Part shown: piece after piece, positions 1 through 64,000 of the stretch
How positions within the stretch are numbered: the stretch's first letter is position 1
Layout of the letters: each line of letters starts with the position of its first letter
IMG/VR virus record: IMGVR_UViG_3300046616_000188
Reading direction: 5' to 3' (one strand)
Source: a virus
Length of the DNA stretch: 64,000 bases
The notes under the pieces: model-generated
What the model was told of the DNA's origin: nothing
Seen by the model: only the letters and a program-made list of their open reading frames with translations
The model's database searches: none
Position numbers and translations under genes: made by a program

Positions 1-319
1 CAATGATTTTGCTCGCCATGTTCTCACGCTGAAGCTGAAGATATTCCTTAATATTTTCAAGCTCTTGGACCCTGATACGGTTCTCTTCCTTGGTACTGAT
101 AGCTGCCAGTTTCTGAGCAACTTCCTTCTGCTTCTGATCCGGTGTCAAATTTGGATCAAAAATAATTTTGTAAAAAGTGTTTGACGAAATATTGGCGTCA
201 CGCTTTTCTTCAACTTCTGCCTTCTGAGCCGTGGTGGCCTTAGCCTTGGTGCCAATGATTTCAGACAGTCGGCTCGACGTGGCCTGCTTCAGCTTTGCGC
301 CATTTTCATAATCACTCAT
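1..319 (-). CDS. hypothetical coiled-coil protein (partial, runs off the window)
   Basis: Manual translation MSDYENGAKLKQATSSRLSEIIG...QRENMASKII is open to base 1; its ATG overlaps the stop of the 312..632 ORF. Confidence 0.6.
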   Translation of the reverse strand, partial: MSDYENGAKLKQATSSRLSEIIGTKAKATTAQKAEVEEKRDANISSNTFYKIIFDPNLTPDQKQKEVAQKLAAISTKEENRIRVQELENIKEYLQLQRENMASKII

Positions 320-632
320 AAATTTTCTCCTTTTCAGTTACTACATTTCTAGCGGCTCGAACGAGCCGATTCCAATGATCGACTCCTACCGCAATTTGAT
401 CCTCTTGTGAAGAGCTTTTCACCTTATCGAAAAATTTAACTGCTTTGGCTAATTCATCGATATCGACTTCTATCTTTTTTGCCTCGACGTACTGGAACCA
501 AAGCTCATTAAGCAACTCACTAATATCATTGAAGTTACATTTTTCGTTGCATTGAAACACTCTTTGTTCCAAGTCCCATTCTTCAACGGACTCCCATTTG
601 ACAGGGACGCGTTTAGTGTGTATACTTGCCAC
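312..632 (-). CDS. hypothetical protein
   Basis: 106-aa ORF coupled to neighbouring genes in the leftward operon. Confidence 0.6.
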   Translation of the reverse strand: MASIHTKRVPVKWESVEEWDLEQRVFQCNEKCNFNDISELLNELWFQYVEAKKIEVDIDELAKAVKFFDKVKSSSQEDQIAVGVDHWNRLVRAARNVVTEKEKIYE

Positions 633-643
633 GACACATCTCC

Positions 644-961
644 TTATTCGTCACCAAATTTCCATCTCATATAAGCCATGAGGTAGTTATGAATATTAGC
701 CCCGCCGACAGGGTTTTGACTATGAATGAACCACTGGAAGTCAACATTGACGATGCCGCCGCGCTCCTGATCAAGATCAACGAGATATTTGGCGCAGTCA
801 TAGCCGTCCAAACTGTCATCACCTAGATCGTGATCGAAACTGATAAAATTGATATCTTCCGTGGTATAGAGTACCGTATCGACAAATTCACTATAATTTC
901 TTACAACGACAAAGTCAAGGTAGTTGATCGGAATTCTTTCGTCATCGAGAAAAATGTTCAT
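644..961 (-). CDS. cyclic-phosphate-processing receiver-like (cREC) domain protein
   Basis: Motifs IFLDDER, ISFDHDLG, GYD and HSQNPVG match the divergent receiver family found in large phages; start moved to the ATG overlapping the upstream stop. Confidence 0.6.
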   Translation of the reverse strand: MNIFLDDERIPINYLDFVVVRNYSEFVDTVLYTTEDINFISFDHDLGDDSLDGYDCAKYLVDLDQERGGIVNVDFQWFIHSQNPVGGANIHNYLMAYMRWKFGDE

Positions 962-1173
962 CAAAATACCATAAAATAAATGAGCCAAGAGATTAATGAA
1001 ACTATTGTAGCAGCACCGATCCCTAATAGTGCAAATAGACTACCAACGAAAGGATCATCATCGGTCCCGAAATAGATTGCCGTGCCGTAACCGAGAATTG
1101 TTATGAAAGTAGGAATTAGCCAATATCCAAATGTAATTGTAAACGTCATTTCAAATTTTCCCTTTTCAACCAC
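961..1173 (-). CDS. small membrane protein
   Basis: Two hydrophobic segments. Confidence 0.55.
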   Translation of the reverse strand: MVEKGKFEMTFTITFGYWLIPTFITILGYGTAIYFGTDDDPFVGSLFALLGIGAATIVSLISWLIYFMVF

Positions 1174-1354
1174 TTCTTAAATTCTTTTTTATAAGATTCA
1201 GGAACAATGGCAACCATCATCCCTCTACCGTCTCTGAACAACTCATCCAACTTATTATTCTGAAAAACTTCGGCATGGCTGATGTTTTCGCCTTTGGTCC
1301 GTTGCAGCGAGACGACATTGTCTTCGTCATCTACGATCCACATGTATTCAACTG

Positions 1355-1729
1355 TCACGGTTTTACCTCAATTATGCTGATCAGTCTAAGATAAGGTTCT
1401 TCTTTTTGTTTCTTCTCAAAGACGGCCATGGCGCGAGATTGAGATTCGAAGACAGGGGAATCAAAATACTGCGAATCCAAATTTCCGTCATAGATAAGAT
1501 TGACATAGCCCCTGACGGGGCGTTCCACTTCGACAATCAGCCCACGTTCATAATCTTCATCTCTCAAGTAAGCCGTACCGATGGCGGGAGTCTCATCATG
1601 ATTTTTATAGTGATGGACCGCTACGCCGCCGTTTTCATAGCGGGCCAAACAATGTACCAAATATTTTTCATTTTTGGCATAGGTGTAAGATTTACCCGGT
1701 GAAATCTTTTTTGTCATGAAAAACTCCAT
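1355..1729 (-). CDS. hypothetical protein
   Basis: 124-aa ORF coupled within the leftward operon. Confidence 0.55.
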   Translation of the reverse strand: MEFFMTKKISPGKSYTYAKNEKYLVHCLARYENGGVAVHHYKNHDETPAIGTAYLRDEDYERGLIVEVERPVRGYVNLIYDGNLDSQYFDSPVFESQSRAMAVFEKKQKEEPYLRLISIIEVKP

Positions 1730-1773
1730 TCATTAACTTAGATATGACCTTCTTAGTTTCGCCGCGCCATTGC

Positions 1774-2349
1774 TCATGTTTGATTTGGTAGACCATTTAC
1801 TCCACCTCCGTTAAGATTTATGGGTCGATCCAGTATAGCTTTTAAGCCTTCAACAGTGACTTTGTCATTACGCTCCCAACCTTCTTCTAGAGCGAGAATG
1901 TATAGGGAAAGTTTAAGATTCTTTGCCAAGATTTCTTCCATTGCAGCAATATCACCGTCTAGAGCGCTTAGCTTTCTGAAGTAATTCTTGCCGGGGATGG
2001 GAGGTGGAATTTTACCACCATTTTCAATTATTTTAGCTTTGAATTTTTCAAAATTTTCGTTGCCTCGGCGCTGGTTACAAGCCCAATGACTGAGGGGAAC
2101 ATTCTCCTTAGCACTAGAACCGCCTTTAGATTTGAGGTGTACATGCTCAAATGTGGCATTACTTTTAGGCGTTTTGCTTTTTTGCTTCCCAACGCTGATC
2201 GTCATAGGTTTGCCACACAAGCAGCACACCCCATCCTGTTGCTTGAACAGCATTACCTTTTTTCTATGCTGTTTCCTTACCCACGCCTCTGGAATGGTAG
2301 GAATGATAGCTTCGTATACGATAAGCTGTTGTTGCTGTTCCGGCGTCAT
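1774..2349 (-). CDS. HNH endonuclease
   Basis: CCLCG...TFEHVHLKSKGG...N...HWACNQRRGN; AAGGAG ribosome-binding site before the ATG at 2349. Confidence 0.8.
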   Translation of the reverse strand: MTPEQQQQLIVYEAIIPTIPEAWVRKQHRKKVMLFKQQDGVCCLCGKPMTISVGKQKSKTPKSNATFEHVHLKSKGGSSAKENVPLSHWACNQRRGNENFEKFKAKIIENGGKIPPPIPGKNYFRKLSALDGDIAAMEEILAKNLKLSLYILALEEGWERNDKVTVEGLKAILDRPINLNGGGVNGLPNQT

Positions 2350-2359
2350 GACACTCCTT

Positions 2360-3004
2360 TTATATCTCGTCAGCTTCTGCAAATTTTCTAGTCCTGAGCG
2401 ACTGGCAAACACCTTCAGTGATTTGCCTACCCGTCGCGCCTAGAATCAATCTCTCAGTCAATTTAGCCATATTATCTCTGGACATATAAGGCAAGCTCAA
2501 TTTTTGACAAAGTTCTACTAATTCGGCGCGCCACAACAAATTTAACATAGCTCTGGTGCATGGCGTGTCATAAAGTGACTTAAATTTCCAAGTCTGATCC
2601 ATATATTTATTGGCATTTTTCTTTGGCTCGGGATAGGTCCAAACATTGTTGCGAATCTGAGGGCTGGTGAAAACACTTGATAGGAATTCGGTCGGCTCGT
2701 AGCGCACCCCTGCCCCGTTGGCGTATTCTTTTTCGATAAAGAATTTCCGATCAAGCACGAGAAATGTCTGATGCGAGCACGCATTGAAAGCCTTCCACTG
2801 ATGCTCCAAACGTTTCAGTACGTCCCGTTCGCTCTTAATTTCAAATAGTAAAATTTCAGCTGGTCCAACAACGGCTAGATCGGCGCGCGGGCTTCCGGTC
2901 CCTGCCGTGTTCAACTCGTGAATGATTCGTGATCCGGGTCTAAATTGTCTAACCTTATCAATAACTGTATTTCTAATTTCGCGCTCTACTGAACTGCCTG
3001 CCAT
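2360..3004 (-). CDS. PD-(D/E)xK nuclease-fold protein (MmcB/sce7726-like)
   Basis: RADLAVV...LFEIKSERD motif. Confidence 0.65.
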   Translation of the reverse strand: MAGSSVEREIRNTVIDKVRQFRPGSRIIHELNTAGTGSPRADLAVVGPAEILLFEIKSERDVLKRLEHQWKAFNACSHQTFLVLDRKFFIEKEYANGAGVRYEPTEFLSSVFTSPQIRNNVWTYPEPKKNANKYMDQTWKFKSLYDTPCTRAMLNLLWRAELVELCQKLSLPYMSRDNMAKLTERLILGATGRQITEGVCQSLRTRKFAEADEI

Positions 3005-3227
3005 ATCGGGGATAAATCTCGTTTTTGTGTTTCGAATAAATATTCATAATATTGTGTAAAGTGATTGATGCTGTGTCAATGTCACAAATACTTAGCCATG
3101 TGGCTAAGTGACGACCTGTCTCGTAACGAGGCCCTGTAAAATAATCATAATTATCAATTTGGGACGGTAAATCACTTAGTTTGTCGCTGAAGCCGTTTAA
3201 CATTGCTTCATAAACGGAATGTGTCAT
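2973..3227 (-). CDS. hypothetical protein, first gene of the leftward unit
   Basis: ORF directly downstream of the leftward promoter. Confidence 0.5.
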   Translation of the reverse strand: MTHSVYEAMLNGFSDKLSDLPSQIDNYDYFTGPRYETGRHLATWLSICDIDTASITLHNIMNIYSKHKNEIYPRYGRQFSRARN

Positions 3228-3238
3228 TAAATATCCTA

Positions 3239-3287
3239 TTGACTTATCGAATTTTGGTGGTATAAACGAACCTTCTTAAAAAGTCAA
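3239..3287. promoter_or_regulatory. overlapping divergent sigma70-type promoters sharing one -10 region
   Basis: Plus strand TTGACT(3239-44)-N16-TATAAA(3261-66) with TGn; minus strand TTGACT(3287-82)-N17-TATACC(3264-59); sits exactly at the strand switch. Confidence 0.65.
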
Positions 3288-4085
3288 GCTCCTTTAAATC
3301 ACTTAACACGGAGATAAAATGACCGCTATAACGGCTAGACATAAATTTAAAGAAGTACATGTCGATGGAGAAAGATATATCAGCGATGACATTGAGAGCC
3401 AGATTAAGTGGCTCCAACTCCGAAGCGAAGAGCTTTATATAGAATCGCTTTTTGATACCAAAGCCGCTTTCATTAAATTATATCAGATCATAGGGATGAT
3501 TTCAGTTGAAAATAATTAATTACTTTTGTTACGCCATCACTTTGGCGATCCTAGGCGTTCTCGTTTATAACTACGACCTAGTTTTTATCGCCCTGCTGTA
3601 TATTTTCAATCCAAGTTCGTGACATGACAAAATTGCGATTCATGAAATCGAGCCCTCCCGGCTATGTCGAGGTCCGTTGGGGCAGCATTTTGCTTTATTC
3701 TAATAAAGAATCTGAAAAAGCGTTAAATTGGGTCAAGTTGCATTATAAGTTGACAGACACGCAATTGGATGCCATATATTCCGAATTCGAAAAGGAGGGC
3801 TAGCCATGAACGAAGAGCTAACATTGGATCGTTATGAGATTCTAGAAGATTATGCCATTCCTCATCCGACAGGTAAATTAGTCCTGTTTGCCGATGTCGC
3901 TGTCTTGGTCGAACGATTGTGTAAAGTGATTGAGGCACATAATGGTGCCGCTAACAGTCCAGCAAATTCAGTATTCATGAATTCGCCTCCTGAAGTTTGG
4001 GACGCCGTTGTGGACCGTGACTTAGCCATTTCGGCAGAGGTTTGGGCCGAATTCGCCGCAGCCAACGGCCTTTGAGACTTTCGGC

Positions 4086-4427
4086 ATGACTAAAAATTTA
4101 TCAAGATTGGATCGCGCATTCGTAAGAATTTATCGCGAAGAGGCTTTGATTGAGCAAAATAAAAAGTGCTGCTACTGTCATGAGCCATTAACATTTAAAA
4201 GCGTCACGGCTGAGCATAAGAAGCCGCGAAGCAAAAATGGCTCCGACGCTAAGGAAAACATCGCAGGCTCTTGTAGGCCATGCAATGAGGCAAAGGGCAC
4301 CATCTCAGACGCCAAGTTCAAGAAACTTATTAAAAGTTTCCCTTCCGGCATGAGTTACAAAATTATTTTATCTTGGTCCAGACGTAGGATCAATTTGGCG
4401 CTGGAGAGATTTGAAAAGGGATGGTAG
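4086..4427 (+). CDS. HNH endonuclease
   Basis: CCYC...TAEHKKPRSKNG...NIAGSCRPCNEAKG. Confidence 0.8.
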   Translation: MTKNLSRLDRAFVRIYREEALIEQNKKCCYCHEPLTFKSVTAEHKKPRSKNGSDAKENIAGSCRPCNEAKGTISDAKFKKLIKSFPSGMSYKIILSWSRRRINLALERFEKGW

Positions 4428-4963
4428 GATTTCGGAATAAAACTATCAAAACTGAAATGCCTCTATTCCCGAAACGACACATCATCGGACCTTATGCCGT
4501 TGGGATAGAGCCGTACCACAATCCTTATTATAGGAGAATAATCATGCCCGGTAAACCCCCGTCAGAAGGGCTAAGCTCTTCAAAAGGTAAAGAATTCAGG
4601 ATCGTCCCGAAATGGCCGTGGTACGAGGTTCAGCGCAGAACAATGTTTTTCTTTTGGCGTAAGCTTCACAGTGCTGTCGATCTAGGTACGGCGGAACAGT
4701 TTATTCAGAATTTAAAAGATGAAAGAAAGCTGGCAGCACTAGATACAGAGATAAGGTATTATTAAAAATGGAAATTCAATTCAATTACGTGATCGGTAAG
4801 TTTTGGAACACAGATTCTGATCAAATTGGATGCTACACCTATGGCAACGAAGTTAAATATGGGACAATGGAAGACGCATTGGGCTTCCTAGACTATGTCA
4901 AGAGCCAAAACCCCGACACAGCGTATCATATTTTCCGTATCGACGTAGATAAGGATTTGGCAC

Positions 4964-5797
4964 ATGGCCGCTAAGTGGCTCATCGATTCATATATGTTTG
5001 ATAACAATCCGTTGTATCACACAATTCCTGAAAATTTAAAAAGTTTGGGAATTGACCATCACGTGACAAAATATGTCCCGTTCGCTACGGAGCAAGATTA
5101 TGGTCCATATCTAGACGGTGACAACGTCATCCTCTATGGCACCATTGGCTATATCAAGAAGTGCAAGAAGATTTTCACGCCGGGAGCTTATGGATTTACC
5201 TCGAACCGGCAGTGCAACGTCTATATGACGAAGATTCCTCATCATTGGTTCCTCAACTCAGATTATATCATGCTGACGTGGGGTGACCTAAAAGCGAGAT
5301 GGCGCTCGATCTACGAACTGCTTGGAGCGTATGAAATTTTCATCAGGCCAATGTCTGGCGACAAGAGTTTCACAGGCCAAGCCATCTTCTACAGCGATTT
5401 CGAATATGAGGCCAATTCGACGCAGCAGCTGACATCTGTCACGGACGAGACCATCGTCATGATTGCTAGGTCGAAGAAGCATGACATTAAAGGCGAATTC
5501 CGATTCATCATAGGCGCTGGCGAAGTTATTGCTGGTTCTGAGTACAGATGGGATAACAAGCTCGACGTTCGCCGGGACTGGCCCCTTGAGTGTGAAGAAG
5601 TTGCTACAGCTGTTGCGAAACTTCCGTGGCAGCTAGACACTGTCTACAGCTGTGACGTTGCGTTGATGGCTGATGGTACGCCCAAGATAGTCGAATTGAA
5701 TTCCTTTGCCTCATGTGGCTGGTACGCCTGTGATCAGAAGAAAATTTTGACTAGGGTTACAGAAATTGCAGAGGCTGAGCATAATGAGAATTTATAA
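4964..5797 (+). CDS. ATP-grasp domain protein (R2K/DUF4343-like)
   Basis: IFIRPMSGDKSFTG, EFRFII, YSCDVA...IVELNSFASCGWY. Confidence 0.75.
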   Translation: MAAKWLIDSYMFDNNPLYHTIPENLKSLGIDHHVTKYVPFATEQDYGPYLDGDNVILYGTIGYIKKCKKIFTPGAYGFTSNRQCNVYMTKIPHHWFLNSDYIMLTWGDLKARWRSIYELLGAYEIFIRPMSGDKSFTGQAIFYSDFEYEANSTQQLTSVTDETIVMIARSKKHDIKGEFRFIIGAGEVIAGSEYRWDNKLDVRRDWPLECEEVATAVAKLPWQLDTVYSCDVALMADGTPKIVELNSFASCGWYACDQKKILTRVTEIAEAEHNENL

Positions 5798-6103
5798 AGA
5801 GAATTACAGCGGCAGGTATGTGTCAGAACTGAGTGTAGCAGCTGCGGCACGCTCCATGGTTGAGGATTGCTACGATCCTTATAAGAAGCCTGAGAGCGTA
5901 ACGCATGACCAGATAGAACAGCTGACTGAACTGGTTGCATTCCTTTATCAAAAGCTGGATGAGAAACACGTGTTGAACCGGTACGATATAAAAGAAATAT
6001 TCACAATGGGTTTTAGGATTGAAGATGAATAGCAGACCTAGACCGGCACCTCCCGGCATGAGAGGTCTCGACAATATTTTTATGATTTTATGGAGAAAAG
6101 TGC

Positions 6104-6364
6104 ATGGCCTATTCCGTTGATTTTCCCGGTTCGAATCTCAGACTCGGTCCTCCTGAAGGGATGACAGAGGAAGAGGTTTATAGCATGCATGTCCATTACG
6201 CCAATGGGCATTTCATCTCGTGCTGGCTCCTATCAGATGAAGAGATAGAAAAAATCGTTGAAACTAGGTGCGTCTGGCAAGCTCTTATGGGAAACGGGGC
6301 TCAACCTAGTTTCATCAGTGGCGATCTAGAATCAGTAATTGGGTTGGTTTATGGCGAAAAATAG
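6104..6364 (+). CDS. hypothetical phage protein
   Basis: GGAG ribosome-binding site; ISCWxLSxEE pattern. Confidence 0.55.
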   Translation: MAYSVDFPGSNLRLGPPEGMTEEEVYSMHVHYANGHFISCWLLSDEEIEKIVETRCVWQALMGNGAQPSFISGDLESVIGLVYGEK

Positions 6365-6544
6365 GCACTAATAATGTAGCGTAGGCTATGTAGATAAAAT
6401 AAATCTGTTTGTTTTCAACGACTTATAAGAAAATAATCAAAATAGGTTACTATCACGGAACCTTTCTCTTATGTTATGCATTATCTCGTCAGACAAACGC
6501 ATGGGGCGGTGGTCAATCGAGTAACGGAAAACAGGAGAACGATA

Positions 6545-6976
6545 ATGGCTAACACTAACGAACTTGGCACTATCAAGGTAAACGAAATCAACTGGAGCGG
6601 TCGTGCCGCTGCCGCATTGAAGAACGGCGGTCTTCTGGATAAGACCCTTGCCGATCTTGAAAACATGAAGGATGACGAACTTCTGTCCGTTAATCGGATG
6701 GGACGTGGTTCGCTGGGTGAGATTCGACAGAAGATTGTTCAAAGCGCGGCACGCCTTCGTGAAGAAAAGATGAGGCAGGATATGGAGCGCCGAGCCGCTT
6801 CTGTCAAGGCACCGACGAACGAAGTAACGAATACTTCTTTCGAGGATCGCGGCGCGATCAGGATGCGCGAAAATCAAAGGTCGGTAGAGGATAAGGTCAT
6901 GGAATTCGCTAAAACGCATCCTTCCATCATCTCCTCCATTATGAATGAGGAAGTTATTCTGGTTCCCAAACTGTAA
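6545..6976 (+). CDS. RNA polymerase alpha-subunit C-terminal-domain-like protein
   Basis: IKVNEINWSGRAAAALKNGG...TLADL...DELLSVNRMGRGSLGEIRQKI matches the alpha-CTD HhH pattern; AGGAG before the ATG at 6545. Confidence 0.75.
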   Translation: MANTNELGTIKVNEINWSGRAAAALKNGGLLDKTLADLENMKDDELLSVNRMGRGSLGEIRQKIVQSAARLREEKMRQDMERRAASVKAPTNEVTNTSFEDRGAIRMRENQRSVEDKVMEFAKTHPSIISSIMNEEVILVPKL

Positions 6977-6983
6977 TTTCTCA

Positions 6984-7046
6984 TTGACATTCACGTAATG
7001 TTCTGATACAAACCTCCCCATATTGCTATGGGGAGGTTTTTCTTTG
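6984..7046 (+). promoter_or_regulatory. sigma70 promoter overlapping a 13-bp hairpin that contains the next gene's RBS
   Basis: TTGACA(6984-89)-N17-TACAAA(7007-12) with TGn; perfect stem 7010-7022/7027-7039; GGAGG at 7032-36, 7 nt before TTG at 7044. Confidence 0.6.
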
Positions 7047-7352
7047 GCCAAAAAATTCTTTTTCAAAAATCTTCCGGCTTACCAAGAAGGGCATTTCGCC
7101 CTCATCAAAAGTCCAGATGACGGATTGTGGTATAATTATCACATACAGTCACAGTTGAAGGCGATGTGGATCATTGCCCCTTTCAAACAAAAAAGAGATG
7201 CGTTAGCCTTTGCTAAATCTCTGAACGATGCAGAGATCGATTGGGATGTCAATAGTGACATTCAACTACTTGAGAAAAACGATGCGAATCATGTACACAC
7301 AATTATGTCGCGAATTTCTCGCGCCGTGAGACTTGGCTTGGATGCGGATTAA
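7044..7352 (+). CDS. hypothetical protein
   Basis: TTG start with GGAGG RBS, in frame with the 7023..7352 ORF. Confidence 0.55.
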   Translation: MAKKFFFKNLPAYQEGHFALIKSPDDGLWYNYHIQSQLKAMWIIAPFKQKRDALAFAKSLNDAEIDWDVNSDIQLLEKNDANHVHTIMSRISRAVRLGLDAD

Positions 7353-7633
7353 CAACTAGTACAACAACGGGGGTTTTTACCTAAATGGCGCGATTTACTA
7401 TTTTTGTTACCTACAAAAAGACTGACGACGTTAATGGCGATATTGTTATAGACTATGACGAGGATGGGCAACTAAGCGAAGAACTAGAGCGCAGACACAT
7501 TAGTCTTTTCAATATTGTTGGAGAGATGAGACTGAGATACAACGGGCACATGGGCCAGCCAATTTCAATGGCTCAGTGCTTCGCAGAAGGCGATTTCGGG
7601 CCAACGGGTGTGATGCATTAAGAATTCAGTTTG

Positions 7634-7678
7634 CCCTCTCCTCGCCACTGTACTTAGAGGAGAGGGTCTTTTCATTTT
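7634..7678 (+). terminator. rho-independent terminator-like hairpin
   Basis: CCCTCTCCTC / GAGGAGAGGG 10-bp stem followed by a T-rich tail. Confidence 0.5.
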
Positions 7679-7693
7679 AAAGGATAACATTTT

Positions 7694-8095
7694 ATGAATA
7701 TGATTAATAATAGTGAATGGCTTTGGCACGGCGCGCTTCATGCAAAAGCAGTGGTTGATGATGAAGGCACGATTCATCTCACCATGACAGGCGGCTACGA
7801 TCCGACTGATCCAGCTACCAGAATTGGCGATACTTGGACTTGGCTAGGCGATCAAGAATCATTCCTGCTAGATTGGGTTTTTGTCAAAGAACTTGAGCCA
7901 GATGTCGTTGAAGTGCCGCTTACAACGACGTGGCTCCTTGTCGTTAAATTCCCTGATGGCTCTATCGACTATCACGCCGATTTTTTTACGACTAGGGAAG
8001 AAGCGCTACAAGCGTTTCAGGCAGAACCTGACTGCGTCATCACTGGCGAGCCATGTGAACTGATTGACGTGATGGAAGTGTCTTATTATGGCTAA
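7694..8095 (+). CDS. hypothetical protein
   Basis: 133-aa acidic ORF coupled to the next gene. Confidence 0.55.
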   Translation: MNMINNSEWLWHGALHAKAVVDDEGTIHLTMTGGYDPTDPATRIGDTWTWLGDQESFLLDWVFVKELEPDVVEVPLTTTWLLVVKFPDGSIDYHADFFTTREEALQAFQAEPDCVITGEPCELIDVMEVSYYG

Positions 8096-8732
8096 GACTT
8101 TGACCCGCGTAATTGGTGACGTGCATGGAAAATTCGACCAGTACAAAAAGATCATAAAGGGAGCGGAACGCTCTATTCAGGTCGGTGATCTAGGCGTTGG
8201 CTTCAAGAAATTGAATTATGAAGGAGAATTGGTATGGAGTACCAATCCTCCTCATAAGGAAATGGTGAAGCACTCGGCCAAATTTCTACGTGGAAATCAC
8301 GACAACCCTGACGTGTGCCGTAAACATTCTCAGTGGATCGCAGATGGCACGGTTGAAAACGACGTGATGTTTGTTGGCGGCGCGACTTCTATCGATAGAG
8401 CTTATAGGATCGAAGGCCAGTCGTGGTGGGCCGATGAAGAGTGCAGCCTGTCTCAGCTAAGACATTTCGTTGATCTTTATGCTGATATCAAACCGCGTGT
8501 CATGATCACTCATGAAGTGCCTGAATCTATCGCTGATGGAATATTGGCCGCAGTGAATCGAACGAAACTTGACGACCCGAGCCGCACCCGGCAAGCGCTT
8601 CAAGCCATGCTTGAGATTCATCGCCCCGAGATATGGATTGCGGGACATTGGCACGTCAACATCGATCAACAGTATCAAGGCATGCGCCTCATTGTTTTAA
8701 ACGAATTAGAATATGTAGATTTGGAGCTTTGA
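8088..8732 (+). CDS. calcineurin-like metallophosphoesterase
   Basis: GDVHG, QVGDLG, RGNHD, ITHEVP, AGHWH. Confidence 0.88.
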   Translation: MAKTLTRVIGDVHGKFDQYKKIIKGAERSIQVGDLGVGFKKLNYEGELVWSTNPPHKEMVKHSAKFLRGNHDNPDVCRKHSQWIADGTVENDVMFVGGATSIDRAYRIEGQSWWADEECSLSQLRHFVDLYADIKPRVMITHEVPESIADGILAAVNRTKLDDPSRTRQALQAMLEIHRPEIWIAGHWHVNIDQQYQGMRLIVLNELEYVDLEL

Positions 8733-9226
8733 TGACAGGCGTTACAGAAGTTAAGATTTCATTTTTTAAACCTACCGGATATGAAGACACATACCATGTA
8801 GCCACGACCGATAGAGGCGCAGCGGCTAAGAAGGTCATGGAAAGGTGTGAATTCGAACTTCCTCGTTTGAATTACATATTAACCAGAATCGTGGATGAGA
8901 GATACGTACCCGAAAATTCTATATTGGAACTATAATGACTAAAATAGTAGATTTTAATCTTTTTAAAGCTAAGGCGGAAACGAACCCCAAACTTTATAAC
9001 AGGGAAACGAACGAGTTCTGTTACGCCGTCGAATACTACCACGACGGCAAAAGATATTGTATGGACCTATGGGCCAAGACATGGACCGATGCGGAACTTA
9101 AATTAAAATCAGTCCAAGACACAGCGGTTGTGGTAGGAAAATTGGTTGAAAAAGAGGATTGACAACCTGCCATAATCACTTTATTAATCGTCATAGTGAT
9201 TTTGTTGATCATAAGGAGATAATTAA

Positions 9227-9871
9227 GTGAATAAGTATAACGCAAGTTTTGTTTTCGGCACAGCCCTCACCGCTGTAACTTATGCCATCGGCGCTGTAGC
9301 GGGTTGGGTCGATCCTCACAACATCAATTGGATCGAATTCTTCGCGGTCTGGACCAGCTATGTCTGCACTCTGATGTGCGTGTATCAGACCCGTTGGAAT
9401 TATCCAATCGGCGCTGTTTCGACCATCCTTTCCGCCATTTTGTTCTACAAAATAGACTTACCAGCTATCGGACTTTTCAATATCCTCCTTTCGATTAATT
9501 TGATCTATGGCTGGTTCCGCTGGCGCGACGATGAAGACACCCGCCCCGTCACTAATCCATCACTGATTTGGTGGGTCGGATATGTAGGCATAGCCGCCGC
9601 AACATATGCCCTAATTACTGTGGTTAACAACTATTACGGCTATAGCCAGACTTGGATCGATATCACAACTGCGGTAGTCTATGCCGTGGCCCAAGCCATG
9701 CTAGACAATAAGCACCGCACCAATTGGGCCGTGTTTTTCGTGCTGAATGTTCTCTCGATCTATCTGTTCTTCAAGCAGGAACTGTATTTCGTGGCACTTC
9801 AATATCTGTATTTCCTCGGAAATACTGCCTATGGACATGTATCGTGGCGCATAGAACCTCGCACCGCTTAA
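9227..9871 (+). CDS. pnuC: nicotinamide riboside/NMN transporter PnuC
   Basis: About 7 transmembrane segments; WNYPIG, YGWFRW, AQAMLDNK, YGHVSW motifs; NadR lies 0.9 kb downstream. Confidence 0.85.
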   Translation: MNKYNASFVFGTALTAVTYAIGAVAGWVDPHNINWIEFFAVWTSYVCTLMCVYQTRWNYPIGAVSTILSAILFYKIDLPAIGLFNILLSINLIYGWFRWRDDEDTRPVTNPSLIWWVGYVGIAAATYALITVVNNYYGYSQTWIDITTAVVYAVAQAMLDNKHRTNWAVFFVLNVLSIYLFFKQELYFVALQYLYFLGNTAYGHVSWRIEPRTA

Positions 9872-10773
9872 GGAGGAAGTGATATGAAATTTCTCATAGT
9901 TTACGTCTTGATCGCAGTCGGAACAGGCTCTGGATATGATAAAATTTACAGAGAACATTGCCCGAATGACAAGTTCACTTTCGGCCCTATCTTGGCCGGA
10001 ATGGTGTGGCCCATTTTCGCTGGCCTAGCTATTTCCAAAATCACTTCAGGTGAAACATCTGTGAGCGATGTTGAGTGCGGTAATAAATTTTAAATAGGAG
10101 GAAATCATGAGACTGAACAAGCGTTGGACCACGGCTCATCTCATGAATGAAGCCTTTAAGCACAAAGATAAATTTTATGAAATTAACGTTGGCGAAGAAA
10201 CCCTTAGCTGCGAACTTCATCCAAACACTTTGGATGTGACGTGGCGGCATAATTATAGATATGCCGATGAGGGTGAAATCGCTAACGTGCTGGCTCGTTG
10301 GGCCGTAGAGGGAGTTTGACTTGAACAGGGAAGAACTTAGAGCAAAGCTTGAAGAGGTTTTGTACGACAATGTCTCATCGTCCTATGACTGCGACCGGGT
10401 TTGGTCCGCATGGAGCTATGGCACGATGAGAAGCAGCGATTTCTACCCTCTTGAAGATAGGGTGCCAGAGATTGTTGAGGCAATGCTTATCGCCGTGTTA
10501 GGAGAAAGTAATGCCAAGCTATAAGCCTGTGGTACGGGGTAAAGCCTCGGTCTGTAATTGGGATTTGAGGGTCAGGTTCCGCACCAAGGAACAAGTCAAG
10601 AAAGCGATCCACTACCTCCTTGAAATGGATATAGATATTGACTTTTCCCTCACATTTGAGCTAGGTGACAGCGACACGGCTAATACTTACATAATTGATA
10701 TAGACAGCATGTCGTGGGCCAATAATCTAATTGATGTTGCCAAAATCTTTAAAAAAGTTGATTACCAATACGA

Positions 10774-11805
10774 TTGAGAGAGGTTTACGTGGCAAAAACG
10801 ACTGGACTTATTGTAATTTCTGGACTTCTACCGACACGTGGCCATCAGTATCTCATTGATTTCGCATCTAATTTTGCTGATCAACTTCACGTCATTGTCT
10901 GCATCAGGTCATTTGAACCTGCCCTAACCCTTGACAGGGCAGAAGTCTTGGCACGGCATTACGCCAGAACCAATGTCACGGTGCATGAGCATTACGCCGA
11001 TGACGCGCCACAGAACGATGACGGCACGCCAGAATTTTGGGCCTATTGGTCGAATCTTGTAGACCGTGCCATCACTAAGCGGACCAAGATCGACTATCTG
11101 TTTGCCTCTGAGCATTACGGCGCTAGGTTTGCCGAAGCGCTTGGCGTCACGTTTATTCCAGTCGATATCGGCAGGGAAATTCTTAGTGTCACAGGGACAA
11201 GTGTGAGACGAAATCTGGCTGAGAATTTTAAATATATTCTGCCAGAATATCAGACTAAACTGTCCAAAACTATCTGCATGTTCGGCCAAGAGAGTGTGGG
11301 TAAAACCACTATGGCGAAATGGCTCGCCGCTAAGCTGGAAGGCCGTTGGATTCATGAATGGGCTAGGCCGTATCTCGAAGAAATCGGCGCTGAAGTCACT
11401 GACGAAAAAATGTTAAACATTGTTCGTGGCCAATTCGCAGCCATGGTTTCTGCTCCTAAATCCCTGTTTAATATAAGAGATACCGATCTCTTGTCCACAA
11501 TCGGTTACTACAAAATTTATGGCGGTAAGGTTCCTAAAGAACTTTATGAAAATTTTAACTTGACAAAGAGCGATCTTTATGTCATGTTAAATGACAATAT
11601 CCCATTCGAAGCTGATCCTTTGAGATATGGCGGCGATAAGAGGGAAAGTACGATGCAGTTCTGGATCGATCTACTCGATGAGTATGACTGCAAATATCAT
11701 GTCGTAGAAAATACAGACATTTTGAAACAGCGAAAAGAAGTTGTCGAAGCTGTTTATGATTTTTTCACCGATCTTCGTGAAATAGAAGAATTCGTTCGAG
11801 ATTAA
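10774..11805 (+). CDS. nadR: NadR-like bifunctional NMN adenylyltransferase / ribosylnicotinamide kinase
   Basis: N-terminal (T/H)xGH motif PTRGH, FASEHYG, VTGTSVR; C-terminal P-loop GQESVGKTT, EWARPY, RDTD, DPLRYG. Confidence 0.88.
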   Translation: MREVYVAKTTGLIVISGLLPTRGHQYLIDFASNFADQLHVIVCIRSFEPALTLDRAEVLARHYARTNVTVHEHYADDAPQNDDGTPEFWAYWSNLVDRAITKRTKIDYLFASEHYGARFAEALGVTFIPVDIGREILSVTGTSVRRNLAENFKYILPEYQTKLSKTICMFGQESVGKTTMAKWLAAKLEGRWIHEWARPYLEEIGAEVTDEKMLNIVRGQFAAMVSAPKSLFNIRDTDLLSTIGYYKIYGGKVPKELYENFNLTKSDLYVMLNDNIPFEADPLRYGGDKRESTMQFWIDLLDEYDCKYHVVENTDILKQRKEVVEAVYDFFTDLREIEEFVRD

Positions 11806-11814
11806 GGGACTAGA

Positions 11815-12003
11815 ATGTCTAACTATGCACTTTTCTTCATGTGGCTGAAAATGTTCTTCACCGATTTGGTGTGGCTATTCGGCCTGTCTTACGGGCTGTA
11901 TTTTTTGGCCAGCATCTTCCATCCCGGAATTTTAATTTTTGTCGCGTCGGTTTTTATAGCGTCGGCGGCATACAGTTCCGTAACACGGTTCTATCAACAC
12001 TAA
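11815..12003 (+). CDS. small two-TM membrane protein
   Basis: 62 aa, hydrophobic, with RBS. Confidence 0.55.
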   Translation: MSNYALFFMWLKMFFTDLVWLFGLSYGLYFLASIFHPGILIFVASVFIASAAYSSVTRFYQH

Positions 12004-12012
12004 GGAACTAAA

Positions 12013-12429
12013 ATGACTATCAACTACAAATGGCTGACGTTTAATTGCGTTTCACTATTCGTCTTGGCCTTTCTGGTCAATTACTATGACGCAGCTACGT
12101 TCATTTGGACCAAGGATAAAACGCATATCACCCTAGTAATTCTGTCTCTCTATGCAGCTTGTTCAGCCTATCTAGGCTACAAGGGCGGCGAGCCGGAAGC
12201 CATGAAAAAGGTTAGGTTCCACCTGAATCGTTTCACTATGCTAGGACTTATGGGCACGATGGCTGGCCTAATCCTGATGTTCTTCGGCGCATCCGACTTG
12301 GACGCTTTCAGGCAGAATATTCTTTCTGAGGTTGGCCCGGTATTCCTCACTGGCTTGTTCGGCATTTCCGCGAGCTACATCCTCGATTATCAAATCGCGC
12401 TATGCTTTGGTAATTACGACGAAGCGTAA
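12013..12429 (+). CDS. MotA/TolQ/ExbB proton-channel family protein
   Basis: Four TMs; FTMLGLMGTMAGLILMF and FLTGLFGISASYIL match the last two helices of the family. Confidence 0.75.
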   Translation: MTINYKWLTFNCVSLFVLAFLVNYYDAATFIWTKDKTHITLVILSLYAACSAYLGYKGGEPEAMKKVRFHLNRFTMLGLMGTMAGLILMFFGASDLDAFRQNILSEVGPVFLTGLFGISASYILDYQIALCFGNYDEA

Positions 12430-12449
12430 CTTTTGAAAGGAAGAGCCTA

Positions 12450-13037
12450 ATGAAAGGCCCTGTCAAAATCGCATACATTGACGTTCTATCATGCCTAGTA
12501 GTAGTGCTCTTAGTAGTGGTTATCTTCTCCACACCAAAAAAAGAAGAATCTAAAGGAAATATCATCGATCCGAGTCAGTACCTAATCGAAATGACTTGGA
12601 CCGACGATTCGCCTAATGATATTGATTTGTGGGTCGCCAATCCCAATAATCAAATTGCCTATTTCGGAACTAGAGAAATTGGCGGCATGACACTGGACAC
12701 AGACAATTTAGGCATCGGAAACACTTATATCACCGATAGCGCCGGTAACACCGTCGTTAATAAGACTAGAAGAGAAGTTGCAAGTATTAGAACGCCTATC
12801 GCTGGAACTTACACAGTTAATGTTTTGCTTTACGGAAATCGTAACAACAAGCCAGAAACTATTAGAGTAAGAGTTTTCAAACTTAATCCTTATAAAGATG
12901 TAATTGAAAAGGAAGTAATTTTGGAAACTCAGATGCAGGAAACCACGATAGTCCAATTCGATATTGACAAAGATGGTAAATTCCTGAGCAAGTCTGAAAG
13001 TGAACAAGTTTCTCTAATGGCAAAGTTAAAACCATGA
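12450..13037 (+). CDS. ExbD/MotB-like single-TM protein with YfaP/DUF2135-like extracytoplasmic domain
   Basis: TM begins AYIDVL (conserved-Asp position); then MTW...DIDLWVANP...YFG...GMTLDTD...YTVNV. Confidence 0.6.
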   Translation: MKGPVKIAYIDVLSCLVVVLLVVVIFSTPKKEESKGNIIDPSQYLIEMTWTDDSPNDIDLWVANPNNQIAYFGTREIGGMTLDTDNLGIGNTYITDSAGNTVVNKTRREVASIRTPIAGTYTVNVLLYGNRNNKPETIRVRVFKLNPYKDVIEKEVILETQMQETTIVQFDIDKDGKFLSKSESEQVSLMAKLKP

Positions 13038-13510
13038 TCATTACCTTTATTATCGCTTTAGGTCTAGTTCTTCTCACGATCTTTGTAGGTTTCCGGTATA
13101 GTTGGAAAGCCTCACTAGCCGTTCTAATTCCTCTGCTTTATGTAGGGTATTGGACCTTATCTATTCAAGTTCCTAAATATTTTGGCTATGCCCTGCCCCT
13201 CAATTTTGCCGAATTAAACAATCAAGCAAGATTTATTAGCGGCTTTGAAGGAAAAGATGCAATTTACATCCTCCTGCTAGAGAAGGGTGACACTCAGCCT
13301 AGACTGATCAGCATCCCTAACACGGCGAAGAATAAACAAACTTTTTATGACCTTCAAAAACAGTCCAAGGCCGGTAAAAGTGCAGTGCTCCGCAAATCTA
13401 AAAAGACAGGCGCGACGGACAGAGAAGGTCAAGGTCCTGACTCAGAAAGCGATATTGAAGGCGTCGAGCTTAAAGACCAAGACATCATTCAGAAAGGCGC
13501 TGATCAGTGA
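13034..13510 (+). CDS. membrane-anchored protein, third gene of the MotA/ExbB-like operon
   Basis: Two N-terminal TMs; ATGA overlap with the upstream gene. Confidence 0.6.
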   Translation: MIITFIIALGLVLLTIFVGFRYSWKASLAVLIPLLYVGYWTLSIQVPKYFGYALPLNFAELNNQARFISGFEGKDAIYILLLEKGDTQPRLISIPNTAKNKQTFYDLQKQSKAGKSAVLRKSKKTGATDREGQGPDSESDIEGVELKDQDIIQKGADQ

Positions 13511-13931
13511 AACCACCTTATTTTGAAATTGAAAATTGTAAGTGCGAAGCCTATGTCCAAGAAATTGCAATTTGTTTTTTCTGGCGCAGATGGTACTGGA
13601 AGGCTAAGTTTTATTACGAAGGTGAATGCACTCCGTATGACATTTTCGATGGAACGGAAATGACTGAGGCAGAAGCCCTTGCCGCGATCCACGATAAATA
13701 TTCGGAGTTGTTTCCCGCAGATGACTAAGCCCGTAGTAGTTTACCAAGCCGGTGATGAGAAATATAGTATTCAAGTCGCCCTGAGCCGCCGTGACGGCAA
13801 GACATTCATCAGAGAATTTAAGCGCCATACCAGATTTGGCTCTAAGTGGGACGGCTGGCGTGAGACTTCCTTTCCCGAAGTCATTGCAATCGGTTTTTCC
13901 GAATTTAAACGAGTAGATAAGGAAGTGAAAA

Positions 13932-14207
13932 TTGTATTACCTTCTTCCTAGCCTCGCAGTTAATGGTTTATTTTTAATTTTCCTGATCGCAATAGCGGCC
14001 CGCAAGATGGGCAGCACACCATTGAACAAGGTGAGACACAAAGTTCGTGGCACAACATATGAAATTATCGGTTTCGCCACGGTCCAGACCGCAGATTCTT
14101 TAAAAGATGATGACAGGGTTTTTGTTTATCGCGACGTTGACGATGACGAGATGTATGTCAGACTGGACCGAGAATTTGCCGATGGAAGATTTGAAAAGGT
14201 AGATTGA
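13932..14207 (+). CDS. DUF1653-like SH3-fold protein
   Basis: VRHKVRGTTYEII...VFVYRD...MYVR...EF..GRF pattern. Confidence 0.5.
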   Translation: MYYLLPSLAVNGLFLIFLIAIAARKMGSTPLNKVRHKVRGTTYEIIGFATVQTADSLKDDDRVFVYRDVDDDEMYVRLDREFADGRFEKVD

Positions 14208-14701
14208 TGCCAAGTGTTACAAAAACTGGAATTTTAGTCAAAGCCGCTTTATCCGGCCAACGTGATAAAATGGGTGTCTCTAAACATGCTCATTGTGTCA
14301 GGGTTTACCACAACGCATTAAGACTTATTAAAGATTATAACATCACGGATGAAAAGATTATCGGTGACATCAAGCTTGTCGCATTGCTCCACGACATTCT
14401 TGAGGATAGCGATCTTACATCGAATGATCTTCATGTCTTCGGATATAGCAACGCTGTAATTGATGCGGTAGAGCTTGTTACGCATGAAACCGCTAAACAG
14501 ACTTATCCTCTGTATATCGATGATCTATGTGCCGCTGGCAATGTCGTTGCCCTTATTGCTAAACTGGCTGACAATCTAGATAATACGTCTGAGGAAAGAA
14601 GCGCTATGCTGCAACAACGATTTAGGGATTATCTTAACCGGAAGTATGCCGGGGTGAGACAGAAACTAGAAGCCGCGATTGAGAAAGCTTTAGATGTCTA
14701 A
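14204..14701 (+). CDS. HD-domain hydrolase, SpoT/Mesh1 (small alarmone hydrolase)-like
   Basis: HCVRV, ALLHDILEDS, AVELVTH, AKLADNLDN. Confidence 0.75.
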   Translation: MMPSVTKTGILVKAALSGQRDKMGVSKHAHCVRVYHNALRLIKDYNITDEKIIGDIKLVALLHDILEDSDLTSNDLHVFGYSNAVIDAVELVTHETAKQTYPLYIDDLCAAGNVVALIAKLADNLDNTSEERSAMLQQRFRDYLNRKYAGVRQKLEAAIEKALDV

Positions 14702-14906
14702 GGAAATTTCAAAAGAACTGGTAGAATATTTTCTGAGCCACGGTCCACTCAGCCCTTCTACCATACTTAAAATTTTTACTGATTTAAAATTTAATAAGAA
14801 ATTCGTTCAAACCTGTTTGCACATGGGACTTGATGCTGGTTACTGGCACTTAGACGAAAATATGCACCTAAAATTAGGTCCTTACGATTGAAAAAAGGAA
14901 ATAAAA

Positions 14907-15116
14907 ATGAACACTAATTCAAATAATAGTTCTACCAGATCAGGTGGAATAGGCTTTTTTGGCCTTCTCACTCTCCTATTCATCGCCCTTAAACTAACCG
15001 GTTCCATTACTTGGTCTTGGTTTTGGGTCCTGTCACCGCTATTTTTTGGCTTCGGCCTAGTTGCTGTGATTTTCGTGGTCGCATTTATTGCAGCGCTTGT
15101 CATAGTGAGCCGATAA
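14907..15116 (+). CDS. small membrane protein
   Basis: GGIGFFGLLTLLFIALKLTGSITWSWFWVLSP, a pattern common in phage membrane proteins. Confidence 0.7.
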   Translation: MNTNSNNSSTRSGGIGFFGLLTLLFIALKLTGSITWSWFWVLSPLFFGFGLVAVIFVVAFIAALVIVSR

Positions 15117-15445
15117 TGGACGTTAAAACACTGAGAGCTGAATGGGTCGCGGCGCTCCGATCCGGTGAGTATCATCAAGGAATTGGCGCGCTCTATAACC
15201 CTGAAACTGGCGGACATTGCTGCCTCGGCGTTGCGGGCAGGGTGATTGGAAAAAATGAAGTAAACCTTGTCATGGGTTCCGGTGAGTCCTACGCAGATAT
15301 TGCTAAGGCCTATGGCCTACGTAACGAATTGGGCCGTTATAATGAGGGCGAAGCGCTTTATATTCATAATGATGTTTACGGCTTGACTTTTTCGCAAATA
15401 GCGGATATTATCGAATCAGAACCTGAAGGTTTGTTTATCGATTAA
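15116..15445 (+). CDS. conserved-looking hypothetical phage protein
   Basis: WVAALRSGEYHQG...HCCLGV; TAATG coupling to the upstream gene. Confidence 0.6.
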   Translation: MDVKTLRAEWVAALRSGEYHQGIGALYNPETGGHCCLGVAGRVIGKNEVNLVMGSGESYADIAKAYGLRNELGRYNEGEALYIHNDVYGLTFSQIADIIESEPEGLFID

Positions 15446-16918
15446 AAGGAGGCTGTCATGATCGTTACCGCTCTTATCCTCTCTGCCAATATTCTTTTTG
15501 TCCACAACGGCGAAGTTAAGGTTGGTGAAGTGGTCAAAAGGTCCGGCTCCATCACTTATGTCAAGGATTGTGAAAATGAGTCCGCGATCTATAGAATGCC
15601 GGTCCCACGTGGTGAGATTGTTGGGGCGTATCGCGGCACTTGTGCCGACTTCCGAGAATTGAAGAGAGAGGTTGACCGAAGGTGAGTATTGAATTTTGGA
15701 GCCTTTTTGGCTGGTGGGTCTTTGTTGGTTTTTGTGAATATATCACCCTAGTATTGTTTGCTTTCATCGGATTTCCCCTTGGAGAAAAGTATTTCGGCCT
15801 AGGCGGCGTCATCGTAGCCGGTAATATTATTTATGTTTTATTGTTTGCCCTGCCAATTGCTTGGCTAATTTATGGCGGATATTTAATTGGTACTCAATTT
15901 TAACCTGAGACTAAGGCTTCGCATCTTTGTCAGCAAATGGGCGTACCCGTATTATGATTGTGAAGATTGCATAGGAATGATTCAACACGGCTGCTATTGT
16001 AACTATTACGCGGCTTATTCTCCCGGCCAAGGTCATATTCCTTGGTGGATCAAAATTCTAAGAAAGATTTAAAAGTTATGGAAATTATAATTGTTGACGC
16101 AGATGATTGGCAAGGCCTATACATCAACGGCGTCTTGACCTGTCAAGGCCATAGCATCACTGCGGCTGATGTCGCGGAAGAGATTATCGAGAGACTTCCT
16201 CGCCTCAATATGACATTTGACGTTAAAGAAGTAAATTCTAAGTGGATGGAAAACCGATCCGACTTGCCCACAGAACTTGAGAAGGTTAAATTTTTAAATG
16301 ATTGAACTTATTAATGAAATTGATCGACTAAGTTACGAACTTACCAAGGCGCAGCGAGAGCTAAACGCAAAGGCTAGGGAAGAAAATATTACCGGCGTGC
16401 TGGATAATGTAACGTTCCAACTCAGCAAGTATGACGCTCGTTATCCGAACCTAGCTGGTGCGATCCGTTACGACCGCAAGGGAAGATTTTACCCCGGCGA
16501 TCCAATCTCCACGAGCCGATTGAAGAGCGTTTATGTCAAGGATGGCAGAACGTATGCTCAAACAACATATTCACTTTATGAATTGATTGGCTTCGATCCT
16601 AGCGATATTCCAGAGGATTTTAAGTATGCCTTCGAAGACGTTTGATAAGGAAGAATTAAGACTGGTGATTTGGGAAGATTCTGAATCACTCGAACTGATC
16701 GAAGACAATATTAGTGATACGGGTCGTTGGTCCGTACATCATGAAATGGTGTTTCGAGACACGGAAGATGGTAGATTTTATCGGACCCATTATTCAGTAG
16801 GTGCGACGGAGCAGCAAGACGAATACCCGTTCGAATATGACGGCGATGAAATCAGCTGTGTCGAGGTCGAGCCTGTAGAAGTTAAAGTTATTTCGTATGA
16901 GAAAGTAAAGGATTAAAA

Positions 16919-17059
16919 ATGTCTAAAATTAACGAAACCCGCACTGAGAAAATGAAGAAGAAGTCAACTGAAGAGCTTAAGGCAATTATTCAGAGCGGCA
17001 GTCTAAGTTCGGCTGCGGCTGAATATGAAATGCAACGTAGAATGAAGGGCGGGAAATAA
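16919..17059 (+). CDS. 46-aa basic hypothetical protein
   Basis: Manual translation MSKINETRTEKMKKKSTEELK...MKGGK; below the ORF-track length cutoff. Confidence 0.5.
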   Translation: MSKINETRTEKMKKKSTEELKAIIQSGSLSSAAAEYEMQRRMKGGK

Positions 17060-17100
17060 TTCCCTCACTGACACATTAAACAACTGAAAAGGAATTTGAA

Positions 17101-17250
17101 ATGTTTACACTGATTTTTGATCTTGCCATCCTCGCCGCACTCGGTTATGCTGGCTATACCGCTTATACCACCTATGTAGAACGCGGCAATTCTGTCTCCC
17201 CTCTCGATGAATACTTCGGGGCTTTCTGGAAGAAGCTTCTCCGTAAGTAA
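17101..17250 (+). CDS. 49-aa single-TM protein
   Basis: MFTLIFDLAILAALGYAGYTAY...WKKLLRK with AAGGA RBS. Confidence 0.55.
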   Translation: MFTLIFDLAILAALGYAGYTAYTTYVERGNSVSPLDEYFGAFWKKLLRK

Positions 17251-17272
17251 TTAAATCGCTGATATTACTTAT

Positions 17273-17312
17273 AAAAGTCCTGTCAAGCCATTGTCAGGAC
17301 TTTTTATTTTTT
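17273..17312 (+). terminator. rho-independent terminator
   Basis: AAAAGTCCTG...CAGGACTTTT stem followed by a long T run. Confidence 0.65.
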
Positions 17313-17332
17313 TAAAATGGATCACGAAAGTA

Positions 17333-17361
17333 TTGACTTTCTTGGTTTTTTGTGCCATATA
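17333..17361 (+). promoter_or_regulatory. sigma70-type promoter of the primase-helicase gene
   Basis: TTGACT-N17-CATATA with TGn. Confidence 0.5.
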
Positions 17362-17384
17362 ACAAGCATGTGAAAAAAGGCATA

Positions 17385-20300
17385 ATGATGAAGATTACTG
17401 AAGACGAGCTTGAAAGGCTTGTTGCTGGTTTATTTGGTGACGGTCTTACTCAAGGCAATATTGAATTCTTTAATGAAAAAGACGACGTTTTACAGACCCG
17501 CGATCTAGATGAAGTTATTGACTTCGATCCCACGCACATCAGCTTAGAAACGACAGATGGTGAGCTTGTAGGCTTTGGCCTTCCCGTAGATGAGGTTCCG
17601 GCCCACTATCCCGCGCCTTCGGCACAAGGCGGCGGCTTGAAGCTGTGGTTCTATGAAAGCCCGGTTGATTGCGACCTCCTGCCCCAATATGGAAATCCCA
17701 TTGTTGAAATTCCTTTGATTTCATATCAGATCAATGGGGATAATTTCTACGAGACGTTTGATTTTGACGAAGTGAGTGAAACATCAACTCTCGTGTCTAG
17801 AATCGACAGGACAAGGCCTGTAACCTTCGCCATGGCTCCGCAAGCCGCGATGAAAAAGGGCGGCTGGAAGAACGTCGAAGGTACGCTCGGTGACGTAATC
17901 GATATGCTTACGCTGCACCAAGAAGGCAAGAAGGATGGAGCTTGCTTTGTTCAGGGTGAATTAGCCGGTGCGGATCGTGCCGCTAAAGCCATGATCAAAA
18001 ATTATCTAATTGGCTTCGACCTAGATACTGGCGAAACTGCGGAAGAAATTGACGCGAGACTTGCCGAAACAGGACTGGCATATGTCAGATATACGACTCA
18101 TTCTCATATGAAAGATACGTCTGAAATAAAGCGTGATGCTTATTTTAGATGGAGTGAAAGAGACGCGTCTAAGAACGTAGATGTAAACCTCCTGAGAAAA
18201 TACTTGATCTCGGATCGTGGATTCATCCCTCGTGTCGTGGAAAAACTTGAAATTTTAGAAGATGCAAAAGTTTCTGAGGAAGGAACTATTACGCTTATCA
18301 GGCATCAACAAATGCCTAAGCATCGTATCATTTTCTTTCTCTCAGAACCTTTCGTGTTTCAGGGCCAAGCTAATCAGAACGTCGAGATTAAGGCGTGGAA
18401 AGAGCATTACCACGGCCTAGGCATTGAGCTAGGCTTCGTCTACGACCCTTCTTGTACCGATCCGGCCCGTTTGTTCTACCTCCCGCGCCACGCCAAGGAT
18501 GCGCCTTTTGAAACCCGTTTCGTAGACGGAGATTATGTTGATCTTCGAACCTACGCTCGTGCCGAAATCAAACGCAGAGATAAGGCTAAAGAAGGCAATC
18601 AATTTCAAGACGCGGGTAAATCTCTAGGTGCCACGAGTGAAGGCCTTTTCGTAAATGGTTACAATCTCAAGCGTTGGGTAGTGACCCGCGACTGTGAAAT
18701 TGTCGATCTCATCGAAGAGTTTTATCCAGATGCGATCAGAACGCCTCGTACCAATGGCCCCGGTTTCCATATCGAATGCCCATTCGAAGATGAGCATACC
18801 AAGGCTGGCGGCTTAGGCACTTATGCCATCAATGCATCTGACGGGGATAAAGGATTCCACGTTCATTGTACTCACAATTCTTGCCATGGTCGTAATAAAT
18901 TAGAATATGTCCAGAGAATGGTTGAACTGGAATGGTTCACCGTTGATGATATTCAGGACGAACGCTTCTGCCCAAGTCTTATCAAAGAAGATGAGGATGA
19001 AGATGAAGCCCCGGCTGAAAAGAAGTACGAAAAATTTGACATTAATGAATTGATTGACTCTTTGTCACAGAAAAGTGATAAGGATGATGTAATTGATGCT
19101 GTCAGAAAGATCGGTAAGACCGAAAATTTAGATGAAGATGATTTTGAAGCTTATGTCGCGAGAATAGCTCGAAAGACAAAGGTTCCGAAGAAAATTCTCA
19201 TGAAAAACGCTCCATCTAAATTTGAAGGAAGTGCGGAAGACAAAAATAAAAAACTTGACGAACTGGATAAAAGACTGCATAAATATAACGAAAGATACGC
19301 AATGGTGGATACTGGTTCAAAAGTAGTTATAATGGATTCTCATAAAAAAGATATGACATTTACAGGCCGTGACGACTGGAGAGCCTTGAAAGCCAATGAG
19401 AAGGTCTTGGTTCATGAAGGTAACGGCGAACCTAAGTTGGAACAAGTCTCCAAACTTTGGCTCGAATGGGAGCAGCGCCGCACCTACGAAGGCGTAACAT
19501 TTGACCCTCGCCCAACACCCGATCCGACAAAGTTTAATCTTTTCAATGGCTTCCATACCATTCCGAGAAAAGGCAATTGGGACAAACTTAAGCAGCACAT
19601 CTTCGAAGTCATGTGCCACAATAATGAAGAGCACTATTTGTGGATCATTACATGGCTGGCTCATATCGTGCAATTTCCTTGGGAAAAGAAGGGCTCAGCC
19701 ATTGTTGTTCGCGGCCTAAAAGGCGTCGGCAAGTCCATTGTTTTCACCATCTTCCAAGACATTATGGGCAAGTATGGTATGAGTTCGGCCAACGCATCTC
19801 ACATCACTGGCCAATTTAACTGGCACTTCAGAGACAAGCTTTTCATGATCGCTGAAGAAGGTTTGTTCGCCGGTAATTCCAGAGAAGATTCCATCCTAAA
19901 AGAACTGATCACCGGCTCATCACTGCTTATGGAACCTAAAGGCATTGATGCGTTCCAGATGGAAAACTACCTCAGAATCGTTATTATTTCTAACGAAGAA
20001 TGGGTCGTTAACGCTTCATCGGATGAGCGTCGTTACTTCGTAACGGAAGCCTCTTCCAAATATAAAGACAATATCGCTTATTTCAAGTCGATCATTGAGC
20101 AGATGGAAAGTGGCGGTAAAGAAGCGATGATGTACGATCTACTTCATTTCGAGCCTACGGCGGCTGAAGGTTGGGACATTCTGAGACGCCCTCCTAAGAC
20201 CGAAGCTTTGAGCCAGCAAGTCACTCAGTCAACTCCTGTGTGGGAAAAGTTCTTCATCAATCTCATTGAAAATATGGGCGTGGATGAAGCTGCGGGCGAC

Positions 20301-20582
20301 CTTGATAAGGTTGAACTGGATTACGGCGTAGAAAATTGGATCGATCCTAAAGTCTTGAGGCAGCATTATTATAACAGCCTGAAGACTTCTACTTCTAGAT
20401 ACAAGGCTGATCCCAAGACGTTCCAGAAACTGGCAGATACTTACTTGATGGCGAAATGGGTGAAAAGGAAGAGACAAGGCGGCGAGTTGTGGATGAAAGT
20501 ACCGCCGTTGGAAGATATTATAGACAACGTTAGAAATAAACTTAAAATTAAACTCGATATGATTAACATTACGGAAGAATAA
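17385..20582 (+). CDS. AEP-type primase/polymerase fused to Zn-binding domain and SF3 (D5/DUF5906) helicase
   Basis: IGFDLD, YTTHSH, KHRIIF, DPARLFYLP; CPF..EH...HCTHNSC; Walker A GLKGVGKS; IAEE; EPKG; DERRYFV. Confidence 0.85.
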   Translation: MMKITEDELERLVAGLFGDGLTQGNIEFFNEKDDVLQTRDLDEVIDFDPTHISLETTDGELVGFGLPVDEVPAHYPAPSAQGGGLKLWFYESPVDCDLLPQYGNPIVEIPLISYQINGDNFYETFDFDEVSETSTLVSRIDRTRPVTFAMAPQAAMKKGGWKNVEGTLGDVIDMLTLHQEGKKDGACFVQGELAGADRAAKAMIKNYLIGFDLDTGETAEEIDARLAETGLAYVRYTTHSHMKDTSEIKRDAYFRWSERDASKNVDVNLLRKYLISDRGFIPRVVEKLEILEDAKVSEEGTITLIRHQQMPKHRIIFFLSEPFVFQGQANQNVEIKAWKEHYHGLGIELGFVYDPSCTDPARLFYLPRHAKDAPFETRFVDGDYVDLRTYARAEIKRRDKAKEGNQFQDAGKSLGATSEGLFVNGYNLKRWVVTRDCEIVDLIEEFYPDAIRTPRTNGPGFHIECPFEDEHTKAGGLGTYAINASDGDKGFHVHCTHNSCHGRNKLEYVQRMVELEWFTVDDIQDERFCPSLIKEDEDEDEAPAEKKYEKFDINELIDSLSQKSDKDDVIDAVRKIGKTENLDEDDFEAYVARIARKTKVPKKILMKNAPSKFEGSAEDKNKKLDELDKRLHKYNERYAMVDTGSKVVIMDSHKKDMTFTGRDDWRALKANEKVLVHEGNGEPKLEQVSKLWLEWEQRRTYEGVTFDPRPTPDPTKFNLFNGFHTIPRKGNWDKLKQHIFEVMCHNNEEHYLWIITWLAHIVQFPWEKKGSAIVVRGLKGVGKSIVFTIFQDIMGKYGMSSANASHITGQFNWHFRDKLFMIAEEGLFAGNSREDSILKELITGSSLLMEPKGIDAFQMENYLRIVIISNEEWVVNASSDERRYFVTEASSKYKDNIAYFKSIIEQMESGGKEAMMYDLLHFEPTAAEGWDILRRPPKTEALSQQVTQSTPVWEKFFINLIENMGVDEAAGDLDKVELDYGVENWIDPKVLRQHYYNSLKTSTSRYKADPKTFQKLADTYLMAKWVKRKRQGGELWMKVPPLEDIIDNVRNKLKIKLDMINITEE

Positions 20583-20587
20583 TAGAA

Positions 20588-20839
20588 ATGCGCAGCGATT
20601 TATTTAAGCAATACATTATTGAAAATCTTGACGACATGGCGGAAGCCCTTGAAGCTTATGAAGTTGACGAATTTTATGTATCAATCGACCATGACAGGGA
20701 AGAGGGTTACAGGGCTTACTTTTTCCTAAACTCGGACGGCGAACAGCTTGCCGAGACAGAAGGTTGGGGCAAAGACAAGGCTCAACTAGTTAATGACATT
20801 ATTTCTGTATTCGGTGAAGACGTAGATATTGTGCTTTAA
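20588..20839 (+). CDS. hypothetical acidic protein
   Basis: 83-aa ORF following the primase gene. Confidence 0.5.
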   Translation: MRSDLFKQYIIENLDDMAEALEAYEVDEFYVSIDHDREEGYRAYFFLNSDGEQLAETEGWGKDKAQLVNDIISVFGEDVDIVL

Positions 20840-20851
20840 ATTTTGTACAAT

Positions 20852-20891
20852 GAAGATTCCACTTGACAAAAGTGGAATCTTCTGTTACAAG
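20852..20891 (+). promoter_or_regulatory. sigma70 promoter embedded in a perfect 13-bp inverted repeat
   Basis: Arms 20852-64 and 20870-82; TTGACA(20863-68)-N17-TACAAG with TGn; directly upstream of nadM-nadV. Confidence 0.65.
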
Positions 20892-20928
20892 ACACGTGTA
20901 AATGAAAGGGCAAGCGAAGGAGTTTCTA

Positions 20929-21993
20929 ATGCCGGATATTAAGTATGACTACGGCTGTTTTATTGGCCGATTTGCCCCTGTCCACGATGGCCATGTCAAA
21001 GTGATGATGGAGGCGTTAGAACAATGCGATTATCTTATCGTTGTTGTTGGTTCCGACAATTTGGCTCGGAACACTCGAACCCCCTTTACAGCCCCTGAAC
21101 GTCAGCAAATGATTCGTTTAGCCACGAATTATGATGATAGGATTCTGCTAACTAGTGTTGGTGATTATCCTTATAATGACAGTCTATGGCTCGCGGATGT
21201 TCAGGGCGCAGTTTATTCCACAATCACTGGTCATGAAGCTAACGCGAAATATACTGACAAGGGTTGGAAAGATTACAATCATTCCATTGCTCTTGCCGGA
21301 ATGTCGAAAGATGAGTCAAGTTTCTATTTGAAGCTTTTCCCGCAATTCGCATCTATCGCTGTCAGCCCCGCCGACTATGCCGGTGAAGTTCTGAGCGCAA
21401 CGGCGATTCGTGAGTTCCTGTTTAACGGAGATATTGCGAGTGCTGCTCATTTAAATCCTAGAGTCCAAGCCTTTATTCAAGGCAACATGACCGCAAATAT
21501 AACTGTTTGGGACGGACTACGTTCTGATTGGGCATATGAAAAGGGTTATGAGGCTCAATGGGGTCGTGGACCACATACCACGGTTGATTCTTGCGTAATT
21601 CAGGCTGGCCACGTGCTTCTGATCAAACGCGGAAACGAATACGGTAGAGATTTGTGGGCCATGCCGGGAGGTTTCGTGAATCGTGAAAGACTCGTTCACG
21701 CCGCAGTTAGAGAGTTGCGCGAAGAGACTAGGCTGAAAGTTCCTGAAAAGGTCCTGTTTGGCTCAGTGACAGCGACTAAGGTTTATGATAACCCTTACCG
21801 CAGCAACCGCAGCCACATCATTTCTCATTGCTTCAAATTTGAGTTAGAGAACGTTAAAGCTGGTTTGCCAGAAGTTAAAGGCTCTGACGACGCGAAGCAT
21901 GCGGAGTGGATTCCTATTTCAAAGATTAGCTCAATGAAAGGGCAATTCTTCGAAGATCATGAGCAAATTTTGCTTGATATAATACACGCATAA
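20929..21993 (+). CDS. nadM: bifunctional NMN adenylyltransferase / ADP-ribose pyrophosphatase (NadM-Nudix)
   Basis: GRFAPVHDGH, RTPFTAPER, LSATAIR; Nudix box GGFV...AAVRELREET; SDDA; FFEDH. Confidence 0.92.
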   Translation: MPDIKYDYGCFIGRFAPVHDGHVKVMMEALEQCDYLIVVVGSDNLARNTRTPFTAPERQQMIRLATNYDDRILLTSVGDYPYNDSLWLADVQGAVYSTITGHEANAKYTDKGWKDYNHSIALAGMSKDESSFYLKLFPQFASIAVSPADYAGEVLSATAIREFLFNGDIASAAHLNPRVQAFIQGNMTANITVWDGLRSDWAYEKGYEAQWGRGPHTTVDSCVIQAGHVLLIKRGNEYGRDLWAMPGGFVNRERLVHAAVRELREETRLKVPEKVLFGSVTATKVYDNPYRSNRSHIISHCFKFELENVKAGLPEVKGSDDAKHAEWIPISKISSMKGQFFEDHEQILLDIIHA

Positions 21994-22011
21994 AGAGAAG
22001 GAGTTTCGAAT

Positions 22012-23433
22012 ATGCTACTTAGAAATATTATTACTTCCAGTGACGCTTACAAGTTCAGCCATCCCTTTGTTGTTCGAAATGACATTGATCGGGCCACGTC
22101 TTATATCGAGGCGAGAAAGACGGCTTACACCGACGAAATCGTTTTCTTTGGCCTACAGGCTTACATCAAGGAATATCTGGCGAAGCAGCTAACTATGGCT
22201 GACATTGACACGGCGGAACGTTATGCCAAGTCGGCTATGATTCCATTCGCTAGGGCTGTGTGGGAGCGTGTTGTCAATGAGTTTGACGGCTACGTTCCTG
22301 TGGCTATTGAAGCTCTTGCTGAAGGCACTGTGGTTCGTCCCGGCGTTGTCGTGGTCCAAGTCACTTCCTATAAGATGCCAGAAATTGTGGCAGATATTGA
22401 GACTTCTCTTTTACGTGGCATTTGGTATCCGTCTACCGTTGCAACACTTAGCCGTGCGATCAAGAAGAATATTGCTAATGCGTATAACGTAACGTCTGAT
22501 CTTGACATTACAGCGCCGATGACTTTGGCCTGTGCTCTCAATGATTTCGGCGCACGTGGTTGCAGCAGTGGTGAAACCGCTGCGCTAGGTGGTTTGGCCC
22601 ACGCAGTTAATTTCCTTGGTTCTGACACGATTGAAGCCATTGAAGCTGCGGTCACATATTACAATCACGATCTTGACACTGATGGTCCTGTCGTTATTTC
22701 TGTCCCAGCCACGGAACACAGCGTAACCACTATGAATGGTGAAGATGGCGAGTGCGACTTTGTCGGCAAAGTAATTGACACATTCACTGAGATGGGCTTC
22801 CCCATTGTCTCCATCGTCGCAGATAGTTATGATCTTGACCGTTTCGTCACTGAATATGTCGGTACGACGCATAAGGAAAAGATTGAGGCTCGCGACGGCT
22901 GGATCGTGGTTCGCCCCGATAGCGGTACGCCGCATTTTATTGTTCCTCATGTTCTGAAGCTTCTCGACGCCAAGTTTGGCAGCACGATAAATTCTAAGGG
23001 TTTTAAAGTTTTAAATCCAAAAGTTCGTGTTATTCAAGGCGATGGTGTAAACCTAGAGTCGATAAACAACATCCTTTCAGCCGTCAAGTGGTCTGGCTTC
23101 TCAGTCGAGAACGTCGTGTTCGGCATGGGAGGACAACTTTTACAGGCACCCATGAGAGATGATTTTAGTTGGGCCATGAAGACTAACGAAATCGTTGTTG
23201 ACGGTGAATATATCGATGTTCAGAAGAAGCCTAAGACTGACCTGAAGAAGTCGAGCAAGGGTGGCAGGCAAGCCGTGGTTTATAATGGCGAACACTTTGC
23301 CTCTGTCAAACTTCGTGACCTACTCAGCGCGAGCCACGGCACAAAGAACTATCTTGAATGGGTTTGGGACACAGGTAAATTCCTTAAACCAGAGATAACG
23401 TTCAAGGAAATTCGAGCCAACGCTTCGATCTAA
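22012..23433 (+). CDS. nadV: nicotinamide phosphoribosyltransferase (NAMPT)
   Basis: SDAYKFSH, DFGARG, PATEHS, VADSYD, VRPDSG, IQGDG, FGMGG. Confidence 0.93.
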   Translation: MLLRNIITSSDAYKFSHPFVVRNDIDRATSYIEARKTAYTDEIVFFGLQAYIKEYLAKQLTMADIDTAERYAKSAMIPFARAVWERVVNEFDGYVPVAIEALAEGTVVRPGVVVVQVTSYKMPEIVADIETSLLRGIWYPSTVATLSRAIKKNIANAYNVTSDLDITAPMTLACALNDFGARGCSSGETAALGGLAHAVNFLGSDTIEAIEAAVTYYNHDLDTDGPVVISVPATEHSVTTMNGEDGECDFVGKVIDTFTEMGFPIVSIVADSYDLDRFVTEYVGTTHKEKIEARDGWIVVRPDSGTPHFIVPHVLKLLDAKFGSTINSKGFKVLNPKVRVIQGDGVNLESINNILSAVKWSGFSVENVVFGMGGQLLQAPMRDDFSWAMKTNEIVVDGEYIDVQKKPKTDLKKSSKGGRQAVVYNGEHFASVKLRDLLSASHGTKNYLEWVWDTGKFLKPEITFKEIRANASI

Positions 23434-23437
23434 AACT

Positions 23438-23459
23438 AGCCCGCTTCGGCGGGCTTTTT
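23438..23459 (+). terminator. rho-independent terminator (UUCG loop)
   Basis: AGCCCGC-TTCG-GCGGGCT-TTTT. Confidence 0.85.
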
Positions 23460-23478
23460 ATTGTCCTCATATCAAGTC

Positions 23479-23506
23479 AAAAGAAAAGGCCCGCTAACGC
23501 GGGCCT
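23479..23506 (-). terminator. rho-independent terminator of the convergent minus-strand unit
   Basis: AGGCCCGC-TAAC-GCGGGCCT preceded by an A tract. Confidence 0.75.
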
Positions 23507-23790
23507 ATACTGTTACAATGATTTAAGCGGCTCTTACCACTCTTCATTTGTCTCTCTGTCACGCCGTGCCATCCAGTCATAATTCTCATCGTCTTCTGGA
23601 TTATTCAACTCCTGCATAATCTCGGCATATTCGTCAAGAATGTCAGATTCACGCTTCGTTACTGGATTAGCCATTTACTTCGTTCTCCTTGATTAAGTCT
23701 TTCAGTTCTTTTTGGTAAACTTCGTTGCCAGTCGTGTCATACATGTGGCAAAGAAAATCTATAATACTTTCAAGTTGGTCTTTTTCTGCG

Positions 23791-24180
23791 TTATCCATAA
23801 ACTTCTACTAGGTTCCTGATTGCTGTTTTGATGTAGTTGTCGATCTTTGGGGCACGTTCCGGTAATTCGGAGAGGCCAGTGCCGAGGCCGTCGAGAGGGA
23901 TGATCAGTATGCCGTCAAGCGCGAGATGCTTGTAGACCGGCTCCATATCGACAAGATAATGATCTTCAAACAGGTCGAAATCATCATCGCAGAAATAGCT
24001 GTTTTCGTATTGAGATGGGAGTTTCTTTGTCGCGATGCCAACGGCGTTTGGTTCGCCGCGCATTTCTTTGGCCTGCCCGCCTAAGCCTTGGCGCTTCAGG
24101 TTATCTCCGAAGAGATATAAGATGTGAGGATTGGCTTGTAGATCGACGCGGTAAATAAATTTCTGGTATATTACAGGCAT
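23791..24180 (-). CDS. macro-fold-like phage protein
   Basis: YLFGDN..RQGLGGQA and IIPLDGLGTGL glycine loops resemble the Macro ADP-ribose pocket. Confidence 0.5.
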   Translation of the reverse strand: MPVIYQKFIYRVDLQANPHILYLFGDNLKRQGLGGQAKEMRGEPNAVGIATKKLPSQYENSYFCDDDFDLFEDHYLVDMEPVYKHLALDGILIIPLDGLGTGLSELPERAPKIDNYIKTAIRNLVEVYG

Positions 24181-24522
24181 TTAGACATTTCTCTCATCAT
24201 TGTTTCGGCCAAACCATCCAGTTGAACTTTACTGAGGTTCTTTTTCTGATCCGCCGCGAAGTGTTTACAGACGGTTTGAATGTCCAATTTAAAAATGTCG
24301 TCCTTACTTTTCTGTGTCAGCATTATTATCCTCTAATCGTTTAAAGCCATGAACGGCACAATCTTTGTGATACCGTGCCACTATCTTACCGTCTGGTCTA
24401 ATGAAGTCAATAGCCTCAGTCGCTTTAATGTTGCTTTGAATAGGGTCACAGGTGCAAATTTTTTCTTCAGTCATTATGTTCTTTTTCTTATCACACTTTC
24501 TCGAATTAATTCGAAAAAGGTG

Positions 24523-24551
24523 TTGACAAAGTGATTATGACGTGATATTTA
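24523..24551 (+). promoter_or_regulatory. sigma70-type promoter of the rIIA operon
   Basis: TTGACA-N17-TATTTA with TGn, at a strand switch. Confidence 0.6.
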
Positions 24552-24819
24552 GCACACTTATTAACGAAAGTCAAGAGTTAAGTGATTATAATTTATAATA
24601 ATTTTGAGTGGGCCTATTTCCAAGAGCAGTTCGATTACTACATTGTCTCAGGTTACGTCATGACTTGTCCCTGCCCCGTCACTGGCGATCCAATTGTCCA
24701 CGACGTTAAAATTGAAGAGATTTGGGACGTGGAACAAAATAAGAACTTGACAAATGTGATTGGGCATGATTGGATAGCCTCGAATTTAGATAATCGCATA
24801 TATTAATTAGGTATTTTTA

Positions 24820-26943
24820 ATGAAATCAAATAACGCATTAGCTTCTGATGTGACGGTACACGGCGCTCAGGAATCGGGCAATTTTACCATTGACGCAAAT
24901 GGTAAAGCTTTTAAAATTCTAATCGACGGACTATATTCGAACAAAATCCAAGCCATTGTCAGAGAGCTTTCATCGAACGCTTACGACGCGCAGATAGCAG
25001 CCGGTCGTAGTGATTTTGCCTTCGATATTCAACTCCCCAATCTCCTTGATCCGATCTTCTCAGTCAGAGACTATGGAACTTCTTTGATCCACGAAGATAT
25101 TATGGGCCTATATACCACGGTCTTCAGGAGCACTAAGGAGAACACGAATCTAGCCATCGGCAAGTTCGGCCTAGGTTCTAAAACGCCTTTCGCCTATACC
25201 GATAGCTTCACCGTAACCGCGTTTCTACGCGGCACGAAGCGTATCTATGGCGCTTACATCAATCCTAACGGCATTCCTCAAATCTCTCTCATGATGTCGG
25301 AAGACACGGACGAGCTAGACGGCTTGATGGTTTCGTTCCCCGTCAATTCAAAGGACTGCGAACGCTTCAGGTCTGAGACGGAAAAGGTCTTGGAAGGTTT
25401 TGACGTTATGCCGAACGTCAGAGGCGGCGAAGTCACGGTAGAAAAATATGCAATTGTCCATACCGGTTCTAATTTTAAAATTCTCACCAATGGTGGGGCA
25501 AGAGCTAAACAAGGCTGTGTGATTTACCCCCTTGATAAGGGTGCGTTAGGCTCCCTGACCAAGGCCCAACTGGATATTTTAAATTCGAACATCTTGATCG
25601 ATTTCCCGGTGGGGCAATTGGACATTACTCCGAGCCGTGAATCACTGAGCTACGATGACAATACTATTAAAAATATTATTGACATGGTCGATAAGATTCA
25701 CGAAGAACTTGTCCGAGACATTGCAGCCTTGTTCGCCAAGGTTAGAACGATGCACGAGGCGCGCTGTTTCGTTGCTCTGCATAAAACTTCTCCTATTAAA
25801 GCAATCAGTAACTATGCCGCTCACCTTAGATTTAATAATAAACCAGTCTATCCCGCGACATCTATGGCAAGGGATAAATTACGCCAAGTCTACGGTGTCG
25901 GTATTACTCAGATCAGTGATCATAACATTAGACATGAAAAGCCTATCAGGTTCAATGATAAAGAGTACGCCACGAAGTGGGAAGTAGACGAAGACACGAT
26001 GTTCTTGGTCGAGGATTACACCAAGGACAAACACGTCAAATTAATTAAAGCTAGAATTCACAATAATTTAGGGCGTCACAAGAATATTGTTTGGGTAAGA
26101 GATTACGAACGTGATCCGAAAAAATGGAGAAGCTTTCTCAGACTACTCGGATTCCCGCCGAAGTTCTATAAGCTGGAAGATTTCGTCCTGCCAGAACGGG
26201 AAAAACTGGATCGTGCCACTTTCGCGCCAAGAATAAAGAAGAACGAAGTCAGGATTATTCGATTTGATCGATACGAAGATGTGGTTGATTTAAATACATT
26301 ACCTAGTAATACTCGCTACGTCATCTCACATAACGGCACGCTATGGGTAGACGAGAATTATGATAATTATGTCTACGAGCAGACCGTTAGGAACCTATTC
26401 GAAGACACTTCAAATATCTTAGTGGTGAAACAGAAGTCACTCAATAAAGTTAAGGCGGCGGGCGTGACTAACGCATTGACGGAACGCCGAGACGACTTAG
26501 CCAGAGATTTAGATTTCGAATCATTCGTTGCAAAAAGCAATTTGGAGAAATATTTAAACCACTGGATCAAAGATTATGCCAGTGAGTTAAGTACATTAGA
26601 ATACGAAAGTGACACTTCGTTTAAAAAAGTCCTTGACTTTATGCGAAAATATGTTAAGACGGAAAGCACTGAACAAAGTGAGAACGCAGCCAACATTATG
26701 TTGTGGCAAAAACTTGTTACGTCAACCGTCTTCTATGCGAAGCAAAACGAATTCACAATTCCTAAACCGGAAGACGATGAAACCCTTAGTTATTGGGTCG
26801 GTAAGATCGTAGAAGAATATCCCTTGACAAAGAAATATATCGGTAAGCATTGGGACGACGGCACTTTCTCATCCGATCTGGAACATATTTTTAATTATAT
26901 TAAAATGGTAGATAAGTTCAATGCCGAAAATTGTGTATCATGA
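24820..26943 (+). CDS. rIIA: rIIA-like protein (GHKL ATPase N-terminus)
   Basis: LYSNKIQAIVRELSSNAYDA, VRDYGTSL, GKFGLGSKTPFAY, ITPSRESLSYD. Confidence 0.88.
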   Translation: MKSNNALASDVTVHGAQESGNFTIDANGKAFKILIDGLYSNKIQAIVRELSSNAYDAQIAAGRSDFAFDIQLPNLLDPIFSVRDYGTSLIHEDIMGLYTTVFRSTKENTNLAIGKFGLGSKTPFAYTDSFTVTAFLRGTKRIYGAYINPNGIPQISLMMSEDTDELDGLMVSFPVNSKDCERFRSETEKVLEGFDVMPNVRGGEVTVEKYAIVHTGSNFKILTNGGARAKQGCVIYPLDKGALGSLTKAQLDILNSNILIDFPVGQLDITPSRESLSYDDNTIKNIIDMVDKIHEELVRDIAALFAKVRTMHEARCFVALHKTSPIKAISNYAAHLRFNNKPVYPATSMARDKLRQVYGVGITQISDHNIRHEKPIRFNDKEYATKWEVDEDTMFLVEDYTKDKHVKLIKARIHNNLGRHKNIVWVRDYERDPKKWRSFLRLLGFPPKFYKLEDFVLPEREKLDRATFAPRIKKNEVRIIRFDRYEDVVDLNTLPSNTRYVISHNGTLWVDENYDNYVYEQTVRNLFEDTSNILVVKQKSLNKVKAAGVTNALTERRDDLARDLDFESFVAKSNLEKYLNHWIKDYASELSTLEYESDTSFKKVLDFMRKYVKTESTEQSENAANIMLWQKLVTSTVFYAKQNEFTIPKPEDDETLSYWVGKIVEEYPLTKKYIGKHWDDGTFSSDLEHIFNYIKMVDKFNAENCVS

Positions 26944-27250
26944 TACTTGGGGATCGTTCTGGATTCCCGAAGAAATTTTCAGACGTTATTGTGAATTAAA
27001 AAATTTGGAATTTGAAGTAAAGCAAGGCCCTTGCGGCAGGGAATTATACATAAACGGCGAATGGCAGGATGAGGATGATGACCCGATTGAGCGAAGCGAT
27101 TGGGCCTATGTCCAAGCCGTGGAAGAATTTCCCGATTATGGTCTAGCTGTGACTGATGAAATCCCAAGTGGTACTAGATACAGAATTGAACATTACGACG
27201 GTAAAGAAACCGTTATCACTTTAGACGAAATTAATTGGAGAATTGCATAA
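26921..27250 (+). CDS. hypothetical protein between rIIA and rIIB
   Basis: 109-aa ORF overlapping both neighbours. Confidence 0.6.
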   Translation: MPKIVYHDTWGSFWIPEEIFRRYCELKNLEFEVKQGPCGRELYINGEWQDEDDDPIERSDWAYVQAVEEFPDYGLAVTDEIPSGTRYRIEHYDGKETVITLDEINWRIA

Positions 27251-28221
27251 TGGAAAATATCGGTTTTATTCTAACCGGCAATGGTGTCACACTATTTTTT
27301 GATGGAAAGTCGGTCCCGGTAGACAAGACTCATCTCTATTTCAATGAGATTGTCGAAGAATTGAAGAAGGGTTACGACAACTTTGACGTGGCTCGGATCA
27401 AGGAGCTTTCAAACATTCCTGAAGCTATTAAGGGCAAGCTGTATGGCGATGTCACTGTTGCTGATGGTCTGATTTATTATAAGAATAAGCTGGTCCACAA
27501 CACCCTGACGAACAAGATGATCGAAGTGATGAAGGAAGGTTGGGACATTGCTATCTGGGCCAACTTCCTGAATAACGTGATGAAAAACCCTTCACAAACT
27601 GCGATTGACGAACTATATCTGTTCCTTGAAGCGTCACAGATGCCGATCACGCCAGATGGTTATTTTCTAGCATTCAAGAAGGTAAAAAATGACTATACCA
27701 GTATTTACGACGGCAAGACAGATAACAGTATTGGCTCAAAGCCTTCTATGCCTCGTGAGAAAGTGGACCCCAATCGCAATTCTACTTGCAGCCGTGGTCT
27801 TCATTTCTGTGCTCATAGTTACCTGACCCATTTCGGACATTCTTCAGATTCCCGCGTCGTGATTGTTAAAATCAATCCAGCCGATGTTGTCGCGATCCCC
27901 TCTGATTACTCTAATGCTAAAGGCAGGGCTTGGACCTACGAAGTCGTTGGCGAAATTGCTAATCCCGGCGATGGCGAGCGTGAAAAGCGTTTCGATAAGG
28001 TCGTGGATGATAGCTGGGACGCTCCTGAAGTCGAAGAAAACGTCGTAGAAGAACAAGGTGAACTTCTCTTCGGTGACATTTACACCGCGAAGGAAATTCT
28101 TGACAAAGTGAATGAAGTAGGTTCTATCAGAGCCGCTGGACGCGCCCTTGGCATTGCTAAATCGACGTTCGGTGATTGGGTCAAGAAGGCAAAGGAGTTG
28201 GTTGATGAAGATGAAGACTAA
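27250..28221 (+). CDS. rIIB: rIIB-like protein with C-terminal HTH
   Basis: ELYLFLE..MPITPDGYFLAFKKV, CSRGLHFC, INPADVVAIPSDY..AKGR..YEVV. Confidence 0.88.
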   Translation: MENIGFILTGNGVTLFFDGKSVPVDKTHLYFNEIVEELKKGYDNFDVARIKELSNIPEAIKGKLYGDVTVADGLIYYKNKLVHNTLTNKMIEVMKEGWDIAIWANFLNNVMKNPSQTAIDELYLFLEASQMPITPDGYFLAFKKVKNDYTSIYDGKTDNSIGSKPSMPREKVDPNRNSTCSRGLHFCAHSYLTHFGHSSDSRVVIVKINPADVVAIPSDYSNAKGRAWTYEVVGEIANPGDGEREKRFDKVVDDSWDAPEVEENVVEEQGELLFGDIYTAKEILDKVNEVGSIRAAGRALGIAKSTFGDWVKKAKELVDEDED

Positions 28222-28549
28222 GATTATTCTAGGTGTGGCGGCTGTCATGGCCGTCACCTATGGCATTCGTTACACCTTTGTCGCAGCGACAACTGAAACT
28301 GTTACGGAGCGTTTTATTCGAGACAGTGAACGTGTCTGTGCTCAGAATAATGAGTGTAAATATCTCGCCTTTGGCGAAACTGAAACTTTCGAAAACACAG
28401 ATACTTGGGCCTTTCTCAAGTTTAATAGCTCAGATGTGAATCGCTCTCTGGTAAAAGATAATGTATGCCGGATGCAGGTTTACGGAATTCGTTGGGGCTT
28501 CATGTCTTGGTATCGCAACATTGTAAAGGTTTACGAGTGCAAACCATAA
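28211..28549 (+). CDS. membrane-anchored or secreted protein
   Basis: N-terminal hydrophobic signal; four Cys. Confidence 0.5.
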   Translation: MKTKIILGVAAVMAVTYGIRYTFVAATTETVTERFIRDSERVCAQNNECKYLAFGETETFENTDTWAFLKFNSSDVNRSLVKDNVCRMQVYGIRWGFMSWYRNIVKVYECKP

Positions 28550-29682
28550 TTTATAAAACTTTATTTCACCTAGACAATAATGACAATATTCGCGAATGGT
28601 TCATGGAGCAAGACGGCTCAAGGTATCGAACCAATTCAGGCATTAGAGGTGGCAAGATCGTCACTTCTGATTGGAAGCAAGCCAGCGCGAAGAACGTGGG
28701 CAAAACAAACGCTACGACGGATGAAGCTCAAGCCACGGCAGAAATCGAAGCTATCTATCAGAAAAAGTTGGACCGCAAATACAGCTTAACCGCTGATACG
28801 GCGCAGCGTTCCAACTTCCTTCAGCCAATGCTTGCCGCGACTTATGATGAGGCGAAGACGCTTAAGAAGAAAAAGCGTTGGTACTCTCAGCCAAAACTCG
28901 ACGGACTACGTTGTGTCATGGATGATTCCGGTGGCACATCTAGGGCCGGAAAGCCTTTCCACACCGTGGCACATCTTGTTGACGAGCTTGAAACAGCGTC
29001 AGAAAAATACAACGTCACATTTGACGGTGAGCTATATAATCACGGACTGAAACATGATTTCGAAAAGATTGTTTCACTCGTTAAAAAGCAAAAACTCTCC
29101 AGTCTCACCGAAGAAGAATTAGTCGAAATCGCGGCCAAGGTCGAATTTCATATCTATGACGTAATTTTTTGGGACGATCTTGAGCGACGTTACGAAGATC
29201 GTCTCAGTTTCCTCACAGAAATCTTTGACGAAGACTTCGCTGACGTTGTAATGCTTAAGTTTGTTCCGGCCAAGCTTCATGACAATTTGACGCATGAAGA
29301 AGCGGTGGCGGAACACGACTATTGGTTCGAGCGGGGCTATGAAGGCTTAATGCTTAGAGATGCAGATGCCCCGTATGAGAATAAGCGTTCCAAAGGCCTT
29401 GTAAAATTTAAAGATTTCGATGAAGCAGAATTTAAGATTGTAGGCTTTGTCGAAGGCCAAGGAAATTGGGCCGGTGCGTTGAAAGCAGTTGAGGTTGAAG
29501 TTCCAAGCGGCACTTCTGAAGCTGGCGTGGCTGGGCCTTACGAACTTAACGCTCAGCGATTGATAGAGGCTGAAGAGTACCTTGGCGGCGATGCGACGAT
29601 TAAGCACAAGGGCTGGACCAAAGACGGAAAGCTCCGTCACGGCGTGGCAAAGGCGCTGCACAAAGGTAAGAGAGATTATTAA
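28537..29682 (+). CDS. lig: ATP-dependent DNA ligase
   Basis: QPMLA, QPKLDGLRC (KxDG), DGELY, YEGLMLR, YENKRSKGLVKFK; GTG start assumed. Confidence 0.9.
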   Translation: MQTIIYKTLFHLDNNDNIREWFMEQDGSRYRTNSGIRGGKIVTSDWKQASAKNVGKTNATTDEAQATAEIEAIYQKKLDRKYSLTADTAQRSNFLQPMLAATYDEAKTLKKKKRWYSQPKLDGLRCVMDDSGGTSRAGKPFHTVAHLVDELETASEKYNVTFDGELYNHGLKHDFEKIVSLVKKQKLSSLTEEELVEIAAKVEFHIYDVIFWDDLERRYEDRLSFLTEIFDEDFADVVMLKFVPAKLHDNLTHEEAVAEHDYWFERGYEGLMLRDADAPYENKRSKGLVKFKDFDEAEFKIVGFVEGQGNWAGALKAVEVEVPSGTSEAGVAGPYELNAQRLIEAEEYLGGDATIKHKGWTKDGKLRHGVAKALHKGKRDY

Positions 29683-30206
29683 AATGAATAATATTTATGC
29701 ATTTACACCAGCTGGCATCTATCCAGAATTCATTTCCGTCAACGTTGAGGATGACTTAGTAAGTTTCACGGTTCGTAGCCCTCCTAAACGCTTTGCGTTG
29801 GGCTTGGATATTGGCGAAATTGCTGCGATCCGTCTCAGCCGTGACGAAGCCAGACAGATGGCGGAAAATATTTTAAAGGCTCTATGATGTATCGCGAACC
29901 AGAAATTAAAATCCCTCAATATCAGTGGGACAGAATTAACCGACGACTCGCAAAGCTTCAAGCGCTTGAAGATCACGGTGTTCAGTATTGGGCCATGCAT
30001 GACACTGCATTGAGAGAGTGGCAAAAGAAAGTAGACATCGAAGATTCGGTGCAAGAAATGATTGACGATATCAATGATATTCTCACTGAAGCAGATATTG
30101 ACCAACCAGCTGGTCCCGGCTGCGGCTACGCAATTTCATTTGATGAAAAAGAAATGGCAAAGCGGCTAGAGGAATTTTACGAGCGCCATAACAAGTTGAG
30201 ATTACT

Positions 30207-30695
30207 ATGACAATTCAATATTATGCCGGAATAGGCTCGCGTCAAACACCCGACGAAGTAATGGCTGAGATGAGGATGATTGCCGCTATCTTGAGAGAGA
30301 ATGGTTACGTCCTTAATTCAGGTGGCGCGGATGGGGCAGATACCGCGTTTGAAGAAGGTGCTGGTGATTTGAAACAAATTTTCCTGCCATGGGAAGGCTT
30401 TAACGGTAGGACAGATGGAATTATTGCCGGTGGCAAGACAGCGGCGAAGAAAATCGCTATGAGGGTGCATCCTTATTGGGACAACCTGACACAGGGTGGC
30501 AAGAAGCTCCATACCAGAAATGCTTGTCAAGTTCTAGGCGCTGATCTAAAGACACATGTTGATTTTGTTATATGCTGGACCCCCGATGGCAAGCCTAGCG
30601 GCGGAACCAGAACAGCGATCATCATTGCGGAACAGAATGGAATTCCGGTTTATAATTTAAAGAGCGCGAAATTCCCTATTGACAATTTCCTGTGA
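30207..30695 (+). CDS. SLOG superfamily (DprA/YspA-like) protein
   Basis: YAGIGSR, SGGADGAD, RNACQVLG, GGTRTA. Confidence 0.75.
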   Translation: MTIQYYAGIGSRQTPDEVMAEMRMIAAILRENGYVLNSGGADGADTAFEEGAGDLKQIFLPWEGFNGRTDGIIAGGKTAAKKIAMRVHPYWDNLTQGGKKLHTRNACQVLGADLKTHVDFVICWTPDGKPSGGTRTAIIIAEQNGIPVYNLKSAKFPIDNFL

Positions 30696-30706
30696 CGTGG
30701 TAACTT
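30679..30706 (+). promoter_or_regulatory. sigma70-type promoter
   Basis: TTGACA-N16-TAACTT with TGn; AAGGAG RBS downstream. Confidence 0.45.
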
Positions 30707-30744
30707 TTCCTTACATTCACAAAACGAACTAAGGAGATTTTGTC

Positions 30745-31047
30745 ATGCAGGAAGTCACTTACCGCACCGCGCTCCGCAAGCTGATCCTCGCTGGCGGCAG
30801 CATCATGAGCGCAACCTTCGTCAAGCAAGATGGTGAAGTTCGTGAAATGAGGTTCCGTCGCAACGTTGCGACACAGGTCAAGAACAATCCAGACAACGCT
30901 AAGAACGATAGCCGCCAGCGCGTCAGACGTGGTTCGCTCATCACCGTGGTTGAAATGGATGGCGATCAAGATCGTAAATGGAAAACGATCAATCTTCGCA
31001 CCCTCAAAGAACTGCGTATTAGTAAAGAAAGTTATGTCATTAAATGA
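30745..31047 (+). CDS. SH3-like beta-barrel phage protein
   Basis: ATFVKQDGEVREM...WKTINLRTL pattern. Confidence 0.5.
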   Translation: MQEVTYRTALRKLILAGGSIMSATFVKQDGEVREMRFRRNVATQVKNNPDNAKNDSRQRVRRGSLITVVEMDGDQDRKWKTINLRTLKELRISKESYVIK

Positions 31048-31599
31048 ATCAAGAATTCGTTGATAATATTGTGGATCAAGTAAAAAATTTCTATTGCGAG
31101 GTCCAGTGGAACAGAGTGGTGGAACACTTTGGCGAAGAGGCTGCTAATGATCTTGATCTGCTGGATAGATTCGACTTTGCCGAAGTTTTTGAAAGAGGTG
31201 ACCTTAAGGAGTGCGAAATATTCTATAACATAGCCTTCATCCAGAAGGTTTTGATCAACGCGCTTTTCGATATTGGAAACAGTGAAGAGGCGCAGACAAC
31301 GTTCACTTATCTGGAATACTGGATATATAAATTATTTGATAGACACTCAGGCGTGGAAAAGGGTTTATGGCTTCAATGATTAAAAAGACCGCAGTTGTTT
31401 GCGCAGACTTCGTGGAATTTGACGATGTGACAAAGTTCCGTCACAAAGTTGGAGTAGAGGAATACGTTCACGTAGGTTCTCTATCTGACCTAGAAAGCAT
31501 TGACATTCTTACAAATGTCATCTATCTTAAATCAGCAAAAGACTTGGAGGAGTTTACGCTGATCAAGACAGCAGTAAGTGAAAAAGGAGTGACGGAGCG

Positions 31600-32184
31600 A
31601 TGGCAGTAAAACGAGCTAAAATCATCGAATCAAAAGATTTGAAAGTCATCTTCAAGCTGATAGATGCTACTAAGGACCACTCCAAGAACTATCGAGATAA
31701 AGTCGCTGTCCTCCTAAGTGTCAAAGCCGGATTGCGCGCCGCCGAAATAGCGGGTATTCGATGGATCGACGTGACAAAGGCGGATGGTACGATTGCTGAC
31801 GTGATGCATATCGGTAGCCATATCACCAAGGGCAAGAAACGAGACAGACAAGTACCGATTCACCCTGAATTGAAGCGCTATCTAGAACTACTCAAGAAAC
31901 AGCGGCCCGATGATGAATTTATTCGATTCGGTGACTACAAGGAAACCATGACGGCTAACGCCATGACGGTCTGGTTCTCACGGCTTTATCAAGCCGCAGG
32001 CCTAGGAGGCTGTTCCTCACATAGTGGCCGTAGGACCTTCATCACAGAGGCGGCACGCCGCGCCAATCTATTTAATGCCTCGCTGCGCGACGTGCAGGAC
32101 TTGGCAGGACATGCCAACCTCACCACGACAGAGAGATATATCGATCCGAGTGATGGTGTCAAAAACCTCGTATCCTCATTGTAA
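31600..32184 (+). CDS. tyrosine recombinase, catalytic domain only
   Basis: GLRAAEI (R), TKGKK (K), HSGRRT (HxxR), LAGH...TTERY (H, Y). Confidence 0.88.
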   Translation: MAVKRAKIIESKDLKVIFKLIDATKDHSKNYRDKVAVLLSVKAGLRAAEIAGIRWIDVTKADGTIADVMHIGSHITKGKKRDRQVPIHPELKRYLELLKKQRPDDEFIRFGDYKETMTANAMTVWFSRLYQAAGLGGCSSHSGRRTFITEAARRANLFNASLRDVQDLAGHANLTTTERYIDPSDGVKNLVSSL

Positions 32185-32190
32185 CACGTG

Positions 32191-32224
32191 AAAAGGCCTT
32201 CTTAGTTAGCAGACTAAGAAGGCC
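32191..32224. terminator. 12-bp perfect hairpin after the recombinase gene
   Basis: GGCCTTCTTAGT-N6-ACTAAGAAGGCC with an A run on its left. Confidence 0.5.
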
Positions 32225-32764
32225 CTCGACGTTGAGGATCGAAAGGGCGGCAAAACCCTCCATCAACAAAGAAAGTATAACATGGGCGGGACGTATGTCA
32301 AGCCCTCGAATAGGGCTGTGGATCAACGCAACAAGGCGTGGCTCGACCTGAAAGAGGCAACCTACCCTTACCGTTGGACCATGAAGCACAAAAAGCCTCG
32401 TCCAGAAGAAGCGGCACATTTGGGTATTAATTTTATCGCAGTACCATTCCCCGGCAAGAATCAAACGGTTTGGGGATTTAATACCTTTGAAGATATGGAA
32501 ATTTTTAAAAAGGAATTTTGTTAATGACAACAGTGAGAGTCAGTAAAGAAGAAATTTTAGATGTGCTGTCCTGCGCCGAAGATTACGGTTACAAGAAACC
32601 TATTATTCTTCAAACCTTAACGGCTTGGTACGGCCCGATTACTGAGGCAGAGATTGATGCATTCGCGGCTGGTTACACCGAAGAAGATGGTTACGCCGAG
32701 GAAGACATCGATTACGCCAAAGAGAATATTACTGAAATTTTCTCAAGATGGGGCAAAATTGTAG

Positions 32765-33202
32765 ATGCGTGACATTATTGTAGACCTAGACGGCACGGTT
32801 GCGGATTGTAGTCACCGTCAACATTATGTCCAATCCAAGCCTTCTAATTGGAAAGCTTTCGAAGCTGGAATCCCTCACGACCCGCCGCATCAGCACGTCA
32901 TCGACCTAGTCAATACGCTCTATGGCGCTGGTTGGAACATCATTCTATGTTCTGGTCGCGGGGAGCAATCTAGGGATCACACAGAAGAATGGCTTCTGCG
33001 CCGTAGCGTTTACTATCATCGTCTCTATATGAGGGCGCGTAACGATAGCCGCCGCGATGATATCGTTAAGATGGAACTGCTGGATCAAATCATTGCGGAT
33101 GGATTCAATCCTAGTTTCGCGCTCGATGATCGGAATCAAGTGGTTTCGGCATGGCGAGCCAGAGGCATTCCCTGCTTTCAAGTCGCACCGGGAGATTTCT
33201 GA
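32765..33202 (+). CDS. HAD-family phosphatase, T4 PseT 3'-phosphatase-like
   Basis: DLDGT, SGR, LYMR..ND.R.DDIVK, DDR.QVV..WR..GIPCFQV. Confidence 0.85.
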   Translation: MRDIIVDLDGTVADCSHRQHYVQSKPSNWKAFEAGIPHDPPHQHVIDLVNTLYGAGWNIILCSGRGEQSRDHTEEWLLRRSVYYHRLYMRARNDSRRDDIVKMELLDQIIADGFNPSFALDDRNQVVSAWRARGIPCFQVAPGDF

Positions 33203-33552
33203 TGTGGGTCGTGCAACGTCGCTATGAATTAGTTAATCATAGACCTTATTGGCAAGAAATAGATGGTAAATTCTTTTATTCCATTCTTAAAAAGATGACT
33301 TCTTTTTCTACCGGATCGTGGGCCGATACTCAACAAGTAGCTAACTGGTTAGAAAAAGAATATGACGCGCCGCACCGAGTAATATACAAGGATTTGGGAT
33401 AATGACTGAAGAAGATGTTAAAGTCCTCGAATCCGCGATGTGGTGGCTTGAAGGCGCGCTGCAATGTAAGACATGGGCGTGGGATGAGGATCAACGTGAA
33501 GCTGCGTCTTGGTCACTGATAGAAGCTACTAGAATTTTAGAGAATTATAAAT

Positions 33553-33906
33553 ATGAAAATGTACATCGCTATACTTGATGAATTTCCTGACTACATGGCT
33601 TGCACCCTTGTCGCTCATAGTGTGTTAGGCGCTCACCTCGAATTTCAAGACGACCCAGCATATAAGGCTTGGCTGAGCATGTCATTTAGGAAATGCGTGG
33701 TGCGTGTTAATCAAAAGGAATTTGATAAAATCGCAGCGCTTGAAAATGTATATCTTGGACATGAGAATAGAACTTTGGAAGGCCGAAAGGCATGCGCCGT
33801 GGTACTGCCTCGGGACGATGAAGATAATCCAAAGGTTCTGACATTTGCAAAATTATGGAAACCCAAATATGATCAACCCGCCACCGATAGAGACAACGGA
33901 AATTGA
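33553..33906 (+). CDS. peptidyl-tRNA hydrolase 2 (PTH2)-like protein
   Basis: KMYIAI...VAHS...Y.AW...SFRKCVV...VVLPR...LKLW-like ending. Confidence 0.6.
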   Translation: MKMYIAILDEFPDYMACTLVAHSVLGAHLEFQDDPAYKAWLSMSFRKCVVRVNQKEFDKIAALENVYLGHENRTLEGRKACAVVLPRDDEDNPKVLTFAKLWKPKYDQPATDRDNGN

Positions 33907-34230
33907 AGACCTTGTCGCTGCCATGAGATCGTGGCAGGAGAATTATTATTACACCTTAATTTATGAATATAATAAACTAGCAAAAGAGCTAGGCAAAGAA
34001 GAAAAAAGATATATGCCTGCTGATGAATTCTTAGAGCAAGTTTATGAACAGCAGGATTGGCTGAAAGAATCTAGAACTGCTATCCATTGCGGAGATTGTA
34101 CCGCTGTCGCCACGTCATGTAGCAGATGCGCCACAGAATATTATTACAAATTACCTTCTACCGTGACTTGGAACGGAATTCATGAAGGCTCAAAGCTTTT
34201 ATACGAATTTTTAGATAGAAATAAGAAAGA

Positions 34231-34776
34231 TTGAATTTAATGGGTAAGCGTAGTGATTTCACTAGGCTTCCACGTGATTATTACAGAACCATCGATCCTA
34301 GGGCTGTTCAAGCCCTCAAGCCATTTGTGACGCAAGGCTCAGCATTCGTTGAACCTTGCGCCGGGGATGGGATTCTGACTGATCAGTTAGTGGAAGTTTT
34401 AAAACTTAAATGCATTGCTGAGTACGATATCGAGCCAGATAATGATCGTGTAATTAAAAAAGATGCCTTGACAATTGAAGAAAGTGATGTTATTGGTGCA
34501 GACATAATCTGCACAAATCCTCCTTGGGATCGTAAGTTACTTCATCCAATGATCGAAAGGTTTGTATCACTTCGACCCACATTTCTCCTCTTTGACGCAA
34601 ATTGGGTGTGGACAAAACAATCTTCCCGCTTTATCAATCTCTACTGTACCGATATAATCGCAATCGGCAGACTTAAATGGATCGAAAACACGACCATGTC
34701 TGGAAAAGATGATAACGCGTGGTTTCGTTTCGATCTAAACAAACAGGGAGACACAAAGTTCCATGAACGTAGATGA
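34231..34776 (+). CDS. amino-methyltransferase (N6-adenine DNA methyltransferase-like)
   Basis: Motif I FVEPCAGDG, motif IV TNPPW. Confidence 0.75.
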   Translation: MNLMGKRSDFTRLPRDYYRTIDPRAVQALKPFVTQGSAFVEPCAGDGILTDQLVEVLKLKCIAEYDIEPDNDRVIKKDALTIEESDVIGADIICTNPPWDRKLLHPMIERFVSLRPTFLLFDANWVWTKQSSRFINLYCTDIIAIGRLKWIENTTMSGKDDNAWFRFDLNKQGDTKFHERR

Positions 34777-35408
34777 AAAATTAATCTGGCTCATCAAACC
34801 TAGAGTGTTTGAGCCAGACGTGGAAATCAGCACACCGATGGGGCCGTATACCACTTCAGAATCAATAGCTCGTGACGTGGAAGAATTCTTCGCCGCGACA
34901 GAGAAAGAGTATACCGGTGTCATAGGTGGTCAATATAGTTACACATTCACACCTACTTCCATGGGGATGATGCTAGAAATTCTAGATGGTATCTCGGGAA
35001 GAAAAATTAACGTAACTGACTTTAATTCATGGTAATGGAAAGGAAATACCCGAAATGAAGCCTGACATTTATTACGAAAATAAGAAATCCCACATCACCA
35101 CTCTGTCTGTCATGACTAATCTTCAAATTCCCCGCGCCGCTAAGCATGGTGGCGATTCTCTCGGGAACCTTCGTCACCGCGTCCTCGATTTTATCGCACT
35201 CACACCAGATGTTTCAGATGATTTTACTGATAAGGTTTGGGTCGGATGCTGGAAGGAAACTTATTCTCGAATTTCTGACGCTATCCGTGACATCAAGGAA
35301 ATTGGTGATTACCGCCTTGATGCAAAGCGCCGTGAACTTAGCGCGGTTGCTAATTCACTCCTCGCGGCTCGTCGCGCAGTTTATTGGATCAAGTAAAAGT
35401 TAAATTTT

Positions 35409-35792
35409 ATGAAACCATTTATTCATGCAAGATCAAGTGCCGCTAAGTATGGCGGCACGCCGGAAGACTATATCAAAATTCACGAGTATTTTGATAGCAC
35501 AAAATCGAGCCATGCCGATGTTCGCCACAGAGCTATTCTGCATACCGCATTCGGCATCTATCTCGTGGCTGACGTATTTGGTCAGCACATCATCAACAGC
35601 GACGGCAAGACAGTATCTGTAAGGGATATTGGGGAGCAACACGTTATTGAAGATTTGGGCCACATCCCTTCAATGTCTGACTATTTGAAACATATGTCGA
35701 TTGAGGATTGGATGGCTGGGCCACATTACAAGCTTAAACGCAAAGTAGTTAATTTTACCGAAACGAAACCTGAGAGAGATTACATTGACTGA
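35409..35792 (+). CDS. DUF6915-like His-rich protein
   Basis: P.IHARSSAAKYGG..EDY..IH..FD.TK...HRAILH...EQHVIEDLG. Confidence 0.65.
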   Translation: MKPFIHARSSAAKYGGTPEDYIKIHEYFDSTKSSHADVRHRAILHTAFGIYLVADVFGQHIINSDGKTVSVRDIGEQHVIEDLGHIPSMSDYLKHMSIEDWMAGPHYKLKRKVVNFTETKPERDYID

Positions 35793-36324
35793 TATTACAG
35801 AACTTTTAGAAAAGATTGAAACGAAGAAGGTAGAATATCAAGAATTTATTAAGCAGCAGCAGGTAGAAATGCTCGCCGCAGCTGAAGGCCTTTTCACCGC
35901 AGTCTTCGATAATTTCGATTTTGTCGAAGCGATTGTTTGGACCCAATACACTCCCGGCTTCAATGATGGCGATCCTTGTGAATTCGGCGTTCATGATTTC
36001 TACGTCATGGGTAAGGGTTATTTGGAAAGTGATGAGGTAGGTGAATACGCAGAAGAAAACGAGCACCGCATCGAGATTGAAGAGCCTAATTATGCCTTGA
36101 AGCGCAAGGCAAATGGTGAGAGCCTTGACGAATGGGACGTGGCACGTCTCGCGGCTTGGGATGAATTGTTAGAGACTTACGGCGAAGATACGATTAAGTC
36201 ACTTAATAAAGCACTTGCCGCGCTTCAGGGCCTGCCAGATGAAATTTACGAAAGCTTTGGCGAAGGTCTAGTCGTTGCGTCTCGCGAAGGTATTGATCTT
36301 TACGAATACGATTGCGGATATTGA
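35785..36324 (+). CDS. acidic hypothetical protein coupled to the DUF6915-like gene
   Basis: WTQYTPGFNDGDPCEF motif; overlapping start and stop. Confidence 0.6.
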   Translation: MTDITELLEKIETKKVEYQEFIKQQQVEMLAAAEGLFTAVFDNFDFVEAIVWTQYTPGFNDGDPCEFGVHDFYVMGKGYLESDEVGEYAEENEHRIEIEEPNYALKRKANGESLDEWDVARLAAWDELLETYGEDTIKSLNKALAALQGLPDEIYESFGEGLVVASREGIDLYEYDCGY

Positions 36325-36341
36325 TTTAGAAAGTTAATTTA

Positions 36342-37517
36342 ATGCGTTACGAATTCCCACGAATCGTTCACATCTCTCAGGCACTTGAAGCAATTAAAGG
36401 TGACGAAGACCTCTTTTACGTCGTTGAAAAAGAAGGTTATATCGTAATCAATTACAAACTACCCTGCAACAAGACTTTCCCGCCTGTCACAGATCGTAAC
36501 ATCGCGATTCGTCGGGAACTTCGTGGCATTAAGTTTGATTCTATCACTGGCGAAACGATTGCAAGAGTTTTTCACAAATTTTTTAATTATGGTGAACGTG
36601 AAGAAACTTTAGCAAATAATATTGACTTATCAATTGGTTATGATAGGTTAGAGAAATTGGATGGGTCTATGGTCCATCCTCTTTTTCTGCCACAAGGCGT
36701 TCGCTGGGCCACGAAAATGGGCGTGACAGACACTTCGATGCAGACAGAAGTGTGGCTCGCCGGTAATCCAAACGACGGCTTAAATAACTTCCTCGGTGAA
36801 TGTTCTTATTTAAAATTGACACCTATTTTCGAATGGTGTAGCCGTTTAAATAGGATCGTAGTGGATCACCCCGTTGATCGTCTCGTCTTAACTGCGGTAC
36901 GTGAAAATTACAGCGGAGCTTACACTCCATACAGCGAATTGAAGTGGTACAGAGATTGTTTTGACATTGATCTTGTTGAGCGTTGCAACGATCCTATCAA
37001 AGACATAGTTTCGTATTCGGAATCTATTTACGAATTGAAATCAGATGTAGTGACTGAAGGTGAAGTTCTTCGTTTCAGTGATGGGCACATGCTCAAGGTG
37101 AAATCGGAAGACTATATCAATCTCCATAGAACTAAGGATAAGATTCAGAAAGAAAGACACTTCGTCGCAATTCTGCTGAATCAGCAGTTGGACGATCTGA
37201 AGCCTTTCATGCTCGCCGAAGATTTGGCCAAGGCCGAGGCGTATGAAGTCATCCTGAATCAGAACGTCAACGCTCTGGCCCATGAAATTTTCCATGAAGT
37301 GAACGCCGTTTTGAAGGCTGCACTCTCCCGCAAAGATTTCGCAATTGGTAACAAAAGCGATCCCCTTGTCAAGCAAATCATTTTCCACCTATGGGACCGA
37401 GATTTTCCTCTCGATACGATCCATGATGAGCTAATGAGAAGACTTAAGGAAGCTTGTGAATCTGAACAAAAGTTCGAACGTCTCCGTCCCACTCTATTGA
37501 AAGGAACAGTCTGGTGA
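36342..37517 (+). CDS. RNA ligase 1 (T4 Rnl1 family)
   Basis: RELRGIKF, HKFFNYGE, EKLDGSMV, TPIFEW, EGEV, LKVKSEDY. Confidence 0.9.
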   Translation: MRYEFPRIVHISQALEAIKGDEDLFYVVEKEGYIVINYKLPCNKTFPPVTDRNIAIRRELRGIKFDSITGETIARVFHKFFNYGEREETLANNIDLSIGYDRLEKLDGSMVHPLFLPQGVRWATKMGVTDTSMQTEVWLAGNPNDGLNNFLGECSYLKLTPIFEWCSRLNRIVVDHPVDRLVLTAVRENYSGAYTPYSELKWYRDCFDIDLVERCNDPIKDIVSYSESIYELKSDVVTEGEVLRFSDGHMLKVKSEDYINLHRTKDKIQKERHFVAILLNQQLDDLKPFMLAEDLAKAEAYEVILNQNVNALAHEIFHEVNAVLKAALSRKDFAIGNKSDPLVKQIIFHLWDRDFPLDTIHDELMRRLKEACESEQKFERLRPTLLKGTVW

Positions 37518-37735
37518 AGAAACTTTTAATCATTGGCCTTATCGCTCTAGGGCTTACGTCCTGTCTAGATAAGGGTGATTTCGTTTATGTCAGGAGTGAT
37601 GAAGGAACGAAATTTGGCTATATCATCGGAATAAATAGTACAGGGTTAATTTTTGTTAGGCTCTGTGACGGAACAATTGTTAGCGCCTCTAGTGGTTACA
37701 TGGCAGAAGCTAATGACGGGGAAGTTTGCCCATGA
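37514..37735 (+). CDS. small lipoprotein (paralog 1)
   Basis: Signal MKKLLIIGLIALG with lipobox LTSC. Confidence 0.7.
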   Translation: MKKLLIIGLIALGLTSCLDKGDFVYVRSDEGTKFGYIIGINSTGLIFVRLCDGTIVSASSGYMAEANDGEVCP

Positions 37736-37968
37736 AAAAGTTTTTAATCATTGGCTTAATCGCTTTAGGTCTTGCGTCTTGCTCGGCGTTCCAAGTAGGG
37801 ATCAACGTCTATGTCGGAGCTAAAGGTGGGCCTGCCCTGCTAGGAACAATTGTGGCTCGAAATAACGGGGCAAGTTTTGTTGTTGTGAAGCTTTGCGACG
37901 GGCAGCTTTTCAGTGTTCAGACAGATAGTTTAATTATTACACAAGATACGTGCCCCTACAATGAGTGA
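37732..37968 (+). CDS. small lipoprotein (paralog 2)
   Basis: Signal MKKFLIIGLIALG with lipobox LASC; shares LCDG and terminal CP with paralog 1. Confidence 0.7.
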   Translation: MKKFLIIGLIALGLASCSAFQVGINVYVGAKGGPALLGTIVARNNGASFVVVKLCDGQLFSVQTDSLIITQDTCPYNE

Positions 37969-38587
37969 TTGCCAAAATTGTGATACTTGCCCGTTCATTG
38001 AGCCTCAAAAAGAGCTTATCTATGAAATACATGTCACGGTGGATCACAAGGAATCATTTGTAGAGGATTGTTATTCCATCGGCGTAAAGCCTGTGGTAAT
38101 TGAATTAGGAACGGGCATTCCTTCCCACTCAATGACTTCGTCTACGGTTAAAGGGGGCAATGATACGACTGTGTTTGTCACGGCACGCTCCATCTCTAAA
38201 GCTCTTGAGGACATAGGATATACAGTTAAACGCGTCAAGATCGAAACAGTTCCGTGGCACCCAAAAGCTTCTTGCCCCGAACCGGGGCAGTATTTTGAAA
38301 CGCACTTCGCTGTTAAAAATTTAAATTATACCTCGTCTAAAAATCTAAGACACTTGAGTTATCATCTCGGATTGCATTATTCCAGCAATTTGCTGAAGAA
38401 GAGTGACGACTCGGCTCAGATGTTAACGCTTAGGAAGAAAAACGTAGATTACGAGACGTACCGAGACATAGCTGTTTCGATGGAGCAGGCCCTGCTAACG
38501 TATAATTTTAAATTAGATAAAGTGATTACAGAATTTGCTCTGTATGACACGAATGAAAAAATGGATGACCAATGGTTAAATTCCTAA
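37961..38587 (+). CDS. hypothetical phage protein
   Basis: 208 aa; YEIHVTV, RVKIETVPWHP, YFETHF. Confidence 0.6.
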   Translation: MSDCQNCDTCPFIEPQKELIYEIHVTVDHKESFVEDCYSIGVKPVVIELGTGIPSHSMTSSTVKGGNDTTVFVTARSISKALEDIGYTVKRVKIETVPWHPKASCPEPGQYFETHFAVKNLNYTSSKNLRHLSYHLGLHYSSNLLKKSDDSAQMLTLRKKNVDYETYRDIAVSMEQALLTYNFKLDKVITEFALYDTNEKMDDQWLNS

Positions 38588-39021
38588 GATATCTACAATA
38601 CGCAATTTACTTTCCTTTCAATCTTCTGTTTGTACTACTTTCGTACATCCTGTCGCCTATTCTCGCTGCGCTATCTTTCGTTTTTGGCGCTAAGCTTCCT
38701 GTACCGCTCCAGTGGTTCGGCACAATTGATGATGACTTGGATGGTGGATTTCATCAACACATTGAGGGCTACGATTCCGGTGCTAAGGGATTCTCTTTAT
38801 GGTGGCAGAGAACGTGTTGGGTCTGCCGTAACCCGGCCCACGGCTGGCAGTCCATCGTATTAGGATTCAAAGGCGAAAATAAAGGCTTCACGTTCAAACG
38901 TGACATTGTTTTGACAGATAGTTATTATCTAAAGCTTTGGCTCGGTTGGAGTAACCGCTCCTATGACGGAACATATTTCCATTACCTCTTCCAATCCGGC
39001 ATTAAGAAAAGAAAAATTTAA
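38572..39021 (+). CDS. membrane-associated hypothetical protein
   Basis: N-terminal TMs; LQWFGTIDDDLDG, RNPAHG. Confidence 0.55.
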   Translation: MVKFLRYLQYAIYFPFNLLFVLLSYILSPILAALSFVFGAKLPVPLQWFGTIDDDLDGGFHQHIEGYDSGAKGFSLWWQRTCWVCRNPAHGWQSIVLGFKGENKGFTFKRDIVLTDSYYLKLWLGWSNRSYDGTYFHYLFQSGIKKRKI

Positions 39022-39696
39022 ATGACTGAAACAGTACCCAAGTACCTCTACAATCCTAAACTAAGTCTTACTCAGCAGTTCGATTATCTTCGTAACACGA
39101 TTAGGCCGGAACGATATGAGGATAAAGCCATAGCATCGGCCATGGAGAAGCTTTATGACGCAATTGCTCCTGTGGCACAACAGTACAGGGAAACGCTCGC
39201 CAGCGATGATCCTCTGGCCCTCTATCTCAATTATTTCCTTCGACCCGCCATCGATATCATGGATGACGACGTTGATGATGAAGTGGAAGAGCCTGTACTA
39301 TTTGCCACCATTCCTCTCGGCACTGAAGCGATTCAAACCAAGGTCGGCAAGATTACTGCTCTATCAACTGTTCGTATTACTCATGCTTCACCTCTTGGTG
39401 ATGTTGGGATCACTTCTAATCTATCAGCATCTCGTGGCTATGAAACTCGCGTCTTTTGGGACAGCCTGAAAGATTATCGCGTAACGGCAAAGAAGGAAGT
39501 TAAGAATGACGAATGAAACGCGCGCCGCCTATTCTAAGTTCCGTCTCGATTATGACGCTTATCTAAATTCTGATATCAGCTTCGATGAAAAGGAAGATGA
39601 GTATATCCCAGCCGATCATAAATTTAATCTCATCGCAACGTCTGGCAGTGGCGGAATCGTACCGGATAGTGAAGATCGAAGGTATATGGTTTTTCT

Positions 39697-40215
39697 ATGA
39701 ATAATAAAAAATTTCTATTTGTACTGGTCGGCCTGCCCTGCACCGGCAAGTCCACATTCAGGGAAAGACTTAAGCAGGATTTAGAATTTCTGACCATTTC
39801 GTCTGACGATTATGTCGAGAGTTATGCAAAAAATCTTGGTAAGACATACTCTGAAGTTTTTAAAGATGCGGTGGGGGAAGCGTCACGCCGTGTCGAAGAA
39901 GACGCTAGAATGGCTGTGATCAAGGAACTGAATGTTGTTTGGGATCAAACTAACTTAACCGCTGCGAAGCGGAAGAAAATTCTTGACAAATTCGAAAACT
40001 ATGTTAAGATATGCGTGAATTTTGAAATTGAATTTTATTCTGAATGGATGAAGCGACTCTATAAAAGGGCGGGCGAAGAAGGGAAGTATATCCCCTTCCA
40101 TGTCATCGAGAGCATGGATCGCAGTTTTGAATATCCTCAGTATTCAGAAGGTTTTGATTCCATTATAGGTGCTGGCGATTACAACATAAAGGAGCTAATT
40201 TTACACTATGCCTAA
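39697..40215 (+). CDS. P-loop kinase, polynucleotide 5'-kinase-like (AAA_33)
   Basis: GLPCTGKST, ISSDD, WDQTNL...R, VIESM. Confidence 0.82.
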   Translation: MNNKKFLFVLVGLPCTGKSTFRERLKQDLEFLTISSDDYVESYAKNLGKTYSEVFKDAVGEASRRVEEDARMAVIKELNVVWDQTNLTAAKRKKILDKFENYVKICVNFEIEFYSEWMKRLYKRAGEEGKYIPFHVIESMDRSFEYPQYSEGFDSIIGAGDYNIKELILHYA

Positions 40216-40732
40216 TGTCTATTTCACCAGCGACACCCATTTTGGTCACGCCAATATCATTAGGCTCGGTGAAGGTCGCCCCTTCAAAGATATTAAGGAT
40301 CATGACACGACGCTGATCCAGCGTTGGAACGCTCGTGTCAAGCCTGATGATGTTGTGTTCCACCTCGGAGACTTCAATTATAAATCCTCCGTCGATGCTG
40401 ATTTCTATTTGAAGCAGCTGAACGGAAAGAAATTTCTCATCATTGGGAATCACGACAAGCAAGACACCATCACTGCTGATGGCTGGGAAGTTGCTCTCCC
40501 GTATCAAGAGCTTGAACTAAATGGCAAGCAAATCACTCTTTGCCATTACCCTATCGAGGAATGGAACGGTTATTTCAGAGGCTCTTGGATGCTGCATGGC
40601 CATGTCCACGGCATCACGAAGACTGTTCCGATCCGTAAGAACCGAGTCGATGTTGGCGTTGATAATTTCAATTTTACGCCAGCAACATTTGAAGAAATCC
40701 AAGAATTTAATAGGAATAGTCTGGATGCCTAA
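40208..40732 (+). CDS. calcineurin-like metallophosphoesterase
   Basis: SDTHFGH, HLGDF, GNHD, LCHYP, LHGHVH, VDVGVD. Confidence 0.9.
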   Translation: MPNVYFTSDTHFGHANIIRLGEGRPFKDIKDHDTTLIQRWNARVKPDDVVFHLGDFNYKSSVDADFYLKQLNGKKFLIIGNHDKQDTITADGWEVALPYQELELNGKQITLCHYPIEEWNGYFRGSWMLHGHVHGITKTVPIRKNRVDVGVDNFNFTPATFEEIQEFNRNSLDA

Positions 40733-41013
40733 ATATGTTAAAAGTTCCCCTGACGAAATCGTTGATGCGTTCCAAGTCAGGAAGGATGGCCCCACTCCCG
40801 TACCAGATTGGTTTCCAAGTGATTATGAAATCGTTAAAGTAGGTGTTGTGTTCGAAAGTTCTCTTGGAAACTACGAAGTTGCTAGGTGGGAAGACTACGT
40901 AATTAAATATGATAGCAGCGGATATTTGGGGATAATGCCTGAGAAACTTTTTAACTACGCGTATAAACTTGCATAAATAAATAAATAATAACAAAATAGA
41001 ATAGGATAATAAT

Positions 41014-41517
41014 TTGACAACCATCGCATTTCGTGACGGCGTACTTGCATCTGATTCAAAGATTAGCTCTGGCTCAGATGTTTTCGTAGGGGAATTTAAA
41101 AAGGTTTTTAAATTAGTAGTTGAAGAACAGTTATCTTGGGTAGAAAGACTGGTATTTAGAAAAGAGCCACACCAAATAGAATATCTAATCGGCGCAGCTG
41201 GTACACTAAGCGATATCCAAGAATATATTGGTTGTATGTTTCTCGGAGAAGAAAGAACTAAAGGGGATTACGATTGTTCCCTCCTCGCGATTCAGCAAGA
41301 CGAAGATGGCGGCTATATCATTAGGAAGTATGACGGCGGGCTAAGAGGCCATGTCGTTAATGCCAAATATGCTTCAATCGGTTCTGGCTACGAAATAGCA
41401 CTAGGCGCGATGTATCAAGGCGCATCGGCTGAAGAAGCTGTAGCAGCTGCGATGTATCACGATAACACAAGTGGCGGCGAGCTACAAAAAGTGAGCTTCG
41501 CAGACGATGAAGAGTGA
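41014..41517 (+). CDS. Ntn-hydrolase, HslV/proteasome-beta-like peptidase
   Basis: (M)TTIAF..GVLASDS with N-terminal Thr; SIGSG..IALGAM; D..SGG. Confidence 0.7.
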   Translation: MTTIAFRDGVLASDSKISSGSDVFVGEFKKVFKLVVEEQLSWVERLVFRKEPHQIEYLIGAAGTLSDIQEYIGCMFLGEERTKGDYDCSLLAIQQDEDGGYIIRKYDGGLRGHVVNAKYASIGSGYEIALGAMYQGASAEEAVAAAMYHDNTSGGELQKVSFADDEE

Positions 41518-41688
41518 AACAGACGAAAAGCCTTATGGTGAATTAACTAAATATTATGACATGCTGCGACAAGGTAATATGATCGCGGCACGCCTTCATC
41601 AAAAAATTATTTCAGAGCACAGCGCCAAAGCGTTGTTTATCAAGATGATTGAAGATTTGACGAAGGAAGTTTTGAAAGATAATAAAAA

Positions 41689-42009
41689 ATGAACATCATG
41701 ATTGACTATGATAGAACTTTCACAGCTGACGTTGCGATGTGGAGAGAAGTAATTGATAACTCCTTCCTGTTTTACGGACATAAAGTTTTTCTAGTCACAT
41801 CAAGATCAATGGAGCAGCCTATCGATTTGGTTCAAGACTTTGTCGATAGGAAGATTCCTATTATCTATTGCGCGTTCAGGGCTAAGCGCGACGTTTGCAC
41901 CGAACAAGGAATTAGAATTGATATTTGGATCGATGATGATCCTCAGTGGATCACTGACGATATTGTGTTCGATCCTGACAGAGCGGCCAAGAAGCTGGAG
42001 ATGGATTAA
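41689..42009 (+). CDS. minimal HAD-fold protein
   Basis: IDYDRTF, LVTSR, K, IWIDDDP. Confidence 0.65.
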   Translation: MNIMIDYDRTFTADVAMWREVIDNSFLFYGHKVFLVTSRSMEQPIDLVQDFVDRKIPIIYCAFRAKRDVCTEQGIRIDIWIDDDPQWITDDIVFDPDRAAKKLEMD

Positions 42010-42465
42010 TGACGTGCCAAATATTTAAAACTAATCCTGAATTCGTCACGCCGGTTGGAATATGGTTAGCAAGAAAATTAAACAAAGGCGTTGCTCGGGT
42101 CTGGCCTCTGGTACGGCAGAAGACTTACGATAAATTATCTTCACTTTATTATAATAAAATCAAAGAGCTTCACGATTCACTCGAATACGTTGATGAACTG
42201 GAAGAACAGTATTATTCACGTGCTGAAAGAATACTACCATTCCCTTCGGGACGGTACGAAGGATCAATAAAAGAGTCATTGCTCCCTGACAGACCTTATA
42301 AAAGGTTTAGTTATAGATTAGAGCCTATTTGGGGCGGACGAGAAATAGATATCGGATATACCGACGATCCAAATTATACAGACCACGTTAAAGAATTATT
42401 AGTTAAACAGATTGGCGAGCTTTGGCAAGAAAAAGGCGAAGCTGAAGCAAGAAGGTTATTATTTA

Positions 42466-43452
42466 ATGACGACAGGAAAATTCGTAAAATTCCCTTCTAT
42501 TGAGAAGTTTTCAGATGTCAACGCGCTTATTAAGCGCCGCTTTGAACTAAATGATCGACCCACGATCACGTATCGCGGCAAAGTAAAATTACATGGCACA
42601 AATGCGGCAATTCGGATCGATCCAGACGGCACAGTGACTTGCTTCAAACGAACCGGGGTTTGCAACGTCGAGAATGACAATGCTGGATTCGCTAATTGGG
42701 TTGCGGGGATAAAGACGAAATTCCCCGGCTTTCATTATTCTTATATTATTTATGGCGAATGGGCAGGCCCCGGCATTCAGAAGAAAGTGGCAGTATCTTC
42801 TATTGAACATAAAACGTTTTTCGTTTTCGCTATTTTAGATTTAGATAGCGGCATGGTATGGCTTGATCCAGATCAGATCAAGCATTTCCTTGGTGACCTT
42901 CCTGTTAAGGTTTTACCGTGGGCCGAAGGCTCCGAAGTAACCATCGATTTTAGACTCCAAAGCTCGATGGAGCAGGCCATGTCTCACATTGGTAATTTGG
43001 TCGAAGCGTGTGACAAGATCGATCCTTATATTAAAAATGAATTCGGCATTGAGGGAATTGGAGAAGGTTTTGTTTTCACTCCGCATTATGCCGCGATTAA
43101 CTTCGCTGAATATAGTGATTTAATCTTCAAGGCTAAAGGCGATAGCCATACCGTCTCGGTTCATGAAAAGAAGGCTTCGATTCAAATCGATCCAGCCGTT
43201 CTAGAAGGAGCAGCGGCCTTTGCCAAGGAATTTGTCACCCCGGCTCGATGCGAACAAGGCGTGACAGAAGCTTGCGGCGGTGAAGCCTCGATGAAGACGA
43301 TGGGCGCATTCATGAAGTGGATCGGCCAAGACGTGCAGAAAGAATCAGTAAACGAATTGGAAGCTTCAGGCCTTGATTGGAAGAATGTTTCTAAAGCCGT
43401 AAATCAACAAGCGAGAGATTGGTATATCCTCGCAACCGAGAGGAATTTATAA
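42466..43452 (+). CDS. RNA ligase 2 (Rnl2 family)
   Basis: KFPSIEKF, VKLHGTN (KxHGxN), YGEWAG, GEGFV, FKAKG. Confidence 0.85.
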   Translation: MTTGKFVKFPSIEKFSDVNALIKRRFELNDRPTITYRGKVKLHGTNAAIRIDPDGTVTCFKRTGVCNVENDNAGFANWVAGIKTKFPGFHYSYIIYGEWAGPGIQKKVAVSSIEHKTFFVFAILDLDSGMVWLDPDQIKHFLGDLPVKVLPWAEGSEVTIDFRLQSSMEQAMSHIGNLVEACDKIDPYIKNEFGIEGIGEGFVFTPHYAAINFAEYSDLIFKAKGDSHTVSVHEKKASIQIDPAVLEGAAAFAKEFVTPARCEQGVTEACGGEASMKTMGAFMKWIGQDVQKESVNELEASGLDWKNVSKAVNQQARDWYILATERNL

Positions 43453-44114
43453 TGCCTAATAATATTGTATTTGATATCGAATCTACTCCTATTGCTGTTT
43501 ACCCCTACGGGGATTACTATAACATCGGCTCTGGCGTGTCATGGGCCGAAGCGCTTGGCGACCAAAAGGTTGAACCAGCCGTCAGAGAAATTCCGGTAGA
43601 AGTAGGTGATAGGTTTTATGATTCACTGATCGGAGAAGTTGAAGTTATTTATATCTCCGATTTTGGTCAGATCGTCATTAGGTACAGTGACGGTTCGATA
43701 AGCACTTTCGAAACCATTGGCGAATTCAACGGCTCGGGCTTAGAAAAGGTTTTTGAAACCGATGGCTGGATCAATGTTATTCGGGACACTGAATTTAACG
43801 AAGTCTTCTTCGATGATGCAGTTTATGTCACTGAAGAAGCTGCCATTCTCGCCTTTGAAGACACCAAGCTCTCATCATGGGAACTGCTAGATACGACTCA
43901 CATCGCGTGGGACAATAAGTATGACTGATCAGCCAGATATCTATATCAGTAAAGGTCGTACCGGAAGTGGTGATGAAGTCGAAGTCTTCCTTTGGAAATA
44001 CAGACCAACCAACGAAGAAGTTGAGGCCCTGTATCAACAAGTTTATGCCTATGAGTATGAAGAAGATGGCGAAGGCGTTTATTTCACAATCGAGCATGCA
44101 ATGTGGGCACATAA

Positions 44115-44375
44115 ATGAGCAAAGCTAAAATCGGATACCATCTCACTGAAATCAAGAAGGGAGTGCTTGGCGAATCGTCCAAGATTATGGAAGAGCTTCT
44201 TGAACTATGTGATGCAGAAGAGCAAGGTTGCAAGGTAATGGCTCTTGTCGAGCTTTCTGATCTTGTCGGTGCGGTTCGGGCCTATCTTCATCATAACCAT
44301 CCCGGCATCACTTTAGATGATCTTGACCTTATGGCCAGCATCACGAAAAGAGCTTTCGACAATGGAAGACGATGA
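44115..44375 (+). CDS. MazG-like all-alpha NTP pyrophosphatase
   Basis: KIMEELLEL.DA....ALVELSDLVGA (EExxE...ExxD). Confidence 0.65.
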   Translation: MSKAKIGYHLTEIKKGVLGESSKIMEELLELCDAEEQGCKVMALVELSDLVGAVRAYLHHNHPGITLDDLDLMASITKRAFDNGRR

Positions 44376-44516
44376 AGCGTACCAGCGTACTAGGTATCTT
44401 CTATTGGAACAATTGAGACAGCTTGACCAAGAGTTTAAAAAATTGGCTGAGCCTATTCTCCGAAAGCTGGTAGAACTTGAGGCTTGCAGGCCTTGCCCTC
44501 TTTTAAGCGAGCTACA

Positions 44517-45062
44517 ATGGAAAACGATAACATCATCCGATACGATTTAATCGCTCAAGCCCTTGACTTTTATAAAGGTTTAGGCTATAGAGAGATTAAC
44601 GTTCCGTGGCATGTCAGAACTGAAGTCTCTGACATCACTTGCCCAAGCCCTGACAGAGCTTATCCGTTCGAGAATGGCGTGCTGGTAGGATCGGCGGAAC
44701 AGTCAATGATCCAAATGGCATTAGATGGCGAATTGGTCCAAGGCCTAAGCTATGTCACTGTCACACCCTGTTTCAGAAATGAGCCTGAACTAGACCGCTA
44801 CCATCAGAAATATTTTATGAAGGTAGAACTATTTCATTTCGGAATTAATTATCAGGCCTACAGACTTATCCGACACGACGCGTTTCAATTTTTAAAATCT
44901 CTTACGGCTAAAACGATTGATGTTGTTGAATATGACGGACGAAACAGCGATATGGAAATTGATGGTGTCGAAATAGGTTCGTATAACTTTCGCTCCATGA
45001 ACGGCGTTACGTGGACCTGTGGCACCGGCCTAGCCCTGCCGCGATTTACTAAGGTTATGTAA
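44517..45062 (+). CDS. minimal class II aminoacyl-tRNA-synthetase-like catalytic domain
   Basis: Motif 1 LGYREINVP; GSAEQS; motif 2 TPCFRNE..HQKYFMKVEL; EIGSY; motif 3 GTGLALPRF; no anticodon-binding domain. Confidence 0.72.
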   Translation: MENDNIIRYDLIAQALDFYKGLGYREINVPWHVRTEVSDITCPSPDRAYPFENGVLVGSAEQSMIQMALDGELVQGLSYVTVTPCFRNEPELDRYHQKYFMKVELFHFGINYQAYRLIRHDAFQFLKSLTAKTIDVVEYDGRNSDMEIDGVEIGSYNFRSMNGVTWTCGTGLALPRFTKVM

Positions 45063-45191
45063 TGGCAGAGATTCACGATCTAAATGTCTATAGAAAAATT
45101 AAAAAACTCAAAAAGAACAATGACGTATTGGTAAGAGCCTTGGCCGTGTTCGATCACGACAAAGCTAGATATGAAGCAATTATAAAAGAAT

Positions 45192-46924
45192 ATGACCATA
45201 AAAATTGATAGGGTTGACGGGCTATATGTCGCCCGTTGTACCTATGAAGAACGATTAATCCTTAAAAGACAAGGGTTTAAGTATAACGGTAAACGATGGA
45301 TCACTGAAAGTGACGATATCGCTCGTAAGTTATATGACAATTGTACCGGTTTGGCTAAAGAACGTCTCGATAACTTAGACGAGATTAAGAGGCAGCTGGT
45401 AGAAGCATCGTTTGCCGATGATTATGACGGACACCTCCTTGCCCCTGAAGGCTTGAATTATCTCCCGTTCCAGCGCGCCGGTATTGCGTTCGCGTTGGAG
45501 CGTGACGATACGCTTATTGCAGATAGTCCCGGCTTGGGAAAACTGTTCAGGCATTAGGTGTAGTTAACAACGTCCCTAATGTCAAGAATATCTTAATCGT
45601 TGTTCCCGCCTCCCTTAAAATCAATTGGAAAAAGGAGGCGACGAAGTGGATAAGACCTGAGCTTGGCCTAACAATTGGCATAGCTCACACAAAAGCTAAA
45701 ACTATTATAGATTCTGAAGGCACGAAAAAATCTGTCACAGAATACATCTGGCCCGATGAAGATATTGTCATTATCAATTACGACATGCTAGCTCCGTTTC
45801 GCGAAAAGGTCATGGCGCGTAAGTGGGATATTTTAGTCTGTGACGAGGCTCACGTCCTCAAGAACAAAGACGCTAATAAGACAAAGCAAGTCTTAGGTTA
45901 CGAAGGTAAACGCCGCAGCGATAAGATGTCAGCGATTGAAGCTGTTAGAAGGATATTCCTAACCGGTACTCCGATTCTCAATAAGCCGTTGGACATGTTC
46001 TGCACCATCTCGGCCTTCGGCTATGAAGATGTTTTTGGCAACTACGTTAAATTTATTAAAAAATTCTGCGCCGCGTTCGAAACCCCTTGGGGGCATTGGG
46101 ACACGACAGGAACGGATAATCTTGAGGAATTTCAAGAGCTTCTTCGTTCCACCTTCATGATCAGAAGACATAAGGACGACGTTCTGAAGGAGCTTCCGCC
46201 TAAGAGGCGGCAAATCATTACACTGCCTCAAGACGGCCTGTCTCGAATTGTCAAAAAGGAAAAGCAGATTTTCCAAGACAACCTGAAAAATCTCATGATC
46301 CTGAACGGTGAAAAAACCGAGGCAGATTATGAGGAAATGACTGACACGCAGCTTCGTCACCTCATTGATAATATTCACGAAAGAACCAGAAATTTCTCAG
46401 ACGTGGAAGACTTCGACAATTACGAGGCGACTCATTTCGAAGCCATAGCGCATGCCAGAGAAGAAATTGGCTTGGCCAAACTTCCGATGATGATTGAGTA
46501 TATCAGGTCGTTGGTCGATACGGGTGAAAAAGTTGTGGTGCTCGTGGTCCATAGAACTGTGGCTCATAGGATCGCGGATGCGTTCGAAGGTTCAGTTAAA
46601 TTTATTGGAGGCATGAGTGACAAGGAAAAGAATCTTTCTGTTGAGACTTTCCAGACTGATCCAGATTGTAAGGTTTTCGTTGGTAACATCAATGCTGCTG
46701 GCGTTGGTATTACTCTTACTGAGTCGTGGAATCTTGTTATGGGCGAACTATGTTTCGTCCCTGCCTTATTAGAACAAGGCGAAGATAGGATTCACAGAAT
46801 TGGACAAGTGGCTCATGCCTTGATTCATTACCTCATTGTGTCTGGATCACTGGAAGAGCGCTTGATGGAAATCGTGTTAGAGAAACTAGAAATGATTCAT
46901 GCAGCGTTGGATAGAAAGAAATGA
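45192..46924 (+). CDS. SNF2/SMARCAL1-like helicase read through a -1 frameshift at about 45542 (577 aa joined)
   Basis: Frame 0 ends ...LIADSPGLGK; the -1 frame continues TVQAL...IVVPASLKINW...DEAH...LTGTP...QGEDRIHRIGQ with no stop to 46924. Confidence 0.85.
45536..45583 (+). promoter_or_regulatory. candidate programmed -1 ribosomal frameshift signal
   Basis: In-frame X_XXY_YYZ heptamer G_GGA_AAA (45536-42), 7-nt spacer, 9-bp stem GGCATTAGG(45550-58)/CCTAATGTC(45575-83). Confidence 0.5.
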
Positions 46925-47342
46925 AGAAAAAACTAAAATGGGTAAACGCCGCGAGGCGAGAATTAGGCTATCCGGTGTGGACCATGGCGCAACTACTTGA
47001 GCATCAAAAGAGAAAAATAAATGAGAACAAGAAGTGAATGTAATTGTACGTGTCACACAATGCCTGCCAAGATGCACGTCATGGCGTGTTGTGTACCAGA
47101 TAAGGAAGAAAAAATGTACGTATTTAAGACAGAAGGCCTTGAAATTTTAGAAACAGCCAAAGTGGTTCAAACCTCAGAATTCTTTTACGACTTGTTTGAC
47201 GGCGGCTATATCGATCCAAGCCTTATTCTTGTTGAAGAAGACGCGGCGCGTGTTAACGAGGCAATCCGTCTCATCCTAGAATTCCGCGAAACGTTGGAAG
47301 AAAATGACATGGTGGAATATTCGTAACAAAATCAAAAAGCCG

Positions 47343-47371
47343 CTTGACATCTAAATTCAATATCGCTATAT
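47343..47371 (+). promoter_or_regulatory. RpoD promoter with exact rhizobial consensus
   Basis: CTTGAC-N17-CTATAT upstream of the AGGAG RBS of the TAXI gene. Confidence 0.75.
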
Positions 47372-47417
47372 CGATGTTGCAAATGAAATTCCTGACTAAC
47401 AAATTAAGGAGATTTGA

Positions 47418-48332
47418 ATGATTAAGAAGATGATTATGGGTGCCGCACTTGTTCTGGCCGCAACGATGGGCTCGGTCAGCCTCGCTCAGGCCGAAACCCC
47501 GACGCTGAAGTTTTGCTCCGGTGCAAAGGGTGGGGTTTACGACTACACCGCCGAAGTGCTGAAGCAGCAACTTGCTGGCACGGTAGACGTTGTCAACGTT
47601 AACACCGCTGGTTCTATGGATAACCTTCAGAAGATCGCGAGTGGCGAATGTGACGCAGCTGCGGCGCAGAGTGATAGTCTTTATCTCTATGGTAAGGAAA
47701 ATCCGAATGCGCTCGATCTGATCGTTCTGGAAAATAACCTCTATACCGAATTCTTCCACCTGATTTGTAATCGCAAGTCTGGCGTGACGCAGTTTTCCGA
47801 CCTGACCAAGAGCACTCTGGTTTACTCCGGTGGGCGAGGTTCCGGTTCCGATGTTTCACTTCGCGGCCTAATCGCGGCTGATGTTGAACACGGCGGCGGG
47901 GATTACAAGGAAGTTCCGATCAGTAATGAAGGCGGCGCTGCTGCTTTGATTAAGCTTAACGGCGGTAAGGGTGCGTGCCTCGCTTATACCGGCGCTCCGG
48001 GTGGTAAGTTTGTTTCCGGTGATGCTTCGAAGTTCGCTGAATCTCTGGTCATCGTGCCGGTAGAAGATAAGGACTTCAATGATGCGGAATACACCGACTC
48101 GAACGGTGTGAAGCAGTCGGTTTGGTCCAACGTAACGATGCCTTACTCTTCTTACGGCAAGCTGATGCCTAGTGGGACATTCGGTCGCAAAGACGTTGCC
48201 ACGATGGGCGTTGCGGCTGAAATCATTGTCTCTTCGGCTTGGTCCACCGCAAATCCTGACGCCTTTGGTGAAGTAGGCCTCTCTATCCCTGACGTGAAGA
48301 ATTTGGTCCGCTCGACCAAGAAGCTTCAGTAA
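47418..48332 (+). CDS. TAXI-family TRAP transporter solute-binding protein
   Basis: Sec signal ending AQA; SGAKGGVY, TAGSMDNL, AAAQSD, LYTEFFHL, GGRGSGS. Confidence 0.8.
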   Translation: MIKKMIMGAALVLAATMGSVSLAQAETPTLKFCSGAKGGVYDYTAEVLKQQLAGTVDVVNVNTAGSMDNLQKIASGECDAAAAQSDSLYLYGKENPNALDLIVLENNLYTEFFHLICNRKSGVTQFSDLTKSTLVYSGGRGSGSDVSLRGLIAADVEHGGGDYKEVPISNEGGAAALIKLNGGKGACLAYTGAPGGKFVSGDASKFAESLVIVPVEDKDFNDAEYTDSNGVKQSVWSNVTMPYSSYGKLMPSGTFGRKDVATMGVAAEIIVSSAWSTANPDAFGEVGLSIPDVKNLVRSTKKLQ

Positions 48333-48353
48333 GCTGCCGATAGGCAGACCAAC

Positions 48354-48391
48354 ATCCTCCCCAACTAATCCTTGGGGAGGATTATTTTTTT
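48354..48391 (+). terminator. rho-independent terminator
   Basis: ATCCTCCCCAA-N7-TTGGGGAGGAT followed by a T run. Confidence 0.75.
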
Positions 48392-48419
48392 CTCAAATAT
48401 CTGAGAAGGAGTTAAATTT

Positions 48420-49436
48420 ATGAAACCGTTGATTAAATTGGAATTTGGTTCAGCACTTTATGGTACGAAGACTCCTGAAAGTGATACGGATTATAAGGGC
48501 GTCCACGTCCCTGACGCAAATAGCCTTGTGACGCAGGACGCGGATCGTGTCATCTCTAACTCGACTGGTTCGGATAAGATCAAGAATACAAAAGATGACG
48601 TGGATGATGAGAGTTATTCTATTCTGAAGTTCTTTGATATGTTGAAACGGGGAGATATGGTGGCGCAGGAGCTATTACACGTCCCGGTAGAGAAAGCCCT
48701 TGTCATGTCGCCGGAATGGAAAGACCTTATTCTTCCCAATAAGCACAAACTTGTGGCCCGCGATATCAAGGGCTTTGTCGGCTATATCCGCACTCAGTCA
48801 AATCGTTATGGGATTCGCGGCTCACGTGTCGCCACGGCTCGTAACGCGATGGACTTGTTTTCGTTTTGGGTAGCTAGTTATGGCGCTAATACCAAGATCA
48901 AAGATGTGCCCATGTTCCACGAGGAGCTTGAACGCTTCATCGTAGTGAATGATCACGCCGCGTTCGTGACGTTGCCTGTGGCTAAAGGCAGCACTGAAAC
49001 AGTGGAATATTTCGAGGCGATAAATCGTAAAGTTGGCTACACCATTGCTCTGAAAGAAGCTCACGCGATCTACAAGCGTAGTTTCGATGAGTACGGCTCT
49101 AGAGCGCTAATGGCTGAGCAGAATGAGGGTGTGGACTGGAAAGCACTGTATCACGCCATACGTGTCTCGGAGCAGGCCATGGAACTGCTTCAAACGGGTG
49201 TAATCACTTTCCCACGTCACAACGCCGCTGAGCTTCTGACGATTAAGCGTGGCGAACATCCTTATAAAGATATTGCCACTATGCTCGAAAATAATCTTGA
49301 CAAATTAGAAAATTTAATGTTAGTATCTGATTTGCCAGACGCGGTTGATGAAGACTTTATGGATGACGTGGTTCACGATCTTCACTTAAATCAGATTATG
49401 GACGAGTATCAATTAACTTGGGACCTGAATGTTTAA
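48420..49436 (+). CDS. Pol-beta superfamily nucleotidyltransferase (RlaP/PF10127-like)
   Basis: FGSALYGT.TPESDTDYKG; DWKALYHAIR; LLTIKRGE. Confidence 0.8.
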   Translation: MKPLIKLEFGSALYGTKTPESDTDYKGVHVPDANSLVTQDADRVISNSTGSDKIKNTKDDVDDESYSILKFFDMLKRGDMVAQELLHVPVEKALVMSPEWKDLILPNKHKLVARDIKGFVGYIRTQSNRYGIRGSRVATARNAMDLFSFWVASYGANTKIKDVPMFHEELERFIVVNDHAAFVTLPVAKGSTETVEYFEAINRKVGYTIALKEAHAIYKRSFDEYGSRALMAEQNEGVDWKALYHAIRVSEQAMELLQTGVITFPRHNAAELLTIKRGEHPYKDIATMLENNLDKLENLMLVSDLPDAVDEDFMDDVVHDLHLNQIMDEYQLTWDLNV

Positions 49437-50634
49437 TGGATAACTTAGACTCTCCGCTCGACGTAGATCGATATCATTTCGAAAAACATCTGGTAGGCCT
49501 ACAATGGCAACCTCAACCTGATATTTGGTGGGACGATGACTATTTCGAAATTGGCTACGAGTGGATCAGCAAAGATAGAACACGTCACGCCGTTGTCACT
49601 ATAGATGGGACATATGGCCGATACCGCTATTGTTATCTCATTGGCGATAAGTTCGTGGCAGGGAAACAGTTTGATCCACTCTGTTCCGAATTTCCAGATG
49701 ACTTAAGGGAGTATCTTAATGACAGTGTACGTGCTGCGAGAACTTGAAAATATGATTTGGTTTAATGTGGGCGTTGTTGATGAATTAGCGCTGGCAGAAA
49801 AATGGATGAATGAATCGTTTGCTCATGGCCGTCGAAATTTCATAGCTTACGAGTTAAATAGAGGTTTCAAATGATTCGTTATAAACCCGGCGACGTGCTT
49901 CAATTTAAAAATTCTAAAGAGATTAAAAGAATCATAATTAAAGCCACTAGCGATGGCTACATATTTACGAAAGAGGTTTCAGGCCTAGCCGAAGACAGCT
50001 CTGAAACTAACGATCCTTATTTCGAAGACGGCTGGAGGATTTATGATAACGATTAGAGTTGAAGAGCACGAAGATTATTGGGAATGCGGCGATGGCTGTT
50101 GCACCAATTGGGACGTTGTGAGTGTATTTCACCACGAAGGCGAGACATACGAGTACAGAAGTTGCGACGGGGAAGTTAATATTAGAAACTTCCTTGAAGA
50201 GCATTTTCAAATTAAATTTGAGTACGAATGATGTGGAATAAGTTTGAAACTGAAACCCCCGTACCGGGGAGTAAAATTGTAATTGTTTCGGAACGTGGCG
50301 CTTCGTGCTACGCCGCTTATGTTAATAAAAACGGCGATATACTATACGCCGAAGACGGCGAATCACTTAGTGGCGGTTGGTGGGACAGAACAACGCTCTG
50401 GACCTATTTGCCCAATGATCATCCTATCCAATTTATGGAGCAAACCGTCGATGACTGGTATTAAAATGTCAATTGAAGATTACGAAGAACTTTTGGAACG
50501 CCTTAAGATGAAAGACGCTCAGGATTCCGTCAAGATCGAACTAAGCCATTCCGATGTTAAGGTTTTTATTTCTCTCGTTAAATACGAAATTGCCGACTTA
50601 AAGTTCTGGAAAGAAAGAGAAGATTAAATTTTAA

Positions 50635-51213
50635 ATGGCCAAACTTCATTTTTTCTACAGCGTTATGAATGCTGGTAAATCCACTGCCCTGCTCCAAGCC
50701 GCACATAATTATGAAACTAAGGGTTGGAATGTATTATGTTTCACTTCAGCCCTTGACATTCGCGACAAAGTAGGATACATCAGTAGCAGGGTGGGAATTA
50801 AGAGAGAAGCTGTAGCTATGACAAGCGACTCTTATTTTAGCAATCATGTCTCACCTTTCGAACTTGGACGAAAGAGAACTGTTTGGTTCGTAGATGAAGT
50901 CCAATTTCTTGATTCTGAACAAATCGATGAACTTGCTCAAATCGTTGATCACTTTAAAATCCCCGTTCTCTGCTACGGGCTAAAGAATAATTCAAACGGC
51001 GAGCTATTTGGTCCTGCCATTATCAGGCTTCTCGCCCTCGCTGATCAAATTAAAGAATTAAAAACTGTGTGCCATTGTGGCGCAAAGGCAACTCAAATTT
51101 TAAGACGACGTAACGGCGTAGCTACAATCACTTCAGATATTGTCGAAGTGGGAGATAGTGAATATGAATCTGTTTGTCGTACCCATTGGAAAGAAGCATT
51201 TTATGAACACTGA
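50635..51213 (+). CDS. tdk: thymidine kinase
   Basis: SVMNAGKSTALL, ISSRVG, VDEVQF, CYGL, C.CG.KA, YESVCRTHW. Confidence 0.93.
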   Translation: MAKLHFFYSVMNAGKSTALLQAAHNYETKGWNVLCFTSALDIRDKVGYISSRVGIKREAVAMTSDSYFSNHVSPFELGRKRTVWFVDEVQFLDSEQIDELAQIVDHFKIPVLCYGLKNNSNGELFGPAIIRLLALADQIKELKTVCHCGAKATQILRRRNGVATITSDIVEVGDSEYESVCRTHWKEAFYEH

Positions 51214-51529
51214 AACTGATAAGAAAGAACTCGCCGTAGCATCCATCGTTGCAATTATTCTACTACCATTTCTTTTCTGCCTCAATGCTTATACCCTAGC
51301 TTATCTCTGGCTCTGGTTCGTTGTCCCTCTCGGCGTACCAGCGATTGGCATGGCGCACGCCCTAGGCATTCTCTGCCTCAAAGGGTTTCTAACCTCACAT
51401 CTCGCCACGTTTAAGCATGACGAAGAAGATGTGACTAAATCAAAGCTAATGTGGACCAAGACAGCTAGAAATATCGGTGTCCCTTTTGCTTGCCTAGCTT
51501 TTGGGTATATTTACCACAGCTTTATGTGA
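51203..51529 (+). CDS. membrane protein
   Basis: Three to four hydrophobic segments. Confidence 0.55.
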   Translation: MNTETDKKELAVASIVAIILLPFLFCLNAYTLAYLWLWFVVPLGVPAIGMAHALGILCLKGFLTSHLATFKHDEEDVTKSKLMWTKTARNIGVPFACLAFGYIYHSFM

Positions 51530-51545
51530 TTGGAATTTTTTTAAA

Positions 51546-52064
51546 ATGGGTTATATTACAACATTTACGGGGATTGATTTTAATCCCCTAAAATTTACTG
51601 AAGATGATTTTGATATTGAAGATATTGCCCACGCCCTCTCGATGAATTGCAGATGGGCCGGTCATTGTAGCGCTTTCTACAGCGTGGCACAGCACAGCGT
51701 TTATGTGAGCCGCTTCATGCAGAAGTTTCAGATGCACGGCCTGATTCATGACGGCAGCGAAGCTTATGGCTCAGACATGCCAACACCGTTCAAAAATATT
51801 CTTCCCGATTTTAGGAAATTGGAAGATAATATCCAGAACAAGATTTATAAAAAGTTCTTGGGTCGGATTCCTACCGATGAAGAACATAGTTATTTAAAGA
51901 TTTATGATCGTCTACTCCTTGACTTTGAAGGCACAACGTTTATTAAGCATTGGGCCGCAAGGATCGACACTTCTATCATCAAGCAAGTGGATGAGAAGTT
52001 CCACCCTTGGACACCGAGTGAAGCTAAGGAAGAATTTCTCAAAGAATTCAGAAAATTAGTGTAA
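51546..52064 (+). CDS. HD-domain 5'-deoxynucleotidase (YfbR-like)
   Basis: IEDIAHALS..CRW.GH...YSVAQHS...LIHDGSEAY..D.P.P.K. Confidence 0.85.
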   Translation: MGYITTFTGIDFNPLKFTEDDFDIEDIAHALSMNCRWAGHCSAFYSVAQHSVYVSRFMQKFQMHGLIHDGSEAYGSDMPTPFKNILPDFRKLEDNIQNKIYKKFLGRIPTDEEHSYLKIYDRLLLDFEGTTFIKHWAARIDTSIIKQVDEKFHPWTPSEAKEEFLKEFRKLV

Positions 52065-52087
52065 TAAAAATACTGGAAATTAGTGTA

Positions 52088-53365
52088 ATGGATATTACTG
52101 CAATTACTACTGTAGCGGAGTCGCAGTTCCATACTTGGCTACAGGCTCAGTTGCATAACGACTTCCTCGTGGCAGGTATCGGCACTGTTGCCCTTTCAGG
52201 GATTATGTATGCCCTCAAAAGCATTCCCGGTAAGATTTGGAACGCCCTTTATCACAGATCGACTATCACGATCAACGTCTTCAGTGATAACGAGAATTTC
52301 GTTGATGTGGTGACAGAATTCAATCGCCACACCATCAACTTCCTTTCCCGTCAAAACATCCTAGACGGCGATAAAATGAGTGTGGGCCTCGGCACTTCTT
52401 GGACCCGATTCAGAGGGCATCTGGTAAAGATTAACCGCCAGAAGGAAAAGTCTGATAGCAAGGATTTCAAGCAAGACTTGACCGTGACGCATTTCTTTTC
52501 CTCAAAGAAAAAGGTATTAAAGCTTTATGAAGATTTCTTTGAAGAGAAGAAGGCGAAGAAGAAAGACAGCATCAAAATCTACTCCTTGACCAAGGATTGG
52601 GTGCAGCATCTGAAAGATATGCCGAAGCGGAGCCGCGAAGGCGTCTTCATCTCTCCAGACGTTCTTGAGCACATTGAAAAAAGAATTAAGTTCTTTCAAA
52701 ATAATAGAGCTTGGTATGAGGATCGCGGCATCCCTTATAAGTATGCAATTCTTCTGCACGGTGTTCCCGGAACTGGTAAAACAACATTAGCGAAATATAT
52801 TGCATCTATTACGAACCGGCACGTAGTAATGGTAAGCCCGACACGACTCCCCGGTCTGGCGTTAGCGCTAAACGGCATTTATGATCCAGACGACAGGCAG
52901 GAACGAGCTTCTTATCTAGGGATTATGGAAGATATTGACACAGATAACATCACAGCTAAACGGAGTGAAGCACCAGATGATGCCGATGACGATGGTGAAG
53001 TGATCGTTGGAAACGATGGCGAAAAGTTCAGCCTGATTACCCTTGCCGATCTCCTGAACGCTATCGATGGGATAAATTCGCCTGAGAATTTCATTCTGGT
53101 CGCAACCACTAATCACTTAGGAAAGCTCGATCCTGCGTTGTTCAGGAAGGGTCGCTTCGATGATGTGATTGAAATTAAACCTCTCGAAACACCTGAGATT
53201 ATCCGCATGGTTAAATTCTTCTTCGAAAGACAAGATGCCAAAGGATTTGCCAAGGAGTATGAGCCGATCCCCGGCGCTGTGTTGCAAGATATTATTCTTC
53301 AATATTATGACGACGGTATTGAAAAGACAATAGAGGTTTTGAATGAAAAATTTAGCAGAGTTTGA
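52088..53365 (+). CDS. BCS1-like membrane-anchored AAA+ ATPase
   Basis: N-terminal TM; WYEDRGIPYK..LLHGVPGTGKT; MEDID; LLNAIDG; TTNH..KLDPAL.RKGRFD. Confidence 0.82.
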   Translation: MDITAITTVAESQFHTWLQAQLHNDFLVAGIGTVALSGIMYALKSIPGKIWNALYHRSTITINVFSDNENFVDVVTEFNRHTINFLSRQNILDGDKMSVGLGTSWTRFRGHLVKINRQKEKSDSKDFKQDLTVTHFFSSKKKVLKLYEDFFEEKKAKKKDSIKIYSLTKDWVQHLKDMPKRSREGVFISPDVLEHIEKRIKFFQNNRAWYEDRGIPYKYAILLHGVPGTGKTTLAKYIASITNRHVVMVSPTRLPGLALALNGIYDPDDRQERASYLGIMEDIDTDNITAKRSEAPDDADDDGEVIVGNDGEKFSLITLADLLNAIDGINSPENFILVATTNHLGKLDPALFRKGRFDDVIEIKPLETPEIIRMVKFFFERQDAKGFAKEYEPIPGAVLQDIILQYYDDGIEKTIEVLNEKFSRV

Positions 53366-54116
53366 TTATCTTAAGGCTCTTGAAAAATCTTATGAAGATT
53401 ACGTCCCTGACCATTTTTATATGATCGCTCGACTGGATGGACATGCGTTTCACACATTCACCAGAGGTTTGAAACGTCCGTTCGATCAGACCCTGCGTGA
53501 AACCATGGCTGATGTTACCAAGAGCTTGATGGAAAAGTTTGGCGCGACAGAGGCGTTTACCCAATCAGATGAAATCACTTTGATTTGGAAGCCCCGCATG
53601 AATCGCAACGAGACAGCCTTGGTGCCGCATCCGCATAAGGGACGTGTGGCCAAACTGTGCTCCCTAATGTCGAGCCATTGCAGCGTTGAATTTTATAAAT
53701 TAATTCATCAGTACCATGACGGTAGATATGACGGTTTTGATTGCCGCATTTATGGCGGCTCTGAAAAGACCGCAACTGATTCACTTCGGTTCAGGTTCAT
53801 TGATGCTGCATGCAACGCGTATCAGCAAGTGGCTCAATCAATCTGGTCACCTAAACGACTTCACGGCATGTCGGTCCAAGACATTAAAACCGCGCTGCGT
53901 GAAGAGGTTTTGATAAATCCTTTTGAAGCATATGGCGATGACGCTATGCTCGGAGTGTGGTTCTATAAGGAAGATATCACAACGACTAGCTCGCCCATGG
54001 AACTTTGGGGTAAAGAAGCGGTGATGATCCAAAGGACTGGAAGGCAAAGGATCGTCCGATCCAACGGCGCAGAAATGATGAAGAGGATTAAAGAGAATGC
54101 TTTATTGGAGAGTTGA
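53343..54116 (+). CDS. thg1: tRNA-His guanylyltransferase (Thg1)-like 3'-5' polymerase
   Basis: RLDGHAFH.FT...RPFD, FTQSDEITL, KLCSLMSS, FDCRI. Confidence 0.85.
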   Translation: MKNLAEFDYLKALEKSYEDYVPDHFYMIARLDGHAFHTFTRGLKRPFDQTLRETMADVTKSLMEKFGATEAFTQSDEITLIWKPRMNRNETALVPHPHKGRVAKLCSLMSSHCSVEFYKLIHQYHDGRYDGFDCRIYGGSEKTATDSLRFRFIDAACNAYQQVAQSIWSPKRLHGMSVQDIKTALREEVLINPFEAYGDDAMLGVWFYKEDITTTSSPMELWGKEAVMIQRTGRQRIVRSNGAEMMKRIKENALLES

Positions 54117-54308
54117 ATTAAACGATATTAGCTTTACCGAAGATATGCTTTTCAAGTCTGAAGAGGCGGCTTACGCCTATCTCTCGGAGCAATCTGAGGT
54201 TCAACAATACATGGAAGAAATGGAATACGCTAGCGTTGAGGAAATTTTTGCCGATGGCAACATGATCCTCTTGGATATGTACCTTCACGATCCTGCTGAA
54301 TGATTTTA

Positions 54309-54374
54309 GACCCTCCCCAAATTAATTTAAATTGGGGAAGGTCCCTTGACTTTTTAATTTTTATATGATACACA
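54309..54374 (+). promoter_or_regulatory. CCTCCCCA-family hairpin abutting a sigma70 promoter
   Basis: Stem 54309-20/54332-43 with one mismatch; TTGACT(54346-51)-N17-TACACA with TGn. Confidence 0.55.
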
Positions 54375-54416
54375 TTGATCTAGATTTAAACCTTTAAAAG
54401 TAGAAAAACAAAAAGA

Positions 54417-56000
54417 ATGAATTTATCTGATAAGGAAATTTTTACTGCCATTAAAAAGTATGGCAGTGCCCGTAAAGCAGCACAAGCCCTTGGCATTCCT
54501 AAGTCAACTTTCTCAGACGCGGTGCGGCGTACCCGCTCTGGCCAGATTACCGAGACTAAAGTTATTAAGCCGGTAATCCTCAAAGCCCCTAAGAAAAAAG
54601 GTGCGGTAAAGCGCTACATCCTGACCAGCGTTCAAGACGGAACAAAGATTCACCCGTTCTTCAATGTTCTAAAAGTTTACGCCGAATATCTAGATGCGGA
54701 AATTATGGTGTCGGGTTACACCTATAACAAGTCTCTGTTTCAGGAGCATAGCAAGCACAAAGTTGTGTTCCCCGCTGAAGTCCTGCCATATCTCACAAAT
54801 GATCGCGTCTTGCTCGGTGACAAGGTTGTATTTTGCGGTGAGATGAATATCCTACCCACGGCAAGTGATCCACTGCTAGGCCTTAAGACGTACACAGAAA
54901 ATAAATGGGGAATCATTCCGCACGCCAAGATCAGACTTGAATCCGTGCCTATGATGAAGGGCGATCCGGCTAAGATCGTCATGACCACTGGCACAATCTC
55001 TAAGCCTAATTATGTGCAGAAGCGCGCCGGATTGATTGCTGAATTCCATCACACCTACGGCGCTGTTTTGGTTGAAGTTTGTGCCAACGGCGAATTCTTC
55101 TGTCGCCACCTCATGGGCGAAGACGACACCGGCAATTTCTATGATCTAACCAGATACGTCACGGCAGAAGGAGTTGTAGAAGGTAACCGAGTCGCAGCTA
55201 TAGGTTGGGGCGACATTCACTACGAAAAACTTGACGAAACAGCCGCTATTGCCGCGCTCGGTTACTCACCTCTAATGAAGAGTAATGTCGTCAGCGATTC
55301 TCTCTTGGACATCTTGAAACCGTATCATCAGTTCTTTCACGATACTATCGACTTTCGCTCCCGAAACCACCACTCTATCAACGATCCACATTTCCGGTTT
55401 GAGATGTGGGTAAATAATACTGAGAGCGTGGAGCACGATCTTACGAACGCGGCGCTGTTCCTCAGTAAGACTAAGCGTGACTGGTGTACGAGTGTTATCA
55501 TTGAATCTAATCACGATACCGCCCTATCTAAATGGTTGAAGACCGGTGATTACAGGCAAGACCCTGTAAACGCTATACTTTTTCTCGAAACGCAACTCGG
55601 GAAATACAAAGCCATCCGTGACGGCGATGCGAAGTATAACATTTTTTGGGAAGCGATCAAGCGCTACAGTCCTGATAATGCGCAAGGCCTTGTTTTCGTT
55701 CCAGAAGATAGCTCGTATCAGGTCTGTGGCATCGAAATGGGGATGCACGGCCACCTCGGAGCCAATGGGGCTCGCCCCTCGCCTCGCTCCTTCTCTCGCA
55801 TGGGAACGAAGGCTAACACGGCTCATGCTCACAGTGCCTCTATCTTCGACGGGATTTGGACCCAAGGCGTGATGGGCAAGCTCGATATGGGTTATAACAA
55901 GGGCCTAAGCTCTTGGAGCCCGACTCACACCATAACTCATCTCAACGCTAAGAGGCAAATGTTGACCATGAGCCCTAGCGGTAGATTTTATGCAGAATGA
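54417..56000 (+). CDS. N-terminal HTH plus calcineurin-like phosphoesterase domain protein
   Basis: GSARKAAQALGIPKSTFSD; WGDIH, HDTIDF, ESNHD, MHGH, AHAH. Confidence 0.7.
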   Translation: MNLSDKEIFTAIKKYGSARKAAQALGIPKSTFSDAVRRTRSGQITETKVIKPVILKAPKKKGAVKRYILTSVQDGTKIHPFFNVLKVYAEYLDAEIMVSGYTYNKSLFQEHSKHKVVFPAEVLPYLTNDRVLLGDKVVFCGEMNILPTASDPLLGLKTYTENKWGIIPHAKIRLESVPMMKGDPAKIVMTTGTISKPNYVQKRAGLIAEFHHTYGAVLVEVCANGEFFCRHLMGEDDTGNFYDLTRYVTAEGVVEGNRVAAIGWGDIHYEKLDETAAIAALGYSPLMKSNVVSDSLLDILKPYHQFFHDTIDFRSRNHHSINDPHFRFEMWVNNTESVEHDLTNAALFLSKTKRDWCTSVIIESNHDTALSKWLKTGDYRQDPVNAILFLETQLGKYKAIRDGDAKYNIFWEAIKRYSPDNAQGLVFVPEDSSYQVCGIEMGMHGHLGANGARPSPRSFSRMGTKANTAHAHSASIFDGIWTQGVMGKLDMGYNKGLSSWSPTHTITHLNAKRQMLTMSPSGRFYAE

Positions 56001-56020
56001 ATTTTAAAAGGAATTTTTAA

Positions 56021-56455
56021 TTGACCAATAAATTACTTTATAAAAAGGGTTACCTTATCCGTGTCACGTCGTGGGAAAACGACGCGGACAACTATAAGAC
56101 TGCCGAAATGCATCTCCCTACCGAAGAAGGCATGAAACAAGCCGTCGAATTTGCCAAGCTGTTTGAAGAGTCATTTCATGGTGGCGGTATCGGCAATATT
56201 CACGGCGATTATCATAGCGAAGAAATCGCCGGGGCTCTTGAAACTTTACAAAAGTTCTATGAGAAGTATCCAAACTTCTTCGATGAGACACCTGAAAATC
56301 CAGAATACGTCACTGATTGGCTCATGGAAGTTGCTCACGATCTAGGCCTATCTGGCGGTGAATGGTTTACCAGAGTCTGCGACAAGATCGAAGTGTATCG
56401 TTTCGACCAAGATGTTTATTGTGAGGATTTGTCCAGAGAATTTAATAATGGGTGA
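56021..56455 (+). CDS. hypothetical protein
   Basis: 144-aa ORF with TTG start; SWENDADNY motif. Confidence 0.55.
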   Translation: MTNKLLYKKGYLIRVTSWENDADNYKTAEMHLPTEEGMKQAVEFAKLFEESFHGGGIGNIHGDYHSEEIAGALETLQKFYEKYPNFFDETPENPEYVTDWLMEVAHDLGLSGGEWFTRVCDKIEVYRFDQDVYCEDLSREFNNG

Positions 56456-56667
56456 ACGCAACGGCGATCCGGCGAAGCAGCCTCCAGAATGTAAACCAGT
56501 CTTCACGCCGTTCTCTGCTGAATTCCCTAAGTCTATTTGGGACGTTGGCTATGGGAAGTGGTCAACTTGCCCCAACCTGTATGAATCGGGCGGCGACATG
56601 GAGACTGAGGTTTATAACTGTGACGTTTGCGGAAAATATTACACTCTTTATTACGAAGATATGAAAT

Positions 56668-56697
56668 AAAAAGAGGCGCGGACCATTGATCCGCGCC
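56668..56697 (-). terminator. terminator between convergent genes
   Basis: GGCGCGGA-N7-TCCGCGCC with an A tract on its left. Confidence 0.65.
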
Positions 56698-56705
56698 CGC
56701 CAAAA

Positions 56706-57044
56706 TTAAAATTCGTCTTCGATTTCGGATTCCTTCAGATCGTAAATTCTGTCGGAGACTTCATAGCCATGGATAAGGTCAAGTAAGATGTTCCGTCCCT
56801 CGAAAACTGCTTCGAAGTCGCTTTTTGTGAAGACGATGTCTGGAAGCTTTTCCATCCGCTCGGCGTAGAGTGTGCCCATCTCATCAACGTAAGCATCTTC
56901 AGAGACTGCCCGAAGATTGATCGTGATTTTATCAAGGCGCAAACTGCCAAAATTTTTCTGCCAGTTACGCAAGGCTTCCTCAACACCTTTAGCCTTACCC
57001 CAAGAGTGATAGCCAACGGCCATGACATGAGTGAGTTTTTTCAT
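56706..57044 (-). CDS. stand-alone antisense-oriented hypothetical protein
   Basis: Has its own AAGGAG RBS, promoter and terminator. Confidence 0.7.
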   Translation of the reverse strand: MKKLTHVMAVGYHSWGKAKGVEEALRNWQKNFGSLRLDKITINLRAVSEDAYVDEMGTLYAERMEKLPDIVFTKSDFEAVFEGRNILLDLIHGYEVSDRIYDLKESEIEDEF

Positions 57045-57080
57045 TTGTGTCTCCTTATTTGAAATAACCTTACAATCACC

Positions 57081-57109
57081 AATGTAAGGAAACTAAACGA
57101 ATTTGTCAA
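57081..57109 (-). promoter_or_regulatory. sigma70-type promoter
   Basis: TTGACA(57109-04)-N17-TACATT(57086-81). Confidence 0.6.
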
Positions 57110-57324
57110 CACTAGGAAAACAAAATTATGAAAATTATCGGGAAAAATAAGTACGGAAGAGCTAAGGTTGCTGATATTTTAATCGCTGAAAACGTCGATC
57201 CCACTTACGCTTGGACCATGGCTGATCACCTGAACGGACAAAACTACATCGGGCAAGACAGCGAAACTTTTTTTAATGTTGAAAGAGATGATTACGTCCT
57301 CTGGTCCGGTGAAAAAATAATTAA

Positions 57325-57786
57325 ATGACTTTACAAATTAAAAAATATGTGTTAGGGTTTGCATTCTGGCGTGATCAAGTCGCTCTGATTTATAAAACCA
57401 AAGGTCCTGAATATGTCATCGGGACATGGAACGGGATCGGCGGCAAAATCGAAGATACTGACCTAAGTATTTATCACGCCATGTCCAGAGAATTTTTGGA
57501 AGAAACCGGCGTACCCATCATCCCCGGTCTGTGGCAGCATTTCGCCACGCAGTCTGGCCTGTCATGGGACGCGGTTGGTTACGAGCTTAATTGCTTTCGT
57601 ATCTTCCTAAATCCTGATCAGGAATTTTTCTATCACATTGTGAATACAGAAGGCGACGGAGAAGAAGTGGCTTGGTGGGATTATCGTGACGTAAACTTTG
57701 ACAAATTCTGTACCCCAAATCTTCAATGGATCATCCCTCTCGCTCTGGATAAGACAACGGGCTTTTTGGAGATTAACGAACGGTGA
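57325..57786 (+). CDS. Nudix hydrolase
   Basis: GIGGKIE...AMSREFLEETG. Confidence 0.8.
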   Translation: MTLQIKKYVLGFAFWRDQVALIYKTKGPEYVIGTWNGIGGKIEDTDLSIYHAMSREFLEETGVPIIPGLWQHFATQSGLSWDAVGYELNCFRIFLNPDQEFFYHIVNTEGDGEEVAWWDYRDVNFDKFCTPNLQWIIPLALDKTTGFLEINER

Positions 57787-58236
57787 AAGTTTTTGCGCTA
57801 GAACTGGAATACGAGGATGCTACCGGCGAACCTCATTTTGAACTTCGCGGTATTTTTAAAACTTACGATGATGCGTATTGGCATTATGAATGGCACGTCT
57901 CAGACGCCGATAAAGCTAATTACATCGGTTACAACATAACAAAATGGGAACTAAAAATCTAATGTATTCAATTAGATACCTCCTCAAAAAAGACGGCTCA
58001 CAGATCGCGTTCTGGAATTACAATGCCAGTGACAACCTGTCCAAAGCACTTGAACTGGCTTACAAATTCGGAACAGTGAATAACAATACGGTTATTTCGA
58101 ATTCTGGCTGGATCAAGGAAGATGTGAATTTTTATAGAATGAAAATTACCTACGCCGCTACTCTTCCCGACGATACTAATTTCTCATTGCACATCTCTGT
58201 GTCCCTCACCAGTGAGACGCATAAATCAAATGTCTA

Positions 58237-58552
58237 ATGTCAAAGGTTCACAATAAGTATCACAACACCGCCCCTAACGGGGCCGTATATTGCGGTCGTG
58301 GCTCAGCGTATGGAAACCCTTTCATCATCGGAAAAGATGGTGATCGTGACACGGTATGCGACAACCTTCTTCAAATTGATTTGAAGAAGGTTAATTTGAA
58401 ACTTTAATTCTTCCTACTCTCGATGTATCAGATTTGAAAGGTAAAGATTTGGTTTGCTTAGTCGTGAAAACAATTAAATTGTTTTTACAACAAGCAAGCC
58501 GAAACGTTGCCACTGTGATGCTATTCTATTAAAAGCTAATAAAGAAGAAAAA
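58237..58552 (+). pseudogene. DUF4326-like gene broken into three reading frames by two palindromic inserts
   Basis: MSKVHNKYH..AVYCGRGS.YGNPF.IG.DG.RD.VCD / KFETLILPTLDVSDLKGKDLVC / KPKRCHCDAILLKAN. Confidence 0.75.
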
Positions 58553-59302
58553 ATGGTACACCAATCTACAGGAGAATTCTGGCACGGAGATTGTCTAGAA
58601 TTAATGAAAGATATTCCAGATGGCTCGATAGATATGATCTTGTGTGATCTTCCGTATGGTACAACTCAAAATAAATGGGACGCGGTCATTCCTTTTGAAC
58701 CTTTATGGAAGCAATATTGGCGAGTGTGTAAACCAACAGCTATGATTGCTCTAACCGCAAGTCAACCTTTTACCAGTGCTTTAGTTATGTCTCAGCCAAA
58801 GTTTTTTAAACACGAATGGATTTGGATAAAAAATAGAGGAAGTAATTTTGCCAATACTGTTAGAGAACCAATGAAAGAGCATGAAAGCGTTCTAATGTTC
58901 TCTAAGGGAAAGTGGGTTTACAACAAACAGATGCAGCCAAGAACAGGTGGTGGTTTAGACATGGTGGGGGCGGTGAAGAAGGATAAAGGCGGCAAAACAG
59001 ATAATTTCGGTAAGTTTGAAGGTATAGATATCACCCTGTCTGAATTAAGGGTTCCATCATCTTGGCAAAAATTTAATTGCGAGGTGGGGATTCACCCGAC
59101 ACAAAAGCCCGTCCCTTTGTTCGAGTATTTAATTAAAACTTACACGAACGAGGGTGAAACGGTTCTTGATAATACCGCTGGGTCGGGAACTACAGCTATA
59201 GCCGCGATCAATACAAACCGAAATTGGATTTGTATTGAGAAAGATGAAAAATATTACAATAGCGCTTGTGATAGAATCGAAAACCATAAGAAGAAAAAAT
59301 GA
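58553..59302 (+). CDS. beta-class N6-A/N4-C DNA methyltransferase
   Basis: GDCLELM, DLPYG (motif IV), HPTQKP, VLDNTAGSGTTA (motif I). Confidence 0.9.
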   Translation: MVHQSTGEFWHGDCLELMKDIPDGSIDMILCDLPYGTTQNKWDAVIPFEPLWKQYWRVCKPTAMIALTASQPFTSALVMSQPKFFKHEWIWIKNRGSNFANTVREPMKEHESVLMFSKGKWVYNKQMQPRTGGGLDMVGAVKKDKGGKTDNFGKFEGIDITLSELRVPSSWQKFNCEVGIHPTQKPVPLFEYLIKTYTNEGETVLDNTAGSGTTAIAAINTNRNWICIEKDEKYYNSACDRIENHKKKK

Positions 59303-61392
59303 AACTTAGAACAGCTTTATTCGACATTGAAGGCGATGGCCTCCTAAACAGCAAGTTCGTGAAGCACGAAGACGTTTTGGTTGAAATTCCAGCCATGACA
59401 AAGATTCACTGTCTCTGCATCACTGAATTTGAAACTGGACGTAAATTTAAATTTGTAGGCCGGGAAGAAATTGAAAAAGGAGTCCGCCTCCTTGAAGACG
59501 CTGAAATGGTCGTGGGTCATAACATTCTAGACTTCGACTTGCGCGCCATTGCTAGAGTTTTTCCTTGGTTCGAATTTACCGGTAGGGTGCGTGACACTCT
59601 TGTCATGACACGTCTGATGTTTTCGCATCAGAAGGAACTAGATTTCCGTCTCCACGAGCGAGACAGGCTTCCGTCTAAATTCATTGGCCGTCACAGCCTC
59701 GACAGTTGGGGCTATAGAATCGGCAAATGGAAAGGTGACTATTCGGAACAGAAAGAAAAAGAAGCAAAGGCTCTTGGCATTACTGATCCACTAGGAATCC
59801 ACCTCCATGTATGGGGCACTTACAATGAAGAGATGGGCGAATACTGCGAAAACGACGTTGACGTTACGGAAGAGCTTTGGAAGATGCTATTGGAGCAGAA
59901 CTATCCAGAATTCCCAATCGTGTTTGAACATCAAATCGCGGATCGTCTGATCCAGCAAGAAGATAATGGATTCCCTTTTAACACTGAAGCCGCTGACAAA
60001 CTCAGACTAGAGCTTGAAGAATACCGCGAAAATATCAGGGTAGAGTGTGAGACAAAATTCCCCGGCAGGATGGAAGCGCAAAAGTATACCACATACGGTA
60101 AGCTACGCGAAGAATATAATGCAGTGGATTGGGACACGGTTAATAATTTAGAACTGGAAGACGCGGTCTACGAAATGCTGGCGAATTATCCTAGCGATAA
60201 AGAAACGCCGCAGATTATGATTCCCAAAAGAACTATTAGATACAAAGACATAGCTAAGGGCGATAGGACCGCTGGTGCGCCATATACGCCAGTCTTCTAT
60301 AAGGATTTCAATGCAGGCTCGCGCCAGCAAGTCGCGGAACGTCTCATTGAACTTGGATGGAGACCTGAAGAATTTACCGAAACGGGTCAGCCACAGGTAA
60401 ACGAAGTTACGCTAAAGAACGCGGCGGATAATATTCCAATCGCAAAATCTCTGGCTGATTATTTCGGGGTGCAGAAAACCTTGGGACAGCTTGCAGAGGG
60501 CGATAACGGTTGGCTCAAGCTTGTCACTGGCGAGAATAAAATCCATCACCACGTCAATCCTTGTGGCGCTGTAACGGGTCGTTGTACCCACGCCAATCCT
60601 AATCTAGGTCAAGTACCCTCTATCTCGAAAAATAAGGATAAGCAAATCCTTATGGGCCGAGACGGCGGTTGGGGTTTTGAATGCCGCTCATTGTTCCACG
60701 TTCTGCCTCCCTTCGTAATGATGGGAAGTGACTTGAGTGGTATCGAGCTTCGTTGCTTGGCCCACTACATGGCTGAATTTGATGACGGTGAATATGGCCG
60801 CGAACTGCTTGAAGGCGATATCCACACCGTTAATCAGATGGCAGCTGGACTAGAAACCCGCGAGCAAGCCAAAACTTTCATATACGCCACGTTGTATGGG
60901 GCCGGTCCTGCAAAGATAGGTAGTATTGTTCTACCCTTCGCATCTGAGGCAGAGCAAACCCGCGTGGGTAAAGAACTTCTAGATCGATTCCTTCGCAACA
61001 TGCCAGCGCTAAAGAAGCTGATGAAAAAGCTTAAGGCTGAAGCAAGACGTGGATTTATCGAAGGCATTGATGGCCGTCGTCTCTATATCAGGGCGCAGCA
61101 CGCAGCACTCAATACCTTGCTTCAAAACGCTGGTGCCATGCTAGCTAAGAAATGGTATCTCCTGTTTGAGGAATTCATGGAGAATCGCGGATACGTTCAT
61201 TCGTGGGAACAAGACTTCGCCATGATGGCTTTCGTTCATGACGAAATTCAGGTCGCAGTATTGGAAGAGATTGCACAAATTGCTGGTGAAACTTCGGTTG
61301 AAGCCGCCGCTGCATCTGGCGATTTCTTTAAATTCAAATTGCCTGTCGCGGCTGAGTTTAAAATCGGAACGAATTGGGCACTTACGCACTGA
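59299..61392 (+). CDS. family A DNA polymerase, T7 gp5-like (3'-5' exonuclease plus polymerase)
   Basis: FDIE, GHNI..FD, YCENDV; DLSGIELRCLAHY (motif A); R..AKTFIYA.LYG (motif B); VHDE (motif C). Confidence 0.93.
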   Translation: MKLRTALFDIEGDGLLNSKFVKHEDVLVEIPAMTKIHCLCITEFETGRKFKFVGREEIEKGVRLLEDAEMVVGHNILDFDLRAIARVFPWFEFTGRVRDTLVMTRLMFSHQKELDFRLHERDRLPSKFIGRHSLDSWGYRIGKWKGDYSEQKEKEAKALGITDPLGIHLHVWGTYNEEMGEYCENDVDVTEELWKMLLEQNYPEFPIVFEHQIADRLIQQEDNGFPFNTEAADKLRLELEEYRENIRVECETKFPGRMEAQKYTTYGKLREEYNAVDWDTVNNLELEDAVYEMLANYPSDKETPQIMIPKRTIRYKDIAKGDRTAGAPYTPVFYKDFNAGSRQQVAERLIELGWRPEEFTETGQPQVNEVTLKNAADNIPIAKSLADYFGVQKTLGQLAEGDNGWLKLVTGENKIHHHVNPCGAVTGRCTHANPNLGQVPSISKNKDKQILMGRDGGWGFECRSLFHVLPPFVMMGSDLSGIELRCLAHYMAEFDDGEYGRELLEGDIHTVNQMAAGLETREQAKTFIYATLYGAGPAKIGSIVLPFASEAEQTRVGKELLDRFLRNMPALKKLMKKLKAEARRGFIEGIDGRRLYIRAQHAALNTLLQNAGAMLAKKWYLLFEEFMENRGYVHSWEQDFAMMAFVHDEIQVAVLEEIAQIAGETSVEAAAASGDFFKFKLPVAAEFKIGTNWALTH

Positions 61393-61427
61393 CCTGTGAG
61401 AAAAATAAAAATTAAGAGATTTTCTCC

Positions 61428-61456
61428 TTGACTTTTGAAAATCATTATGGTATTAT
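61428..61456 (+). promoter_or_regulatory. sigma70-type promoter
   Basis: TTGACT-N17-TATTAT with TGn. Confidence 0.65.
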
Positions 61457-61710
61457 CCTCACATAATAACAAAAGTAAAAATTAGAAACTGACAAATGAT
61501 TGCATATATTTTAATTTCAATTGCCGTCCTGTTCGTGATGCTGAGCTATTATATCCTCATCGTACTAGCAGTGAAAAACGGCCTCCTACTCTTCATGTCA
61601 TCTCTGGCCGAAACGCCCAAGCAAGACGCTGATATCGAGACGGAATTCACTACCGTCATCACAGCTGAAGAGTCTATTAAAATTCTACGCAACATGCGTG
61701 GAGAACAATA

Positions 61711-62304
61711 ATGAAATATTTAGTATTTGATACCGAAACCACTGGAATGGTTCAGTGGAAGCTGCCTCCTACTGACCCTAACCAGCCTAAGCTGGTCCAG
61801 ATCGGTTGCCTCCTTTTTGACTCACATCATAACGAAATCGCCGCACTAAAAACTCTTGTGGTTCCCCTCGCATCAATTGAACCGAAGGCCCAAGAAACTC
61901 ACGGCATCTCGTTTGAAACGGCTCAAGAGCTTGGCGTTTCCAACAATAATGTTTTAGAAGTTTTTTGTGACTTTGTCGATATTGCCGATGTCGTTGTGGC
62001 TCATAATTCAGCCTTCGACGTTAAAGTTATGCGCCATGCCGCACATAACGCAAAGATTGAAACAGACATTTTTGCTGGTAAAGAAATCCGCTGTACCAAA
62101 GAAGCTACTACCAAAATTCTCAGAATCCCTAATCCAAAAATTCGTGGTCAATATAAGTGGCCCTCTCTGCAAGAATGCATGACCTACTTTTTTAAAGAAA
62201 GTATCGAGGGGGCTCACGACGCCATGGTTGACGTTAGGGCTTGCGCCAGAGTTTATCAGAACCTAGTCGATAATTTCGAACCAAGAGAATTAAAATGGCA
62301 GTAG
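61711..62304 (+). CDS. DEDDh 3'-5' exonuclease (DnaQ-like)
   Basis: FDTETTG, AHNSAFD, CT, AHDAMVD. Confidence 0.9.
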   Translation: MKYLVFDTETTGMVQWKLPPTDPNQPKLVQIGCLLFDSHHNEIAALKTLVVPLASIEPKAQETHGISFETAQELGVSNNNVLEVFCDFVDIADVVVAHNSAFDVKVMRHAAHNAKIETDIFAGKEIRCTKEATTKILRIPNPKIRGQYKWPSLQECMTYFFKESIEGAHDAMVDVRACARVYQNLVDNFEPRELKWQ

Positions 62305-63386
62305 ACGATTCCAAAATCCTAGATTTCGATAAAATCTTTAATAACTATATGGCTCATGAGAGCAAGCAGAAGAAGTGGATGTACGACCGTAACCTTTCAA
62401 TGGGTGCGTCTGAAGCTTTTGACTGTCTCAGAAAAGCTTTCTTTAAGAAGAAGGGTTTCGATCAAGACTCTGATTATTCTCAGTCTTGGGGCGCGATGGA
62501 ACGCGGTAACATGATCGAAGATCATTACGTTGTTCCAGCCCTTGAACTTGGACTACCTGAAGGTATCGATCTAATCGGCGCGGGTCAGCAGGATCAAACA
62601 ACTTTCTTGGACGAAGAAAATCGTCTCAGCGCTACACCAGACGGACTTCTTGCTGGTCTTCCGCGTAACGCTCTAAGTAATTATGGTATTGAGGATATTG
62701 AAAGTGACTGTATCACGGTCGAAGTCAAGTCAATCGATCCTCGCGTTTCTCTCACGGAAGAGAAGGCTATCCACCGTGGACAGGTAAATATTCAGATCGG
62801 CCTCATTCGTGATCAGACAGATTTCAAGCCTCGCTACGGCGTCATTCTATACGTAGACGCTTCGTTCCTCGATAACATTACACCGTTCGTTATCCGTTTC
62901 GATGAAAAGACTTACGCTGCGGCTCAGGCCCGTTCTAGGAAAATGTTTGCCGCGAAAGAACCTTCTGATCTACCAGCTGAAGGCAAAGTAACAGGGGCTT
63001 GCAAGCTCTGCCCATGGGCCAAGCGTTGCAACGGTCTCAATCTCGCTGCTGTGCCGCAAGAGTCGTTCGATAAGACAGCCCTTGATAAAGATCGCGCCAT
63101 CATGGCTAAGCTCGTAGAAGACGAGCAAGAAGCAAAAGAGCGCAAGAAGCTGGCCGAAATGGATGAAGAACGCATCCGCGTCGAGATGAAAGAATTCCTA
63201 AAGAAGCTTGGTACAAAAAATCTCAAAGCAACTGATGGTTCTTGGGGCGTTACATATTCTACTCAGAAGGGCCGCACCGGTCTTGATAAAGAAAAAATGA
63301 TTGAGGATGGCATTGACTTATCGCTCTACGAAAAAGAAGGCGAAGGTTTTGAAGTTCTTAGAGTTACAACGAAGAAGATTAAGTAA
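62295..63386 (+). CDS. Cas4-like PD-(D/E)xK exonuclease (predicted 4Fe-4S)
   Basis: GASEAFDCLRK, RG..IE, ATPDG, VEVKS, Q.NIQ, CKLCPWAKRC. Confidence 0.8.
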   Translation: MAVDDSKILDFDKIFNNYMAHESKQKKWMYDRNLSMGASEAFDCLRKAFFKKKGFDQDSDYSQSWGAMERGNMIEDHYVVPALELGLPEGIDLIGAGQQDQTTFLDEENRLSATPDGLLAGLPRNALSNYGIEDIESDCITVEVKSIDPRVSLTEEKAIHRGQVNIQIGLIRDQTDFKPRYGVILYVDASFLDNITPFVIRFDEKTYAAAQARSRKMFAAKEPSDLPAEGKVTGACKLCPWAKRCNGLNLAAVPQESFDKTALDKDRAIMAKLVEDEQEAKERKKLAEMDEERIRVEMKEFLKKLGTKNLKATDGSWGVTYSTQKGRTGLDKEKMIEDGIDLSLYEKEGEGFEVLRVTTKKIK

Positions 63387-63613
63387 TGGCAAAATTCAAC
63401 GAAGACGTAATCGTTCGGATCATGGAAAAACTAACTGTGACATTGTTCGAAACGGCAAACGCAGTGCTAACTGAGGTCGCTAATGATCCTAGCATTGGTA
63501 AAGATGATTATGACGCGGCTCTGTTTCTAACATATGACGCGTATTACAAGGGAATCATTGAAGAGCTTGATCCTGAATTCGTCAAAGAAGCGCTAGCTCT
63601 GCTCGATGATTAA
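63386..63613 (+). CDS. hypothetical protein
   Basis: 75-aa ORF with TAATG coupling. Confidence 0.5.
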   Translation: MAKFNEDVIVRIMEKLTVTLFETANAVLTEVANDPSIGKDDYDAALFLTYDAYYKGIIEELDPEFVKEALALLDD

Positions 63614-63717
63614 TTAAATTTCCCTACTCGTCTCTAGGGGATTTTAAAATAAGAAAAATGTAGAGACACAAACTAAGAACCAAGAAAACAGAAAACTAAG
63701 AAACGAGAAAATATAAC

Positions 63718-64000
63718 ATGGCAAATGAAGTAGCAACCCGTAATAACACCGCAGTCTCAACACCGGCTTCAGGGAATCCGTTCCTCAACGCTGCATCTTC
63801 ACTCGGTGGCGGTAATGAAGGTCTTACCTTCCTCGCATTCTCTGGCAAGACCGGCGATTACACTTACGGTGCTGACAAGGAAGAACTAGACGACGGCTGG
63901 GAAGGCGCAGTTAATATGAATTCTGCTAAGCAGGGCCATATTTGCTGGAAAGATTCCGAAGTCGTTGGCGAAGATATGACACGCATTCTCGACGGCAATC
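63718..64000 (+). CDS. partial ORF, possibly ssDNA-binding or recombination protein
   Basis: Manual translation MANEVATRNNTAVSTPASGNPF...FLAFSGKTGDYTYG...GHICWKD; position next to the Cas4-like exonuclease; function inferred from context only. Confidence 0.4.
   Translation, partial: MANEVATRNNTAVSTPASGNPFLNAASSLGGGNEGLTFLAFSGKTGDYTYGADKEELDDGWEGAVNMNSAKQGHICWKDSEVVGEDMTRILDGN

Follow-up and report, generated by a model that had tools for sequence, protein, structure and literature searches.

Why should a phage carry, among genes of early or replication type, a set of tightly packed membrane-protein genes that resemble the parts of an ion-driven motor? The question is raised by a stretch of viral DNA 64,000 nucleotides in length (IMG/VR record IMGVR_UViG_3300046616_000188; hereafter the window), in which three genes, here called A, B and C, span positions 12013-13510 on the + strand and carry no source annotation other than 'hypothetical protein'. 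MotAB, ExbBD, TolQR, ZorAB and GldLM are all ion-driven motors of 5:2 composition, and the known uses of MotA/ExbB-type motors are few: they rotate flagella, energize Ton uptake, serve Tol-Pal in division, power gliding and type 9 secretion, and act in Zorya defence. The answer that I will argue for, and that I consider probable rather than secure, is that the window encodes a minimal member of an undescribed and widespread family of MotA/ExbB-type ion-driven inner-membrane complexes, which was captured from bacteria and trimmed by a phage lineage. Such a cassette would add another use of these motors, one in which the periplasmic head is of another kind and a third subunit is obligatory.

Searches of the literature on DUF2135/YfaP, on TerD together with motors, on phage ExbB/ExbD, on new stator families and on phage 16-3 returned no description of the cassette. 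The nearest relevant work is a survey of 205 bacterial genomes (mBio 2025) which, in the part of its text that was searched, describes numerous non-flagellar pairs of Exb/Tol type whose function is unknown and which carry a variety of unknown appendages (PMC12505986). That same searched text sets out a 'generic ion transporter' clade of MotAB homologs and makes no mention of phage copies, of a B head of DUF2135/TerD type or of a third subunit (PMC12505986).

Layout of the locus

The four open reading frames listed in the initial annotation are all present on the + strand at the positions given for them: a small two-TM ORF, p62 (11815..12003), called together with its ribosome-binding site, followed by A (12013..12429), B (12450..13037) and C (13034..13510). 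The spacing between the p62, A and B genes is 9-20 nt, the stop codon of B overlaps the start codon of C in the sequence ATGA, and every gene possesses its own ribosome-binding site, while within the operon neither a promoter nor a terminator scored above shuffled expectation. Contigs identical to this stretch of the window, with zero differences, were found in four more rhizosphere runs. The initial annotation had placed a 62-aa gene ahead of the three. A family search with p62 gave no match, its only counterpart is a weak and positional one (38% over 61 aa, E 0.13) in L005, the closest relative, and no such ORF precedes A in the other phage loci or in the bacterial ones. By these comparisons p62 is lineage-specific and lies outside the conserved cassette.

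The three subunits

Subunit A, at 138 aa and with four TM helices, is most easily recognized through its relatives. Searched alone, the window protein gives E 0.028 and 14.6 bits against Pfam MotA_ExbB (PF01618), for which the cut-off is 22.9; orthologs of A from the same cassette exceed that value (38.1 bits in L038, 33.7 in L066 and 31.8 in the phage locus L121), and a family profile built from 16 sequences matches 22 distinct solved chains of MotA, PomA, TolQ, ZorA and ExbB at E 2.4e-6 to 0.013, the best values being 2.4e-6 for MotA (8gqy), 1.3e-5 for TolQ, 3.7e-5 for ZorA, 5e-5 for PomA and 3.8e-3 for ExbB. The matches fall on the two channel helices, and it is the two C-terminal TM helices of A that bear the conserved G-T and T of the ion path: G81-T82 is invariant in the family alignment, with Thr82 (codon 12256..12258, + strand, in the LGLMGT helix) aligning with the Thr of TolQ GLFGTVWG, and Thr113 (codon 12349..12351, + strand, in the last TM helix) is at least 90% conserved and aligns with the Thr of TolQ ALIATAIG. 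By sequence and family profile A is a four-TM MotA/TolQ/ExbB-type core keeping both Thr-bearing channel helices, the helices that the initial annotation had read in it. The charges of its loops agree with an N-in/C-in topology. The sizeable cytoplasmic domain typical of the MotA/TolQ/ExbB family is absent: the cytoplasmic TM2-TM3 loop measures about 18 aa, with a C-terminal tail of 8 aa, whereas most bacterial copies of A have a cytoplasmic loop of 90-100 aa, and short loops are present also in small-genome bacteria.

Subunit B has 195 aa and gives a confident AlphaFold2 model (mean pLDDT 90.1, pTM 0.74), in which a TM helix (residues 3-26) is joined by a linker of about 17 aa to a beta-sandwich head (residues 44-182; 12579..12995, + strand). 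Near the cytoplasmic end of the helix lies Asp11 (codon 12480..12482, + strand; motif AYIDVL), the candidate ion-binding residue, which had been placed at the ExbD/MotB position at the outset with the proviso that it be conserved among homologs; it is Asp in 198 of 199 diverse B relatives, and the sole exception is a gap. The helix also aligns Asp-on-Asp with MotB and ZorB, at weak E-values (0.08-2.3; ZorB 0.3) that are not significant alone. Six further positions, W50, D57, D59, D85, G88 and E109, are invariant in all 199 sequences, and four of them (D57, D59, D85 and E109) make up an acidic cluster in the head. As for the head itself, neither an ExbD/TolR domain (PF02472, at E up to 1) nor an OmpA-like peptidoglycan-binding domain was matched in B by Pfam, and the whole soluble part is modelled as one sandwich of TerD/DUF2135 type, which agrees with the suggestion that a YfaP/DUF2135-like head stands in place of an OmpA or ExbD domain. 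The B profile matches YfaP, a protein of the alpha-2-macroglobulin operon of Escherichia coli, at E 3e-5 in hhalign (probability 73%, 87 columns), and BLASTP gives 2e-5, B and YfaP having in common the motifs W..D..D[IL]DL.V..P.G, LD.D, E[IV] and G.Y.V...Y, and one JGI record and one atlas cluster have been auto-named YfaP; Pfam DUF2135 (PF09906, 48 positions) gave no match to B at E up to 1. Judged by sequence, then, the likeness to YfaP/DUF2135 is real but remote. Compared with TerD structures the head reaches VIA Z 10.1 and 9.8 over 138 residues, the next unrelated match standing at 6.4, and Foldseek gives E 5e-4 to TerD-type structures; Pfam TerD (PF02342) was matched neither in B nor in five B-bearing phage records, and the modelled TerD likeness is one of fold only. 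From the fold and the acidic motifs the head may bind calcium.

Subunit C (158 aa) consists of a TM hairpin (residues 2-50), a small beta/alpha domain (65-121) and a basic, disordered linker that leads to a terminal strand (141-145), which is conserved and accompanied by a near-terminal Lys, so that the two TMs and soluble tail originally described are seen both in the sequence and in the AlphaFold2 model (pLDDT 72.9). Across 66 sequences the hairpin loop holds 131 K/R against 6 D/E and the N-terminal flank 12 against 49, from which the topology should be N-out/C-out and the soluble part should face the periplasm. Pfam gave no match to C, and no significant fold match to its soluble domain emerged either (best Foldseek E 0.27, VIA Z below 6, with the VIA rows dominated by the TM hairpin). 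Weak OB/TOBE-like barrels appear among the fold matches.

The most informative property of C is what some phages have attached to it. Of 78 further viral cassettes, six have a C that carries at its end a complete Phage_lysozyme domain (PF00959, E 1e-45 to 1e-50) whose catalytic motif is kept and which is apparently active, and for this reason the end of C can be placed, provisionally, at the cell wall. These six loci, with at least four distinct sequences, belong to a marine-type subgroup and not to the window's clade, and their cassettes have genes of nucleotide metabolism, not a lysis module, around them. Independently, residues 44-158 of C resemble in structure an atlas cluster that bears a lysozyme. 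It took B as the search handle to bring the fusions to light, the C alignment being too divergent for a locus scan; word searches gave no longer form of C at 353 aa or more and no fusion among 38 matches of 84-171 aa, and a marine-type C query gave no match among cultured phages. Neither beside the unfused cassettes nor in the window did a PF00959-type profile detect a lysozyme gene.

Comparison with known systems

The closest parallels in overall design are ExbB-ExbD-TonB and TolQ-TolR-TolA, which likewise consist of three co-encoded inner-membrane proteins with G-T and T helices in the channel subunit, a B partner whose single TM helix has an Asp close to the cytoplasmic end, and a third protein with a periplasm-facing output arm. 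The parts differ nonetheless, since ExbB and TolQ have three TMs and a large cytoplasmic domain where A has four and almost none, the ExbD/TolR fold is replaced in B by the TerD/DUF2135-type sandwich, and the cassette comes without TBDT, TolB or Pal partners. TonB and TolA have a single N-terminal TM helix, a Pro-rich or Lys/Ala-rich rod and a TonB_C or TolA-III end. In C there is instead the hairpin followed by a small domain resembling a barrel; a Pro-rich rod is lacking, and the Pfam and fold searches matched no TonB/TolA C-terminal domain. The initial assignment of the third gene to the TonB/TolA slot is reasonable as a role, because its soluble part should be periplasmic, but homology to TonB or TolA finds no backing in these searches.

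With the flagellar stators MotA-MotB and PomA-PomB the cassette shares the best A-profile match, the four-TM N-in topology of MotA and the Asp-on-Asp alignment of B with MotB, and it differs from them in lacking the cytoplasmic torque-generating domain of MotA and the OmpA-like peptidoglycan-binding domain of MotB, in having no recognizable plug and no flagellar genes, and in requiring its third subunit. With ZorA-ZorB it shares the channel core of A, which PADLOC matches at 3e-6 (ZorA2 model) in addition to the ZorA chains noted above, a likeness no stronger than that to MotA or TolQ. B and C give no Zorya match in PADLOC, the long ZorA tail is missing because no more than 8 aa of A follow the last TM helix, and the ZorB peptidoglycan-binding domain and any nearby ZorC, ZorD or ZorE are missing as well; the Zorya link drawn at first comes down to family-level likeness of the channel core, and the anti-Zorya reading, having no Zorya-specific feature to stand on, was rejected. 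Finally, neither YfaP nor TerD is fused to a MotB/ExbD-type TM helix, nor has a motor partner been described for either.

Distribution and genomic setting

The initial annotation treated the trio as a phage device and staked its reading on the genes occurring together elsewhere. Together they do occur: the order A-B-C was found in every locus whose contig reached far enough, about 180 having been examined (49/49 loci in one set, 48/52 bacterial loci and 78/80 further viral loci), and a recurrence of this extent places the trio far beyond chance. The notion of a phage-specific device does not stand: when 401 genomes of one proteobacterial class were sampled, 57 of them, about one in seven, had the triad, in housekeeping contexts, and an exhaustive profile search with B returned 2,341 representatives at 50% identity. 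Azospirillum chromids hold two copies of it. Many of the bacterial triads are chromosomal and without prophage context, and by sequence comparison the cassette is not a phage invention and is instead a cellular triad, trimmed in the phage lineage. The window's clade consists of phages only, with A strongly trimmed. The whole trio is present in many unrelated phages. The cultured carriers, which are non-pathogenic systems, are only Rhizobium and Sinorhizobium phages, including the temperate Sinorhizobium phage 16-3 and the Rhizobium phages P10VF and RHph; a nucleotide search of the window against cultured phages gave no match. These cultured phages make the function testable at the bench, and the phage versions, being the smallest natural forms with an A of 138 aa, are attractive for structural work.

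Around the cassette the window encodes a primase, RIIA, ligases, a helicase and DNA polymerase, a set of early or replication type, with the auxiliary genes PnuC, NadR and NAMPT beside it. That the operon directly follows nadR, as first pointed out, is correct for the window, L005 and L006 and for these alone; the flanks in other phages differ and are usually replication or auxiliary genes. Over all the phage loci, the window's included, the flanks comprise topoisomerase, exonuclease, late sigma factor, NadR, ribonucleotide reductase and ClpP. In phage 16-3 the triad corresponds to p038, p040 and p042 at 22.65-24.5 kb, about 4 kb downstream of immX, and the arm between immX and attP/int is genetically silent (PMC10460002). 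Because the 16-3 copy falls within this silent arm, the cassette most likely serves the phage as an envelope module that is accessory and not essential.

What the complex may do

If the complex works as ExbBD-TonB, TolQR-TolA and MotAB do, a B dimer would be ringed by several A subunits, and the flow of ions past the Asp of B and the Thr residues of A would drive movement, the A5B2 stoichiometry and any rotation being pure analogy. Since A has almost no cytoplasmic part, the B heads and C would have to deliver the work within the membrane or the periplasm, and since some phages attach an apparently active lysozyme to the C-terminus of C, this subunit could serve as an output or adaptor arm reaching the cell wall; in the window, where C has no enzyme, the conserved terminal strand may recruit a partner or bind the wall instead. 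Made together with early or replication genes, the cassette would then remodel, hold or gate the wall or envelope of the infected cell depending on membrane energization. The lysozyme fusions provide a concrete starting hypothesis on the cell wall, and a bolder form of it, which I offer tentatively and regard as doubtful, is that this is a new class of ion-driven motor directed at the wall, in which energization of A-B moves or gates the C arm and the arm binds or cuts peptidoglycan. If that were true, phages would carry a portable, energy-coupled machine for wall remodelling or lysis control, which in bacteria would serve an envelope task so far unrecognized.

Several other explanations need to be weighed against a captured and trimmed motor complex. 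The phage triad might replace or boost the host's own, whose synthesis stops after infection, and thereby carry on its cellular task, envelope maintenance for example, until lysis, an idea with which the retention of every residue invariant in the cellular family, the neighbouring PnuC, NadR and NAMPT genes and the location in the non-essential arm of 16-3 all agree. A Rhodovulum MAG with a phage-type copy, however, has no second, cellular copy, no triad was found on rhizobial plasmids or chromids, and the phage-only clade with its strongly trimmed A hints at a phage-adapted role, which leaves this explanation possible but rather doubtful; it overlaps the captured motor complex rather than excluding it.

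Control of lysis timing, with the A-B channel sensing or dissipating membrane potential and so holding or releasing C and any lysozyme fused to it, is unlikely. SAR endolysins, which are membrane-tethered and released when the membrane is de-energized, offer the analogy, and the lysozyme fusions with their catalytic motif kept, the tethering of C with a predicted periplasmic end and the RIIA-like gene 11 kb downstream in the same transcription direction would all suit such a role. The cassette was nevertheless never seen in a recognizable lysis module among the loci examined, most cassettes (the window's included) have no lysozyme on or beside C, and the same triad is chromosomal in many bacteria outside any prophage.

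Superinfection exclusion, or a block of energized DNA entry by a complex that alters the envelope or ion gradient and so stops later injection, can point to the location of a membrane complex among early or accessory genes and to the proximity of the 16-3 triad to the immX immunity region. Nothing specific speaks for it, however, the cellular homologs lie in housekeeping contexts, the PADLOC matches are to the generic ZorA core only, and virulent phages of 155-185 kb carry the cassette as well as temperate ones, all of which makes exclusion quite improbable.

I consider it equally improbable that the complex is no motor at all and acts as a gated ion channel or sensor, for instance a calcium-responsive one working through the B head, with C as regulatory subunit. 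In its favour, the cytoplasmic part of A is nearly absent and offers hardly anything to push on, the linker of B is too short for far reach into the periplasm, and the invariant acidic cluster on a TerD-type fold is of the kind that binds calcium in TerD; but an output of a mechanical or targeting kind is suggested by the lysozyme fusions and by the third subunit being obligatory, and all characterized members of the superfamily that combine an A ring with an Asp-bearing B axle are force-generating motors (reviewed in PMC9389320).

Highly improbable, lastly, is a decoy in which the trimmed A or B mixes into host Tol, Ton or Zorya motors and disables them, a role that the loss of the cytoplasmic part of A and its family-level likeness to the TolQ, ExbB and ZorA channel cores might invite, since matched A, B and C are always together, no functional residue has been lost, phage A matches the A of cellular triads (HMM E 1e-20 to 1e-38) far better than TolQ, ExbB or ZorA (about 1e-5), and the trimming, being shared with small-genome bacteria, does not mark phage copies in particular as dominant-negative. 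Where the initial annotation left open whether the phage installs its own motor or poisons those of the host, the cassette's own A, B and C favour installation, and poisoning is without specific support.

Possible partners of the captured complex were also sought among its neighbours. A protease was rejected as a general partner because the types differ (a trypsin-like one near the triad in 16-3 and RHph_N3_13, ClpP upstream in L121 and L128) and none is present in the window, and two other recurrent neighbours, a PQQ dehydrogenase (10 loci) and an ABC ATPase of generic type (9 loci), seem to be adjacent by lineage. The only conserved neighbour in 52 bacterial neighbourhoods is a lipoprotein-like fourth gene, D, which accompanies the triad in 12 loci.

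The membrane cassette and its genomic setting

Three membrane-protein genes stand side by side on the plus strand of the window, A (12013-12429, 138 aa), B (12450-13037, 195 aa) and C (13034-13510, 158 aa), and the initial annotation had described them correctly. A carries channel helices, B an Asp (D11) that is kept in 198 of 199 diverse relatives, and C a transmembrane (TM) hairpin. Together with p62, a 62-aa two-TM ORF (11815-12003, +), they are co-directional within 11815-13510, with intergenic gaps of 9-20 nt, a Shine-Dalgarno-like motif before each of the four ORFs, and an ATGA in which the stop of B overlaps the start of C. Consensus scans at the cassette found no promoter or terminator above shuffled expectation, so transcription probably arrives by read-through from upstream. 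The same annotation had noted p62 ahead of the three coupled genes. It lies outside the conserved cassette, its one match being weak and positional, in the closest relative.

Directly upstream of p62-A-B-C is NadR (10774-11805, +), and upstream of that PnuC (9227-9871, +); the NadR-like enzyme is bifunctional, and the pair takes up 9227-11805, immediately 5' of the cassette. A nadR upstream of the cassette is found in the window and in its two closest relatives, L005 (NadR at 1049-2065) and L006 (1226-2239), where a 110-aa gene intervenes, but not in the other phage groups. The remaining genes of the window all lie on one strand and mark it as a large phage's early/replication region: they encode a primase, an RIIA-like protein, DNA ligase, two RNA ligases, a helicase and a DNA polymerase. 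The stretch is present in rhizosphere metagenome DNA runs, and contigs of four runs other than those flagged as its likely source are identical to it, with zero differences. The RIIA-like protein (707 aa, 24820-26943, phrog_612, E 2e-121) is encoded on the same strand 11 kb downstream of the cassette. RII proteins are membrane-associated and counteract exclusion systems that collapse the membrane potential, and two membrane-energy-related functions thus share one early region. Among the replication genes there is also a 527-aa protein (54417-56000) matching phrog_1745, 'DNA transfer protein', at E 5e-181.

A channel protein and its Asp-bearing partner

Taken alone, the window's A reaches E 0.028 to Pfam MotA_ExbB, below the cut-off that orthologs from the same cassette pass, and matches ZorA channel cores in PADLOC at E 3e-6. 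A profile built from 16 family members matches 22 distinct solved chains (MotA 2.4e-6, TolQ 1.3e-5, ZorA 3.7e-5, PomA 5e-5, ExbB 3.8e-3), all matches being confined to the last two TM helices, where the invariant G81-T82 and the conserved T113 align with the Thr-bearing helices of TolQ. Judged by sequence, A belongs to the MotA/TolQ/ExbB-type family. It has four TM helices with loop charges compatible with a MotA-like N-in/C-in topology, and, with a cytoplasmic loop of ~18 aa and a tail of 8 aa against a loop of 90-100 aa in most bacterial copies, the window's A is nearly a bare membrane core.

The AlphaFold2 model of B is confident (pLDDT 90.1) and consists of a TM helix (3-26), a linker of ~17 residues and a beta-sandwich (44-182). 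Among solved chains, the TM region of the B profile matches MotB and ZorB segments only, Asp on Asp, at E 0.08-2.3, which is not significant alone; W50, D57, D59, D85, G88 and E109 are invariant across the 199 relatives. The closest structures to the head are calcium-binding sandwiches of the TerD family (Z 10.1 and 9.8 over 138 residues, the next unrelated structure scoring only 6.4; Foldseek to TerD-type E 5e-4), a viral structure library likewise yields TerD-like proteins, and the modelled head has a TerD-type fold. The likeness to YfaP/DUF2135 noted at the outset is real and remote: in sequence the head is a distant relative of YfaP from E. coli (E 3e-5 with 73% probability in hhalign; BLASTP 2e-5), and the Pfam DUF2135 and TerD models have no match on B.

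Protein C and its fusion to lysozyme

The model of C, of medium confidence (pLDDT 72.9), opens with a TM hairpin, which is followed by a small domain of sheet plus helix (65-121), then by a basic linker that is disordered, and ends in a short strand; C has no significant family or fold match. Across 66 family members the inter-TM loop holds 131 K/R vs 6 D/E and the N-terminal flank 12 K/R vs 49 D/E, and by the positive-inside rule both ends of C are likely periplasmic.

Word-based searches found no fusion of C to a lysozyme. An atlas structure search aligned residues 44-158 of C with a viral protein cluster whose members are 297 aa long and all carry Phage_lysozyme (TM-score 0.51). With B as the search handle, six viral loci with a C of 297-305 aa were located (at least four distinct sequences); a complete PF00959 domain directly follows full-length C in all four of the six that were scanned (E 1e-45 to 1e-50), and a lysozyme profile matches all six proteins at 1e-81 to 1e-90, the catalytic Glu/Asp/Thr signature being retained. 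These fusions fit the periplasmic location predicted for the end of C, and they tie the output of the cassette to peptidoglycan. The fused cassettes neighbour genes for ribonucleotide reductase, RusA, ClpP, a 2OG oxygenase and an exonuclease, with no lysis module around them, and the lysozyme profile found no lysozyme gene beside unfused cassettes. In two fusion loci ClpP lies immediately upstream of A (L128 1951-2502, L121 569-1150).

A cellular cassette borrowed by phages

A first homolog search, dependent on shared words, returned 24 clusters and gave the appearance of a small phage-only family, which was ruled out by an exhaustive profile search yielding 2,341 B representatives at 50% identity (647 at E<=1e-30, nearly all ~200 aa and full length). 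Full-length B occurs in 57 of 401 genomes sampled from the class of one alphaproteobacterial MAG, and the complete set of A, B and C, in the same order, was detected in 48 of 52 bacterial loci. Their flanks hold housekeeping genes, among them CtaA, RNase H and a response regulator. The cassette is of cellular origin and was borrowed by phages; the early proposal of a phage-built motor was therefore right as to the kind of machine and wrong as to its builder. In a plasmid collection, cellular B is found on Azospirillum chromids only (H54-H60, 1.75-2.05 Mb), in two places each, and Azospirillum could offer a tractable bacterial model.

Among 50,697 cultured-phage records B is present in 29, all Rhizobium or Sinorhizobium phages, whose genome types (~60, 68, 155 and 171 kb) have differing flanking genes. 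In temperate phage 16-3 (p038 = A, p040 = B, p042 = C) the cassette occupies 22.65-24.5 kb, with immX on one side (18.3 kb) and attP/int/xis on the other (30.5-32.1 kb), within an arm described as genetically silent (PMC10460002 and the title of a 1979 paper cited in it), which is taken as a sign that it is accessory. The 16-3 triad (L050 4271-6132) is interrupted by p039 (96 aa) and p041 (61 aa, hydrophobic). In IMG/VR, a first pattern scan yielded 18 loci and a second one 140 matching stretches, with contigs as long as 527 kb; in the second, A-B-C was found in 78 of the 80 stretches kept, the other two contigs ending after B. On the B tree the window falls in a clade of 14 sequences, all from phages (support 99/99), which takes in every soil and Rhizobium-phage copy, and marine phage copies branch outside it, among bacterial lineages; this small, midpoint-rooted tree needs three changes for the phage label, and its strongly supported branches alone are compatible with one origin.

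Proposed mode of action

By analogy with solved ion motors (reviewed in PMC9389320), A would form a ring around a B dimer, and ions would flow past the Asp of B and the Thr residues of A. Since A is without a cytoplasmic domain, any work would have to be delivered in the membrane or periplasm, via the B heads and C, and the lysozyme fusions suggest that C is the arm reaching the cell wall. The favoured reading is an accessory envelope- or wall-directed module dependent on membrane energisation; nothing specific supports the earlier suggestions that the cassette acts against Zorya or poisons host motors.

No published description of the A-B-C cassette was found in the literature. A 2025 mBio survey of MotAB homologs reports many Exb/Tol-like pairs of unknown role, with neither the architecture of the cassette nor its phage copies mentioned in the text searched (PMC12505986). 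The present analysis contributes the silent-arm position in 16-3, residue counts across the family, statistics on the topology of C, the direct confirmation of the lysozyme fusions and the window's phage-only clade.

Neighbouring genes

The sole recurrent extra gene in the 52 bacterial loci is D, found after C in 12 of them and absent from every phage locus; its product is lipoprotein-like and ~260 aa long. D is co-directional in one bacterial subgroup (L038 8539-9333, L039 8828-9616, L028-L035 and L040), has a lipobox-like N-terminus and a sub-threshold DUF3108-like match, and its start often overlaps the stop of C. In the window, an HD-domain phosphohydrolase (14204-14701; phrog_990, E 2e-19) is encoded ~700 nt downstream of the cassette, and in 16-3 a deoxyribonucleotide phosphatase of the HD superfamily is encoded ~3 kb downstream of the cassette. 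Trypsin-like (periplasmic-type) protease genes lie nearby in 16-3 (L050 3244-4143) and RHph_N3_13 (L001 5585-6277); a protease near the cassette in four phage contexts may be coincidental, since these proteases are of different types and none occurs in the window. In marine phage loci a small secreted-looking protein of 108-166 aa, matching no Pfam family, is encoded directly upstream of A (L014 2191-2517, L015 2113-2526, L019 1893-2393) and shares a C-terminal motif around ...SCV[IL]G[SV]G...

What the first reader, a model, noticed from the sequence alone, without database searches (positions are those of the whole stretch)
45192..46924. SNF2 helicase split at Walker A with a textbook -1 frameshift signal
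Seen in sequence: frame 0 stops four codons after GLGK (TAG at 45555-57), and the -1 frame supplies T-VQ and every remaining SNF2 motif. The junction is an in-frame X_XXY_YYZ heptamer, G_GGA_AAA (45536-42). It is followed after 7 nt by a 9-bp stem (45550-58/45575-83) whose left arm contains the frame-0 stop. Established: phage tail-chaperone and dnaX -1 frameshifts use the same heptamer-spacer-structure layout. Inference: the gene yields a 121-aa N-terminal product and a minority 577-aa full-length ATPase, which is an unusual gene for phage recoding. A single lost A in a homopolymer, from an assembly error or a recent mutation, gives the same picture.
Basis: partly seen in the sequence, partly recalled or inferred. 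Interest (0 to 1): 0.72.

Follow-up and report, generated by a model that had tools for sequence, protein, structure and literature searches.

The report
Phage helicase gene needing ribosome slippage
A helicase gene of an uncultured large phage has truly lost one A inside its ATP-binding-loop codons, at a textbook slippery site followed by a hairpin; an unrelated phage lineage shows the same layout, so ribosomes probably slip back one base to make the full enzyme, but a simply dead gene is not excluded.

Summary
The break is real DNA, not a one-off assembly error: three other assemblies from other samples are 100% identical over 4.7-7.1 kb, and no A5 allele of this genotype is on record.

It is not an ancestral, conserved recoding site. 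All sequenced relatives (45-89% amino-acid identity) encode one continuous 570-581-aa protein, without the heptamer or the stem. One has an intact GGA AAA ACG (A5), so the window is an A5-to-A4 deletion.

A second, independent lineage of the same helicase family (L028, about 41% identity) has the same layout:
- the same G_GGA_AAA heptamer at the same codons
- the same 7-nt spacer
- a different but strong hairpin

Two diverged genotypes of that lineage share the shift. The two shifted genes have the most structured downstream segments of 24 homologues tested.

Best reading (about 0.5): a one-base deletion offset by -1 ribosomal frameshifting, with the 121-aa product a by-product. Main rival (about 0.35): a recent null allele.

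Earlier notes of this scan reported the same heptamer in the Walker A of another helicase family in other phages. I did not test that claim. The DNA of the second shifted genotype could not be fetched because the look-up of encoding contigs closed.

The parts
45192..45557 (+). Frame-0 ORF, 121 aa. It holds the N-terminal domain, the Q motif (YLPFQRAG) and the P-loop up to GLGK, then the out-of-frame tail LFRH and TAG.
   Evidence: aligns to residues 1-117 of intact homologues
45536..45542 (+). Slippery heptamer G_GGA_AAA in the frame-0 register. tRNA-Gly can re-pair GGA to GGG and tRNA-Lys AAA to AAA.
   Evidence: identical in L006-L008; the same heptamer at the same codons in L028
45539..45542 (+). 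A4 run, the site of the missing base. The intact form would be GGA AAA ACT (A5).
   Evidence: relative L020 has CTT GGA AAA ACG intact; L019 and L022 have GGC AAA ACN
45543..45549 (+). 7-nt spacer between the heptamer and the inner stem
   Evidence: the same 7-nt spacing in L028
45544..45590 (+). Two-part hairpin: outer helix 45544-48/45586-90 and inner 9-bp stem 45550-58/45575-83 (one G.U). The 5' arm contains the frame-0 stop at 45555-57.
   Evidence: -14.3 kcal/mol, z -3.3; -13.6, z -3.5; absent in relatives; most structured of 24 homologous sites together with L028
45542..46924 (+). -1 frame continuation, 460 codons plus TGA: Thr of the P-loop (GKT), then all remaining SNF2 motifs (DEAH, Helicase_C)
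   Evidence: There is no ATG/GTG/TTG in this frame before 45785, so independent initiation would give a protein without motif I.

Best explanation
The gene is an SNF2-family helicase/translocase of an uncultured phage of at least 188 kb.

Shown: its P-loop codons, once TTG GGA AAA ACT, have lost one A (A5 to A4), and this allele is the only one on record for this phage genotype. The deletion leaves the canonical -1 heptamer G_GGA_AAA in frame 0, followed after 7 nt by a hairpin.

Inferred: a fraction of ribosomes pause on the hairpin. With tRNA-Gly on GGA and tRNA-Lys on AAA they slip back one base to GGG AAA and continue as ...PGLGK-TVQALG..., making the full 577-aa ATPase. The remaining ribosomes stop four codons later and release a 121-aa stub that ends inside the P-loop and is probably useless.

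This is 'compensatory' frameshifting of a tolerated indel. It may also lower the dose of helicase. It is not an ancient two-product recoding device.
For: 1. The break is real. L006, L007 and L008 (JGI 3300046660, SRR26076590, SRR26076614) are 100% identical to the window over 4.7-7.1 kb, including the A4. Fragments P0124 and P0125 are also identical. No full-length allele of this genotype exists among about 15 billion proteins.
2. There is only one lesion. Both pieces align without gaps or stops to intact homologues. The conceptual 577-aa protein has 2-3 private changes at otherwise invariant positions, the same as intact relatives with 0-5.
3. The family is under strong purifying selection: omega is about 0.03-0.07 in the pairs where dS could be estimated.
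4. An independent replicate exists. L028/L029 (about 41% identity, other samples) read CTG GGA AAA CAA TTC AGG CAG...: the same heptamer at the same codons, the same 7-nt spacer, and a different hairpin (GGCAGUG/CACUGCC plus an outer helix, -17.5 kcal/mol, z -3.2 to -4.5).
5. Among 24 homologous sites, the two shifted genes have the two most negative z-scores. The 22 intact sites have mean -0.44, minimum -2.7, and none at or below -3. The chance of both ranking top is 1 in 276.
6. In the L028 lineage two non-identical genotypes share the shift (P0014+P0129 and P0128+P0130). An intact 584-aa protein, P0127, is the outgroup.
7. The four base changes inferred in the 51-nt two-frame overlap are all non-synonymous in frame 0. 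In the helicase frame, three are synonymous and one is R to K. One of them turns an A-U stem pair into G.U.
8. The last 135 residues of the two shifted genotypes are unchanged.
9. The window's stem depends on four synonymous codon choices (CAG GCA TTA GG) that differ from its nearest relatives (CAA GCC CTT GG).
10. G_GG.A_AA.A is listed among the more efficient heptamers used by IS elements in bacteria (PMC4066793). Compensatory frameshifting of indels, with a useless non-shift product, is a recognised class (PMC5009743).
Against: - The nearest relatives (89% aa, about 78% nt, dS saturated) and all others are continuous, with no heptamer and no stem. Conservation within the window's own lineage therefore cannot be shown: only one genotype is known.
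- The heptamer is almost a by-product of the codons GGA AAA A, which are also the likeliest place for a deletion.
- The hairpin is unexceptional by raw energy: 14% of windows in this genome fold as well.
- A scan of IMG/VR (2.9 million viral contigs) found no further shifted SNF2 gene, and 40 distant loci are all in frame. The state is therefore rare and apparently short-lived.
- The shifted L028 clade evolves about 4 times faster at the protein level than its intact sister (14 vs 3 and 18 vs 5 unique changes). This indicates relaxed constraint.
- There is no upstream SD-like stimulator (sequence) and no Rfam frameshift element.
- Earlier E. coli work rated G_GG.A_AA.A inefficient compared with ...AAG (PMC4066793).
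- There are no expression data.
Confidence: 0.5

Rival explanations
1. A recent null mutation. One A was lost from the A5 run, the helicase is dispensable or complemented, and the gene is a young pseudogene. The heptamer follows from the codons, the hairpin is coincidental, and slippage is negligible.
For: - Every relative is continuous.
- The split form is known from a single genotype, identical in all contigs.
- The heptamer is nearly automatic.
- The hairpin energy lies within the genomic range.
- The same helicase is found split elsewhere, mid-gene, in cultured Caulobacter phage BL57. Other short representatives diverge just after the P-loop, so broken copies of this gene do occur.
- The shifted L028 clade shows an accelerated protein rate.
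Against: - Two independent lineages carry the deletion together with the two strongest hairpins of 24 homologues, at identical spacing.
- The shift persists in two diverged genotypes with no further stop or indel in 458 codons. Changes around the site are synonymous in the helicase frame.
- The window copy shows no extra lesions and no excess of private changes.
Confidence: 0.35
2. One reading: an evolved two-product programmed frameshift, in which the 121-aa frame-0 protein has its own function and the 577-aa ATPase is a set minority product, as in dnaX or lambda G/GT.
For: The heptamer-spacer-hairpin layout is canonical. The layout recurs in L028.
Against: - The frame-0 product ends inside the P-loop of RecA lobe 1, not at a domain boundary.
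- The frame-0 tails differ in length and sequence between lineages (4 vs 17 codons) and evolve fast, with 4 of 17 changed between close genotypes.
- The N-terminal region is never a separate protein in relatives.
- The site is absent from the nearest relatives.
Confidence: 0.07
3. A sequencing or assembly artefact: the true sequence has A5 and the ORF is continuous.
For: Homopolymers are classic error sites. The samples appear to belong to one project, so a shared systematic error is conceivable.
Against: - Four contigs, built by two different pipelines (JGI and Logan), hold the identical A4.
- No A5 allele has been called anywhere.
- A run of only four or five A is not a typical short-read error site (general knowledge).
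- In L028 the shift is seen in two different genotypes.
Confidence: 0.04

Closest known systems
Phage lambda G/GT tail-assembly-chaperone -1 frameshift (G_GGA_AAG) and homologous g-t sites
   Same: Same heptamer class (G_GGA_AAR), same tandem tRNA-Gly/tRNA-Lys slippage, and a phage gene. G_GGA_AAG is rated highly shift-prone in E. coli (PMC5009743).
   Different: In lambda both products are functional, the site lies at the end of a complete protein, and it is conserved across tailed phages. Here the frame-0 product is a stub ending in a catalytic loop, the last base is A rather than G, and the nearest relatives lack the site.
E. coli dnaX tau/gamma frameshift (A_AAA_AAG with an upstream SD-like element and a downstream stem-loop)
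   Same: Heptamer, short spacer and stem-loop layout, in a replication-related ATPase gene.
   Different: dnaX has an upstream SD-like stimulator (none here), gives a truncated functional gamma by shifting INTO a stop, and is conserved. Here shifting is needed to make the long product.
Bacterial IS elements (IS3 and IS1 families) that use G_GG.A_AA.A with a hairpin or pseudoknot
   Same: The very same heptamer is used productively with a downstream structure, to make a fusion protein at low level (PMC4066793).
   Different: In IS elements the two ORFs are separate functional modules and the site is conserved within families.
Compensatory ('corrective' or 'savior indel') frameshifting, such as the herpes simplex thymidine kinase G-run indels
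   Same: A one-base indel in a homopolymer of a viral enzyme gene is partly rescued by low-level ribosomal slippage, and the non-shift product is useless (PMC5009743).
   Different: Those cases lack a canonical heptamer-plus-hairpin signal. Here the context looks like a full -1 signal, and the layout has arisen twice.

Membership tests
SNF2-family (SF2) ATPase | SNF2-related N-lobe and Helicase_C C-lobe above Pfam thresholds | tested here: met
   PF00176 3.1e-30 and PF00271 7e-7 on the -1 frame piece; PHROG 62 DNA helicase 6e-74; a profile of homologues hits Sulfolobus SNF2/Rad54 1z63, SMARCAL1 9jao and INO80 at about 1e-43
SNF2-family (SF2) ATPase | Intact motif I (GxGKT) in one polypeptide | tested here: not met
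   GLGK is in frame 0 and T in frame -1. It is met only if a -1 shift occurs.
Canonical -1 programmed ribosomal frameshift signal | X_XXY_YYZ heptamer in the frame-0 register that allows both tRNAs to re-pair | tested here: met
   G_GGA_AAA at 45536-42; frame arithmetic checked from ATG 45192
Canonical -1 programmed ribosomal frameshift signal | Stimulatory RNA structure 5-9 nt downstream | tested here: met
   9-bp stem after 7 nt, -14.3 kcal/mol, z -3.3. Such a stem occurs at 0.5% of positions.
Canonical -1 programmed ribosomal frameshift signal | Shift site and structure conserved in homologues, with covariation | tested here: inconclusive
   Absent from all relatives of the window's own lineage. 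Present independently in L028, and kept in two genotypes there with an A-U to G.U change. The hairpins are analogous, not homologous pair by pair.
Canonical -1 programmed ribosomal frameshift signal | Trans-frame protein actually made | not testable with these tools
   Needs a reporter assay, ribosome profiling or mass spectrometry
dnaX-type signal | SD-like element 6-17 nt upstream of the heptamer | tested here: not met
   No GGAG, GAGG, AGGA or GGNGG in 45506-45535 (read)
Pseudogene (decaying) | Several lesions, or relaxed constraint relative to intact homologues | tested here: inconclusive
   Window copy: a single lesion and 2-3 private changes, like intact relatives. This is expected for either a very young null allele or a working gene. 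The L028 clade shows about 4-fold protein-rate acceleration but no further lesion.

The most novel reading that the evidence does not exclude
One-base deletions in the GGA AAA A codons of the helicase P-loop are repeatedly retained in phages because the site doubles as an efficient -1 frameshift signal. Selection then builds or keeps the downstream hairpin. The benefit could be a lower helicase dose. Or it could be immunity to the inteins and homing endonucleases that insert exactly at GK|T in this family (seen in 9 of 40 IMG/VR loci and in phage Domovoi), since the deletion sits on their target site. With the unverified earlier scan notes on an XPB-like helicase of jumbo phages, this would make P-loop recoding a general, unannotated feature of phage helicase genes.
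Probability: 0.15. Interest if true: 0.8.

Novelty: new variant of a known kind. Interest (0 to 1): 0.55.

Why it matters
If the slippage is real, this is a -1 frameshift placed inside a catalytic motif of a replication or repair enzyme. The non-shifted product is a useless stub, and the arrangement has arisen at least twice in one helicase family.

It would matter in three ways:
- Annotators would miscall such genes as pseudogenes or as two ORFs, as every gene caller did here.
- It gives a natural example of an indel rescued by recoding in a DNA phage.
- It gives a testable link between homopolymer deletions, frameshift signals and the mobile elements that target the P-loop codons.

If the slippage is not real, this is an ordinary fresh frameshift mutation in a metagenomic phage.

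Tried and rejected
Searches that found nothing useful:
- Megablast of the region against 50,697 phage records gave no match. The best cultured-phage homologues are under 40% identical and continuous.
- An exact A4/A5 pattern scan of IMG/VR found nothing, so the genotype is not there.
- A degenerate 'shifted P-loop' pattern scan of IMG/VR gave 73 loci. All were intact genes written GGG CTT GGG AAA ACN or chance matches.
- The metagenome-contig scan added only one relative at 80% identity, and it is intact.
- IMG/VR holds no close relative of L028.
- Rfam has no frameshift element here, and there is no internal promoter or terminator of note.

Readings rejected:
- Transcriptional slippage: a run of four A is far too short (general knowledge; PMC5009743).
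- Independent initiation of the downstream piece: the first start codon in that frame is at 45785, downstream of motifs I and Ia.
- A two-subunit split enzyme: the break lies within the P-loop.

Analyses that did not settle anything:
- N-terminal domain identity. An AlphaFold model (pLDDT 71) gave no significant PDB match and Pfam found nothing. A HARP-like reading remains an untested impression.
- dN/dS of the window against its nearest relatives. dS is saturated, so the age of the shift cannot be dated.

Not possible: fetching the DNA of P0128/P0130 (second shifted genotype) and P0127 (intact sister). The look-up of encoding contigs closed.

Full report
**1. What is in the sequence**

The window is a gene-dense, tRNA-free stretch of about 43-46% G+C, coding almost entirely on one strand. 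Its neighbours are phage-type genes: RNA ligase, an RlaP-like protein and an NMT1_3/TAXI binding protein. No whole genome is held for it. The longest contig carrying its proteins is 188,398 bp.

At 45192 an ATG opens a 121-codon ORF that ends ...ADSPGLGK-LFRH-TAG (stop at 45555-57). The -1 frame, entered at A45542, reads TVQALGVVNN... for 460 codons to TGA at 46922-24. That piece carries SNF2-rel_dom and Helicase_C and matches PHROG 62. A profile of homologues matches Sulfolobus SNF2/Rad54, SMARCAL1 and INO80 ATPases.

The two pieces add up to 577 aa and align end to end with intact homologues, with the junction exactly at GLGK|T. The Pfam SNF2 domain of the intact homologue starts at residue 94. 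The break therefore lies inside the ATPase core, not between domains.

- G_GGA_AAA (45536-42) is in the X_XXY_YYZ register.
- After a 7-nt spacer comes a 9-bp stem (45550-58/45575-83, one G.U), extended by an outer 5-bp helix. MFE is -14.3 kcal/mol and z is -3.3.
- There is no ATG, GTG or TTG in the -1 frame before 45785. The full enzyme can therefore be made only by a frame change.

**2. Artefact or real**

The exact 379-aa downstream ORF is found on contigs from JGI 3300046660, SRR26076590 and SRR26076614. All have the same 121 + 379 aa gene calls. These loci are 100% identical to the window over 4.7-7.1 kb, including the A4. Two further short contigs carry identical fragments.

No full-length allele of this genotype appears among the family hits or in its 90% cluster. 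The missing base is thus a property of the phage population, not of one assembly.

**3. Relatives of the window's lineage**

Three IMG/VR loci (89% aa, about 78% nt), one metagenome locus (80%) and six further contigs (73-88%) all encode one continuous 577-580-aa protein.

At the site they read, for example, CTT GGC AAG ACG. L020 reads CTT GGA AAA ACG (an intact A5) and L019 reads TTG GGC AAA ACG. The window is therefore TTG GGA AAA ACT minus one A.

None of these relatives has the heptamer together with a shift, and none has the stem (z between +1.1 and -1.2). The 121-aa N-terminal region exists as a separate protein only in this genotype; every other homologue of it is fused.

dS between the window and its nearest relatives is saturated, with dN about 0.086. 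Omega in the family is about 0.03-0.07 where it can be estimated. The conceptual window protein carries only 2-3 private changes at invariant positions, like intact relatives. The shift is therefore either young or harmless. These data cannot tell which.

**4. An independent replicate**

Unchecked earlier notes of this scan described the same heptamer in the Walker A of another helicase family. This prompted me to look at family hits that were too short.

P0014 (458 aa, about 41% identical to the window) lies on L028/L029. There a 149-aa ORF ends ...ADSPGLGK-QFRQWELRTHCLGLEKH, and the -1 frame continues GKTIQAVGIANALPW.... The DNA reads CTG GGA AAA CAA TTC AGG CAG TGG...:
- the same heptamer at the same codons
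- A4 where A5 is needed
- the same 7-nt spacer
- a hairpin with a different 3' arm and loop (GGCAGUG/CACUGCC plus an outer helix; -17.5 kcal/mol; z -3.2 to -4.5)

I found L028 by protein length, not by structure, so its hairpin is an unbiased test.

Across 22 non-redundant intact homologous sites, the equivalent 48 nt have mean z -0.44 and minimum -2.7. The two shifted genes score -3.45 and -4.47, the two most extreme of 24. The window's stem depends on four synonymous codon choices that differ from its nearest relatives.

**5. Persistence of the shift in the L028 lineage**

The 90% cluster of P0014 holds a second, non-identical shifted genotype (P0128 with N piece P0130) and an intact 584-aa protein, P0127.

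| Comparison | Result |
|---|---|
| The two shifted genotypes, downstream piece | 95% identical; no change in the last 135 residues |
| The two shifted genotypes, true N-terminal part | 94% identical |
| The two shifted genotypes, out-of-frame tail | 13 of 17 identical |
| P0127 (intact) against the shifted genotypes | outgroup, 37-39 vs 23 differences |

Reading the two frames together gives four base changes in the 51-nt overlap. All four are non-synonymous in frame 0. In the helicase frame three are synonymous and one is R to K. One changes a stem A-U pair to G.U, one hits a bulge, and the reconstructed hairpin still folds at -15.7 kcal/mol. This is what continued translation of the -1 frame predicts.

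Against this, the shifted clade has about 4 times more unique amino-acid changes than its intact sister (14 vs 3 and 18 vs 5). Constraint is therefore at least partly relaxed.

**6. How common is it**

It is rare. A degenerate scan of IMG/VR for the shifted P-loop found only intact genes or chance matches. Forty distant IMG/VR homologues are all in frame. Cultured-phage homologues are continuous, apart from one mid-gene split (BL57) and intein-bearing genes.

A profile search of 1.84 billion representatives listed many short N-terminal fragments. Most continue TIQ... after GLGK and are contig-end or downstream truncations.

**7. Weighing the explanations**

The heptamer is almost forced by the codons. 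These points favour an ordinary deletion.

Three things are hard to reconcile with an inert mutation:
- the deletion has been caught twice, both times with the strongest local hairpins in the family at identical spacing
- it has survived divergence in one lineage
- the downstream frame shows substitution patterns of a translated gene

The simplest account is a survivor effect. A5-to-A4 deletions happen everywhere, but persist only where the context supports enough -1 slippage to supply the enzyme. G_GG.A_AA.A is a motif that IS elements use productively (PMC4066793). Compensatory frameshifting with a useless non-shift product is a recognised class (PMC5009743).

My estimates are about 0.5 for functional slippage, 0.35 for a young null allele, 0.07 for a true two-product device and 0.04 for an artefact. 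No paper in the held library describes frameshifting in a phage SNF2 or Walker A context.

**8. Comparison with known systems**

In mechanism it works like lambda G/GT and like IS3-family signals, with the same Gly/Lys heptamer class and a downstream structure.

It fails two criteria for membership of the dnaX or G/GT type of programmed two-product sites. The frame-0 product is not a complete functional protein, and the site is not conserved in the lineage. It also lacks the dnaX upstream SD-like element.

It fits best as a compensatory -1 frameshift with a canonical signal, in a new gene context.

Noticed in passing
L111, L113, L115, L127-L129, L136, L144 (about 1.2 kb upstream of position 1501); L104:292-3270: Inteins sit exactly at GLGK|T of this helicase family. 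Nine of 40 IMG/VR loci end ...THN|TCQSIG, and Brevundimonas phage Domovoi reads ...PGLGK|MASVNTPVLTPSGW.... This is the same codon boundary as the window's missing A. The P-loop codons are thus a target of mobile elements.
   Followed up: partly
L027:1480-1520: Another family member is broken at the same place by 5 extra bases: CCG GGG TTG TAGTG GGA AAA ACC. A stop follows directly after ...PGL, and the next ORF starts GTG GGA AAA (called MGKT). This could be stop-start coupling, a short hop or a plain indel. It is unexplained.
   Followed up: partly
L025:410-450 and L026:500-1520: A further member has 7 extra bases flanked by a CTT repeat (GGC CTT TGAGCTT GGA AAA ACG; take-off and landing-like CUU UGA G CUU). 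In addition, a DUF559 (Vsr-like endonuclease) ORF is inserted between the Q motif and the P-loop region of the helicase gene.
   Followed up: partly
P0252, P0260, P0204: 50%-cluster representatives of the N-terminal region end or change frame right at the P-loop (...DDMGL-stop...DEMGL-ESIRRH......PGLG-PR-stop). No DNA was available to see the cause.
   Followed up: no
L103:1030-1110 (Caulobacter phage BL57, PQ287320.1): The homologous helicase of a cultured phiCbK-like phage is annotated as two overlapping CDS (269 aa + 389 aa), split mid-gene rather than at Walker A. This is either a frameshift or a sequencing error in that record.
   Followed up: partly
window 44484-45062: A 181-192-aa ORF lies just upstream, with no Pfam hit on record. 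An earlier first-reader note calls it a minimal class II aaRS-like core. I did not examine it.
   Followed up: no
window 47418-48332 and 48420-49436: A phage-encoded NMT1_3/TAXI-type solute-binding protein with a signal-peptide-like N-terminus, followed by an RlaP-family nucleotidyltransferase. Both are conserved next to the helicase in relatives.
   Followed up: no
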